From Podarcis cretensis (Eukaryota), in the NCBI GenBank assembly GCA_951804945.1, contig OX638152.1:12524001-12588000 (forward strand): DNA of 64,000 bases. Reading direction: 5' to 3'. Shown here one piece after another: positions 1 through 64,000 of this stretch. The translations under genes and the position numbers were made by a program. A model generated the notes under the pieces. The model did no database searches, had not been told where the DNA came from, and was given only the letters and a program-made list of their open reading frames with translations. The first letter of the stretch is position 1. Each line of letters opens with the position of its first letter.

Positions 1-64
1 ACCCTGTTAATTATCCTAAAATGCTACTTGCTGTTTTGACCCTTTACTTACTAAAATACCACTG

Positions 65-280
65 CTTAAGAGTGGAATGAGCCCAAGTAGAGCTGGGAGG
101 GCACACCTTCCTCTGTAGAGGTTGAAAGTTAAGATACAGTGATGAGGGAGGATATTGTAGTTTCTTTATCTGTTCCTTCTTTCTTTCGTTTCTTTCTTTT
201 CTATATTTCCTGTACATTAGTTTGTTTCTTTTATTGTATTGTGAAAACTTCAATAAATTTTTTTTCCAAAAGAATAAAAA
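65..280 (+). mobile_element. 5'-truncated LINE (L1-like) 3'-terminal fragment
   Basis: 13-bp direct repeat TAAAATACCACTG at 52-64 and 281-293. It flanks a T-rich 3'UTR-like segment ending in AATAAA and an A-rich tail. Confidence 0.65.
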
Positions 281-532
281 TAAAATACCACTGGTTAACT
301 TGCCCATATTGTGACTTCTTCACTATTGGGGGGCCATTCCACAAGTTATACAATAACCAGCCCATATGGGCTTGCTTCCAAGCATACATTCAGCAGGAAG
401 TTACAGTCAACCTTTGCTCTTTTAAGAGATAAACTTAAATGACGTGTTTTCAAAGCACTAGCTTGTCAGTCACATTAGTGACACACTTATGTGTTGAGTG
501 CCCAAACACATGCTTTTGCCCTACAGAGGTTA

Positions 533-723
533 CAGTCGTACCTTGTTGTCAAACTTAATCCATTCCGGGAGTCCATTCGACTCCTGAAACAGTTGAAAAA
601 CCAAGGCATGACTTCCGATTAGCTGCAGGAGCTTCCTACACTCAATTGGAAGCTGCTGGGTTTGCGGCGTTCGGGAGCCAAAACGTCCAAATACCAAAGC
701 ATTCGAGAACCAAGGTATGACTT
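533..723. mobile_element. Tc1/mariner (Tigger-like) MITE, degenerate
   Basis: TA|CAGTCGTACCTTG at the left end and CAAGGTATGACT at the right; same terminal motif as the MITEs at 5000, 8922, 39820 and 50195. Confidence 0.6.
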
Positions 724-1792
724 TCACAATCTTGATCCTTCAAAAGTTTGCTTGGCTCCCCAAAAGTTAACACATTCTAGACCTTGTGGCTTTTGGAAAG
801 GCGATTATGTACCTGACTGAACCTCAACTAGAAAGCAATGTAGAGTGATTGCCCAAGACCTGTAATCTTACACAGTATAGCTTGCTTGAAGCTACAGTTG
901 TTTTAAATGAAGGCTTGCATTCTCTGCCCTGTGAGGCACTTATACTAAGATTATGAAGGCTATGTAGTAAAACCCAGCGGTAAGAAGACAGCTCCTTTCT
1001 CCGCAGGTCTATCCTAGGCAAGCCAAAATGGGTCACCATGAAATGCTTGAAAGAAAAGCAATCGAAGAGGACTCACAGGGCAGTTACAAATTCACAAGTC
1101 AGCTGAGCAGATCAAACCACAGGGGAATACTAGGGAAAATATGTTTTTGCGGGGGGGGGGGGACAACTTCCCACTAGAAATATATTATTATTATCTTGCA
1201 TGCCAGTGATGCTGAGGATCATTAGAAGTAATGAAAATTTGGTTATAATAAAAAAATTTATGATCCTGCAATTGTCTGCTGATGCACCAGCTTCATGGGT
1301 TCTTAACTAGGGAACACATTATCTTCAGCTGGAGGATTCTACTTGTCTACTCAGATGAAAAGAGGGGTAGTTTGCTCTATCTCACCACTAGCAGAAGAGC
1401 AGCTGATGGGTATGCAGGAGAGGACTCTTCATTATGGCACCTGGATTTGAGAACGCAATTGAACTTTCTGTGATAGTGCTTCATCAACCAATAGACAAAT
1501 TTATTTATCTGGGCGTTTAGCTTAGACAATTAAATGGTTTGCTACGTAGCCACGTGTAATTTTGGATGTTTACTGTATTGCTTTATTGACGCTGTAACCA
1601 CCTTCAAAGTGCTTTGGAATGGAAAAGGAAAGTTAACATCCTTCTAATAAAAATAAGATATTGGACATGGAAGAATGGGGAGTTTGAACGCATGTCCATC
1701 CATGTAGCTCATTGGGAAGGCCTGTGTATGTCACTTCCTCAGCTGCAAGAATAAAGTGGGGTGATCTTATGTTAACCACCAATTGTTTAGAG

Positions 1793-1928
1793 CAGGCTTC
1801 CTCAACCTCAGCCCTCCAGATGTTTTGAGACTCCAATTCCCATCATCCCTGACCACTGGTCCTGCTAGCTAGGGATCATGGGAGTTGTAGGCCAAAAACA
1901 TCTGGAGGGCCGAGGTTGAGGAAGCCTG
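1793..1928. mobile_element. hAT (Buster-type) MITE
   Basis: TIRs CAGGCTTCCTCAACCTC / GAGGTTGAGGAAGCCTG; perfect 8-bp TSD GTTTAGAG (1785-1792, 1929-1936) with central TA; whole element is palindromic. Confidence 0.9.
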
Positions 1929-3268
1929 GTTTAGAGGGAGAAAAGTGGGGCGCAAGTATCATAGTACAGCTGACAACTAGCAAGAACTCATGTCTGCAAA
2001 AGATGGGGAAGCTGTGACCTTCCAGATGTTTCAGACTACAACTCCCATCAGTCCCAGTCAGCATGGCTAATGGTCAAGGATCACCTACATCTGAAAAGCC
2101 ACAGGTTTTCCTCCACTGGGTATAAGGGATCCTGCCATGCCAAGCTTTTTGTGTGAGCATGTGGGGGGGGGTTGATGAAGTGGGGGAAAGCACATATCTA
2201 AGCCTTAAGCACTGCAGTGAAGGAAAAAGCTGGAAATTATGAAAAGGAAACTCTTCAATTACAGACATCCTTAAAGAGTCATGTCTGCAGTCTGACCTAC
2301 AGATTAAGTGCATAAAAATAAAGTTTCACTGAGAAAACACAAACAACTACTTCCACTATTTCCGAGGACTATTGTTCAAAGGCCTATTGTTTCACTCACA
2401 GTTTCTTTTGTCCCTCACTATGCAAACATCTGCCAAAAAGGACTCATATGATCAATGCTGGCTAGCAACCTCTAAGAGACAATCACTTATTTTAAGAATA
2501 AGATAGAGAGAATCAGACACCTCTTTCAATTGGTGTATGATGGAGGCAATGACTCTGAAAAGTAAGAGGAGAGTTATGAAATACAATACAGAAATTTTAA
2601 AAAGTAATACTCCAGGATATACTCCATTCAGACCTAGCCATTTATGCATGCCCTAGAACAGTGTTCTTCAAGCTTGGCTAAGGTAGCAGGGGATGTTGGG
2701 AGTTGTAGTCCAATAACATCCAAGAACTCAAGGATTAAGAGCACTACCTTAGAAACTGTTGCAGCAAAACATTGCAAGGGAAAGCTGGCAACACTAATGT
2801 GGCAACATGCTTGCCATTACTATTCTTCTTTTGAAAAATCCACAATGAAATTTCAAGGTTCTTCATGGTTCATGGGTGCAGTTTTTAAGACACTGCACAG
2901 TTGAGTCTACAGCATAATGAAGGTGATCTGCGCCATCTGTTTTAACTGCCTGGGATAATGGAAGACTGCATTTGCACCTGTGCATAATTACTTTCATGTA
3001 TGAAACCAGGAAAAACACTAATTACACATCCGTCAAAACAAATTGATGGCAAGCGAAACTGCCATGTGCTCTCCTCCCTTCTGCAGTCCAAGACACCTAT
3101 TAAATCAATAAGCAATTTGGCTTGCAACATCTTTCCTTCCACCCTAGAGTTATTTTTACTGAGCCACCCAGGGACAAGGCATTGCTACATCTACAGAAAC
3201 ACAAAGATCAATGTTTCTACTTGAAAGGCTTTTTTAGTTTGTTGGGCTATATTACAAGAAGGGTTAGG

Positions 3269-3575
3269 GTTACAGATAGGTAGCCGTGTTGGTCTGCCAT
3301 AGTCAAAACAAAAAAATTCCTTCCAGTAGCACCTTAAAGACCAACTAAGTCAGTTCTTGGTATGAGCTTTCGTGTGCATGCACACTTCTTCAGATACACT
3401 GAAACAGAAGTTTCCAGACCCTTCTATATAGTGAGAAGGTGGGGAGGGGTATTACTCAGAAGGGTGGTGGGAATGGGTGATTGGCAGATAGCTGTGATGA
3501 GCCTGTTGACGACTCTTAACGACTGCAATAGGTCTTACAGGAAAAAGCAAGGGGTGAAAAGGTGAAAAATGGCAA
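3269..3575 (-). mobile_element. Penelope-like retroelement terminal (pseudo-LTR) fragment
   Basis: GTAGCCGTGTTGGTCTG...AGCACCTTAAAGACCAAC...GAGCTTTCGTG...CTTCTTCAGAT layout resembles reptile Penelope termini; contains a hammerhead core. Confidence 0.75.
3360..3397 (-). ncRNA. Minimal type-I hammerhead ribozyme motif (Penelope-associated)
   Basis: Minus strand reads GUAU-CUGAAGA-A-GUGUGCAUGCACAC-GAAA-GC-UC-AUAC: stem I GUAU/AUAC, core CUGANGA, palindromic stem II, GAAA, minimal AGCU stem III, UC cleavage site. Confidence 0.8.
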
Positions 3576-4999
3576 TAAGCAGGTTAAGCCACCTGTCATT
3601 CCCCCCAACTTCATTTTTTCCATGAATTTATTAGTTTTGTTTTACAAAATGTCTCTGAAAGTGACTTACAAAAAATAGCATGCACATTAAAACCACCACG
3701 GAACTAAAAGAAAGTACAAGCTAAAAACACATTCCTATTTCTAAAAAGGCACATCCCACCCACTGAGGGCCACAGATAATTAAATACCAAAGACCTGGCA
3801 GAAAAGAAAAGCTTTTACCTGGCACCCAAAGTTCACTTAACAGTCACAGCCAATAGCCGGGTTTTATGTTCAAAAGTACTTCACATACATTATAATCTCA
3901 TCAATGTTTACAAGGCTACTATTGATGAAACTCATGAAATTTTAGTGTTTTTGGCACTGAGTTTTGAATCTCCCCCTCCTATGAATCAGCTAACAGTCTA
4001 CAGCACAATTCTCTGCGACTTTCTTCTAAGCAAGCATGCAACATGTTCAATTGGGCTTACTCTCAGGCAAGTGTATATAAGAGCTACAACCAGAGGATGT
4101 TGGTTAGTAGGAAAAGCCCAAGAAACCTGCAAACTAATAATGACAGGATAGGTTAAAATTAGATGAACTCATAGGCAAAAAGTTTAATAAGGCACAATGG
4201 TTCTGTCTCTAAACACCAGTTGCTGGGAAAATCAAGGAGAGTGCTATTGTGCTTACGATATGCCTTGTGCATCAGGCTGGACACAGTGAAAACAGAGTGC
4301 CGGACCAGGTAAGCCTGTGGTGTGATCCCTCTTATGTACTTACAAAGACAACTGACTAAGTAGAAGGGAGAGACCAGAGTTTGCACAAGAGCAGAAGAAC
4401 ATAAGGCTCCATTAGCAGAGGGTGGCAATTGTGTCAAGGAAAATTGGCTGTGCTAACTGAAGACACCTCCTAGCCAAATAGAAAGACCATAGTTAGCTGA
4501 AACCCAGTTGCTGGCTTTTGCTTTCGTGCCCTAGTTGTGGGTTTCTGGAGAGCACTTGTCTAATCACTGCTGAAAAACAGAATAACCATGAGTTCATCTA
4601 AGTTTATTGTAAGAAAGCAGCAGCCTGGGGCAACAGAGTTGTGAGAAAGCACATTCTGTCATTCAAACAGGGACCAAGCACCACTGGGTGATTACACCAC
4701 CCGCTTTCCTGGAAGAACATGATGCACAAGGGTGAAGTCGACATGGCTCCATTGGCCACCCAAAGATGAGCAGTTGCAAGAAGCTTGCTTCACCCCCTCC
4801 CTGCCGGAAATGAAATTAATCACCTTCCAAACAAAACACTAGTGTCAAGAGTATGTATGCATTTTTCCTCCTCCCTCCAAATCTTTTTCCTCTTACGTAC
4901 TGTATCTCTTTTTTTTTAGGACTGTGAACTTGAAGACACGAGCAGTTTTATTACTTATCCTTGAGAGTCACTCTGGGAGTCTTCTTAAAAAGGCAAGTA

Positions 5000-5232
5000 C
5001 AGTGGTACCTCGGGTTAAGTACTAAATTCGTTCCGGAGGTCTGTTCTTAACCTGAAACTGTTCTTAACCTGAAGCACCACTTTAGCTAATGGAGCCTCCC
5101 ACTGCCGCGGCTGCGCGATTTCTGTTCTCATCCTGAAGCAAAGTTCTTAACCCGAGGTACTATTTCTGGGTTAGCGGAGTCTGTACCCTGAAGCGTCTGT
5201 AACCTGAAGCGTATATACCCGAGGTACCACTG
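5000..5232. mobile_element. Tc1/mariner (Tigger-like) MITE
   Basis: TIRs CAGTGGTACCTCGGG / CCCGAGGTACCACTG with TA duplication on both sides; same family at 45682 and 50195. Confidence 0.9.
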
Positions 5233-5559
5233 TACCAGTCCTTTTTAAGTATGCAAGAATACTTGACACTGGGCCCCTCCAGTCACACTCATCCTGACCT
5301 CCTTGCACAAACATTGTCGCAGAGATTAGATTATATCCCATTTTCACTGAGTCTTCCATCTTTGCTGACCATATATTCCAATTTGTTTATGGGGCAATTA
5401 GACACTACTGACCATTCAACCCATCTCCATCCTGATTTATATATTTTCCCATGGCTCACTCATTTGCCCCACACTTTTCAATGCCTGTCACTTTCCAAGC
5501 TTATGTTTAAATGTGGCTCTGTTGCACTAGGGAGGCAGAGACCATTGACGCACCTGTAA

Positions 5560-5810
5560 TGCAGTTATATTGTAAATTCCTATTAATAAATTACCAATAA
5601 TAAATTTAATAGTTTAATATTTAATTTAATACTATTAATTTATTGTTAATGGGAAACTTATTAACAAATTATTCAGAAACTATTGTCATTGATTTAATAT
5701 CGGTTCATTTATTACCAATGGCAAGCTATCAGTAAGTTGCTAATTACTATTAATGAATGACTATTAATAAGAAAATTATTGCTAGTATTATTACTTTTAA
5801 ATATATGCAT
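5560..5810. repeat. AT-rich low-complexity tract between two diverged copies of a local duplication
   Basis: Very AT-rich ATT/TTAA-type sequence, flanked by similar blocks at 5484-5556 and 5831-5930. Confidence 0.7.
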
Positions 5811-5961
5811 GTAAACCTTTGTCCTTATTTCCTGTCACTTTCCAAATATGAAAAAAAAAACCCGTTTTATTCTTTTGAAACGTGGCTCTGTTGCACTGGG
5901 AGGACAGGGACCCTTGCCTTGCCCCACCTGAAGCGAGAACAAATTTGCCAATAACCAATTT

Positions 5962-6582
5962 TAGACATGGAGGCACTGAGAGATTTTACTTTCTTGGGCC
6001 CCATGATCACTGCAGATGGTGACAGCAGCCACAAAATTAAAAGACGCCTGCTTCTTGGGAGAAAAGCAATGACAAACCTAGACAGTATCTTAAAAAGTAG
6101 AGACATCACCTTGCCGACAAAGGTCCGTATAGTTAAAGCTATGGTTTTCCCAGTAGTGATGTATGGAAGTGAGAGCTGGACCATCAAGAAGGCTGATCGC
6201 CGAAGAATGGATGCTTTTGAATTATGGTGCTGGAGGAGACTCTTGAGAGTCCCATGGACTGCAAGAAGATCAAACCGACCCATTCTGAAGGAAATCAGCC
6301 CTGAGTGCTCACTGGAAGGACAGATCCTGAAGCTGAGGCTCCAATACTTTGGCCACCTCATGAGAAGAGAAGACTCCCTGGAAAAGACCCTGATGCTGGG
6401 AAAGATGGAGGGCCCAAGGAGAAGGGGACGACAGAGGATGAGATGGTGGACAGTGTTCTCGAAGCTACCAGCATGAGTTTGACCAAACTGTGGGAGGCAG
6501 TGGAAGACAGGAGGGCCTGGTGTGCTCTGGCCCAGGGGGTCACGAAGAGTCAGACACGACTAAACGACTAAACAACAACAAC
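5962..6582 (+). mobile_element. BovB (RTE-clade LINE) 3' fragment
   Basis: ORF 5967-6476 encodes the BovB RT C-terminus (DFTFLG...ADGDSSHKIKRRLLLGRKAM...YGSESWT...LQYFGHLMRR); ends GGTCACGAAGAGTCAGACACGACTAAACGACTA(AAC)n. Confidence 0.95.
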
Positions 6583-6633
6583 TTTTAGGTATATGCCTAT
6601 CAGCTTTTTTCCCCTCGCTCTTCCCCGCCTTAC

Positions 6634-6792
6634 CTTCTGGGTGACATAGCAGGTGCGGTAAGTGCGGGAGTCATAGAGGAGGCCGGGGTCAGGGCGGGAC
6701 GCCGTGTGGAGAGAAGGGGGTCCGGGGACGACGACGCCCCCTGAAACAAGGCACACAGCCTCCAACAACCCAAGTATCGCCGGAAGCCTCAT
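6634..6792 (-). CDS. PRCP: Lysosomal Pro-X carboxypeptidase (prolylcarboxypeptidase), coding exon 1
   Basis: 53 codons MRLPAILGLLEAVCLVSG...YRTCYVTQK, then phase-0 donor AAG|GTAAGG. Signal-peptide-like start; end resembles PRCP exon 1 (YSVLYFQQK|VDHF). Head-to-head synteny with DDIAS. Exon 2 was not found in the window. Confidence 0.8.
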
Positions 6793-7385
6793 GATAAGAC
6801 TACCTCACCCGCAGCCGCGCACCGCCCTTTTTATAGCTGAGCATCGTGGGGGCGGGGCCGGGGGAACGGAGGGAGCAAGGCGCGAGACGGCTCCTGGCTC
6901 CGCCCATTGCCGGGAGGGAAACCAAAACCAAATCCGTTGGGCGGTGAGGGGAGGAGGAGGAGGGGCGGGAGGTGCCAGCTCGCTCCAAACCCCGCCCTCC
7001 TCCAAGGCGATTGGCTGTCGGAGAGGGCCCGCCCTCATTGAAGAGCGGGAGGTCGGCTACCGAGGCTTCCCGCGATTGGCTAGCTTGTCAAGACCTGCTG
7101 TGGAGGCGGGCGCGCGGTTCTGACGGTTGGAAGCCGCGTAGGGCGCCGCCGATTGGTCGGTGGGCGCGGTAGGGCGGGGAGGCCGGGCGGGGCTTGAGCG
7201 GCGATTGGCTGCCTTCGGTCGAGGCGGGAAAAACAGACCTTGTTGGAGTTGCCGGCGGTGTCTTGGGTCTCGCTCGGGGCTGTCTCTCCCCCTCTCTGAT
7301 TGGTGCGCGACTCTGATGTCGTCACTTCCTCTGGAGCGTGAGGAGAATGTGTGGTAGGGGGCGTGAGGGAACTTGAAAGTCTGTG
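6793..7385. promoter_or_regulatory. Bidirectional CpG-island promoter PRCP/DDIAS
   Basis: High GC and CpG; multiple GC boxes; five ATTGG (inverted CCAAT) boxes at 7010, 7075, 7152, 7204 and 7299; E2F site GGCGGGAAA 7223-7231; ETS-like CACTTCC near 7323; minus-strand TATAAAAA at 6828-6835 upstream of the PRCP ATG. Confidence 0.88.
7240..7385 (+). other. DDIAS: Probable non-coding first exon of DDIAS (start approximate)
   Basis: Consensus donor GTG|GTGAGT at 7386 at the 3' edge of the CpG island. The DDIAS ATG exon has its own acceptor, so an upstream exon is required. Confidence 0.6.
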
Positions 7386-7663
7386 GTGAGTGAGGCGCTC
7401 CCCCCCCATTTTTCTAACCAATGTCTCTTTTTTCCTCTTTGTAATCTTCCTTCGTGTCTCTCCCCCCCCACTGGCCCCTTAATCCTGCGCCCGAAATTTT
7501 TGGTAAAACACGGGTTTTACCAAAATATTACCGAAAAATATTATTAAATTTCTGTGCCGCCCTTAATCTGGGGTTCACAGGGCGGTTTACACTATAAAAA
7601 CCTAGACATACATACTGTAATAACAGACAAAAAACAGTTTAAAAATCCATAGATTCTTTAATC

Positions 7664-7800
7664 CAGAGTTTCCCAAACTTGGGTCTCTTCCTTTTTTGGG
7701 GACTACATTTCCCATCATCCCTGACCACTGGTCCTTCTAGCTAGGGATGATGGGAATTGTAGTCCAAAAACGGCTGGAGACCCAAGTTTGGGAAACGCTG
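7664..7800. mobile_element. Palindromic hAT-type MITE
   Basis: TIRs CAGAGTTTCCCAAACTTGGGTCTC / GAGACCCAAGTTTGGGAAACGCTG; internal ACTACAnnTCCCATCATCCCTGACCACTGG core shared with the MITE at 1793. Confidence 0.8.
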
Positions 7801-8328
7801 GTTGCAAATGCCTGAGAGAAGAGGAATATTTTCTCCTAAATATATACATAATGAAGGCGCCAGGTGAGCCTCCCTGGGGAGAGCGTTTCCGAAATAGGGC
7901 GCCACCGCAGAAAAGACCCCGTTCTTGTGCCACCCTCTGGACCTCAGGTGGAGGAGGCACCCAAAGAAGGGCCTCAGGATGATTTCAGGCTCCAGGTCAG
8001 TTCATATGGAGAGAGGCAATCCTTGAGGTATTGTGCTCCTGAGCCGTTTAAGGCTTTAGAGATCAAAATCAGTGCCAGTGGTTGGACTACTACTGCCATT
8101 GTTACTACCATTAATTCAATTTATATACCACCCTTTATCAAAAGACCCCACGGTGGTATACAACATTAAAAAAAATTACAGAACATCAATGATAAAAACA
8201 TAAAAAGCATACTGACAGATAATAAAATAGTCATCATAATAACAGTCCTCTCCCCTACACTTTCACAGGCCATAGATTATTTAATAGCCATAGGCATGGG
8301 TAAAGAGGAATGCTTTTGCCTGGTGCCT

Positions 8329-8694
8329 AAAAGGTAAAAGGTAAAGGTACCCCTGCCCGTACGGGCCAGTCTTGACAGACTCTGGGGTTGTGCGCCCATC
8401 TCACTTAAGAGGCCAGGGGCCAGCGCTGTCCGGAGACACTTCCGGGTCACGTGGCCAGCGTGACATCGCTGCTCTGGCCAGAGCCAGAGCCAGAGCCGCA
8501 CACGGAAACGCCGTTTACCTTCCCGCTGGTAAGCGGTCCCTATTTATCTACTTGCACCCGGAGGTGCTTTCGAACTGCTAGGTTGGCAGGCGCTGGGACC
8601 GAGCAGCGGGAGCGCACCCCACCGCAGGGATTCGAACCGCCGACCTTTCGATCGGCAAGTCCTAGGCGCTGAGGCTTTAACCCACAGCGCCACC
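8329..8694 (-). mobile_element. Sauria SINE (tRNA head, BovB-related tail)
   Basis: Near-identical reverse complement of 23342-23704; (ACCTTT)n tail; B-box GGTTCGAATCC. Confidence 0.92.
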
Positions 8695-8921
8695 AGGCCA
8701 GGCAAGCCTCTCTGCAAAGAGCATTCTACAATCGGGGAGCCACCACTCTTGTTGCCACCCTTCCTTGTCACTAGGCAGCTCCCAAACCCCCGCTTTACCA
8801 TTTTATTCTATTTATTTCTTTAAAAAAGTTTTTATTTCATTGTGCAACATGCTTCAAAGGAGGACTGTTGCAAACATCTTGAATGCCTTTGCATTATTCA
8901 CCCATAAGAGCTTTCAGGATA

Positions 8922-9156
8922 CAGTGGTACCTTGGTTTGCATACATCTTGGATTACAAACATGTCAAACGCAGAAGTGTGTGTCCCGGTTTGCAACCTTT
9001 TTTTGGATTACGTACAACCCTTTTTTTTTTTTTTTGGATTACGAACAAATTTTTGGGGGAGGCCCCATTGGCGAAAGCACGCCTTGGGTTACAACCTGTT
9101 TTGGTTTACAAACAGACCTCCAGAACGGATTATGGTTGTAAACCAAGGTACCACTG
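8922..9156. mobile_element. Tc1/mariner MITE
   Basis: TA|CAGTGGTACCTTGGTTT ... AAACCAAGGTACCACTG|TA. Confidence 0.88.
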
Positions 9157-10632
9157 TATTGTGAATGAAAAGGAAAATACATTATCACACCACACACATG
9201 GCGTACAAAGAAAGAGTATATACTCTACTCAAGGAGAACTCTCCAATAGTCCACCATGAGACTTGGAATGGTAGGAGTCCTTGTTTGTTCTTCCTGTCTC
9301 ATGTGAGATACAAATGGTCACTGTACCATGTAAAAAAAGAAAAGGGGTTTTGCCCTTCCTTTAGCCACATGGTTTCATTTTGTTTCTTTAATGTATTTGT
9401 ATTCTGTCATTCTTCCATGATGGCATTCATTATTATTATTTTTCAAAATGTGTAAAATGTAAAGTAACAAAACCAGTAGCTAAATACAGTAAGCCTGGAG
9501 TATATGTGAGGCCATTGGGATTTTTTCCTGGATGCCTGCTCTTTTTTCACTCCTTAAAATTTTTTTTTTAATTGCCAAGCAGGCAAAGCAGAATGTACAC
9601 AAGCTAAATGCGCGTAAGTTGTGAGCTTACTGTACATCAAAACAGTTTTACAACCACTGGTGCTTGCTTGCTATTTAAAAGGGCAAAGATTAAGTGGTAC
9701 TAGTTAAAAACGTATAAAGCACAGCGCTTCCCCCCTTCTTTAATGTGTTATCCTCCAGGCACCCTTTTCCAGATTGACTCCTCTGGCCAAGGAAATCCTG
9801 ATGTGCACATTATGCTATGGATCCCTTGGCTCATTGCAAAGGACTCTGCGACATGTTTTAAGGCAGGCATCTGGCTTAAAACCCCATGGGTTTTATACAC
9901 TAGGAAATTTGCAGTATAACTACAATCGGCACCTGCATTACCACAGACGAAGGATTCCAATAGCTTAAGGCAGACTCTCCAAGTGTCTATTTTCCAGGGA
10001 CAGAAACCATCCCAGTTTCTGATTTGATCCCAGAATGTCCCTCTGTTCCTTAGAATGTTCCTACTTTCCATCAGGGAAGTGGAGGGTATGGTAGGACATC
10101 TCTATTTTTGTCAGAGAAATGTTGGAATATTTCACAGTGCTGCTGTGAAATAACTGGAAATTTGAAACCATTGTACCTCAGCTGAAAATCATGTAACAAT
10201 CCACCAGTGCATCCAAATCTATATTTCCTCTGCCTGTGTTTTAAGGTATAGCTGCTGGACCTCACTACATGCTCATTAAAGCATACGCAACACCATCTTG
10301 TGGTTGTACACACAGTGGAAGTGTACAAGCTTTCTTTCAGGGAACCTCTGACAAACGATGGTTTATTGGAATGTATTGCAAACAATCAACATATTACTGT
10401 ATTTTTATTTTGAAATGGATTTTGTAGCTTAGGGGCCAGAATGTCTGTTTAGTATGAATGCTTTTTATCCCACACTGACTTGATGGTTGTGGCGGGTCCC
10501 AAAGCTTATTTTTATATTTATATTGCACCTTTCCTCCAAGGAGCTCAGAATGACTGGCATACATCATCTTTTCCTCTTTCCCATAAGTTGAGGAATAGCA
10601 ACTCATCAAAAAATACCCAGAGAGCTTCATGG

Positions 10633-10635
<3 letters not shown>

Positions 10636-10681
<46 letters not shown>

Positions 10682-10682
10682 T
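10636..10682. repeat. (AAT)n microsatellite
   Basis: About 15 perfect AAT units. Confidence 0.95.
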
Positions 10683-11719
10683 ATTATTTATACCCTGCCC
10701 ATCTGGCTGGGCTTCCCCAGCCAAATATTAAAATACAGTAATACATCAAACATTAATAGCTTCCCTAAACAGGGAATAAGGATTTGAATCAAGGTCTCTG
10801 TGTTCCAAGTTGTGCGCTGTTCTGTCCACTCCACCATACTGTCTCTTTCAAACACACAGTACTGAGCACTTTATAAAAATGTAGAAGCCATGTCAGGAAA
10901 AAAGAAAAGAGTAATTTCTTGCCGAACATTTTGCTTCTCTGCTGTTCTTGTGTGCAATTTCCTCATAACATCTCCCAATCCACATATTACTTACAAGTCA
11001 CCCTACCACTTTATTGAGTGTTAATTAATCCAAAATTACTCAAACACAGCTGGTTGTGCAGTCACAAGCAATAAGGTGCATTAGCACCCTGAGGTAAATT
11101 AGGCAGAAATATGATTGCTCCAGAAGTACTAGATTTAAGTTGCTGCACCTGCAAGCTACATCTTAGCAGCTGCTTGCGCCCAGGGCTCTCATTAGCTTTA
11201 TTCCTATAACATTAAAATCAGGTTTAATTTTGCTCTTGACCCGAGCTGAAGTGGTATTGGTCCTTTGGTAATCTTTGCTGCTGTACAGTCCAGGGTTAAA
11301 GTGTTTGAGTTGCAACCCTCATTTTTATTGTATTGTATTGATATGTTGCCTTTCATAACAAACCAGGTGCTAGAATGCTAGTATCGTCCCCAGGGCCCCA
11401 GTTGTAAGCAAAATGGGTGAAGGTGATTGTTCATATTAAAATAGGGTTAGACAAAAAAGAAAAAGCTTTGAGCCAGCCTACCCAGACAAATAATTTAGCC
11501 ATATATATCATTTAGCCATATATATTATATATATATTAGTTCAGTCTATCATTGATAATTGTTTTATATAATTTTGTATACTTAGATGGTTTTTTATTAT
11601 TAAGCAGCCTGTACATTTTTCTAAATAAAATGAATGAATACATATATGGAGAATAAGGCTACTAGCCATGATAGCAGCACTGTACATCTTTGAAGACCAG
11701 TTTATAAGGAACACAAGTG

Positions 11720-11985
11720 GGAAGAACGTTGCGCTCATGTCCTGCCTGTGGACTTACCATAGGCACCTGGTTCGCCACTGTGAGAACAGGATTCTGGGCT
11801 TGATGGAAATTTGGCCTGGTAAGAACATAAAAAGAACCTCCTGAATCAGGCTAAAGGCCCATGTAGTGCAGTATCCAGATCTCACAGTGACCAACCAGAT
11901 TTCTGAACGCAACAGCACTCTTCACCTCTGCCGTTTCCAGCAACTGGTACTCAGAAACTTATAGTCTCTGACAGTGAAGGGAGAA
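11720..11985. mobile_element. Two oppositely oriented CR1-type 3'-end fragments
   Basis: CTGGTT.GCCACTGTGAGAACAGGAT followed by its approximate reverse complement after AAGAACATAA; same family at about 43435-43620 and 46645-46850. Confidence 0.55.
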
Positions 11986-12159
11986 TTAAGTAAGTCTGCT
12001 TCAAAACTAGAGGGCTGAAATCCGCCTAGTGCTCCAGCAGCTGAAAATCTCATACGTCACTGAGATTTGTATGGGGAACATGTAAATGCAGAAACCAACA
12101 AGACAAAACCAAGGAAGATTCTAGTGCCATTTTAAGAACTAACACTTTTAGCATAGCGT

Positions 12160-12500
12160 TGAATCTCTGATCCTAAACCTCCTCTGCCTTGTGTGATATC
12201 TTCAGAAGAAAAGGCTAAGAAGTAAACCCTACACAAATCCAGAATGGAGTTCCAAAGATGGATGACATCTTGTACGCCTCCTTCCAGCAACTCCTGTAGC
12301 CAAGCTGTTGCCAGACATATTGCTCTGCTTTCCTTTGGACCATATCAGCAAGGCCAAGAGGGGATCTTGTCATCTGGGCAGCCATAGGACCTCCATATAC
12401 ACTGGCCAGCCTTGTGCCCAGAGAGGTCACTTCAGTGCTGCTAGCACAGTGGTTTGACTTCACCCCCAGAGGCACATTCCATTGTCCATTGATACAGATC
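12160..12500 (+). mobile_element. Dispersed repeat resembling an RTE-clade 5' region
   Basis: Reverse-complement homology to 41690-42025 and 57560-57950 (CTCTGATCCTAAACCTCC..GTAAACCCTACACAAATC..GCTTTCCTTTGGACC). Family and strand assignment are from recall. Confidence 0.6.
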
Positions 12501-13943
12501 TGTGCCAACCATGTTTTGTGTTCAGAACCCACTTCCACCACGATGCATGAATTAGTCACTTAAGTCTTTTTTTATAAATAAACAACCAGGAAAAAGGAAA
12601 AGAAGGCAGAGAATACAAAATATGTAGAAGCAAGAGTGGGGAAGAGAGATGAGATTAACAAAATAGAGTGGGGAAACTTTACTGGTAAATGTAAATGTGC
12701 AGCATGATTGCTGAAAATTTAGGTTACCCTGAAGAGCAATGAAAGTAGTCAGAAAGTAGATATTAAGGCTAACTGTTATATCTTCCCTAGGTTATTGCTG
12801 TACAGAGGCCCTTTCTAACCAAAACTGCTTTTCTTTTGCATTTCTACACTGCAGGTGCTGATCTTGCATTCTGCTCCAGCAAATGAGTCACTAAGGCATT
12901 AGCCAGTCCTGTAGATGAGGAAATACATGTGCCAGTTTGTTTTGCCTTCTGCTTTGAAACCCAAGAGCATATCTTGCTGAAATGTTTTGGTTAGTGCTTT
13001 CCCAACTTCAGACCCCTGCTCTCCCCAATTCCATAATTTAAAATCAGAACCTTTACTCTTGTATCTGAAAAACTTCCCCATTTTTAAAGAATCCCAATAA
13101 TAATACCTACCCTCAGAGAAGTATGCTTTCTGTATTCACCTCCTCACTGGAAGGAAGCAAGTTCTGAACAATGAGTTATGCAGAGATGCAATGGATAAGG
13201 TTATTGGTGAATGAGCTGTCACAGTTCACGAGAGAGTTTCGATGGGGAGCTCTAGTGTAGCCAGTCCCATCCATGTTTGCTGTCAATGTTGATCAGCCGG
13301 CCATTGATGTCAGCAAACTTTTGTTTGCAAAGGAACAATACAGAGCTAACTTTGATTACCCCTTTGTAGCCATGTCCTTACCTGCTTTGCACTTCACATT
13401 ACATCTTATGTCAGGTGAGGGGCCAAATTTGAACCAGTGCTGGACCTAATTAGGCCTATTATCTGGAAGTTGCCAACCCCTGGCTTTGGCAGTGGAGCTA
13501 ATTACCTGTTGCACTCCATGGGCCACACAACCTGAATTACTACATATCAGGGACTCTTAACAGTCCAAGTAGTTTTTATTTTTTATTTTAATTCTTACCA
13601 TCCTGCTACCGTGAGATCCCAGGGTGGATTACAGCAATAAAAAATACAATATTAAAATCAGTTTGAAATAAATTATATTCAAGAGAATAGGGAACTACGG
13701 TAATATATGTACAAATGTGTGTGTGTGTGTGAATCAAGTGTCAAAGGCCAGGGTAAAGTGCAAACAATAAAGCTTTTTGTCAATTAAAATAACAGAGAGT
13801 CAGAATTGGTGGCTGCTATACTACAAATCGCATTGAGTGATGCATGTCTAGGTTAAGAAACATCCACACTGTAGGAATATGAGCAGACTTGGTATGACTA
13901 ACAATAAACTATGTTGTCTCTTGGTAGCTAACCCTGGGAGCAC

Positions 13944-14053
13944 ATGAATGGCAGACATCTCCTGGCTGCTTCTGTAATTTCTGTCCAGAACTCCAATTTT
14001 GTATATCCTTCATGTCAAAACTGCTTTTCCAGGCTACTCCTAGATTTGAAGAG
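13944..14053 (+). CDS. DDIAS: DNA damage-induced apoptosis suppressor (noxin/C11orf82), first coding exon
   Basis: MNGRHLLAASVISVQNSNFVYPSCQNCFSRLLLDLK(R) resembles the DDIAS N-terminus (LLASV..QNSSFIYPSCQKCFSR); acceptor TAG ending 13927, donor AG|GTAAGT. Not in the ORF track. Confidence 0.93.
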
Positions 14054-15146
14054 GTAAGTCCACTCCAGAGCACTGATAAATTTGGACTATCATCTAGCAC
14101 AGCACAAATAGGAAAGCTGTGGCCCTCCGAATGTTGGGCTTCAACTCCCATAAAATCCAGCCATCATAGCTAGTGATCACAGATTATGGGAGTTGTAGTC
14201 TAATAACACCTGGGGAGTCACAGTTCAAAAAGTGTGCAATGAATTCTCTAGGCCTGGGGTCAGTTTGAAACAACATTGTTTCCCCACTTGCATGACATTT
14301 GGGGCTATATGGCAATGGGTAATTTGCATACAAAATTCACATGAACTTTTATTATTGATTGATTGATTCATTGATTGAATTTATATACCATCCTATACCC
14401 GGAGGTCTCAGTCTGCTTGTCATGTGACTGAGGCTTGCTTTGCTGTAGTGGAGACCAGACCATGGCATTACAGAAGTACAAGACTTCCATCAGCAATTTA
14501 AGCATTATGCACTATGAGGCTAACACCATGTAGTGATAGTTTATCATTTTAAGACATTTATTTATCTGAGATAAATTTATCTGGCCATGTTAAGTAAATG
14601 GCAGTTTGTGGGCATTCTCTAAAGTTGGATGGGCATTCTCAGCTGGGAGCTACATTCCAGCCATACAAAAGCCAGAGATGTTCCTTTAAGTGGCCACACG
14701 CACAACCTTCAAGCAGGCAAGTAAGAGGACTTGTCACAGTTCAAGGACACCTTCCAGACAGGCAAAGCATCCAAGGACATGGAGCAAGGTCAGTGGGGGA
14801 GTGTGGCCTTGAGAGAGTAGAATAGAGAAAGTCCTAAGGGCCAGATAGCAGGGCCTCATTTGATCCTCAGGCTTGGAAGTTTGTCACATGGGGCAGCAGA
14901 AGGCAAATGCCATAGTTCAGTGTTTCCCAACCTTTTTTGGGCAAAGGCACACTTGTTTCATGAAAAAAATCTCGAGGCACACCACCATTAGAAAATGTTT
15001 AAAAAATTAACTCTGTGCCTATATTGACTATATATAAAGTAACTCTCTTTAATAGGAATCAAATAAACACAAAGAAAGTATTTTATAATTACTTTATTAT
15101 GAAATAGTAAGTAAACAGAAATATGAAAAATTATAAAATACTTTAT

Positions 15147-15851
15147 TCAGTGCGCAACCTGGGCCTGTTTGGCTGAACACAAAGCTGATATTCTGGCTGG
15201 AATCGAAGAAAGACACACACGTAGCTCTTCGTCAACAGCTCTCAGTCTCTCTCTGTATTTAGTTTTTATAGCAATCATGCTTGAAAAGCTCAACTCACAG
15301 AGATATGTAGTGGAAAATGGGAGCAATGTCAAAATAGCTTTGTTTGCCAGAAGGGGGAACTCCTTGGCAGTTTCCAACCAAAAACTGTCCAAAGGTAGAT
15401 CAGCAAATCTTAGCTTGAAACCACGATTTTGTCTCAGTTCAGTTAGTTCCTCCTGCTCCTGTAAAGTCATGTCCTTTCCACCAACTGATGCTGAGCTATA
15501 AGGGTCCCTAACCCAGTCAAGGCATTCAGTGGAGACTGAAGAGAAATAAAATGACAACTTCCCCTCGAGAGTTTTTAAATGTTTACCTATTATCTCACAC
15601 AGTGCAGCAGTGTGAACACCTTGCCATTGCTTGGTGAGTGTGAACATTTCAAGATTGCCACTTTCCACGTGTTGATGCCAGAGTTGCACCTTTGAACGGA
15701 ATCCATTTATTTTATCTGTACTTGTAAGCAGGTTTTCATTTCGGCCTTGCATTCGTGTGTTCAGTTCATTCAGATGATGAAATATATCTGCCAGGTATGC
15801 CAGCCTTGCACACCACTCATCACTTGCAAGCAGCTTTGCGTAATCTGACCT
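15147..15851 (-). pseudogene. Buster transposase, C-terminal part (catalytic Glu and hAT dimerisation region)
   Basis: [20 protein letters not shown]...WVRDPY...FW...[17 protein letters not shown]...K.R.RL; in frame with 18337-19512 after removing the L1 insert. Confidence 0.93.
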
Positions 15852-16215
15852 CTCATTTGTCAGAAACACTTTATTTATTTTTTAAATGATATTTATTAAG
15901 TTTCACAAAATATAACAAACTTCGAAACAACAAACAACAAACATCAAAAATACAAACAATATCAAAAATCATAAGAAAAAAAAACATGGAAAAGATTCAA
16001 CATAATAATAAAAGAAAAATTAAAAGAAAACTCTGGTTCATTCTAATAGTCTTCAAAACCTTATTTTCCTTGCTTCCTCCCGCCTTCCCTTCTTGTATTC
16101 CACTTTAAAAGTTTTTTCAGCAAGCTCATTCATATTCGTTTTCATCCTTTATCTTTCCCTTTATACTCTTCCTTATCCTAATCACTAGAACCCCAACATT
16201 TCATTTACACTGCCC

Positions 16216-16671
16216 TTAGCACTCATAGATTTTACAATGATTTTGTAGATAAACTTTAAACTTCTTCCAATCTTCTTCCACCAACTCTTCTCCTTGATCT
16301 CGGATTCTGCCGGTCATTTCTGCCAATTCCATATAGTCTATTACTTGTATCTGCCATTCTTCCAGGGTGGGTAGGTCTTGTGTCTTCCAGTGTTTTGCGA
16401 TGAGTATTCTTGCTGCTGCAGTAGCATACATAAAAAAGGTTCTATCCTTCTTTAATACCAATTGGCCGACCATGCCCAGGAGAAAGGCCTCTGGTTTCTT
16501 TAGGAAAGTATATTTAAATACCTTTTTCATTTCATTATAAATCATCTCCCAGAAAGCCTTGATCCTTGGGCACGTCCACCAAAGGTGAAAGAATATACCT
16601 TCAATCTCTTTACATTTCCAGCATTTATTATCGGGCAAATGATAGATTTTTGCAAGCTTGACTGGGGTCAT
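16216..16671 (-). CDS. L1 ORF2 C-terminal Cys-rich segment (151-aa open frame)
   Basis: (RWY)MTPVKLAKIY...CWKC...FFHLWWTC..IKAFW...AAARILIAKHWK...W: the CCHC-type motif of non-mammalian L1 ORF2. Confidence 0.8.
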   Translation of the reverse strand: MTPVKLAKIYHLPDNKCWKCKEIEGIFFHLWWTCPRIKAFWEMIYNEMKKVFKYTFLKKPEAFLLGMVGQLVLKKDRTFFMYATAAARILIAKHWKTQDLPTLEEWQIQVIDYMELAEMTGRIRDQGEELVEEDWKKFKVYLQNHCKIYEC

Positions 16672-16678
16672 GTACCAC

Positions 16679-17383
16679 CTAATGTAAGCTCAATATTTTG
16701 TCTCTTTCTTCTTTTGATCTTAACGAAATCAAGCAGTCCCTCGCCTTGTTCTTCCTTCTAACCCTTCCCAGTTGGAAGGCACTCACTATCTTAATTTCTT
16801 CAGGGTCCAGACCCCAGAAAGTCTCAAACTCCAGTGTGAGGAACTCTATTAATTCTCCTTCCTCTGTTTCCGGAACTGCTCTTATTCTCAAGTTGGCCTG
16901 CTTTTCCTTAAGTTCAATCAAAGAGAATTGTGCCTTGTAGTCATCCAATCTTCTATTAATTGGCGGTATTTTTTCCTCTACCGCCAAGATCCTCTCTTTC
17001 GCTTCCTCTGCTGTCTGTTTTGTCTCCTTGGATTCCTGCAGTAGCCTATCAATTGCCTGGGTATTGGAGTTCACTTTCTGCCCCACATCATTCACCTTTT
17101 GTCCAAGGTCTTTAATAGTTGAAGTGTTTAAGTCTATCTTGGTTGACAAATTTTGTAGAGCTGAGAGAATCTTATCCAATGTTGCAGAGTCTGATCCTAC
17201 TGGTCCTGCTCCTTTGGCTTCTTCTCTTTCTGTAACTTGTGGGACAGAAAGGCCTGTTAAAGATGGTCTTCTGTAGTGTTGTTGTTGCTGTGTCAGCAAT
17301 TGCTGCTGTTGTCTGGTTTTATATTTTATAACTTTCTCTTGCGCCTTCTCCTGAGCATTATCTTGTGGTTTGTCTTGATCCAT
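16679..17383 (-). CDS. L1 ORF1p, C-terminally truncated (coiled coil plus start of RRM), 234 aa
   Basis: Heptad-rich coiled coil followed by EKQANLRIRAVPETEE, matching the L1 ORF1 'NLRI.G.PE' RRM entry motif; ends at a TAG at the deletion junction. Confidence 0.82.
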   Translation of the reverse strand: MDQDKPQDNAQEKAQEKVIKYKTRQQQQLLTQQQQHYRRPSLTGLSVPQVTEREEAKGAGPVGSDSATLDKILSALQNLSTKIDLNTSTIKDLGQKVNDVGQKVNSNTQAIDRLLQESKETKQTAEEAKERILAVEEKIPPINRRLDDYKAQFSLIELKEKQANLRIRAVPETEEGELIEFLTLEFETFWGLDPEEIKIVSAFQLGRVRRKNKARDCLISLRSKEERDKILSLH

Positions 17384-18336
17384 TCCTACGGCTCAAGAAG
17401 TCAAGGTCACTTACACAGTTCTCACAGCTCCCAGGATTGTTCTCAGCAATAGTAAAAAGGCAGCTGCAGTGGAAAATTCCCAGCTATAACACAAGATACC
17501 TCTGGGGGAGCAGAGTAGCAAAATGTTTCATGGATGACAACTATAGAACAATGTCTTCGTAAATATAATAGTGTTACACAGATAGCAACAGTTACAAGCT
17601 CAGATAGTCCCAAAATGTTACCAATCTTTTGCAGAGGTCTGCTGTAATAGTTACAATGTCTATAAAACGGTGCATTCGAAGTGACCTTTCAATTACTTAA
17701 GGCAGACCGAAGTCAAGGATTAAGTGGTAGATTCAATCCCCCCCTTTCCCTTTTTTTGGGGGGGTTCTTCTGTCAGGCAGTGAGATTTAGCTCTTTATAA
17801 AATTTCAAATTCTGTGGTTCCCAGCTCCGATGTCCCTTGCTTTAAGCTGTCTACAAGTCGGCAAAGCAGGCTTCCTGTTTAAACTTTACCGATTTCAGAT
17901 TCAAATTCAAGATCAAAGTCCCAGGATCAAAGTGTCAAAGTCAAAGTCAAATTACTGGTTCGCTTATTTTAAGTCCTTTCCTTTGATCCTTTCAAAGTTT
18001 CCCCAGTCTTACTCACGGGTAGATGTTTCAATTCGATGTTCACAGGAAAAAGGTCAGCGCTCTCCGGCAACTGCTATGCAGCTTCACTCCGTAGAAGTAG
18101 CGATCGACTCCCAGCACAGCGCAACCCCGCTCCGCTCCGGAGCTCTTTACAGAGCTCCTTTGACAGTTCGGGGTGCGCTCCGTGTGCCCACTGAGCCCCA
18201 CGGCCTCAGGCTTCTCCCGCCTGCAGGTTTTTTAAGGGTCCCCCGCTTCGCTGCAGCGGTGGACCCGATTTCTACGGAGCTTCTCCCTCCGGTTAGAGGG
18301 AATCCGCCATTGCCGATAGGCGCCGCCTCCGGAAGC

Positions 18337-19512
18337 CTCATTTGTCAGAAACACTTTAAGTTCCTCCCGCAGCTCATACACACGAACCAAGACCTTGCCA
18401 CGCGACAACCACCGGACCTCCGTATGAAACAGCAAGGTTTTATGCTTCGCTCCCATCTCCTCACACAAAGCTGCAAATATGCGACTTTTCACGGGTCGTG
18501 ACTTTACAAAGTTTACCATGCGCACAACATCATTCAACACATGAACTAGGTCTGCTGGTAAAGTCTTGGCTACGAGGGCCTCACGGTGCAAAAAACAATG
18601 CGTAACAATCACATCTGGATTTCTTTCCTTCACTCTGCTTACAAAGCCTTTGGTGTGCCCGACCATGGCTGCAGCTCCATCGGTGCAGACACTTGTGCAG
18701 TTTTCCCACTTAAGCCCTCCTTGTTCAAGGTATTCTGATGTGACCCGAAAAATTTCTTCTCCTGTTGCTTTTTCTGGCAATGCCTTGCAGAAAAAGAAGT
18801 TTTCTCTAATTGCATCACCATCAACAAAACGCACATTGGCCAAGAGTTGAGCATGTCCACTGATATCAGTAGACTCGTCAAGTTGTAATGCAAATTTCTC
18901 ACTGCTATGGATCTTTTCCAAAACCACACTTTCAATGTCTGCAGACATGTCATTAATACGTCTGGAAATTGTGTTGTTTGAGAGAGGGACTTTGGCTATT
19001 TCCTTAGCTGCTTCAGGTCCGAGCATCTCCTCTACAATAGCTTTGCAGGCGGGAAGTATTAATGTCTCTGCCACAGTGTGCGACTTTTTTGACTTGGCTA
19101 TAAGTTCAGCAACGTGATAGCTAGCTTTAAGACCTCTTTCATTTACCTTTGAGGTTTGTCTCATGAAAGTTGCCTGTTTCTCCGTGTTTTCACGCAGGCG
19201 AACAAAATAGTCCGCATTCTTGTTTTGAAGCGAAGGGTGTTTCGTTTGGAGATGGCGTTTAAGTTTGCTTGGGACCATAGCACTGTTAGCTAGCTTTTCA
19301 CCACACACCACGCACAGTGGAGTTGGTTGGTTTGCATCTCCGGTGAAAGTAAATCCAAATGAAATATAGCTTTCGCTATATTGCCTTGTGCCAGAGAATT
19401 TGCTTGAGCTAACCATCTTTGCTTTCTTTTCATGCCCACTCATACTTGGGCTCTCATCTGGCTCCAAATTTTGTTCAGAGTCCAGTTCTTTTCTTTTCAA
19501 AAACTTTTCCAT
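18337..19512 (-). pseudogene. Buster transposase, N-terminal part (BED zinc finger, first two catalytic Asp, CxxH, RW)
   Basis: ATG at 19512 (MEKFLKRK); CVVC...RHLQTKH BED finger; [10 protein letters not shown]; VCTDGAAAM; HCFLHREAL; TEVRWLSRG. Confidence 0.95.
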
Positions 19513-21532
19513 CACTGCAGTATCCGGCCATCCAATTGCCACTGACAAACGGATACAGACCCCTTTTTCTTACAGCACAGCTCGCACAAATTTACACGCA
19601 ACACCCTTTTCGAATTAAAACACACAGTCTCACGAGAGCAAGGAGCAGCGATTTTATATTTTACGAAAAGAAGTCGCCAGAATCATACCACACATGGTGC
19701 CATCTGCGTGGAAAAAAAAAGCTTCCGTGTGTGTGCATTCCCTGTGGCCACTGTATCATTTAAACCTACATGCACTCATGCCAGAGCAGGTGTCTTGAAT
19801 CCCCAGAGCACTAATACTGCACATGTCGGCGAGGATACACCACAGCTGCTTTTCTCTTTAAACCATACTATAATCAGAGTAAACGACCCCTAGCAAACCC
19901 TGCTGAGGGTTTGCAGTTTGCACAGTCCGAGCTCACGCGTGTTCCCTGCAACTCCGCCTGCCTCCAACGGGACGTGCTCCCAAGTAAGCGCGTTTAGCAC
20001 TGCGGTGCTCGTTTGCCTGGTGATTTGCAATGGTCGGTGCTGGGCGATATTGTGCCCCGCTGGGCTTGTTTACGGAGCTCGGGCCTCCTCATGGAGTTGC
20101 TGGCTAAGTGACGGGTCTCCTGAACTTCTCAGGTATCCCGGTTCCCCAGAGGGCATAATGATCGCTGCCACGCGGGGTAACGTTACAAGGGCAAACTCCC
20201 GCTCTCGGGAGCCGAGGGCAGCAATTCCACGTGGCTGGAAAGAAAATGCGTGGAGCGCCTGCACGCCGGGAAGGGGCAAGATTCGGCTCCGTAGCAACCG
20301 GGAAAGGTGCAAAGCGTGTGGCACGTTTCAACTACCGGCTCCGGGCTCCCTCGGCCCCAAGCGGGAGGGGGGCGCCGAAAGAACCCGCCGCCTTTTTCCT
20401 GCTCCCGCGGCGAGGCTTTGCACTTTCTTTCCGGTTCTCTCCCCTGCGCCGTTTCCTAAATTTTCCTCTCGCCCAAGTCCTGCCAACTGCGAAAGTCAAC
20501 TGCCAACTGCGAAGAACCGTAGGACTGGGGGGTGGGTGGGTTGGAGAGAGAGCGCCGCGCAAGAGACGCTCCTCCTCCCTCTTCTTGCCCCCCTTCCTTC
20601 TCCCCCCCTCTTTTTTTCTTTCTTTCTTGCTGCGTCTGTTTGTACTTTAGCTCGCCCGCCTCCCTCCCATGGCACACCAGGCAACGTCTCGCGGCACACT
20701 AGTGTGCCGCGGAACACCGGTTGGGAAACACTGCCATAGTTTAAACTGCAGTGAAAAACTTGAGTATTTGGAACTGCAGTTGAAAGATTCGCCACACGGG
20801 GGAGCTGTATGGTTCAGCAGTATGTGATAAGTGAAGCCTAGTCCAGAAAAGCTTCTGCTTTAATAAATCTGTTAACATTTACACTCTAAAGTATGTCAAC
20901 ATCATTTCCAGTAATCTGTAATTCCTCTAACACAAAATAGATTAATTATCATTTTCCAATTGTTCACCGAGTAGCCCACCTTTCATTGTGATGCATTGCC
21001 AGGTTTAATTCCCCCTTTAGGGCTTAACCTGAAGCAGGGCATAGTTCTGGCCTCTAAAGGGTCAACTCTCTCTTTTAGAACATACAAAATGACAAAGAGT
21101 GCACAAAGAGTATATAACTGCAACCAGTTCTGTCCCCCAGGAGGTCACAGAGTGAGTCTCCCATACAGGATTGTTTCCCACCGCTTCTCACTTATGAAAT
21201 TAAATTGTCTGTTGCAGATGGGGACTGCCTTTTCCTAACCAGCTCTGTGAGTTCAAATCTGAGCTGAGGTTTGAATCCTCCGCTCAGAACCTGTGAAAGC
21301 AGGTTGCTTATGCCATTTTCATTCATTTTTTCCTAAGGCAACAATCCCAAGTACACTTCCTAGGAAGTAAATCTAATGGGACTCAGTGGAACTTGCTTCC
21401 AAGCAAATATGCAAAGGATTGTGCTGTTAGATTATTAAGATGACAGGTGATTAAAGACTTAGGTTGGGAAGCTGGTATGCACCTGCAATATTTGTCAGCT
21501 TCCAGTAGCTTTTTCATCTGGTCTTTTAACAG

Positions 21533-21694
21533 GTACAGTTGCCTGAAGTGTGGCTGCTCAGGTGACTCTAGGGAAGCGAACTACAGGTATCGACTCTCAC
21601 TAGAGGTAGCCGACACTCGTGATGTATTTGAGGTGACAGTATTTGGAAGCTGTTTGGATACTTTCTTTGGAGTGACAGCAAAGGGACTGCAGAG
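21533..21694 (+). CDS. DDIAS: DDIAS coding exon 2 (zinc-binding OB fold)
   Basis: YSCLKCGCSGDSREANYRYRLSLEVADTRDVFEVTVFGSCLDTFFGVTAKGLQR; 162 nt; CAG acceptor, AG|GTAAGG donor; phases fit the neighbouring exons. Confidence 0.95.
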
Positions 21695-22739
21695 GTAAGG
21701 AATGCAATATCATTTCTCTGCTGAAAATGAGTGTTTCCCCCTCCCCCCCCACCCAGTACATCCCAGACTGCATGTGATGTAATTATGTCTCTAAAAACAG
21801 TTGCGGCACATTTTGCTGCTTGGATACCAAGCTGGTATTTATTAATAGGGGCAATTAAATCTGTGCAGCTATGAAATTTGTGGACATTCAGCAAACCCAG
21901 CATATTCTAGTGGGGTAGATCCCTGGACAAATCTGGACTCAAATTCCCTCTCAGCTTTCCTTAAAACATTTTTTAAATTGATGTTTGTGTATATAAACAT
22001 CCATCTGTAAGATGAAAGAAGAGCAAACAATGACTACATCTTGCCACCTAACCCTGATTTCAGTTTATAAGAAAAAGGGAGCATGATTGCTTCATGCCCT
22101 GCATTTAAAAAAATGGCAATAATCAGTCTTTGTCCTGAAAATTCAAGCTCTACACTGCATGTGTACCAGTGAGTAACACTGAGGTAAGCTGGAGCAAAGC
22201 AGGTACAGCCTAATGTAGCATACTTAAGCTAAACTGTCTTGCAGTATTTGCAGAAGATGAGCCACTAATGGACAAAAATGAAGGGTTCTGATAACAGTCA
22301 GAGGCCATGAGAAAATGCTTTGTGTTCTCAAACTTCTATGCTTTATAAGAGAATGATGATTTGGACCAAGGTTTGAAACAGTGGCTGGGGGGCGGGGGGC
22401 AAAAACTGTATTTTTTAAAAAGAAGCAAAGTAAAGATTCTCAGGAGCCCTGATTGATGCTAACTAGGCCCAGATAGCAATCTGTTGTCATATGACTCACT
22501 TCTATTTCTGATACTAAGCCAGGCTTTTTAGCCACCTGCGAGCCATTTAAAGCTCTTCTGAGCTCTTTTGGGAACAGCAGGGTGCAAGTGAAAGAAATTA
22601 TAACCAAAGAATTGACTGAGTTGCTCAAATTCATATGTGGACTTTGATACCTTATTCCAGTATTCCATTAAAGGTAGCCAGATTATAACAGAAGCAACAA
22701 CTTGCAGAGTTCTCTCTCCATGTAATTCAAAAAGACCCT

Positions 22740-22975
22740 CTTCATATGGGGATAGACATGGTAACATTCCCCCCTTCGCTGGGAGAAGAAACGCCATGGT
22801 GCATTTGCAGCAGCACAACCAGACACCGTCATTTGCCCCAGCTGCAACAAAACATGTCTCTCCCACATCGGTCTCTACCGCACAGCAGACACTGCAACCT
22901 TCCAAAAGCTTGAGTTCACCCCCAAAGGCACAATCCTCCATCATCTCCCGAGACAGATGGATGCCAACAACAACA
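22740..22975 (+). mobile_element. RTE-clade LINE 3' end
   Basis: Degenerate ICPSCNKTCLSHIGL..H...C zinc finger followed by GATGCC(AAC)n tail. Confidence 0.7.
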
Positions 22976-23341
22976 GCTCCCTAATTCATAATTTTCAAGC
23001 CTTTTTCAGGTTTCAGTGTATTCAGGCTTTTGGTTCATCTTGTCCAGTATTTACGAGTATCTGCTGTAACTGAGAACAGCTCTCAAAGGCCCCAGGTAAA
23101 GATCTTTGATAAACCTGGGAGACTGTCCCAAGAAATCTGATACATACAAAGGAGATGGAAGGAAGGAGGGAATCTGTTTCCTTTTTCACGGCAGGCCTGG
23201 AAAACCTAAGTTCAGCTTCTTCTATTGTACAAGTACAGGGATTGAAGGAGGCATTACAATTTGAATATGATGGATGCTGTCCTTTTCGGATACACAGGCA
23301 GACATTTGCACGTACATTTTCAACTTGCTAATACATGTGCA

Positions 23342-23704
23342 GGGACGCAGGTGGCGCTGTGGGTTAAAGCCTCAGCGCCTAGGACTTGCCGATCGAAAGG
23401 TCGGCGGTTCGAATCCCTGCGGCGGGGTGCGCTCCCGCTGCTCGGTCCCAGCGCCTGCCAACCTAGCAGTTCGAAAGCACCTCCGGGTGCAAGTAGATAA
23501 ATAGGGACCGCTTACCAGCGGGAAGGTAAACGGCGTTTCCGTGTGCAGCTCTGGCTCGCCAGAGCAGCGATGTCACGCTGGCCACGTGACCCGGAAGTGT
23601 CTCCGGACAGCGCTGGCCCCTGGCCTCTTAAGTGAGATGGGCGCACAACCCCAGAGTCTGTCAAGACTGGCCCGTACGGGCAGGGGTACCTTTACCTTTA
23701 CCTT
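23342..23704 (+). mobile_element. Sauria SINE, full length, young
   Basis: A/B boxes, (ACCTTT)n tail, perfect 13-bp TSD TAATACATGTGCA (23329-23341, 23705-23717). Confidence 0.95.
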
Positions 23705-23981
23705 TAATACATGTGCACAAACAATCCTGGGTGTGTTTACTGCGAAGTAAGTCCCACTGTGTTCATTAAGGCTTACTCCCAGGTAAGGTTGCACACCATA
23801 GCACAGTTAGTGATGTCCTGGCTATTTGAATGGAAGTGCATTTTGCTAAATTCTCTCTTCGCAGCTTGCTGCAAAGTGTAACACAGCAATATTATTTTGA
23901 CACTTGGACCTTAAATTCCTTATAGGTCTCAGAAGCCAAGCTGTATCCAGTCAGTAATTTTTTGTAACACTTTTATTCAAG

Positions 23982-24099
23982 GTACATTGAAGAACTGAAA
24001 CAAGAAGCAAGGGAACCAGACAGGGATGCTGTTCCGGGTTTGGTATTTCAAGCAGTTGAAACGTGCTTCCTTGGGAAGAAATTTGTCTTTGGAGTTAAG
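23982..24099 (+). CDS. DDIAS: DDIAS coding exon 3
   Basis: YIEELKQEAREPDRDAVPGLVFQAVETCFLGKKFVFGVK resembles the DDIAS AVETCFVGQSFIFGV segment; 118 nt; AAG acceptor, AAG|GTAACT donor. Confidence 0.93.
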
Positions 24100-26823
24100 G
24101 TAACTCACCCCCACCAGCATGTTTTGTTCAAAGAATGCACAACTCATTTTGGGGGGAGTGAGCATCATTCGGGGGGGGGGGGGATGAAAGCTGCCAAATT
24201 TTGTGCATGACTGCCTTATTTCTATATTTCACCCTAACCCACCCCAACCCCTCAGATGCCCTGGAACCTTTTTAGCATCTGGGGCATTCTAGATGGTGTG
24301 GAATAGCTGCCCCAAGAAGCTGAATTGTTTGAAATGTAGAAAGAGAAATAACTTGCTTCTGCATTATATCAATGGCAAGCCCTACCCCATCCCCCGCCCA
24401 GAAAAAATCACTCATCATCAAAATCCACACACTCCAAAAAAATGTCTACATGTGAATGGATTGAAGAATTGGAGAACCTATTTTCGTTCTGCGCTAGTTA
24501 CTTCACAATTGGTATTTTAACTAAAATTAAGACACCAAACATGACTAGTATTTCCTACGGCAAAACATTAACGTCTGCACCAGGAAATCGGTCTGGCTGC
24601 ATTTCAAAATTAGAAGAGGAGTGGGAATTTGCCTCCAAGCGGGAACATAGAGGCAGATACCAAGAATGAGGCTTGAATTTCTCGATCCATAAGGTGCGAA
24701 CAAATAATATATATGCCTCCAGTGTTCTGACTTCTCCAAGTGATGGCTATAAGACCATTCAGTTCCAACTGCTAAAAGTAAACACGTGCCATCAACAGCT
24801 CCTTGAAGCATGTTTGGATATTTTCCCGCTCCCCCTTCAATCAAAGGCACAGCTCCTGGGAGAGGTACAAAATCAAATCACTGCAACAATAATCCTACTC
24901 TAGGCTTGCTGATTTTATTTTTTTCATTTTCAATCTCTCTGTTCAACAACCTAGAGTTGGAAATAGGTAGAGTGTTTGTGATCAGAGAGGGAGAGAGATT
25001 ACTGTCAGTTTGCACAGATATCCTCTGAGTTTGGGCATCTGCCTCCAGACACCTTACATGTGAGGAATTATAATGAGCGGTATTAATGAGAATAAAGCTG
25101 CTTATGAGGAAGGGTCTCTTCCTCAGAATATCTATTTTGTGACTGTTAGATTCTAGGAAGAGCAAAAAACCAAGGCTTCCTTCTCACAGAAGTAAATCTG
25201 TGTCTGGGGTACACCACCTGAGGGTGCAGATGCGTGCTCATGTGACACGGGGGGGGGGTCTACATAATTGTTTTCCTAACATGCTAATATCCTATATGCA
25301 AAGTCTTTTTAATATGAGGGAGGAGTCGTTTTGAACTGAATTTGCCCCTTACACTTGTTGTGGTTGAAGAGATTTGGTGCTGGGCTTGCTTTAGTGCCCT
25401 CATCAGTTTGCAATTTGGATTGACCCTCCTTGTATTATAGACAGGAGAGAGTCCTTGTAAACCTTGTAAATCTTGTAAACCTAAGCATTTGGGTTCAAAA
25501 CATGGAATCCCCTTACAGCAGGCACACCAACTCCAAAGGGCATAGGTGTCTTCAGACTCCTCAAAATCTCCCCTGATGGGGCTGGGCTCCCTCCATGTTA
25601 AGGGGCGGCGGAGGCTAAGTGCGGAGTGCTTTTGTGGCTGAGCACGAGAGGAAGCCGCTCTGCAACATTCTTCTGCATCGTGCACATATGACGTCAGACA
25701 CATGTCGCATGCCAGGTCCCCCTAATATTGGGGGGCAAGACAGCACCTCTGCCTTACAGTACAACTTCCAAGTGAATCCAGCCAGCTAGCCTCTCCTACT
25801 ATTCTGAGGTTAAAAAGAACCGTCCACTGGTTGTAGTTAGGAGAAAGTGTTTCTGTATAAACTACCTCTTGGCCCTGTATAAACTACCTCTTGGCCCTTG
25901 AGTACTTAACAGATGCTTACTAGATAACTTATAGTATGGAGTTACAGGAACTTGAAATTTCAATCCTGTGTATCTGGGGTTTTGGGGCAAGGGATTGTTT
26001 CCCATGGTCCCATGGGTGCAACGATCTGTGCAAAATTTGTGATAGAAATTGAAGTTAATGAGAACCTTGTCTGTCTTAAGAAGCAAAAGTCCAATATCAA
26101 AGAATAGCTGTAAGTTCCCAAGGGAGAACAGCAATGTCTTTCTGCACAGATTGTGGTCTTGTCTCAGTTTAGACACTCCTTTTGCTGTTCCTGACAGTTT
26201 CCTCAACTCTGCTTGCTAATATGCAAGAGTAGCTTTCGGGCCTTCCTCTTTGTCCTACTTACCTGAAATCCTAATAGGTTTCACCTGTTCTTGTCTAACT
26301 GGCTATGACTGCAACCCCACAGCTCTAGCCCAAGTCCTTATTCAACCACAGTCCTGCAACTCAGTTTCCAGTGCAGTCTGTCTACAACAATAAATATCCT
26401 CCTTATTGACATGCGGATACCAAATAAAACTATAATGTTGTTCCCCAATAACATAACATTAAAGAAAACCCAGGTGTACCCATGTGTACCTTGCTGATAG
26501 TCGGGCATATGCAGAACCCAGGTGTACAGCTGCCGTAGGTGATGATGAAAATGGGAATGTTTGGATCAAAACTGAAGCATTTCGTCTTGGTTCAATTCTG
26601 CTGGACTACAACTCTCATCATCCTTGGCTATTGGAAATACTTGCTGGGGTTGATGGGAGTTGTAATCCAGCAACATCTAGAGGCCCATAGGTTCCTGATC
26701 TAAAGTAATCAGCTTCATGAAAGTGATTGGTCCAGGTAAACCTCTTACGGTTTTGAGCTATGAAATAGAAGTACCTTCTTGTAAAGTATGCTAGCTGATA
26801 GAGCACCTTCTATTATCTTGCAG

Positions 26824-29310
26824 GATTCTGATAAGCAGGATGGCACCGGCTCCATGCAAAATTGCTGCCAAATTGACAAGAACTCCAGAGCTCTCACTGC
26901 CTGTCAGATGGTTGTACCAAACTCTGGACTTGTGGGCTGCACTGTTATACAATATCTCAAGGAGCTGCAAAGTTCTTACTCCAAGCATAACCATGGGGGC
27001 TTCTGGCCTCCTGACTGCTTTGCAGCAGTTGATCAACCAAGCAGAGAACTCAGTGGCCTGCATGGCTCTGGCACCTTGGGTACAGTTCCATCAAGTTGCA
27101 TAGATGTTCTTTCAAGCCTCTGGCCTCAATCATTTGGACTGACTTCCTCCTGCGTTTCTTCAGGAACAACCGCTGATCTTGTAGCTCTAAGTACAAGCAA
27201 GGCTGCCCAGGATGAGCCAAATTCGGATGATAGTCCAGTTTCTTTGCATAGCCTGTCAGTCTTCAAGCCCCAGGACCGTAACCTGACTGCGAATACAAAA
27301 ATAGAACAGAAAGATAAGAAATGTCATGTGCACGATGTCACTGAAAAGAGAGAAGCAGAAGGCTATTCCTCATTAAGAAGAAAAGACTGCAGATCATTTC
27401 TGAGCCCCTTAGAATTAGAGGAAAGAGACTCTCCTCTGAGAAAAATTAGCATCCAGTGCAGTGAAGGACTGGAAAAATCATGGACCTCATTCCCACCCCA
27501 GACATACGATGGATCTCTTTCCCCCCTTGCTCCATCTTCCAGTCGCATTAGAGCAGGTGGAAACTCTCAAGAAGCTCCATGGCTTTGGGATGAGCTGCCG
27601 TCATCTGAAAGTTTCAATGAATTCATTGCCAAAATTGAAAACGACAAAGCCATGGTGTTGCCAACAAAAGCTGATGTTTTGGAGCATTTCCCCAGTCAGG
27701 AGGCTGATGAATTCCATGGACCTTTTAAGCAGTCGTCTCCCAAGCCAGGCATTTGCAGTGCCAATTTCATTACTGAAGAGTCAGGTGAGAAACTGAAGAA
27801 GCTAGCTGGGAAGATGGAAATGTGCAAAGAAGATAATTTCCCTTGTCACCAGCTGAATCTTCCATGCTTCATTAGCAACAGATACCACCAAGAAGCCTCT
27901 TACACCTCTTTACCCACTGAAGAAAAGGAAAATTTGGGGTGTTGGTCCAACCAGCACCCAGATCTTTCACCTCGGTCCACCCCAAATGGAATTAAATGTT
28001 CTCATTCAAAGGGAAGCTGTCCGTCATCCAAGGAAGGAGTTGGCCAAGATGTCAGTAGTTGTAAGAATCTCAATTCCTGCTCATCTACCAACAACTGTCT
28101 CAAAAGCCCTTGTTTACAAACCAGGAAGACTACCCACTTAAACTGCAAAGGTGATGGTAATTTAGACAAATGGGAAAATAAAGGAAGTGTTAGCGATCAG
28201 CTAAACCAAATGGCTGATCTCACAAACACCCAGGAACAGGGTTTCACCCTGGCAACTTGTGAAAAAACAGACAAAGTTTGTGAAAAAGGGAGAGAGTTGC
28301 TCTCAGAAGTGCAAAATTATAATTTTAGAGAGGCTGAGGTCAGCGGTTCCGATTGCCCCGGGGGTAGTTACAATGCTTCAGCTGATCTCTTTGATGCTAG
28401 TACCAGACAGGAAGATGCCACTGTACGAATGTTCAACTTGGCACCAGCTTTCTCTCCACAGGAGGGCACACTGAACAAGAAGTGTATAAGATCTGAAGCC
28501 ATGCTGAGTGAGCAAGATGCTAGCTGGAATACTTCTTGGCATGGACTGTCCTTACATAAAATGTTCGCTACACCTCATCAGAAAACAAGCACCCCAGTTG
28601 CTGGTTCCATATCTGAGTTTGAGCACAGCCCTGCAGGTACTCCAGGCTTTGTGCCTGATTCCCAGTCGACTCCCCTTTCCAGACCTTGTCGACAAGTAAG
28701 CCTCCCTAGCGGGAGAGAATCCATTCTTACCAAATTGCCACGGAATAAATTGTCTTGGATCAATGCCAGATGCAAAAGACCCAGGCCTTCCTTGAAAAAT
28801 TATTTAGCGAAACAGCTTGTCAGCAAGTTCCCGCAATCTAGAAGGTCGAGCGATGCAAATTCTGTTAGCATCAATGCATCTGGTCCTCAGCAGCTATCTA
28901 TCAAAGTAAGTCCAGCCCAGAGGCTGTCTGAAAACGATGATGAGGAATGGATTCCTCCGTCGGATAAAAAATGGATACATCCACTTGCTTTCCAGAACAG
29001 AAAAACTTTGGGGAGTGATGCCAGTTGCCAAGTTGCAGAGAAGTCTCCTCTTTCTGAAAACAAAGTAAGGTCTGTGATTCCAAAGTCTAATGTTAGCTTA
29101 AGGAAGGTAGAATTCATTCATAAAAGGCAACAGCCGACGGAGACTAGATTTGAGGATGGACCTGTTCCTGAAGATGGTGTTCATCTCAGACAGCTCATGA
29201 ATGAATCCCCCAGCTCCTCTGCTTCTGCAGACGTCAAAGGGCCAGGCCCTTCTTCCATGCCTGGCAGCATGCATAACACTGCAGATTGGTCTTCTGAACT
29301 ATTTGTGTAA
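26824..29310 (+). CDS. DDIAS: DDIAS large terminal coding exon
   Basis: Acceptor TTGCAG ending 26823, in frame with the 840-aa ORF. Contains ALTACQMVVP..GCTVIQY, ELPSSESFNEFI, YNASADLF, EEWIPPS and terminal WSSELFV. Spliced CDS 110+162+118+2487 = 2877 nt (958 aa). Confidence 0.93.
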   Translation, partial: DSDKQDGTGSMQNCCQIDKNSRALTACQMVVPNSGLVGCTVIQYLKELQSSYSKHNHGGFWPPDCFAAVDQPSRELSGLHGSGTLGTVPSSCIDVLSSLWPQSFGLTSSCVSSGTTADLVALSTSKAAQDEPNSDDSPVSLHSLSVFKPQDRNLTANTKIEQKDKKCHVHDVTEKREAEGYSSLRRKDCRSFLSPLELEERDSPLRKISIQCSEGLEKSWTSFPPQTYDGSLSPLAPSSSRIRAGGNSQEAPWLWDELPSSESFNEFIAKIENDKAMVLPTKADVLEHFPSQEADEFHGPFKQSSPKPGICSANFITEESGEKLKKLAGKMEMCKEDNFPCHQLNLPCFISNRYHQEASYTSLPTEEKENLGCWSNQHPDLSPRSTPNGIKCSHSKGSCPSSKEGVGQDVSSCKNLNSCSSTNNCLKSPCLQTRKTTHLNCKGDGNLDKWENKGSVSDQLNQMADLTNTQEQGFTLATCEKTDKVCEKGRELLSEVQNYNFREAEVSGSDCPGGSYNASADLFDASTRQEDATVRMFNLAPAFSPQEGTLNKKCIRSEAMLSEQDASWNTSWHGLSLHKMFATPHQKTSTPVAGSISEFEHSPAGTPGFVPDSQSTPLSRPCRQVSLPSGRESILTKLPRNKLSWINARCKRPRPSLKNYLAKQLVSKFPQSRRSSDANSVSINASGPQQLSIKVSPAQRLSENDDEEWIPPSDKKWIHPLAFQNRKTLGSDASCQVAEKSPLSENKVRSVIPKSNVSLRKVEFIHKRQQPTETRFEDGPVPEDGVHLRQLMNESPSSSASADVKGPGPSSMPGSMHNTADWSSELFV

Positions 29311-29576
29311 TAAAACAGCCAGCTCTCCCACTTGGAGGCCACTTTGTCAAATTCATCTGTTTGTACGTAAGTTTCCTTTCAAAACATCCTTTTTGGTCAG
29401 CGTTGTGCCTTTTGACATGTTCTCAATTATGAGTAGTTTTCTGAAGTGATTGTGAAATGGGAAAGGGCTGTTTTGAAGAAAAAAACCCACTATTGTTTGT
29501 TATTCCTCTTGGCACTTTTAAAAAATGAATTATGTCTGTTGGACTGAGCATTAAATAACTATTTGCTAGAAGACAA

Positions 29577-29582
29577 AATAAA
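29577..29582 (+). terminator. Candidate DDIAS polyadenylation signal
   Basis: AATAAA about 270 nt after the stop, with U-rich sequence downstream. Another AATAAA overlaps the stop (29309-29314), and ATTAAA lies at 29550. Confidence 0.55.
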
Positions 29583-29815
29583 ATGTTGCCTCTATCTCTG
29601 GGTATTTTTTATCAATAGCTGTGAACTGGTGACTGCTCTATTGCTGTGTAATATAGAGGGCAGCATAAGGGTACAGAGTGCCCGCGTGGCACACGAAAGA
29701 GAGGTGATTTGGGTAGCCCCTCCAGTGCTTACAGGCAAGCTTATGCTAAGCTGTGTTCACTCTGGGGCCCACCTTCAGTGGCTGCTCCACCAGAACCTTT
29801 ATTTACACCCCTGTG

Positions 29816-29935
29816 ATAGAATCATAGAATTGTAGGGCTGGAAGGGTCCACAGGGTCATCTAGTCCAACCCCAGTCTTTTGCCCCATGTGAGGCTTGAAC
29901 CCATGATTGCGAGATTAAGAATATCATGCTCTAAA
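29816..29935 (-). mobile_element. Short SINE with tRNA-Lys-like head and CR1-type tail
   Basis: Minus strand TAGAGCATGATATTCTTAATCTC..TGGGTTCAAGCCTCACATGGGGC, then GGTTGGACTAGATGACC..TTCTATGATTCTAT; a similar element lies at about 47448-47550. Confidence 0.65.
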
Positions 29936-30685
29936 TGCTGCTTGCAGCAAATAGGGCAGAAGATAGGCTATGCTTTTGGGGGCCGATGCGAGTTGATAGT
30001 CCAACAAGACCTGGAGGCCCACAGATTTCTCATCCTTGTTTGAGATTCCCTTCGTTTCTGTCCAGAGGAAGAGGGTTCACAAAATCCTTGTGAACTGAGC
30101 TGTATCTCCCATCAGCACTGCTTCCTATGAGCGTCAGGAGGAAAAGCACTGCTGGGTTTTGTGTACCTACAGTCATGAATATACAGATTATTGGGGATGA
30201 AATCTAGGATGCCCATTTATAGTATACACAGGTTTCAGGATGACCATTTACAGTATGCACAAGTTCCTGTAGCACGCCACTAACTTGTACAGGATTTTCT
30301 GTACAAAATTGGGGGAGGGGGAGAGAAAAGCTGCTTTGAACAATCGAGGGGAAACTATTAAAATGGAAATAATTGTAGCTGCTCTGCTCTACCAGAAAAG
30401 AGTTTTTTGGGCCTTGGTGTGCAGCTGTGGGAAATGAAAGCAACATCTGGAATGCAGCTCTTATAAAAACCCAGGAATATGGAACAATACATCGCTGATT
30501 GATCCATCCAATGCGTATGGTTAAAAATGGATGGCTTAACACAATGGGCTACTTCCAGTTTGCCTTGTGGCATTCCAAAAGCACATCTTTTGGATATCCA
30601 AATGTGTCCAGAAAGCTTTTTTAGTATTCCTGCAAGTACTCTGACTTTGCAAATACTTTTTACCATGAGTTCTGCATGTGTACAG

Positions 30686-30865
30686 GAGGATGATTAGCTA
30701 AATTAATATTGCCTTTAATTATCTTAAGAAATGCATAAGAAGTGGTCAAAACAGGGGATCATGAGAGGTGCTGATGGGAGTCCATAAAAAGATTGTACAA
30801 GTGGTGATGTTTTGTAGTATGTATTATAATTCGTATGTTAACATTAATAAAAATTATATAAAAAA
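30686..30865 (+). mobile_element. 5'-truncated retroposed insert (L1-like 3' end)
   Basis: Perfect 19-bp TSD GAGTTCTGCATGTGTACAG (30667-30685, 30866-30884); AATAAA plus A tail at the 3' end. Confidence 0.8.
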
Positions 30866-31549
30866 GAGTTCTGCATGTGTACAGCTCGAGAGGAGCAGTA
30901 GAGGAAGAGGAAGAGTTAACGGTGTGTCCAAACAGTGTGTCGCGACACATTAGCGTGTCTGCTGCAGTGTGTAGGCGTGTCATACAAGCACGCTCCACAA
31001 TCCTCCCAGGGCTGGAAAGGGGTTAGTTTAACCTCAAGTTTGGTAGTAAAACTGAATTACTGTGACATGAAATAATGCATGTCTAAAAAGTGTGTCACAG
31101 ACATGAAAAGTTTAGAAAGCTGAGTTAAGGGCCAAACTAAAGTTTTACCCAGTCAAGTTTAACTTGGTCATGTTCGTTAATATAAATAGGTCTACTCTAA
31201 GTTGAATACTACCTATGCATTCTTCATTTCATGGCAACTCCCTTTGTCTGTATGTATTATGCAACTCTCCACATAAAAATAAAAACCCTAGGGGTATATT
31301 TGATCATGCCACATGTGGTTTGACCCTGTAACATTCCTTTAACTTCTCATCTCGTGTGTTTCTGCTGCAGTGATAAAGGAAAATAGGAAATTGCCTTACA
31401 CCAAGTCAGACTCCATCTAGTTTCTGGCTGGCAGTAGCCATCCAGGGTCTCAACACAAAGGTATTTTCCATCACTTGCTACCTGCTCTTTCTCACAGGAG
31501 ATACCACAGAATGAACCTTTTGCCTGTGATTTATCAGAAAACTGCAGTC

Positions 31550-33878
31550 CACTCCCTTTATTTTGATAAAACCTTGTAGGGGGCAGAGGGAAGACACACA
31601 CTTTTTAAAATGTTGACTTTATTCTCAAAAAAAGGCTAAAACTTTAGCAGCTTCTTTTTCAATGCAGAAGAGATCGCCTTGTCGGTGATCGGGCACAGCC
31701 TCCTAGAAGCACCTTGAGTAAAAGCAAGCCCTCTTTAAACAAAGGGTTGATACACAGAGCGCATCATGTATCCATGCCTTTTCACATGTTCCCCTTTCAC
31801 CAGGGGAGATGCACCCGTCCAGTCCCCAGCAAACAGTGCCCATTCTTCTTCTGCACATAATTGAACTAATTAATACTAATACAGAATAACCAGCGAATTA
31901 ATACTAAAATTACAATCCATTGCAGGTCCATCATGAACCAGACAGTTCACCCTTCCTTGCAGGGTAAGCGAGTCAACACCAAGATCTGAGGAAAATGGCC
32001 ATCTCTGCCCCTGTGATTCTTCTTCCAGCATCCAATTTGCAGAATCTGGGTGCGTTCTTTGAGCATGGCACAAGAGGTGCAGTAACAATGGAGATGAGGG
32101 CAGGACACATTTCACACTGCTTCCAACTTTTGTGGTTTGGGACTGAGGGGAATGCCCAAGCCAAGAGTTTTACATACAGATACACACGCGCACACACACA
32201 GTTGAGCCCAGGAGAGCGCAGCGGACAAATTAGATGAACTACAATCGTGAGCCTGCAAGCGACTACATTATAGAGGAAGGCTTTTTGATGCTGCAATTTG
32301 AATTCGCTTCTCAGGAGCTACAGCTTTGCAAGATGGTCGCAGCCTCAGTAAAGATCAGAACATGCGCTGCCATTATCTGTTTTATTCCTAAAGCATATAA
32401 AAACCCTATGAAATTGTGCGCTCGCTTCCCAATGAGAAATACATTTCCACAAATGGATTTGAGTCCAGTACCGTGGCAGCGGCTGCTTCTGCTTTAATTA
32501 AAAGCACGCTCAGTATCGATCCTTCTGCAGACTGTACTGCTGTTTTGGACAGCTATTATCAGGACTGATCTTGGGGTTTTACTCCTTTGGTAAGGTCTTC
32601 CTCACACTTTCTTTTTTACATTTAGCAGTGCACACCACGTGTGGCATCTGTGCTTAAAGTGGACACATGGATACATTTGGCCAGCCCCCCCAAAATCTCA
32701 GAATCCTTGTGTTGTAATATGCCTTTAAACAGACAACTCTATATTGCTGTCCAAATTCCCAAGTTACCCAGCATTCCAATGAACCAGTCCTGGAGCTATT
32801 TCTGCTAACTCCCGAAATAATTAACTATATTCAAAACACCTTCATCGGGTCACTTCCATAAGAGGGAAAGTGGGAACAGAAAGCTCCACTATATGCCAGG
32901 ACGGTGCAAGAATGCTGATTTTAATTGCAAACTTCAGAACACTTATTTGTTCAGGTCAAGTTCGCAGAGGATTTTTAATGCTCCTCTTTAATAAGCTAAA
33001 ACCAACTCTTTCAACCCACAGAAACGGCATCCAGGCAAAATGAGGCCCATGGTGTACTTGTTTCTACCAGCAAAAAAGGGGTTTTTTTTGTTTGTTTGTT
33101 TTACAATTGGTGCTTTCTAGTGAACAGTTCCTGGCTTCTGTACAAAACAGAGCGGGCAGTTATGGATCGCATCTAAAATTTCACCCGGGGCAAAAGTTAG
33201 CCAAACTATTAGTACTCAAAGAAGTGAGAGAGCCAATCTCCACTCTTGTTGGTTTCAAAATATTGGCATTTCTATTTTTAACTTCCACGTCGATGAAAGT
33301 GTATGGACATGAGAGGCATTAACACTTATTTCCCACCCCCACCCCCCAAAAGAAACATATTTTCAGGGGCTGTGCCCTAGAAACCGAATGATTTGGGCCA
33401 TATCTATATACACAGGTCATTGCTTAGCTGGCAGGCCATGACAGCTGCATGATGGCTAATGTGCATTACATTTATTAAAAGGTCGGGGGGGGGGAGAGAA
33501 ATGGTGCAAGAGAGAACTTGCATTACTCAGCAATTCCAAGGAAGTTTCCCTAGTTGCTTCCTGGAAGTGAAACCTGGCTTCCGCTTGCCATCGGATACCT
33601 AGAGCACCCTTGTGAATCCTCACCACCTCCAGATTACAGGGGAATTACATTTTTATATATATTTGTGTGTGTGTGTGTATATATCTTTAAAAAATTAAAC
33701 CAGGTTATATTTCTGTTACGCTGACCCTGCAGGCGAAGTGGCCAGCCTGCCATGCTTCAAGGTTGTGAACCTGACGACATCCGCCAGTCAGATTGGGTTG
33801 AGGTGGCAGGAGCGGCCTTTGCCAAGACAGGCCTTGGCGAGAAAGAAGAGTCATAACCCTCGGGGGCTCGACTGGTTA
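31550..33878 (-). other. RAB30: Probable RAB30 3'UTR (distal end uncertain)
   Basis: Transposon-poor sequence following the stop; minus-strand AATAAA candidates near 33471, 32382, 31618 and 31557. Confidence 0.5.
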
Positions 33879-34129
33879 TCAGTTGAAATTGCAGCAAGTC
33901 AAATAGCTGATACTTTTCCCTTCCCCGGGCAACGGGGATTCCACATTGTTCACAAGCGTGTTTTGCCGCGCTTCGCTGATCAGCCGGCAAGCCAAGTCGA
34001 GAAAGAGTTTTTCCACGTTATCCGATTCTTTAGCCGAAGTCTCCAGATAGTACATGTCTTGGGCTTCGGAAAATTCCTCCGCTCTTTGTTGGGAGACTTC
34101 TCTTTTATCCGCTAAATCAATCTTGTTCC
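33879..34129 (-). CDS. RAB30: RAB30 last coding exon
   Basis: (G)NKIDLADKREVSQQRAEEFSEAQDMYYLETSAKESDNVEKLFLDLACRLISEARQNTLVNNVESPLPGEGKSISYLTCCNFN*; G4/G5 boxes and CC prenylation motif; CAG acceptor. Confidence 0.97.
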
Positions 34130-34332
34130 CTGCGTAAACAAAGCAGACGGAAGAGATTAGCTTGGCTGCAGGCAGCAGAAGCCAACGAAAACTAAAAACC
34201 CCACCCTACAGAGCAGTGGAGGCTGGTCCATTAGGATGAATGGGGCACTGACCCACCAACCCTCAACTACTCCCCACCTTGCTTGCCTTCTTATAACCAG
34301 CTCAGGCTGCTGGCTTCCTCCTTAGGCTCAGC

Positions 34333-34584
34333 CATGGGTTGGCAAACTAAGGCCCAGGGGCCGGATCTCGCCTAATCGCCTTCTAAATCCAACCCACGGA
34401 CGGTCCAGGAATCAACATGTTTTTACATGAGTAGAATGTGTCCTTTTATTTAAAATGCATCTCTGGGTTATTTGTGGAGCACAGGAATCCGTTCATTTAT
34501 TTATTTTTCCAAAATATAGTCCGGCACCCACAAGGTCTAAGGGATAGTGGACCAGACCCCTGCTGAAAAAGTTTGCTGACCCCT
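34333..34584. mobile_element. hAT MITE (same family as 60828-61078)
   Basis: Colinear homology with 60828-61078; degenerate CTCAGC flanking repeat. Confidence 0.8.
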
Positions 34585-35100
34585 CTCAGCATCGCCTTTG
34601 CAGAACTCAGCAGGAAGGAGGAGGGGCACAAAACCAGAATTTATATCTCCCACTTCCAGATTTGTCATCCACACCCCACATTCCCAGGTATGGGCACTAC
34701 TGCAACCTAAAGGGGGTGAGCAGCAGCTCTGCACACCTCCCATTTTCTCTCCCTGTCCCTTGTCCGTATTCATCTTGGAATGGTAGAACTGTACAGTTGG
34801 AAGGGACCCTGAGGGTCAGTTAGTACCACCCTCCGCAATGCAGGAATCTCAACTAAAGCATCTGCCTTCTATCATCAAGTCCAATTATTTCAAACAGGAA
34901 GGAAAGCCTTAAGTTTTGTTGTAGTTTGTTTTTAATAACAAAGTGGTCAATATATCTGTACAATCCCTGGTGCCCATTTTGTACCCCTGTCCCAACGCAC
35001 TTAAATGACTGGAAGAGTTTCCATTTGAAAAGGAGCCAGAGGAGAAGATGCGACCCAGCATGGGGAATTATCTAGCCAGTAAGCCCTCCTAGGAGCAGTG

Positions 35101-35101
<1 letters not shown>

Positions 35102-35158
<57 letters not shown>
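35102..35158. repeat. Compound (GT)n(GA)n microsatellite
   Basis: About 14 GT units followed by about 14 GA units. Confidence 0.95.
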
Positions 35159-36006
35159 ACCACATTACTTTTCTGGGTATTCAGAATAAAATTTCAGTGC
35201 AAAAAGAGCATGTAGATGCAACCATGGGTTTCTGAGCTACTAGTGGGGGCTGCAACAAAATATTGCCTTGCAGGATACTCCAGTTCTGGAGACTCCATTT
35301 GATCCTCCCTCGCCATTTGCTCCCTCGGTCCTCACAAAGAAAAGCATTCCATGGCCACTAAGCTAATGCATTTCTCATTCAGCTATGTTTTTGGGGAAGC
35401 TGTTTCTCCCTTTCCCTTTTGCCCTGTTTCCCTAAAGGGTGGTGTGGTTTTTTTGGGTACAGGCAAATCTTGGGGTTTCCCTGAGCCTGCAGATGCTTCC
35501 TTCCTGTGCACAGATACTGGTGTTTTGCCTGCATAAGCAACGTCAGTCATCTCTGAACACTGGATATGGGCATGGGGAGCAGGCTGCTCGGTTAAGTTAA
35601 GAAAACGCTGCAATTTGTGGGCTTGCCATCATGACATACAAAACTCATAAGAGAGGTGAAGCATGGAAGTCTGGACCCTCTTTCTCCTTCCTTCCCTGCT
35701 CTCCTTGGAAGTGACCAGCCCTGTCTGCATGCAGCCTCTTTACTACTCCAATAAAATCTGCCAACGGCAATCAACAGCTCTATAAAACTGCTCCGGGAGC
35801 CGTTTTGAGACCTTGGGCCTCCATATCCTTGCTAAAAATCGCTGGCGTTAAGCCTAGCGCAGCGCATAGCTGTGTCCAAAGAAGGCAGGCCACACATATC
35901 TCCCTTCCGCCAATGCTTCCAATGGCCCTGTGCTCCAACTCCCCCTGCCCAACTCTGCCACCCATGGATTTGCTATTAAGGCTCCCTTTGCATCAATGCC
36001 TCTTAC

Positions 36007-36190
36007 CCACTAGGACGGTGATGACCTTATTGCTGGCGTACTGCTCTATCTCCCGCAGCCACTCTGGGAGGCATCGGAAGGACTCTTCGCAGGTGATGTC
36101 ATAGGTCAGTATTAATGCATTAGCACTGCGATAGTAACTTTGAGTAATGGACCGAAATCGCTCTTGTCCTGCCGTGTCCCAGATCTGCAG
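36007..36190 (-). CDS. RAB30: RAB30 coding exon 3
   Basis: [61 protein letters not shown](G); 184 nt; donor G|GTAAGA. Confidence 0.97.
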
Positions 36191-38105
36191 CTTTTTTTCC
36201 CATAACAAGGGAGGAAAAATGATTGGGGTGGGTGGGTGGGAAGGAGAAAGCGACTGCATTAGTACAAAATCCTCAATTAGAATGTCTCATTGACCCCAAT
36301 TTCCTTCCCGAGAATGTCTCAACGTAGGCAATATTTCTTCCGTATGCCACCCGATAAACCCAACCCCATTTTAAGAATGTCGAAAAGTGCCTTGCTGGAT
36401 CTGTTTAAAACAAGGTTGTATTGCATGTCAAAAGGCCCACAGCTTCACCCTGAATTTTATTAGGAGAAACGGAAGGGATGGATCGCTCTCTCTTAGCTCC
36501 TTCCATGATTCGTGATGATATAAACTTCTCTCGTGCCCTGTCTACTTTATGACACAGACACAACCCTTTCTGCATTTTGAGATTTACAACAGGAGGCATG
36601 AAGCTGAGATGACTCTTGGGCTGGGGTATTTTGGGGGGGTTGTTGAGAGGGGGGCTGTCGCTGTTAATGATACTAATTTTTGTATCTTTATTTTAGATCT
36701 TCTGAATTTTATAGGGAAATTGTTTAATTTTGGTTGTGTATTTTTGATACTTTATTGTTTATTACTACTTATGTTATGTCTGTAATTATGTAATTCTTTT
36801 AAAGCCACCTTGAGCATGGTTTCATCTATGGAAAAGCGACATACAAATAAAATTATGTATGTATGCATGACATCCCCGGTGATTCTCCTTGGAACCAGCC
36901 TCATGTGGATACTGCATATGCATGCAAAGTGATGGGGGAATGTAACTGGGCAGGTGGGCAGCCCTTCCGGGACTGCGATAAGGAACGGGCTGCCCACCAG
37001 AAAAGGTTCCCTACCCTTGCCCTACAACAACTTAGGGCCCCTCCAGACTGGTAGGTGCCCTCCCCGGGTGTATTCTGCAACATGTCATTGAATCCAACAA
37101 TATTGCATTAGTGCTGGATTTATACTGCACAGTCCACATATCACTCTACTCTATTAGTTGCTGTACAATGCTCCCCCAGAAAACTTGCCATACGTCTGTA
37201 TGGAAATCGGGAAAATCTCTTAGACGTATGGGAGCCCATAAAGCAATTTTGCCCAAAAAGCTCAACAACTTTGGCCCCCTCCCCTCCCAAAAAGCTTAAC
37301 AACTTTTCTGTCCATAGTTACAGTGTTTTAAATATGGCAACCCTAGAATATAAGATATTTCAGCAGGAAGTTAAGGGACATGCACCAATCTGAAGCAAAG
37401 CAGGGTGTCCTTCTGAAAACCTTTGCAGGTGCAAATATTGCTGAAAGTGAGAGCATGTATAACCAACCTAATAGCCTAATAGGCACAAATAATATTGAAT
37501 GCACAATAAAAAGAGTGCCTGGAGGGGCCCTTAGGCAATCTGCACTTGCCATGCTATAGCAACCATTCACAATACCCCTTCCAAAGCCGCCAATATACTT
37601 ATAGGTTGCCAGCTAAGCCCAGTAGTAGAGGCCATTTGTTAGACTCTGGATCGCCAACATTCACCTCCAACATGCAAAGCAAGCGCCAGGAGGGATTTTC
37701 AGTAGAGAGAAGCCACAGGTGGGAGAGTGAGATGCTTAACCCCTAGCCTCCCAGCCACTTTCCTCTACAATCTCTTTCTTAGTTGCTTCCTCCCAATTGA
37801 TTGGGAAACCTGATCTTTGGTTCATAGGAGGCGGGGGGGGCAGAGGATGAGGCAGAGTGAAAGACAGGGGAAATGAGATCCTTCTATGGGAATCCCCACT
37901 GCTGCCACAGGGAAGTTCCATATGAAGGGGAAACTCATAGGATGCAGAGTTTTCATACATCACACAACATGGCGCCAATATGAGAGTTCCAATCCCAAGA
38001 TCCCAGGTATTTCCCTGAGTGGTCATATATATTTTAACAGAGAAAACTGTTTTTCCTTATGTCAAATCAACTCAAAGTGGAGGGAAAAACCAAGCAAACC
38101 CTTAC

Positions 38106-38189
38106 CTTTACTTTTTCACCATTGATCTCCACTGTCTTAATCATAAAGTCAACGCCGATTGTGGCACCTTGCCCTGGTGGAAAAAGACC
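38106..38189 (-). CDS. RAB30: RAB30 coding exon 2
   Basis: GLFPPGQGATIGVDFMIKTVEINGEKVK; 84 nt; AAG acceptor, AAG|GTAAGG donor. Confidence 0.97.
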
Positions 38190-39819
38190 CTTGAGAAGGG
38201 AAAACAAACATTGTTCATAAAACATTTTCAGCATAAGGAATGTTGGACATTTCACACTGCCGTTGTCCTAGTGGAAGAATCTTGTGAACACCGATCAATG
38301 TTCTGACTTGAGGCTCTGTGTCATTACATGCCTCTTCTGAATCTCTTCTTTACGGAAGGCTAGAGGGAAATTTTCAGATTTCCTGCAACAGTAGAATTTT
38401 GCTCAAGGCAACAGCCCTGCAGCATAATGGCAATCAATGAGGCACCACCAACAGGTCCAATTCTAGGTTTTTTGCAGGCAAGGATGCCTCATTCAGTGGC
38501 TGGGGAACGTGGCCAAGGAATTGACACCTGCAGTTCCGTGCACAGATGGTCTCCAGAGTCCCTTGGGGACACCGTCCTCCCTTCGTAAAACGCATGGCCA
38601 ATACTCTCCTGAGCTGCACACTTTGGATTTCATTTGGATTTCTTGTACACTGTTTTCCTTCGTCCAGCTCAGAGAAACCACTTCGCAAACCCCCCCCCCC
38701 CAAAGCTACTGTTCTGCAGCCGGTTTTTCAGAAGATGGGGGACCAAGTTGTGCAAATCCCATCTGACATGGAGGACCAGCCCAACGGAGCAAAAAAATAA
38801 TAATGTTTGGAAGCTATGAGAGGTAGCTGAAAAGCCCAGTATTTCTCAAAAGTGAAATATGTGCAGATTCTCTCTCACCTCCCCCCAACTTTTTATACAG
38901 AAGAGATGTTTGGGTGGTTTTGTTTTCCCCCCGTGTGCGCAGCAAGCAAGATTTATGTTCCTTGCAAAGGAACACAAATCACCTGGAGATGTCTCCCAGA
39001 AACCACCAAATCACAGCGAGTTCGGTCAGTCTGCAGTGCTCCCAGCAGAATTTTAAGTTGGCGCTGTTGGAACAGAGCAAGCAAGCAAGCAAAGCACCAG
39101 CTGCCTCTTTTGTTAGCTCTGCACCACAACTTGTTCCTCTTGTTTTGTTGGACACCTCCATCCCTCGGAACACTTACAGGGACGGGCTGTGGAGTGGATA
39201 AGCTGGTGTTTTGATTCCCCACCCCCACTTCCCCAGGGGTGGGGGGTCAACTTCGCTCCAGCCCCCATGGCAGGCTGCCCATAGAAAAGAGAATATTTCC
39301 AGGCACATTCTTTGAAAGGTCTCCACGGGGAAGAAGTGCTGACTGTTTAAGATGCAGAACTGCCAAGAAACATTCCGTGCGTTACGCAACCGCTCGGCAA
39401 GAACTTCCTTTCTACCAGGCTATTGCAATGTCGCCGCTGACCCTTTCAATGTCTTCTTGCACAGAAAGGGAAGAGGAAAGCCAGTTTTCTGTTATTACTT
39501 TCCTTCCACCAAAGTGGCATCACCTACCTGCTCATAGAAATATAACAAGAGCCCATCTGGGTCTGCATCCTATAGGAAGTCTGCAGCACAACAGAGCACT
39601 CCCCTGCAACTTGGTCATCTAGTCCCACCCCCCAGGCCCAGACAGAGGAGGGGCCATATGGGCCACTTGGCCCGGGCCTCCGATTCCAAAGGGGGCCTTA
39701 GCCAGCATATTCACAATCGCAATAACTATATTTTCCATTTTGTCTTTATATGCAGATATGGTTAAAGCCTTGAAATAAAATTATTTGTCAGCATAACTTT
39801 TGTGAAAATTATTTATATA

Positions 39820-40078
39820 CAGTCATACCTTGGGTTGAATACGCTTCATGTTGAGCATGTTCGAGTTGCGCTCCGCGGCAACCCGGAAGTAACGGAGCGC
39901 GTTACTTCCGGGTTTCGCCGCTCGCCATGCGCAGACACTCAAAATGACGTCACATGCATGCGCAGAAGCGGCGAAAAGAGACGCGCATGTGCGCAAATGT
40001 GCCGTCACCAGTTACGTTTGCTTCTGGATGCAAACGGGGCTCTGGAATGGATCCTGTTCGCATCCCAAGATACCACTG
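39820..40078. mobile_element. Tc1/mariner MITE with CpG-rich internal hairpins
   Basis: TA|CAGTCATACCTTGGG ... CCCAAGATACCACTG|TA; internal palindrome AACCCGGAAGTAACG..CGTTACTTCCGGGTT. Confidence 0.8.
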
Positions 40079-40758
40079 TACTTACTTATTTATAAGACTT
40101 CAGCTATCCCCAGGGTAAAAAAAAGGGGGGGCACATTATCTACCTGGTCCGGGCCTCTGCCTGGCTCTGCAAGCCCCTGCAACCCCCCAGCGATGCAGGA
40201 ACCACAGCTAAAGAATCTCCAGTGGATCCCCATCCATCCTCTGTTTAAAAACCTCCCCAAGTTCCTGTTGATGCTGCAATCCTCAAACAATGTGCATGGT
40301 CCAACAGAATTTCCCCAGCCTGTCTTCACCCATGAGGTTCATCCTGCCCCAAAACCCAGCAGCAGCAGCAGAGACTGCAGTTCAAAGATGGAGAGCCTGC
40401 AGCCCTTCAAATGCTGTTGGACTCCAACTCCCATCATCCCTGACAAGAGGTCAATCTGGCTGGGGATGATGGGAGTTGGAGTCCAGAAACATAAGGAGAT
40501 CGCCAGACTGGCCACCCTGATACAAGAATAGGGGAACACCCGGAAGGTCACAGGCAAGCCACTCCTGCGTTGGCTGATGCCCTCTCTTACTATATGATGG
40601 TACAGTCCTGCCTCATACCAGGAGATGATGGCAGAGGTTCTCCTGGGTCCTAGCTCCTTCCTCCTGCGCACTAACACATATATGAATGTGCTGCATACAC
40701 ATCTGCCCTGCCCTTCTCGAATGCCTGAAGCATCAACAACCCTGAAATGCCACCTTAC

Positions 40759-40851
40759 CTGAGTAAACCGCCGCACTAAGCAGGTCTTCCCCACGCCAGC
40801 GTTCCCAATTAAAACTATTTTGAAGAGAAAGTCATAATCTTCCATACTCAT
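40759..40851 (-). CDS. RAB30: RAB30 first coding exon (exon starts at 40859)
   Basis: MSMEDYDFLFKIVLIGNAGVGKTCLVRRFTQ (P-loop); acceptor TTGCAG|CTGTGTAAATG; donor CAG|GTAAGG. Total CDS 93+84+184+251 = 612 nt (203 aa). Confidence 0.97.
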
Positions 40852-41689
40852 TTACACAGCTGCAAGGGAAAGGAAAACAAGGAATTAAAAAAGAAATCCC
40901 CAAAGGGCTTCCGTCGCAGCCGGTCTTCTCCAAAGGGCTTTAACTCCCGCTGGTTAAAGGAGCACCAGGTTTCCAGTTAAGCTCCCTAGAATCCACCGGC
41001 GATACAGAATCAGAAGCAAAATACATAAAGGAGGGACATTAGAAGACCCAGTGACTTATTTCATTATTGACGGACTTTGATCCTCCAGGTATTCAAGGCA
41101 AAGGTCACTGCGGTATTGGCAATTTCTCACCAGCACACAGAAATCATGGCAGCACATGAACCCAGGAACTGCTGTTGCCTGTGATCTGGTAACCTCTAGG
41201 TTAGATTACTGCAACGTCTTGAACTGCCCTGAGAACTGTGGATGAGGGATGCTATGCAAATAATATAGTTCCCTTATACAGCATTCAAAGAAACAGTTCC
41301 CAAACTCCTTTGGGCCACCAACCCTTTGGTTTCATGAACTTATCCCCAGTTCCAATTTCATTGTTCTGTATGGGACAATGACAATAAAGATATCGTATAT
41401 ATCGTTCCCCCTAGCCTGCAAAAAGGGTTGTTCAGAATAGCAGTCTGAGCAACCTGCTAAGGAAGATAATAACACAATTTTAAAAAATCAAAACAGTAAC
41501 AAGTGATTGCACATTTTATTCAAAATCCAATCAAAACTACTAAGTTTAATTAATTCAACAACACTGGTGAAGTTGCTGCATTGATACCAGTTTTTCAAAG
41601 CCTGGTAGTCATTTACAACTCCAGCGTCCCCCTCTGCTGTCCCCTAGGTAATCCCCACCCCACCCACTTTGAGAACCATTGATTCAGCC

Positions 41690-42025
41690 CATTGGGCCAC
41701 CTAGCCAGCAATGGCTCCTCAATCTGCCCCAGGTTCTCAGGGAGAGAGAGGTCTTTGACAGCTCTGGGGATGTTGGCCTCCATCTGCCTCAAGAGACAAT
41801 GGAGTGCTCCTCCGATGGTGAAGTCAAACCACTGCGTTAGCAGCATCTAAGTGATCTCCCCGGGGCACAAGTCTGGGCAGTGAGTATGGAGGATCCTGGG
41901 CTGCCCGGATGACAAGACCCCCCCTTCTCAGCCTCGCTGAAGTGGTCCAAAGGAAAGCAGAGCAAGATGTTTGGCACCAGCTTAGCTGGAGGATTTCCCG
42001 GAAGGAGGCATACAAGGGTACCAGA
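41690..42025 (-). mobile_element. Dispersed repeat resembling an RTE-clade 5' region
   Basis: Homologous to 57560-57950 and, inverted, to 12160-12500. Confidence 0.6.
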
Positions 42026-42328
42026 GATCTTTTTACCTAGAGATGCTGGGAGAGAAGGTGGTACGAAGGGCCATATCACACATTTATAAAGGTTCCCATG
42101 GATGGATCAGTATTAGAAACTGGAATAGAAAAGCTAGGAGCCAAATGGCTCCTGGGACCTGGGTTGTGGGGGCCAAAACAGAAGGTCTAGTTGCCATGGG
42201 GCGGGGGGAGAGAAAGAGAGAGCCAGCAACACTTTATTTATTATTTTGATAAGCATGAACTAATATGCAGTTCACATAAGTGACACATTGTTAATATCAC
42301 ATTTTTAACAGAAATTGTTAATACATGG

Positions 42329-42852
42329 TGTGGCGATCACACAGGGTCCCCGGACGTTTCACCGTCTATTGATCCCTGTGCCACCACTTTATTTCTCGCT
42401 GCCGCCACCCAGGCCCTACCTGGTACAATACTGAGTCCAGTCAGGGTTAAATTGGAACATAAACGTCTGTTTATTTATTGCAGTTTAACAAGCGTGTGGT
42501 TTCATAAATGGTATTGGTCAATTACAATCATAGGGTGCCTATCCAGACCTATAACTTCCGCTACCTGCTCTCCCTCACTAAACCACCTCTCAGATATTTA
42601 CTTGTCTTCCTAGCTCCTAACTGTTCCTGACTCAGCTTATACGATACACTAACTCAACCTACCCACAGACTCTATCCCAATTCACTCCCACTCCAACCAA
42701 CCACCCAACTCCCACCCAACTCCCCCCTTCGCCCCTCCCAGAGCTGGTTTTATAGTCCCTCTGACTCCACCACCACCACCCCCCCCCCGGGTCCTGACTG
42801 GATAACCTGTTTAACTATTTCACCTCCAGCACTCTCATACGTTAACGTCACA
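42329..42852 (-). mobile_element. Solo LTR (Gypsy/ERV-like)
   Basis: TGTGGCG...CGTCACA termini (imperfect inverted repeat); minus-strand CTATAAAA near 42750 upstream of AATAAA near 42470-42479; TSD degenerate (CATGG/CAAGT). Confidence 0.6.
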
Positions 42853-43624
42853 CAAGTATTTAATGTGTTTACAGCAAAAAATATTGGTACCATGCTTCAG
42901 TTTTCAAAACACTCTACTCTCTATTGTTAAACTCCTTAACATATACTTTGAGGCTTCAAAGCACATACGTTTCAGTAATCCTTGAGTGTCAGCCAGGCGC
43001 AAAAAATGGCACCCAGACTTTCTGAGGTGCTCGCAAATGGAGAATCTTTAGGTGTGAAATGCGCCTAGCGCCCTGCTAATTTCGAACCCTGGGGTGGATG
43101 TGAAAAGCACATGGTAGCCCCCCTTTGGAGCCAACTTTGTCATCTCAACCTCACCGTACGAACATGACTGCAACTGGACTTTGGCTACAGCCAACTCGCT
43201 TCTCGCCTGTTGCTGTTTCTATCCTTCAGTAACAGCGCCACATTACAGATGCAACCCTTTGTCACACTCAGTGCTCAGTGACCCTCGGGCAGCTCGAGGT
43301 ATAAAACCTCAGACGGCAGCTCCTGGGTGCCGTTCAACTTTCTGTCTATAATTGCACAGAAGCCACGGGATGGTTTTGGAAGAAGGCCTTCGGTTTCCCT
43401 CTTCTCAACACAGGAAGTGAATTCAGTGTTTAAAGCGGTAAGAAGAGCCCTGGTGGCTCAGACTGAAGGTCTATCTGGTCTGCTTCCCACAGCAGCCCCC
43501 AACCAGATGCCTCCAGGAAGACCAAAAGCAGGAAGTGGTGCAAAGCCCTCTCTCGCTGTTCTTCTCCAGCATCTAGTACTTGGAGGCATGCTACCTCTGA
43601 TTCTGGAAGTAGTATACTGCAGTC

Positions 43625-44050
43625 AGCAAGGTATCATGGTTAGAATGTTTGGCTATGACCTGGGAGATTAGGGTTCGAATCCCCACTCAACCATGAAGCT
43701 CTCTGGGTGACCTTGGGCCATCCACTGTCTCTCAGCCTAAACTACCGTATTTTTCGCTCTATAAAATGCACCAGACCGCAAGACGTACCTAGTTTTTGGA
43801 GGAGGAAAACAAGGGAAAAAAATATTCTGAATCTCAGAAGCCAGAAGAGCAAAAGGGATCGCTGCGCAGTGAAAGCAGCAATCCCTCTTGCTGTTTTGGC
43901 TTCTGTTATAGCTGCGCAGCCTGCATTCGCTCCATAAGACACACACACATTTCCCCTTACTTTTTAGGAGGGAAAAAGTGAGTCTTATAGAACAAAAAAT
44001 ACGGTACCTTGCAGGGTTATTGTGAGAACCACATACACCATCTAGAGCTC
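43625..44050 (+). mobile_element. tRNA-derived SINE (Squam3/MIR-like) interrupted by a MITE
   Basis: GGGTTCGAATCCCC B-box and GGGTGACCTTGGGC core; sequence resumes after the MITE at a TA. Confidence 0.65.
43745..44004. mobile_element. Tc1/mariner (pogo/Tc2-like) MITE
   Basis: TA|CCGTATTTTTCGCTCTATAA ... TTATAGAACAAAAAATACGG|TA. Confidence 0.85.
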
Positions 44051-45099
44051 CTTATCCTCCACGAATATGTCTTAAATCCCTGTTCAAAGCAGCCCAGAGA
44101 TGTTCACGCATACCTTGTGGTAGCAAATTCCATATGGGCTGCGTGAAGATCACCTCCTTCTTGGTCTATCCCGAACTCCCGCCAACGTTCAGCGTCACTG
44201 AATGACCCTGGGCTCTAATATTGTAAAAGAAATCTCTCTCTGTTCGCTTCATCTACTCTGCCCATTATCTTGAATGTTCTGTTTTATTATGTCTACTTGC
44301 TTGATTTTATTGGTATTGCAGTCATAACAGCCTCAACCAGAAGCCAACATCACTTTTGACTTTCAGGCATCTCCTGAATATTTTTTATTTAAATGGCAGC
44401 AGGCCTTTGTAGCTGTTTAATTAGCCAGTCACTTTAATGATTATTTGTAGTATTATTACTATTACTATTACTATTATTATTATTATTATTTGTTGTTGTA
44501 CACCACCCTGATAATTCATGATACAGCAGTAAAGGAATGCTTTTATGAATGAATAAAATAAATAAGAATGATTATGAATATGTAAACCACTCAGAGTGTT
44601 AAGAAAATGGTAAATAAATCTTGTAAAATATCAATATACTGTATACCAACCCTCTGTGAACCCTGCCTTAGTCAGCCCAAAACTAGAAAAAACCAAATGC
44701 CTTTAGTGTTTCCTCTAGGGTAACGGCTCTCAATTAGCTAAGCACTGTGTCCCCCTGTTTTTCAAAAGCCAAGTTATGGACCCCCTACTTTTGAAAATCT
44801 TGACATCTCTTTGCCAGTTTTTATCATGTGAATGGTGCCACCATACCTTCCAACATTCCCCAGTGCAAAACTGGGCCGTGCTCCCGTGCGAGTCACATGA
44901 CCCGTGCGAGATCACAGCCCCCCAAAATAGGATGTCCCCATTGATGGGGATGTGCCTCCGCAGACCACCAATTGGGAACCATAGCTCTGGGATGATGTGC
45001 TCTGACCCCTTGAGAACTTTAAATGGGATGGGGGAGAACCATGCAGACTGCTTTGAGATCTTTGGAGAAAAACATGGAACATAAATGCAATAAATTAAA

Positions 45100-45290
45100 C
45101 TGAATTTCGGTTGCTCTTCTCTTCACCTTTTCCAACACTGCATATATTGGAAAAGTGGGAACCAGAATGACACAATATTCCAAATAGGTCAGGACCACAG
45201 ATGTATAGAAAGACATCACACGGTTCCTGCATACTGGATCAACTTTTTCATTGAGCAATCTACCATGATGCCAAAATCTCTTTCCTGGTC
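45100..45290 (-). mobile_element. CR1 LINE ORF2 fragment
   Basis: FYTSVVLTYLEYCV...LEKVKRRAT resembles the CR1 motif LY.ALVRPHLEYCVQFW...LERVQRRAT. Confidence 0.65.
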
Positions 45291-45681
45291 AGACCCCCCC
45301 CCCCCCATCAATGCCATGTGAAATTAGGGATTTATTTTATTTTACTAAAAACAATCACATGGAACACAGAACGAATCTCATTTGACATTTTGTGGCCCGT
45401 TTGCCCACTTTGGAGAGATCCTTTGGGAGCTCTCTGTGGTCTGCTTGGATCTTCGCAGTTTCATATAATTTATGGCTATCCACAAACCAAAAAAACCTCA
45501 CTGCTCTTTCCTGTCTCCACTTCCAGTCCGCTTTAACAAATAAAAACAATAGGGTCTTGCGCACTTTGGAAATGATCTAATTCAGCGTGGTCTGGGATTT
45601 CAAAAAATAAACACAGGTAACATTCGTGAGTCCATCAACTATAGTGAAGAAGATTCAATCATGTGCGAGGAAAAGCTTTTA

Positions 45682-46479
45682 CAGTGGTACCTCGGGTTAA
45701 GTACTTAATTTGTTCCGGAGGTGCGTACCATATTTTTCGTCCCATAGGACGCTCCGTCCCATAGGACGCACCTACTTTTCTGGGGGGGAAATAAAGGAAA
45801 TAAAGGTCGGGGAACTGTGGGATGGCGGTGCTGCGCCTCCCCGCTGTCCCCCGAGCTTGTGGGGCTGGCCGATGTCTGCCCGGCGCGAGGGGCGCTCTGC
45901 TTCAGGGCGCCCCGCGCGTCGGGCGGCAGGCTACTGTCCGCAGCATGGGGAGCCCTCTGTTTCAGGGCGCCCCACGCGCCCCCCGGTGCGCAAGGCTTGC
46001 CGACACCTGCGCGGAGCACGGGGCGTCCTCCGGAGGGCGCCCCGTGCTCCGCGCTGCAGGCTGCCGCCCGCAAGGCTTGTGCGCCCTGGGGAACTCCCCC
46101 CGGGCATGCAAGGCTTGCGGATAGCTTCCTGGAGCCTGGAGAGCGAGAGACGTCGGTGCGCACCAACGCCTCTCGCTCTCCAGGCTTCAGCGAAAGCCTG
46201 CATTCACCCCATAGGACGCACACACATTTCCCCTTCATTTTTGGAGGGGAAAAAGTGCGTCCTATAGGGCGAAAAATACGGTACTTAACCTGAAACTGTT
46301 CTTAACCTGAAGCACCACTTTAGCTCATGGGGCCTCATGCTGCCGCTGCGCCGCCAGAGCACGATTTCTGTTCTCATCCTGAAACAAAGTTCTTAACCCG
46401 AGGTACTATTTCTGGGTTAGCGGAGTCTGTAACCTGAAGCATCTGTAACCTGAAGCATATGTAACCCAAGGTACCACTG
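45682..46479. mobile_element. Tigger-like MITE (family of 5000-5232) hosting a nested MITE
   Basis: CAGTGGTACCTCGGGTTA / TAACCCAAGGTACCACTG ends; host sequence is split at CGTA|CTTAACC. Confidence 0.88.
45728..46281. mobile_element. Nested pogo/Tc2-like MITE with GC-rich hairpin array
   Basis: TA|CC(A/G)TATTTTTCG...CGAAAAATACGG|TA; same termini as 43745-44004. Confidence 0.88.
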
Positions 46480-46889
46480 CTAGCAGCAGCGCTGTGCCTG
46501 AGTTAATCAACTGCAGTAAACAAGATTAAATTAGCAAGGGGGGAGAAGTCCTTAGGGTACAGCAAAATCCCAACCCTTTGAAGCCAAAAGCTGGATTTGC
46601 AGGGCATCACATTAGAGATCATTATAGCTTGCAGAAGCCTTAAGAAGGTAAGAAGAGCCTGCTGGATCAGACCAATGGCCCAGCTACTCCAGCGTCCTGT
46701 TCTCACGGTGGCCAACCAGATGCCCCACCAAAGCCCTCTCTCCTCCTGTGGTTTCCAGCAACTTGCATTCAGAAGCATTACTACCTCCAGCCAAGTGGGC
46801 AGAGCACAGCCATCCATGTTTAGTAGCCATTGAGAGCCTTGTCCTCTGTGAATTTGCCTTGCATTTAAGCACTAGCCTGGTAGCCAAAT

Positions 46890-47242
46890 GGGACGTGGGT
46901 GGCGCTGTGGGTTAAACCACAGAGCCTAGGACTTGCCGATCAGAAGGTCAGTGGTTCGAATCCCCGCGACGGGGTGAGCTCCCGTTGCTCAGTCCCTGCT
47001 CCTGCCAACCTAGTAGTTCAAAAGCACATCAAAGTGCAAGTAGATAGATAGGTACCGCTCTGGCGGGAAGGTAAACGGCGTTTCCGTGCACTGCTCTGGT
47101 TTGCCAGAAGCGGCTTAGTCATGCTGGCCACATGACCCGGAAGCTGTACGCCTGCTCCCTTGGCCAATAAAGCAAGATGAGCGCCACAACCCCAGAGTCG
47201 GCCATGACTGGACCTAATGGTCAGGGGCCCCTTTACCTTTAC
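46890..47242 (+). mobile_element. Sauria SINE
   Basis: Full-length, A/B boxes, CTTTACCTTTAC tail; different subfamily from the 8329/23342 copies. Confidence 0.92.
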
Positions 47243-48575
47243 AGCACTAACTGTCAGCAAATCTCCAAAGTTTCAGGCAGGGATCTCTTCCAACTTGTTC
47301 CTGGAGACGCTGGGGACTGAATCTGAGGTCTTTCTGCATGCAATGTAGATGTTCTACTGCTGAATTACGTCTGTTCCCCGGCAGTTCTCAGGCTTGCTTC
47401 ATCTTCTGAGATGATTGTTGGGTGGGATGGAAGCTGTATGTTGATCTATATCATAGAATCATAGAGTTGGGACAGATCATCTAGTCCAACCCCCTGCAAT
47501 GCGGTTGTCCCATACAGGGATTGAACTTGCAACCTTGGTGTTATCAGCACTGGTAGCCAAAGGTGAACAGGAATGGCATGCAGGCAACAATTTACATCTG
47601 ATGTGGATGTTACATCAGCTGCGCGTGAGCCTCTTTGCGCTTTTTCCCACCCTTCCCCTTGACTGTGCGTGACTGACTTCTCTTCAGCTATTGCATGTGT
47701 CAGGGCCACGCAGATAAGGATGATCCTTTGTCCCTGTCTGTGCAGACACAGGGGGGAAGGACACCCAGAACAAAAATACTAAGGGGGTGTGGGAGGACTA
47801 AGTTGGTTTTATTGGAAGCAGAAGGCAAAGAGCAGCCAAAACACATTCTGAAAAGGAGAAGGGAGGGGGGAGAGAGAGAGATGGAAACACCCATCTGCAA
47901 AGTCTAAATATTTCTTGGAAATCTTTCTGGCTGCTGCAGATGCATTTCTGGCCTCTGGAATGTGGTGTCAGGGTTGTTACAAATGCTCACAGCTGGCCAG
48001 AACAATCAGCTCCCTTGGAAAAGATTGCCAAAGGTCCAGGGCAAATAGAAAACCAACAGGCCCTTTGACCCAGCTGGACAATTGCTACAAAGCATACTGA
48101 TGAAAAGACTGGCTTTTGGGAATACTATAAAAACAGCTGAAGCACTGCTTCAGAAAACGGGGGTGGGAGGGCAAGAAAGAGCAAGGCCCCGCCAGGTTTA
48201 GATTTCTTCTCCCCTACAAAGCAAGTCAGGGACTAGACGAATTCAAGCTATATAAATATAAGCCCTATCACATGGCCATAAAATTCTGCAATAAGAGCCA
48301 AATTATGTGCTGTTCCAGAAATCCATTATTCTGCTATTGCTACCTGTTTGGCTATGCAGAGCAATAGAATCCCGCCTGTTGAGTGCTGGGGGTCAGATTC
48401 AGCATTCGATTTTCATTAGTTTGTTTTCAGTCGTGAGGACCAGGAACTTGTGCCCTCTCGCTCTCTGTCAAATTCTGTGCTTGCAGAAAAGTGTAAGCAT
48501 CACTCTCTATGATTGTGTACGTTTTGTTGCATTTGCAACCCGTGTTTCTCCCAGCAAAGAACCCAAGGCAACGTA

Positions 48576-48824
48576 GAAGAAGAAGAAGAGTTTGGATTTG
48601 ATATCCCGCCTTTCACTCCCCTTCAGGAGTCTCAAAGCGGCTAACAATCTCCTTTCCCTTCCTCCCCCACAACAAACACTCTGTGAGGTGAGTGGGGCTG
48701 AGAGACTTCAAAGAAGTGTGACTGGCCCAAGGTCACCCAGCAGCTGCATGTGGAGGAGCGGAGACGCGAACCCGGTTCCCCAGATTACGTGACTACCGCT
48801 CTTAACCACTACACCACACTGGCT
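48576..48824 (-). mobile_element. Squam3-like tRNA-derived SINE
   Basis: Minus strand GCCAGTGTGGTGTAGTGGTTAAGAGCGG...CCGGGTTCGCGTCTCC...GGGTGACCTTGGGC...(TTC)n tail. Confidence 0.85.
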
Positions 48825-49447
48825 CGTACATGTTTCTCCCATGCAGTCTCCCATCCAGGCACTGACCCAACCCGGACCTTCTTAGCATCTGCAAGGTGTT
48901 CACCTCCTCTGCCTTCAGACCACACCCTGGGATCTTACGCTGCAGAGATCTCTGCAGTGACTAACCCCATCTCTTCTAGCGTTCACCTGGAATGTTGCTG
49001 CTGTCAGGAGGCCAGATGTTTGGCTATGAACAGCTGCTGACAGGACACAACAGAGCACTCCTGCCTCTTCCAAACCACCACCGCAGCTCCGAGGCTCAAG
49101 GGTGTCAGAGAAAGCACGACTCAAAACATTTCCCCGGTTTGGGGAGACTTACTCCAGGATGTTGTCTAGACAAAGGAACTGAATGCCTCCCCTCTCTCTC
49201 TTTGCACCCCAGGCGTGTACAGGGAAGGAAGGAGCCTGGGCTCCGTGTCCCTCACCAGCCTACACGCCGGCGTGCAGAATATCTGCCCAGGAACAGGAAC
49301 GCAAAGAGGAGGAGTCAGAGGGAGCAGCCAGACTGTCGGTCAGCCAGAGCATGCATGCTGCTTGTGGAGAAAAGGCAGCATCAGAGTATCTCTGATTCCG
49401 CTCTGAGGTGGCTGGCTGCAGAAAAGGGAGGAGAGGGGGAAATGTAG

Positions 49448-50169
49448 TGTTACCGGAAAAATCCGAGGGCTCCCTTGGACAAAAAGTAAAGACACCAACC
49501 AGAGTAAATTGGAGCAAATCGGCAGCCTGTAGGCTTGGCCTTTATTGACTGTTGCAACAGGGTGCTCCCCTCACTTGCAGGTGAGAGGAAAGACACAGAA
49601 AAATGGTGTGCAAGACCTTATAAAAACTTTTGAAATTCCCATCCTCTAGGTCAAGCCCACCCCCAGAAACATCATGCATACATTACAGAAAGGGGGGGTT
49701 GAGGGAGGAGTTGTGGTGGTAACCTGAGTGTCCTGTCACCTGGCTGGTTCCCTCTTTCCCCCTCCCCATGAGTACTTTCCAGGTGACAGAGGGGAGTTTG
49801 CAGTTTCCTGCCCCCAGAGGGAAGAGCTGATTATTGTCCTTTGTTCCAGTCCGTGCTGAATCCATTCCCATATGCAAGTTCTTTGTGATCTTGATTGTCT
49901 TCTGTCTAGGACCATCAGGGTTGGCATAGCAACTGGGCAGGGCTCCTGTGGATGTGCTGGGATGGTGAAGGGATTATGGCTGCCCTGTATCAAACCTTCC
50001 CCATTTTGTAGTCCTTCGTTCATGGAGTAAAATAAAAGAACAGTGCAAATCCGATGCATGGTTGATTTTCTATGAATTTATAACAGAAGCGTAGCGTATG
50101 TAGTGTGTGAGTGTGAGCGTGTGTGAAGTTTGTACAAACTGAATGATGGGGGGGGGGTTTCCTGCTACA
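49448..50169 (-). mobile_element. Solo LTR (ERV1/Gypsy-like), 722 bp
   Basis: TGTTAC...CTACA termini with perfect 4-bp TSD GTAG (49444-49447, 50170-50173); minus-strand TATA-like TTTTTATAAG near 49620 and AATAAA at 49541-49546. Confidence 0.8.
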
Positions 50170-50194
50170 GTAGAAAATAAAGTTTTCAGATGTA

Positions 50195-50439
50195 CAGTGG
50201 TACCTCAGGTTACATAAGCTTCAGGTTACATACGCTTCAGGCTACAGACTCCGTTAACCCAGAAATAGTGCTTCAGGTTAAGAACTTTGCTTCAGGATGA
50301 GAACAGAAATCGTGCTCCGGCGGCGCGGCGGCAGCAGCAGGAGGCCCCATTAGCTAAAGTGGTGCTTCAGGTTAAGAACAGTTTCAGGTTAAGTACGGAC
50401 CTCCGGAACGAATTAAGTACTTAACCCGAGGTACCACTG
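50195..50439. mobile_element. Tigger-like MITE
   Basis: TA|CAGTGGTACCTC ... GAGGTACCACTG|TA; reverse-oriented copy of 5000-5232. Confidence 0.9.
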
Positions 50440-50582
50440 TAATAGAGCCTGCAATGCTAACTCACTGTGTGTGTGAGAGAGAGAGGAAAGGAAGGGGGCC
50501 GGCAGCACCATGGGCATGTGGCTCTTTTTGCTGAGGGAGGACATCTCTTGCAGAATTGTGGGGGGTTTTATGGCTACACACT

Positions 50583-50885
50583 GTTGTTGTTGTTGTTTAG
50601 TCGTTTAGTCGTGTCCGACTCTTCGTGACCCCATGGACCAGAGAACGCCAGGCACTCCTGTCCTCCACTGCCCCCCGCAGCTTGGTCAGACTCATGCTGG
50701 TAACCTCGAAAACACTATCCAACCATCTCGTCCTCTGTCGCCCCCTTCTCCTTGTGCCCTCCATCTTTCCCAACATCAGGGTCTTCTCCAGGGAGTCTTC
50801 TCTTCTCATGAGGTGGCCAAAGTACTGGAGCCTCAGCTTCACAATCTGTCCTTCCAGTGAGCACTCAGGGCTGATTTCCTTCAGA
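50583..50885 (-). mobile_element. BovB 3' fragment
   Basis: KLRLQYFGHLMRREDSLEKTLMLGK...HGVTKSRTRLND; (AAC)n tail; perfect 13-bp TSD ATGGCTACACACT (50570-50582, 50886-50898). Confidence 0.95.
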
Positions 50886-51137
50886 ATGGCTACACACTAG
50901 CCAGGCTTTAACTTTTTTTACTCATTTATTACATCTCTCCCAACACTTACTCCAAAGAGCTCCGCTCAGAACACAGGGTTCTCCCCAACACACACACATT
51001 CTTTAAAAATTTTTTATTTTTGCCCTTTCTGGGCTCTTTTAGGGCAGTTTCTACCATTTTAAAAGTCACTTCTGGGTTTGACGTGATGCACGCATGCATG
51101 GGTTGTGCGTCAATTGGGTGAACATAAATGGGGAGTT

Positions 51138-51479
51138 AGGGACATGGGTGGCGCTGTGGGTTAAACCACAGAGCCTAGGACTTGACGATCAGAAGGTCGG
51201 CGGTTCGAATCCCCGCAAAGGGGTGAGCTCCCATTGCTCGGTCCCTGCTCCTGCCAACCTAGCAGTTTGAAAGCACCTCAAAGTGCAAGTAGATAAATAG
51301 GTGGGAAAGTAAACGGCGTTTCCGTGCACTGCTCTGGTTCGCCAGAAGCGGCTTAGTCATGCTGGCCACATGACCCAGAAGCTGTATGCCGGCTCCCTCA
51401 GCCAGTAAAGTGAGATGAGCGTCGCAACCCCAGAGTCGGCCACGACTGGACCTAATGGTCAGGGGTCTCTTTACCGCTT
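51138..51479 (+). mobile_element. Sauria SINE
   Basis: Homologous to 46890-47242; flanking repeat TAAATGGG(G)AG. Confidence 0.9.
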
Positions 51480-52419
51480 TAAATGGGGAGATGCCTGTGT
51501 AGCAAGCTTGGGGAGAAATGTTCCAGGTTTTGCAGACAGGTAGTGTGTGTGGGTTTCTTCAGCACCTGAATTTCCAAGTGTCGCAAGCGCTTTGGAGGTC
51601 TCTGTTTCAGTTCAAAGCCCTGTGGAGAGATGGTGCTTTGGCCGGGACAAGCGCTGAATCTGTGTCCAAAGATTGTCTGCTTCCGTTCTTTATTTGGGAC
51701 CCCTCCAAATCTTCTCCACACCCCTAGGATGAAGCACTGTGAATGCTCTGCAACACCCTAAGTTAAGCTAATAAAGTATTATTTTGCTGGTGTGAAGACT
51801 GAATGACAGATAACATCTGGACGGCAAAATGATGCTACAATTCCATCAGTCTCTAGGATTCCTGATTCTCACCTGCATCTTCACAAGCATCACTTGCAAA
51901 GTTGCTACTCACTTCTTGAAAGGAGAGAAGTGTTGCCAGACCCCTCCTCTGGGTGGCTTGAGACAACCCACAGACGCCTCAGAGGAGCCATTTCCTGAAG
52001 CAGCAGAAAACCACGGGAGGAAACATCTTTTAAACCCCAGAAGGACAATTTAGCCTCGGCACAGAGGGGAAGACAGAGCCAGGTGTAAGCTAAAACCATC
52101 TTGCCCTTTTCACACAGAAAGAGAAGCCAAGAGTGCATTGCTGTCTTAAAGTAAAATGAAAAAAAATACTGTGACAGGAGGCACTTCCATAGTCTGAGCC
52201 GCCAGAAAAATGAAAAATGCAAACTGCAAGCCTCAAACTTGGCTTCTGAGCATCATCAGCTCAGGCCTGGTTCCAATACAAGGCTAAAGGCCAACTACAC
52301 ACGTCCAGGAAAGGGGGGGGAGAGTACACGGTCACCACTGACCCACATCTCCTCCCGTACGGTTGTGATTATTTACAGAGCCAACACAGTGCAGTGGTTA
52401 GAGTTGGGCATGGGCCAAG

Positions 52420-52830
52420 GAGAGGCCACATGTCCAACTTTAGAGAGGACTGTCGTCTGTTGGAAGGGATGGCCGGGCTGAGTTTGTATTGGGAGAAGCC
52501 TAAGAATGAGAAACTTCAACAGGTCCAAAATGGAGCAGACAGATTCCTGGCTGGGGTTCTGTTTAAAATTCGCATAACCCCAGTTTTGAAACAGCAGCAG
52601 TGAAACCCAGCTTGTTCCCGGGGCCGATTCAATATGCTCACATTAGCGTTTAAAGCCTTAAACAACTAAGACCCCCCAAAAAGCATCTCCTTCCCTATGG
52701 ACCCTCTTAGACCCTCTTAACCTTGGCATCTGCAGAGAGAGGGCATTCTCTGTGGTAGCCCCAAAGTTGTGGAATTCTGATTTCATCACTACACAGCTTT
52801 CAGCTGAAGACACTTTAATCTTTATTGTGG
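52420..52830 (+). mobile_element. L2-like LINE 3' fragment, old
   Basis: KLQQVQNGADRFLAG...ITPVLKQ resembles the L2 motif LQLVQNAAARLL...ITPVL. Confidence 0.55.
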
Positions 52831-55022
52831 CCTTTGACACTAGAGATTTATATTACTGCATGCCATCCCAATCTCCAAGCGGTGCAAAATTCCAGGGGTT
52901 CCAGGAGCTTTTACCCAGGGTTCGTATTTCCATAAGAATAAGGGGCAGTAGAGACTGCAGTGTCTTTATGATATATGGTTTATTTACACATATATACAAC
53001 CTGAGCTTACAATGGAGAGGTTCACAGCATTAGTACCCCAAGAGGGTCTTGATTCACCCATTGCCACAGCCTTGGCTATATATAAACCATCTGTGCAAAC
53101 TACAGAAACAGTAGGACAAAATACAAAAATGCAATAAAGCATTGTTATATAAAAAGACAGGGCACAGCTTAATAATCAAGGAAACCCATGAAGTTGCATC
53201 TTCAAAGATGTCTAAAGTAACTGGTGGTGCTTTCCAACAGGCAGGGGAAAGAGAGTTCAAAGTTATGCAGAATAAATCATAGAAACTAGTTAAAAATTAA
53301 AGCATAATTTATGCAAAAATAAGAGAAATGATGGAAAGTTGCCCAGTTTGCATGATTTATATCCAAGAGGTTATGTCCTTTCCATCGGCCCCACCCCCAC
53401 CTATTTACCCTCACAACAGTCCTGGGAGGTAGACTAGGATAGTCCAAAGTCACCTTGTGAGCTTCACTGTCAAGTCAGGCTTTGAGTTTGGGCACCTGCC
53501 TTTTCCTCCTCCTCAGTCGCCCCCAATATACAAGTCTCAGCTGCTTGCACAGCCACCCATCCCAGCATTTGCAGGTTCCAAACACCTGCAAAGACTCTGT
53601 GGCTCTTCTCTCTTACTGTTTGTTCATCATCTAGCTGTGCTCCTGCATGCCCCCCTCACCTCCTCAAAGAACAATATAGTCCCTTTCTCAAAATGTAGAT
53701 GCCGTTCTACCTCAGCTCAGGAGCCTTGCCAGGAGCAAGAAGGCAACCAAGCAGATACAGATGCTGCCTAGATGTGTTCTCTCATAGCCAAGGACATCAG
53801 AGATGAGATGTCTGCAACCACCCATTACACGGTCTAGCCATTAACTTAAAACATCGAGATAGCTACTCTCTCTGTAGTCGCCGTATCTCCCGACTTGGAT
53901 CCTAAATGTAGTCTGGCTCTGTGGCTGTCTTTAGCTCTCAAAGGAGAGAGAGATGAAAGGCTTACTGAAAAGTAAACCCAAGATTGCACTGTAAAAGACT
54001 GAGGAATGCAGTTATAGCCATCTTCAACCTTTTCAGGCAAAGACCTCATCTTTACCCCTAACATTCAAAAAGGGACCCATTTAAAATTTTAAGCTGTATG
54101 TTTGTCTTTCTCCCATCTCTTCCAATCTACTCCCAGACCTTTTTAAACTCATCCTCTGCATCCCTCTCCTTCTGCTACCCCCCTCCTCCTTGGAACAATT
54201 TGAAGAAAGTGAGAATGAAAATGGTCCTGGAGCTAGTGGCTTGACCCACCTTGGGTTGGGGGCTGCTGGACCCTGTTATGGGTCACCACCCCCCAGCCAA
54301 AAAACCATGATCAAGCCTGCAGTGCTGGAAGGAAGAAGCAATGATCTCAATGGACTTGCTTCCACATAAGCACGCAAAGAGATGTCGCAAGTGATAACCA
54401 ATTACATTACTTTCTGAAGACATCTGAAGGCAGCCCTGTATCGGGATGTTTTCAATGTGTGATGTCTTCGGAAAGTAATGTAATATAGGATTGTGCTGCT
54501 GAATGCTAGACTTTTAAAGTGGACTACCATAATTTGCGATGCACCAAGGCGTGAACGCAATTTTGACTGGCCAGGTGCTTGCCAACACCTCCTCCCCTGC
54601 AATCCTGATTTTAGAAATCCAAAGCAGACAGGAAAAACAGCCTCTGGGTCACCATTTGTGGGTGGTGGACTTGTCTCGCTTGGTGGGCCGCAAGCTGTGC
54701 AGATGTTCCTTGTTACTGGGCAAAGCCAAAGCAAGAAAACATCTGCATCTTTGTGGACAAGGTAGTGCCAGAACTACTGACATACAAATCTCACTCGCAG
54801 TCAATATGCAAAGCATTCTGGGTTGTTTGCAAAGTTTTGTGTGCATACAAAAAGCTGTCTGCCCTCAAGGAGTTTACAATCTTCGGGGAAAACAACAAAG
54901 AGCAGAGAGGAACAGGAGGGGCAAGAGTAGCTATGGAAGAGTGCAAGCAAATACAGTCACATTTCACCTTAAATGCTGAATCCACGTTCTCCAGCATTGG
55001 CTTCAAGATATAGGTGGCACAA

Positions 55023-55552
55023 TGTAGTGGAAATGCGGAAGACAATTGTATTCCGAGGAGTTAGGTGGCATGTCCCTTTCCCTTTAACATCCCCAGTTTG
55101 AGTCTTGTGCTTCACACACCTGTCAGGTGTTTCTTTGGTTCTTCTGTGTTGCAAGTGCTGGCTGGATGCCGGGCTGCAGGTAGTGGGAGACTCTCAGCTG
55201 CTCTGTATTAGTTCCATCTCAGGGTCCTGGGCTAATCATGAGTAATGCCAGGTGCCCTTGATTACATCAAGGCAGGCTATAACAGCCATAGGTGGGAGAG
55301 GCCCGGGGAGCTTCTGCCCAGATCAAAGGACCTGATGCTGGGAGACCGAGGGTTAGGGTCTTTCCCCTGCTGCTCTACCTGGGGCTCCGGGCAGCTGAAG
55401 GGGAGATTGGGTAGCCCCTGTCAGGTATGTTTTATTTTATGCTTTGTATGCCAGCTGTTTATTTGTTAATAAAACTGTTTTGGTTCCCCTTCCACCTCCT
55501 CATTCCTTTTGTCCTGATATCCTTGGAAAGAACTGCTGTATTTGGCAGCACA
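55023..55552 (+). mobile_element. Possible solo LTR
   Basis: Starts TGTAGTG; CTATAA near 55277; AATAAA near 55468; ends ...CACA. Boundaries are ambiguous because GCACAATG occurs at both ends. Confidence 0.4.
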
Positions 55553-57559
55553 ATGGCAATGCTCTGCTCAGGAACAGAGCTATTGTGGTATGTCAAATCA
55601 TGTGGTGTAGGACCCCAGGCGCCAGCCCTACCCCAAATGTCCCCACACACATGCCAGCCTGCCCCCTGCACTACCAAGCTCCCCAGATCGAGCAGAAAAG
55701 TCTGAACGTTCCCCGCAATCGGGAACCCAGCATGGCGGGGGTGCTCAGGTACAGAGAGGCTCATAAGTGCATCCAGCCCAATGTGCTTAGAATTCCCCTC
55801 CAGGCATTCTTGCTCAACAGGACCTCCCAGCCAACAGCTGGAAAGGAGGCTTAATTGTGAGCAGATATGCAGAGAATCAAAGCTCTCTACATGCACATAC
55901 ATGTTCAAAGTGAATGTGTGAAGACAGCAGCGGAGTCAGGCACACATTACTCTCAAAGATATTGGCACATGGAATCGCGAAGGTCGGAAAGGAGCTTCCA
56001 AGTGCACTCAGATGAACATTCTTAGAAGACCCTTTCAGGCCAAGGAGGTTAGGAGTTTGCATGCAGGGCAGGGATGTTAGAAGGGACGGTTGCATGTGTG
56101 CTCCCACGCGCCCCCAGACAACCCCCCCCACCTACTTTTTAACCTGCCCATCAATCTTTCACAACAGCCCTGTGAGGAAGGTCAGTTTTATCCCCAGACA
56201 GCAGACGAAAGAGAAGGGAGCGAGGCTTTCCTGTGGTGAATGAGTGAAGGAAGGGATTTGTGGTCACTTCCTTTGAATTGAAATAAATGGCTGTATTTTC
56301 ATTTCAAAGCCAAAGTTCCTTCGTGCACTTGCAATGCAAACAGATACAAAAACGAGGAAGAAAGAATGAAAAAAAGAGGGGGCGGGGTGAGAGATTGGGA
56401 AGGTGAGAAAAATGGATTTTCCCCTTCTTCCAAGACATAAAAAATTGATGCCTCGATGGCAAAACCCAGCGCATTACAAATCCTGTAGGTGCGAGTTGCA
56501 TTTTATAGGCAGCAATATAGGGTGGCAGGTGTTAGCTCAGTGTCCTTGGTCTGATTATGTTGCTGGCTTCAAAAGGAGCAGACTCGGGCCCTTTAATTAG
56601 GATGCATGGCGGAGCTTATTTTATGCCTCTGCCCAGCGCAGAGCAAGCAAACCTCCTCAAGCAGGACAACCCTCCTGGGGAATTTTTCTCCGCAGAGCTC
56701 TATTAAACGCACAGGTGTTAATGCAACTGCATTCTGGCACACAGGGAACGTGCAGCATTTCATGGCTCACACGCTGCTCTAGGAAGCGGAAATCAAGGCT
56801 GGCATCAACGTCTCATCCCAGCTCTGCTACAGACCATAAGTTTTAAGGGACTTGGAAGGAGTCCTTCTGATAAAAAGGGGGGGGGGGGGGAAACAGGCAC
56901 TGCCTTGGAGATAGATACCACAATCTCTCTTTGGTAAAAAAAATAAAAATGGTTTTGTGGGTTTAAGAATCTGGGTGAGAGAGCCTGCTTTGCTGGTTTG
57001 TTTTCAGCCAAGCTACTGGTCACTGTTCCCGACAGCTGTAGTGACAAGTAGGGCCTGCAACAAAAGGTTGCAGCGCTCCTGTGCAGCACTCCAACCAACC
57101 AGCTGTGCCTGATATCAGTCCCTTGCACCTTCCTGCAACCCATAGGGTGCACTGGCACCGATGCCAGCCTTCAGCTTACCTGATGGCAGCAGCAGCAGCA
57201 GCACATGGCCATTTTGATTTCCCATAATGCCACGGGCATAGTGTTGCTCTGGGGCATTGTGGGAATTTGAATCCTGCCTGCTGGCCAGATGCTTCTCTTT
57301 CCCCTCATGCCCATCGCCTCTGCTGGCAAAATCTGAGAGGCAGGCAGGGCTGCCAAGCTGTCAATGGCCTGACTTCACAACGGCACATGGTTTGAAATCA
57401 GCTGAGCTTAGGGCATAATGGGAAATTTAAACAGAGACCTGCTGCTGCCAGGTGAGGCAAAGGTCAGGCAGCCCAGTAGTGGACACTTTAGCAAGGAGGT
57501 TCTGGAAACCTGAAGCTAGACCTCAAGAAACCTGAGAGGAGGCAGAGAGGGACTGTTTG

Positions 57560-57950
57560 TATCTGTCTCAAGAGACAACGGAGTGTGCCTCTGGGGGTGA
57601 AGTCAACCTGCTGTATTAGCAGCACCGAAGTGACCTCCCTGGGGTGCAAGCCTGGGCAGTGTGTATGGAGGTCCTGGGCTGTCCAAACGACAAGACTTCC
57701 CCCTCTCGACCTTGGTCCAAAGGAAAGCAGAGCAAGACGTTTGGCACCAGCTTGGCTGCAGGAGTTGCTGGAAGGAGGCGTACAAGATGCCATCCAACCA
57801 TCTTATGGACTCTACCGCATTTGTGTAGGGTTTACTCCGTAGCCTTTACTTCTGCCAAAGATATCCCGCAAGGCGGTGGAGGTTTAGGGTCAGAGTTTCC
57901 TTTCTCTAAAATGGGCTCCCTTGCCAAGGGGACGAGCTGCATCTGCCCCC
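57560..57950 (-). mobile_element. Dispersed repeat resembling an RTE-clade 5' region
   Basis: Longest of three homologous copies (12160, 41690, 57560). Confidence 0.62.
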
Positions 57951-57984
57951 CACTTCCTTCTACAGCATGTGCGGAAACTGTCTT

Positions 57985-58380
57985 TTTTTAAAATATATAT
58001 ATTTTTATTAGGAATTTCAACATAAGAATTTATCAGAAATACATCCTCCTCCTCTTCCCCCCTCCCCAAAGAAAGAAAAGCCCACAACCCCCCCCCCAGA
58101 CGTCCCTCAGCTCCTCTTTCTGATTTCTCAACACAGATTGTTCTCTGCATATTATAAAAATGTATAAATCCTTGATTTATCTATCTATATATTGCCAATA
58201 AAGAAAAAATTGTGAATGTTTATTCAAAACCTGCCAAGGAGTCCAGTTCATTTTGTTGTTTCTTTAAATACTTTGTAAAAGGTTCCCATTCTTCTTTGAA
58301 GTCACAGTTGTCCTTGTCACGTGGTTTGTGTGTCAGTTTCGTGAATTCCGCATAGTCCATCAGTTTCTCTTGCCACAGTT
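57985..58380 (-). mobile_element. 5'-truncated L1 (ORF2 C-terminus plus 3'UTR)
   Basis: Minus strand WQEKLMDYAEFTKLT...FKEEWEPFTKYL aligns with WQIQVIDYMELAEMT...EEDWKKFKVYL of the L1 at 16.2 kb; degenerate ~15-bp TSD TGC(G/A)GAAACT(G/C)TCTT. Confidence 0.8.
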
Positions 58381-58509
58381 TGCAGAAACTCTCTTACTGA
58401 CCATTGGACCCACTACTGATCTCATCTGCTCCATCCACCGGAGCCTGTCTTCACAAGCAAGGGAAGCCCCTAACTCACTAAGGGTTTGAGACCCTTTGGC
58501 TGGTTTAGC

Positions 58510-58855
58510 TGGGGTTTAAACCACAGAGCCTAGGGCTTGCCCATCGGAAGGTCAGCGGTTTCGAATCCCTGCGATGGGGTGAGCTCCCATTGTTTGGTCC
58601 CTTCTCCTGCCAACCTAGCAGTTCGAAAGCACGTCAAAGTACAAGTAGATAAATAGATACCGCTCCGGCGGGAAGGTAAACGGCGTTTCCGTGCGCTGCT
58701 CTGGTTTGCCAGAAGCGGCTTAGTCATGCTGGCCACATGACCCAGAAAAACTGTGGACAAACATCGGCTCCCTCGGCCAGTAAAGCGAGATGAGCGCCGC
58801 AACCCCAGAGTCGTCTGCGACTGGACTTAACGGACAGGGTTCCTTTACCTTTTTT
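58510..58855 (+). mobile_element. Sauria SINE, slightly 5'-truncated
   Basis: Homologous to 46890-47242; CCTTTACCTTT tail. Confidence 0.88.
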
Positions 58856-60827
58856 AGAAGCTGTTCCTGGGGTACGGCCGCTGTCACACGCTGACAGCTT
58901 CCAGGAGCCGCAAGAGAGAGCTGTGTGCAGCATGGGGACCCAGCAAACTACCCCAGAAGGAGCACACGTGTCCCCCATCAGGGGTACTGCCTATCCCCCA
59001 ACACCCCATACATGCCAGGCAAAGAGGGATAAGACATCAATAAATGAATAAAATCTGGCCTCATGCTGAAAAGTGATCCTCAAGGCTCTAAACCTCTTCT
59101 TCCTAAATAATTACACACACACACGTGCACGCACACACACACTTCTCTTCTTTCTCCTGGATCAGTTAGACTTCACGCAGGGCTGCTTGAAATTCAATAG
59201 CTACAGCCTGTCCCGGAAAGGAAAAAAATGGGGGGGGGGCCCTTCCCCAGATGCACAGAAACATGTAATAAACTGTCTTGCGCTTTCATGGCATGTGAAA
59301 ACCCTGAGGCTGAAAAGATTGTGCTGAAATGAGGTTTCAAAGCCGTAATGGGACAATATTGCTGAATAATCAGAAGAGGCTTGCAAGAAGCCACAGTGCT
59401 AGATGCATGTGAATGGAAAACCAATTTTTCTTTTTTAAAAAATAAAAATAAAACCCACACACCAGGCTGCAAGATCCTATTCCTTCTATTAGAAACCAGA
59501 GTTATGCTTCCCAAGCTATGCAGCACATAAGGGAGAATATTTCTTTTCAGAATTTGTTGGCTTCCCTTTCGGAGGTACCGCTCACAACAAAGTGACCTAA
59601 AGTGACTTTACAAACACAACGGTCAACACTAATGCCAACTGCAATACAGATGAAAAATAAAACCTAAGAACCATATCTACACAAATAAAAGACACATCCC
59701 ACAGAGCCTGCTACCGCCCCAGCTAAAGCCCCCTTGAGTCTCCATCTGGGGGGAAAGCAGGATATAAATATACTAGTAACAACCTTGGCAGTAGAAAATC
59801 AGGGGGCAAAGGTTCCCCAACAATACCTTGCCAAAAGTGATTATTATGCGCTCCACATTATTACAAACTGTATTTATGAAAAGTGTTTTAAATGTTTGAA
59901 TTTTATTTGAGTTATGGAGAATTGTCTCCAATCGCAGGATTGCTGTTGAAATGAATCAGCAGGACAAACTCACATCCTTTTATTTCAGTGGGTCTACTTT
60001 GAGCTGAATTTACGTTTAACACAACCCTATGAATGTGTAGTGTTTATCATTCCCATTATTAGCAGAATTTATATCCTGCCTCTGCTCCCAAAGCAGCTCA
60101 TGTTTTACTAAATCACCATACTGCAAACTGCCTTTTGCGGCCTCTGGAACAATGGGAAGCATATAAATTTCTTAAATAAATACAGCCCGCTACCCCCACC
60201 CCACAAAACAAAACCCTGGAGCTGGGTGCAGCTTGCCGCTTGTTAGCTTTTCTCCCACGTCCTCCCTGCTCCTCGGCCCATTTCTTGATTTCCCTCTTTG
60301 TGCTGCAAACACAATCACTCTCCGCTCCCCATCTTTCGCCTGCCGCTCAAGGGGCAGGAGACCGGCCCACCGATATATTCCACACGGAGCGGGACCACGT
60401 GACGGCTCCTGCAGCAGCTAAATTGCAACCCCAGAGAACAGAGAATCAAAGATCCGGCCAGAGAGCTGCTACTCCAGCCCCCGCCAGAACCAGGCAGCCT
60501 GCCGCACGCCAGGCCTCTCCCAGCTGGCTGCCTTGCGCATCAAAATTGAGAGCTGTCAACTTCCATTGGCAGGATGGGTTTAGGGGGAGAGAAGAAATGG
60601 GCAGGATGAGACACATGTGGAATCCCAATTATTTCTGCCACCCCCACCCCCGGTTGCTTCTGTCCCTTCAAACCCTTGCCAGGCAAAAACTGCCTACTTA
60701 ACTTATTTTATATCCCCCACCTTCCCTCCCGAAAAGGGGTCCAGGAAGGCAAACACACAAACGCTGCCCTGGACTCCTCTGGGAGGAAGGGCACGGTATA
60801 AATTCAATTATTAAAAACCGTTTAAAA

Positions 60828-61078
60828 CAGGGGTAGGCAACCTAAGGCCCGTGGGCCAGATGCGGCCCAATCGCCTTCTCAATCCGGTCCACGGACGGTC
60901 TGGGAATCAGCGTGTTTTTACATGAGTAGAATGTGTGCTTTTATTTAAAATGCATCTCTGGGTTATTTGTGGGGCATAGGAATTCGTTCATTTTTTCCTT
61001 CAAAAATATAGCCTGGCCCCCCACATGGTTTGAGGGATTGTGGACTGACCCACGGCTGAAAAAGGTTGCTGACCCCTA
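60828..61078. mobile_element. hAT (Buster-type) MITE inserted in an old L2-like fragment
   Basis: TIRs CAGGGGTAGGCAACC / GGTTGCTGACCCCTA; perfect 8-bp TSD GTTTAAAA (60820-60827, 61079-61086). Confidence 0.9.
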
Positions 61079-61679
61079 GTTTAAAACATCCAAAAGCAAT
61101 TCCAAGGCAGCTGCAGACTGGGATAAATCTCGACCCAAAAGGCTTGTGGTAAAGAGGAAGGTCCTTAGCGGGGCACCGAAACGGCAACAGAGACAACACC
61201 TGGCTAATATTCAAGGGGAGCATAATTTCAAAGGGTAGGTATCACCACACTAAAGGTCCTCTAGCTAAGAAGGTACCTGAGGGAAGCCCTCACCTGCAGG
61301 GTGCAGTGATCAATGGGATGTAGGAGATGGTCTTTCAGGTATCCTGGTCCCAAACATAGGGCTTTATATGCCAAAACCAGCACTCTAAACTTAGCCTGGC
61401 AGCTAATTGGCAGCCAGACTTCTTCCGATTTTGAGCCTACAAAGCTGTCTCAAACCGTTGGTCCATCTAGCTCTACAGTGGCTCTGCACTGATTGTAGCT
61501 GTACACGCTCTATAGAAGTGACTGGATTTTTTTATATTAAAAATCATTATACTATCATCATGCGCTTATTTAAACCTGGATCATGGTGGACAACATCTTC
61601 TTAGGTTGACCGATTTCTGACTCTGCCCCCAGGCATTACCAACTGGGGTTTAAGCATTTATAAACAATGCAATGCCGTT

Positions 61680-62135
61680 ATTTGGCTAATTAAAAGGTCA
61701 CTAAATCATGTGCAAGCTTTCGAGTTCTCCAGAACTCTTCACCAAGAAAAGAGGGGGGAAGGACAGATATCTATTGCGCCATGCAAATGAGACACATGCC
61801 AGCTAGTCTGGTATTAGGCATACAAGCACTAATAAACTTCTCTTCCCCTGCTTTCCCCCCTTTGTTTACTGTCTAGCCTGACGAAGACATAGCTATCAAC
61901 CTTCCCTTTTTTTGTGGGAAATTTGCTTATTCCAGCGCCATTTCCCCCTGCTTCCTGCTGCTATCGCGGATTGTTAGATAACCTATAGACTGTCCCCGGG
62001 ACAGGTGAGGCTGCTGATCCATTATTTTCAAGGCTGCTGATCCCTTATTTTCAAATCTGAAAGTTGACAGCTATGCGAAGAGCTCTGGAGAACTCAAAAG
62101 CTTGCACATAATTTTGTGAATATTCAGCTGGTCAA
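61680..62135. mobile_element. Penelope-derived inverted-repeat element with two degenerate hammerhead motifs
   Basis: ATGTGCAAGCTTTCGAGTTCTCCAGAACTCTTC (61708-61740) is the inverted counterpart of GAAGAGCTCTGGAGAACTCAAAAGCTTGCACAT (62077-62109). Confidence 0.65.
61888..62075. mobile_element. MITE with 6-bp TSD
   Basis: TIRs CATAGCTATCAAC / GTTGACAGCTATG; flanked by CGAAGA at 61882-61887 and 62076-62081. Confidence 0.82.
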
Positions 62136-63379
62136 AGTATTGCAATAATATGGCCATTTTTCTTTTGGGCCAATCAGGCTTCCTTTGCTTTTTAACTGGG
62201 GTTTCCACATCACAAGCTGCCCCTGGCCCAGCCAATGGGGATGGTAAGAGTTGTTAATGACTCAAGGCAAATGGTTCTATCAGGAGAGGGAAGTTTCTTA
62301 ATGACATCCATTTAGATGGACACTTATCAGATGGCTGGTTCATTAGGAAGTGGATTGGGTCTGATGGGTGCGAGACGGCTCCCTGGGGGCGTGTCTGCTA
62401 TTTCCTGGCCTGTAAGTAATAGGCAAGTTCATGTACCATAACTTGGAGCCAGTCTTCACTGACAGATAGCGGATGTGCCAAAAACAAAAAGTAAACAAAA
62501 CCAGGTCTTTCATTTGATAAGGTGCCCAGCTGCAGCTCTGCTGTATGTAACAGAGGTGCAGTTAGGCCTCCTGGTTCTTGCTGCCAAAAAAAAAAAAAAC
62601 ATTTCACAGGGCACTCAAGCAATTCATGACAAGGAACCACAACCATTAAAAGTGTGACCTCCCTCACCTGTTCTGTTTGAAAAAGCACAGCAGGGGGCAA
62701 ACATGTACAAACAGCACAGCCTAACTCAACAGATTTGCTCTGCTGAAGCATGGTCGCAATTGCTGACTGCAAGCAGCACAAAAAGTTTGGGTTCTTTAAA
62801 AAGATTATTTAAAAAGAAGCAGCAGCAGGGAGGCCACAGGAACAGCATGGCGGAAGGAGAAGAAAATGAATTCAATCTCAAATGCCATCAGGAGGACCCA
62901 ATACATGTATTTCCCTGTTGCAATGATGGACCGACTGTGATTATCAGTTAAAAGCAGTTGGCTAGTTCAGATGACAACCATGAGCTAGGTTAAGAACTTT
63001 GGGAACTTAAAAAAGAAAGGTCACTTGATAGCAGGACAGTCCACATATATATTGGCCTATTCCAGCCTCTTTTTCTTAATGGTGACTGCTCCTGCTCAGA
63101 ATGTACAGGAAAAAGGTTTTTGGTCCCTGAAATTCATTCTGATTGTGCAGATAAAATATAACTGATAGAATTCTACAGGATGTGGTATTGGTGTGTTAAA
63201 ACAATCAAGATCCAGTGATCCCCAGGCATGCAGGGATGGTGCCCGGGCATCTCCACTTGGCTGCAAGGGGACGATAGCCAGGGTGCAAAATGCACCTGGC
63301 GCATGGCTAATTTCAAACACTGTCTAATTTCAAACACTGGCATCAGCCCTAGGACACCAAACAGCACACCATTTCACAA

Positions 63380-63680
63380 ACTACAGTTCCTGAGACACTC
63401 TGGGTACTGTGTCTCGTTCTAGATGCCACATTTTTAGGAGGAGAGTGACAAACGAGTGTGTTCAAAGGAGGGATACCAGAATGGTAAGGGGTCTGCAAAC
63501 CAAGTCCTGCAAAGCACAGCCAAAAGAGTACATTTAGCACGGAGAAGAGAAGATTCAGGAGAGGCGAGATAGCTACCTCCAAATACCTAAAAGGATTCCA
63601 CATAGAAGAGGAGGCAGATTTGCATTGTTGCCCCAGGGGGTAGGAGTGGAACCAATGGGTGTAAATTTCAGGGAACCACC
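63380..63680 (+). mobile_element. CR1 LINE ORF2 3' fragment
   Basis: TACTGTGTC..GTTC..., AGAATGGTAAGGGGTCTG, TTTAGC..GGAGAAGAGAAGA, ..CCAAATACCTAAAAGG follow the CR1 pattern. Confidence 0.65.
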
Positions 63681-64000
63681 CCTTCCATTCTAACCTTGCA
63701 AAATCTCCTCTTCTTCCTCTTGCTTACCATCCTTGCCCTTTCTGTTTCCAGAGCATGTCAATCTGTTAGCGATGCCAGTGCACAAGAGGGAAGAGGCACA
63801 ACTGCAAGGGGGCTGGCAGGCCATCCCAAACACCTTGATGGGCCTGATCTGGCCCATGGGTTGGAGGTTCCCTACCCCTGACCCACAGGATGGGAGAACT
63901 ACCAGAAAGACTCTTCCTATTTTGAATGACCAGGGATAGCTCAGTTGGTTAATAACCCCAAGCTTGTTAGGGAGAAATGATGTCTAAAGAAACTGTTAAA

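What the first reader, a model, noticed from the sequence alone, without database searches (positions are those of the whole stretch)
15874..18336. Miniature two-ORF L1 derivative: truncated ORF1 joined to the ORF2 Cys domain, with no EN or RT
Seen in sequence: both native L1 ends are present (GC-rich 5' start, ~950-bp 5'UTR, 3'UTR, AATAAA, A-rich tail) with a perfect 21-22 bp TSD at a TT/AAAG site. One junction near 16680 removes the end of ORF1 and the EN and RT regions of ORF2. A TAG at the junction closes a 234-aa ORF1 (coiled coil plus partial RRM), and 7 nt later an in-frame ATG opens a 151-aa ORF2 C-terminal CCHC domain. Both frames are stop-free. Established: L1 copies are usually 5'-truncated, ORF2 is translated by re-initiation after ORF1, and ORF1-only 'half-L1' (HAL1) non-autonomous elements exist. 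Inference: this could be an amplifying non-autonomous family mobilised in trans, whose coiled-coil product might co-trimerise with and interfere with host L1 ORF1p. A one-off deletion is equally possible. This is my best candidate for an undescribed system here.
Basis: partly seen in the sequence, partly recalled or inferred. Interest (0 to 1): 0.8.

Follow-up and report, generated by a model that had tools for sequence, protein, structure and literature searches.

The report
Internally deleted lizard L1 retrocopy
This is a young lizard L1 jumping element that lost about 3.8 kb from its middle, including its cutting and copying enzyme, and then landed inside a Buster DNA transposon; it belongs to a known class of defective LINE derivative, and nothing here shows that it has multiplied as a family.

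Summary
Window 15874-18336 (minus strand) is an L1 with both native ends and a perfect 22-bp target-site duplication. It is inserted in a Buster/hAT transposase ORF. Contigs from two other lizard organisms carry the uninterrupted Buster sequence.

A single junction at 16680|16679 joins ORF1 codon 234 to the last ~160 codons of ORF2, the equivalent of human ORF2p from about residue 1110. EN and RT are absent.

The two-ORF design looks incidental:
- The TAG is assembled by the junction itself.
- The ATG aligns with human ORF2p L1114, inside a stretch conserved in related ORF2 tails.
- Both frames are open because the copy is young.

I could not test whether the junction recurs elsewhere, because no tool reaches the source genome. 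I found no junction-bearing contig or protein. In one run the only contig next to the junction is parental type.

Internal-deletion ('bipartite') non-autonomous LINEs that keep ORF1 are already described (HAL1, HeT-A, Ag-Sponge). A Podarcis lilfordi protein (CAI5795896.1) is another ORF1-head/ORF2-tail fusion. This scan has also flagged many half-L1-like derivatives elsewhere in this genome, with other junctions.

Verdict: a new member of a known kind, of modest interest. The family and interference ideas remain untested.

The parts
18337..18358 (-). 5' copy of the 22-bp target-site duplication (part of the Buster transposase ORF)
   Evidence: identical to 15852-15873; joint 15851->18337 with 22 letters fitting both sides.
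17384..18336 (-). L1 5'UTR, 953 nt, with a CpG-rich first 300 nt and a native 5' terminus GCTTCCGGAGG...ATGGCG
   Evidence: It matches the lizard clade-1 5' terminus consensus and length range (792-1465 nt) in PMC5381506.
16679..17383 (-). Truncated ORF1 (234 aa plus TAG): N-terminal region, long coiled coil, and the first ~70 residues of the RRM. The end of the RRM and the CTD are missing.
   Evidence: P0001 (356 aa), 78% identity, E 1.3e-98; P0003 is named 'L1 transposable element RRM domain-containing protein'; the alignment ends at ...ILSLH where homologues continue H[YF]QK...; model with helix 64-138 followed by a beta-alpha-beta unit; weak fold matches to human ORF1p RRM entries 2ldy and 2w7a.
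16679..16680 (-). Deletion junction: the last ORF1-derived base is 16680 and the first ORF2-derived base is 16679
   Evidence: record 17 (X6): a 381-nt contig matches 17002-16680 and then runs on for 58 unlike letters, so it is a parental ORF1; the frames agree.
16216..16671 (-). 151-aa ORF, the C-terminal Cys (CCHC) segment of ORF2. ORF2-derived sequence starts at 16679.
   Evidence: human ORF2p 1114-1222, E 2.6e-6. Podarcis/Logan ORF2 tails at 53-88% identity, with native context YRWH[LI]TPVKLAK.
15884..16215 (-). T-rich 3'UTR with AATAAA at 15892-15897
   Evidence: Its length and T-rich repeats fit lizard clade-1 L1 3'UTRs (PMC5381506).
15874..15883 (-). Short A-rich tail (AAAAAATAAA)
15852..15873 (-). 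3' copy of the 22-bp target-site duplication
15147..19548 (-). Host: a Buster/hAT transposase ORF split by the insertion (halves 19548-18337 and 15873-15147)
Evidence: the two ORF halves read ...KVFLTNE | RSDYAKLL...; contigs in X5 and X6 run straight across the empty site.

Best explanation
This is a recently integrated, internally deleted copy of a lizard clade-1 L1: a 'bipartite' L1 derivative made of 5'UTR, the first two-thirds of ORF1, the last ~160 codons of ORF2, the 3'UTR and a tail.

About 3.7-3.9 kb is missing: the end of ORF1, any spacer, EN, RT and most of the rest of ORF2. The copy was inserted by L1 endonuclease nicking and target-primed reverse transcription into a Buster transposase gene. 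It cannot move on its own.

The 'two-ORF' layout is a by-product of where the break fell. TA from an ORF1 codon plus G from ORF2 happen to spell TAG. The next ATG sits at a native ORF2 codon position, the one that aligns with human L1114. Both frames are open simply because the copy is young.

My estimates for the origin of the deletion, all inferred:
- About 45%: a one-off event at the cDNA stage of this insertion (the RT jumped along its own template), or at most a very low-copy source.
- About 30%: copied from an already deleted source element, using ORF2p from a full-length L1 in trans, that is, a small family.
- About 20%: a genomic deletion after a full-length copy had inserted.
For: - Anatomy and TSD.
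- Empty site, with the 22-nt sequence present once, in contigs of two other organisms.
- A parental-type contig that diverges exactly at 16680: record 17.
- ORF1 homology and truncation point.
- ORF2 C-terminal homology.
- The 5' terminus, UTR lengths and T-rich 3'UTR fit published lizard clade-1 L1.
- Relatives at 95-99% identity are present in contigs from the four runs laid, one each from four of the ten organisms that hold parts of the element, so the source lineage is young and widespread.
- 10 of the 13 best-supported ORF1 variants among those relatives are synonymous. The ORF1-bearing lineage evolves under constraint, as active L1s do.
- Internal-deletion LINE derivatives are a documented category: PMC5786205.
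Against: - Nothing contradicts the structural reading.
- The split between one-off, small family and post-insertion deletion is a judgement, not a measurement. The source genome could not be searched, and read laying printed only 32 of about 33,900 contig pieces.
- Other notes of this scan report abundant half-L1-like families in this genome. That raises the prior that deleted L1s get mobilised here.
Confidence: 0.85

Rival explanations
1. The element belongs to an amplifying non-autonomous L1 family with this exact junction. Full-length L1s mobilise it in trans. One or both of its small proteins (truncated ORF1p, free ORF2 Cys domain) contribute to mobilisation or interfere with the helper.
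For: - Both native ends, an intact promoter-like 5'UTR, a polyA signal and a perfect TSD make it a competent RNA template.
- It lacks EN and RT, so if the deletion predates integration it must have been mobilised in trans.
- The genus carries other ORF1-head/ORF2-tail derivatives: P0013 = CAI5795896.1.
- Unverified scan notes describe abundant half-L1-like families and other 'ORF1 + ORF2 C-terminal peptide' derivatives in this genome.
Against: - No second junction copy in the window.
- The exact ORFs are absent from 15 billion proteins, and no ORF1 relative of 129-410 aa above 78% identity turned up in the word search.
- In run X6 the whole depth of the bin beside the junction (52.0) equals that of a single parental-type contig.
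- This copy has Gln at an otherwise invariant RRM Arg.
- A cDNA-stage template jump would give the same structure without any family.
Confidence: 0.3
2. A full-length L1 inserted here, and a later genomic deletion (end joining or replication slippage) removed about 3.8 kb in place.
For: The TSD and both ends fit this equally well. At most a few bases of microhomology are possible at the junction.
Against: The insertion is very young: the TSD is 22/22 identical and both coding remnants are unbroken. That leaves little time for a clean 3.8-kb internal deletion. There is no direct evidence either way.
Confidence: 0.2
3. A spliced L1 mRNA was retrotransposed (SpIRE-like): the missing segment was an intron removed by the spliceosome.
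For: Spliced L1 RNAs do get retrotransposed in humans (PMC5860796). On the ORF2 side...TTAG|G resembles a splice acceptor.
Against: All 8 ORF1 homologues continue H-[Y/F]-[Q/R/K/E] after the break. The parental contig stops matching right after CATTA. The deleted segment would therefore begin YCA.., or TAY.. if the break is shifted. No GT donor fits in any register.
Confidence: 0.03
4. Assembly artefact: a full-length L1 was collapsed to 2.46 kb.
For: None specific. L1s are repeat-rich, and I could not lay reads from the source sample.
Against: A collapse needs similar sequence at both breakpoints. ORF1 codon 234 and the ORF2 tail share at most a few bases.
Confidence: 0.03

Closest known systems
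Bipartite (internal-deletion) non-autonomous LINEs of the ORF1-present type, as categorised by Kojima 2018 (PMC5786205): HAL1 from L1, HeT-A from Jockey, Ag-Sponge from CR1
   Same: It keeps only the 5' and 3' parts of an autonomous LINE, joined by one internal deletion. It retains an ORF1-derived reading frame and depends on the autonomous partner's RT.
   Different: ORF1 is truncated inside the RRM rather than complete. A 151-aa ORF2 C-terminal frame survives as a separate ORF. Family status (multiple copies) is not shown.
Mammalian HAL1 (half-L1; Bao & Jurka 2010, cited in PMC5786205; the paper itself is not held)
   Same: It is L1-derived, lacks EN and RT, has an ORF1-type coiled-coil protein, and shows L1-type integration hallmarks.
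   Different: HAL1 families are mammalian, multi-copy and, as I recall from memory, encode a full ORF1p. This element is a lizard clade-1 L1 derivative with a crippled ORF1 plus an ORF2 tail, and is known from one locus.
Podarcis lilfordi hypothetical protein CAI5795896.1 (P0013, 124 aa)
   Same: It is an L1 derivative in the same genus that joins an ORF1 head to an ORF2 tail with no EN or RT. Residues 1-58 match ORF1 N-termini (54% identity, E 5e-15). Residues 60-124 are 88% identical to the last 65 residues of the ORF here.
   Different: The junction differs (ORF1 ~residue 58 to ORF2's last 65 residues). It is an in-frame fusion rather than two ORFs, and its ORF1 head comes from a different L1 lineage.
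Human SpIREs (spliced integrated retrotransposed elements, PMC5860796)
   Same: These are L1 copies with native ends, an internal segment missing, and a TSD.
   Different: SpIRE junctions lie at splice donor and acceptor sites. Here no GT donor fits.
Full-length lizard clade-1 L1 (Anolis L1_AC families, PMC5381506)
   Same: The 5' terminus motif, the long CpG-rich 5'UTR, the ORF1 coiled coil and RRM, the ORF2 Cys domain, the T-rich 3'UTR, and AATAAA with an A tail all match.
   Different: It is 2.46 kb instead of about 6.4 kb. EN and RT are absent, and ORF1 is cut.

Membership tests
L1 clade (lizard clade 1) | Conserved 5' terminus (GACTTCCGGTG-N8-ATGGCG) and a long CpG-rich 5'UTR | tested here: met
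   The element starts GCTTCCGGAGG, with ATGGCG 16 nt further on. The 5'UTR is 953 nt, inside the published 792-1465 range, and its first 300 nt are CpG-rich. The match to the consensus is approximate.
L1 clade (lizard clade 1) | ORF1p with coiled coil, RRM and CTD | tested here: inconclusive
   The coiled coil and the first ~70 RRM residues are present and homologous to lizard L1 ORF1p. The end of the RRM and the CTD are absent. The fold match to the human ORF1p RRM is only weak (E 0.5-0.7).
L1 clade (lizard clade 1) | ORF2p with APE-type endonuclease and reverse transcriptase | tested here: not met
   Only the equivalent of human ORF2p ~1110-1275 is present. No other ORF2-like sequence lies in the element.
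L1 clade (lizard clade 1) | ORF2 C-terminal CCHC motif | tested here: met
   C-x2-C-x8-H-x4-C, aligned to human ORF2p 1114-1222, E 2.6e-6.
L1 clade (lizard clade 1) | TPRT hallmarks: TSD, TT/AAAA-like target, polyA signal and A-rich tail | tested here: met
   A 22-bp perfect TSD, a T|TAAAG target, AATAAA, and a 10-nt A-rich tail. The empty site was seen in X5 and X6.
HAL1 / half-L1 | Complete ORF1 retained and ORF2 absent | tested here: not met
   ORF1 is truncated at residue 234 of about 356. An ORF2 tail of 151 codons is retained as an open frame.
HAL1 / half-L1 | Multi-copy family sharing one deletion junction | not testable with these tools
The indirect searches were negative.
Bipartite non-autonomous LINE (ORF1-present type) | Only the 5' and 3' parts of an autonomous LINE, joined by an internal deletion | tested here: met
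   A single junction at 16680|16679 between ORF1 codon 234 and the ORF2 tail.
SpIRE | The missing segment is bounded by GT...AG splice sites | tested here: not met
   From homologue codons (H-[Y/F]-Q/K) and the end of the parental contig match, the deleted segment begins YCA.. or TAY... No GT fits in any register. The parental DNA itself was not available, so this is an inference.

The most novel reading that the evidence does not exclude
The element is one member of a still-active, two-ORF non-autonomous L1 lineage in wall lizards. The ORF2 Cys-domain tail is kept as a separately translated protein (re-initiation 7 nt after the ORF1 stop). It helps the RNA capture helper ORF2p or competes with the helper. 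The coiled-coil-only ORF1p co-assembles with helper ORF1p. On this reading it would be a protein-coding parasite of L1 with a different design from HAL1.
Probability: 0.15. Interest if true: 0.55.

Novelty: new member of a known kind. Interest (0 to 1): 0.25.

Why it matters
As a single locus it matters little. It is a clean, datable example of an internally deleted L1 insertion, with a proven empty site and a breakpoint mapped to the base.

Its value lies in context. Podarcis genomes appear to generate many different ORF1-head/ORF2-tail L1 derivatives. If several of them, this junction included, turn out to be multi-copy, the genus would be a natural system for two questions. Which minimal 5' and 3' modules does a non-mammalian L1 need for trans-mobilisation? 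Do truncated ORF1 proteins help or hinder their helpers?

Tried and rejected
- Other copies in the window: blastn and tblastn found none, apart from a weak ORF2-tail fragment at 58262-58375.
I therefore have no parental DNA, no nucleotide-level microhomology test and no dN/dS.
- Junction 30-mer in JGI metagenome contigs: 0 hits. ORF1 profile in the same collection: 600 pattern hits, none confirmed. Neither collection is expected to hold lizard DNA, so these blanks mean little.
- The search of earlier findings by sequence (junction DNA, ORF1): blank.
- PDB sequence search with ORF1 alone and with the ORF1 profile: no L1 ORF1p hit, only coiled coils. Foldseek gave only weak matches to the human ORF1p RRM.
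- The first ORF2-tail word search timed out. The retry with 'region' worked.
- Rfam scan of 15000-19600: nothing.
- PDB search with the Buster N-terminal half: nothing.
- I did not run the large representative-protein search. Neither protein is unexplained, and representatives clustered at 50% identity cannot count copies of a junction.
- The depth figures from Logan contigs were not used as copy numbers, as the tool itself warns.
Full report
**1. What is in the sequence**

Read on the minus strand, window 18336-15874 is bracketed by two identical 22-nt copies of TAAAGTGTTTCTGACAAATGAG, at 18358-18337 and 15873-15852. The next base outward differs between them. The flanks are the two halves of one long hAT/Buster-type transposase ORF, reading ...KVFLTNE | RSDYAKLL....

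Laying Logan contigs of four public runs from four coded organisms gave a joint 15851->18337 ('skips 2485', 22 letters fitting either side). It appeared in a 1359-nt contig of X5 and a 705-nt contig of X6. The uninterrupted target with a single copy of the 22-mer therefore exists. This is the signature of a real insertion with a target-site duplication. Buster is multi-copy, so these contigs may come from paralogous copies rather than the orthologous locus.

**2. Anatomy of the insert**

- The 5'UTR is 953 nt (18336-17384). Its first 300 nt are 58-66% GC and hold 25 of its 36 CpGs. It starts GCTTCCGGAGG...ATGGCG, close to the conserved 5' terminus GACTTCCGGTG-N8-ATGGCG reported for Anolis clade-1 L1. 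The published 5'UTR lengths are 792-1465 nt (PMC5381506). The 5' end is therefore native, not truncated.
- ORF1 (17383-16679) encodes 234 aa. Its closest relative in 5.8 billion protein clusters is a 356-aa Logan protein (P0001, 78% identity, E 1.3e-98). The next hits are Podarcis lilfordi proteins, one of which UniRef names 'L1 transposable element RRM domain-containing protein'.
- In the alignment all eight relatives continue past ...ILSLH with H-[Y/F]-Q/K..., then ...IFKDIPK... and ...FRWEFPQGLSF.... This copy therefore lacks about 120 residues: the end of the RRM and the whole C-terminal domain.
- The AlphaFold model (mean pLDDT 70) shows a 75-residue helix followed by a helix and strand unit. 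Foldseek ranks the human ORF1p RRM entries 2ldy and 2w7a second and fourth, but at non-significant E-values.
- The second ORF (16671-16216, 151 aa) aligns to human ORF2p 1114-1222, including the Cys/His motif (E 2.6e-6).
- The 3'UTR is T-rich, as described for lizard L1. AATAAA lies at 15897-15892 and is followed by a 10-nt A-rich tail.
- Against a clade-1 L1 of about 6.4 kb, roughly 3.7-3.9 kb is missing.

**3. The junction**

A 381-nt contig of X6 matches 17002-16680 with 15 differences and then continues for 58 letters unlike the window (record 17). This is a parental ORF1 running past the breakpoint. It places the last ORF1 base at 16680.

Three points follow from that:

- The stop TAG (16681-16679) is assembled from TA of the parental Tyr/Phe codon plus the first ORF2 base. 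Without it, the ORF1 frame would still have stopped 17 codons later.
- In the ORF2 frame the junction reads I-R-W-Y-M-T-P-V-K-L-A-K. Related ORF2 tails read Y-R-W-H-[L/I]-T-P-V-K-L-A-K, and the Met aligns with human L1114. The Met therefore occupies a native ORF2 position. It is not a start codon created or selected at the junction.
- Whatever the register, the deleted segment cannot begin with GT, because the parental codons after CAT are TAY or TTY followed by CAR/AAR. Canonical splicing of the kind that makes SpIREs (PMC5860796) is therefore very unlikely.

**4. Is it a family?**

This is the crux, and it could not be settled, because no tool reaches the source genome. The indirect evidence is as follows.

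- There is no second copy in the 64-kb window.
- Neither exact protein is among about 15 billion proteins.
- No ORF1 relative of 129-410 aa above 78% identity exists in the clustered set.
- The junction 30-mer and the ORF1 profile are absent from JGI metagenomes. That was expected and means little.
- In run X6 the summed depth of the bin next to the junction (16742-16875: 52.0) equals the depth of the single parental-type contig. In that organism, no junction-type contig is assembled.
- For the other three runs the tool printed only 32 of about 33,900 pieces, so absence cannot be claimed.

On the other side:

- Parts of the element occur at 95-99% identity in contigs of the four runs laid, one from each of four organisms. 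Twenty runs from ten organisms hold at least some of its sampled words. The source lineage is therefore young and widespread.
- Of the 13 best-supported ORF1 differences among those relatives, 10 are synonymous. This is expected for an active L1 lineage, and says nothing about the mini-element as such.
- This copy carries CAA (Gln204) where every contig laid and all eight homologues have Arg, in the SAFRLG motif. That is a CpG-type change at an invariant RRM residue. It is a hint of neutral decay rather than selection.

**5. Context in the genus and the genome**

The ORF2-tail search returned a Podarcis lilfordi 'hypothetical protein', CAI5795896.1 (P0013, 124 aa). Its residues 1-58 match L1 ORF1 N-termini (E 5e-15), and its residues 60-124 are 88% identical to the last 65 residues of the ORF here. 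It is a second, independent ORF1-head/ORF2-tail derivative with a different junction.

A Podarcis muralis UniRef entry (A0A670I4I3) matches the 151-aa ORF exactly over its first 22 residues.

Other notes of this scan describe numerous half-L1-like elements of 1.7-3.1 kb elsewhere in this same genome. Follow-up agents called some of them abundant, and two notes mention a retained ORF2 C-terminal peptide. They are unverified and I could not compare their sequences. They are leads only, but they raise the prior that deleted L1 RNAs are mobilised in this genome.

**6. Mechanism**

Shown: integration by L1-type endonuclease nicking and target-primed reverse transcription (TSD, target motif, tail, empty site), and loss of EN and RT.

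Inferred: the deletion arose in one of three ways.
- During reverse transcription of a full-length RNA, by a template jump. That needs no trans-mobilisation.
- In a source element, which was then copied in trans.
- In place, after insertion.

I put these at roughly 45, 30 and 20%, with splicing and assembly collapse at a few per cent each.

Translation of the 151-aa frame by re-initiation, and interference by a coiled-coil-only ORF1p, are possible in principle but have no support here.

**7. Comparison and novelty**

Non-autonomous LINEs made of only the 5' and 3' parts of an autonomous element, created by internal deletion, are an established category. It has ORF1-absent and ORF1-present types, the latter including HAL1, HeT-A and Ag-Sponge (PMC5786205).

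This element fits the ORF1-present type structurally. It fails the HAL1 definition on ORF1 completeness and on ORF2 absence, and its multi-copy status is unknown. It is a new member of a known kind.

**8. Limits**

- One protein search timed out.
- All runs were Logan contigs, so there are no copy numbers and no RNA evidence.

Noticed in passing
window 17054-17131 (minus strand; ORF1 residues ~85-110), and alignment A1: A profile of nine lizard L1 ORF1 proteins hits the SadA trimeric-autotransporter coiled-coil structures 2wpq, 2wpr and 2wps (E 8.8e-6 to 6.6e-5) through a repeated NTxxI motif. From memory, this is the Asn-at-d polar-layer motif of trimeric coiled coils. Boissinot & Sookdeo (PMC5381506) noted that lizard ORF1p lacks the RhxxhE trimer motif and asked whether it trimerises 'by different means'. 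This may be the answer.
   Followed up: partly
P0013 = CAI5795896.1 (Podarcis lilfordi), found with window 16216-16671: This annotated 124-aa 'hypothetical protein' is an in-frame fusion of an L1 ORF1 N-terminus (residues 1-58) to the last 65 residues of L1 ORF2 (88% identical to the window's). It is another EN/RT-less L1 derivative, with a different junction.
   Followed up: partly
window 16206-16741 versus 15804-16205 and 16742-17947: In all four runs the summed contig depth over the ORF2 tail is roughly 300-7,000 times that over ORF1 and the inner 5'UTR. It is roughly 30-1,500 times that over the element's own 3'UTR, with a sharp step at the ORF2 stop codon. The ORF2-tail coding sequence seems to be shared, at 90% identity or more, by far more copies or subfamilies than the 3'UTR that follows it. 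Ordinary 5' truncation does not predict this.
   Followed up: no
window 17948-18081 (5'UTR): Contig depth peaks locally at about 4-100 times that of neighbouring 5'UTR bins in all four runs. This 5'UTR segment may be shared with other abundant elements.
   Followed up: no
window 16773 (ORF1 codon 204): This copy has CAA (Gln) where every contig in four runs and all eight homologues have Arg (CGA in the contigs), in the invariant SAFRLG motif of the RRM. It is a CpG-type transition.
   Followed up: yes
window 14918-20733: The host is a Buster/hAT transposon whose transposase ORF is otherwise open on both sides of the insertion. Contigs with 0-2 differences occur in the runs from all four organisms laid, so Buster is itself multi-copy and young across these lizards. 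No PDB sequence relative was found for its N-terminal half.
   Followed up: partly
window 58262-58375 (minus strand): A weak ORF2-tail-like fragment: 34% identity over 38 aa to residues 106-143 of the 151-aa ORF, E 4e-4. It is probably an old fragment of another L1 lineage.
   Followed up: no
P0014, P0015 and P0016 (Podarcis lilfordi, P. raffonei, P. muralis gene models): Three annotated host gene models, including 'small integral membrane protein 3 isoform X2', carry L1 ORF2-tail segments. Either the ORF2 tail has been exonised or the annotations are contaminated by L1.
   Followed up: no
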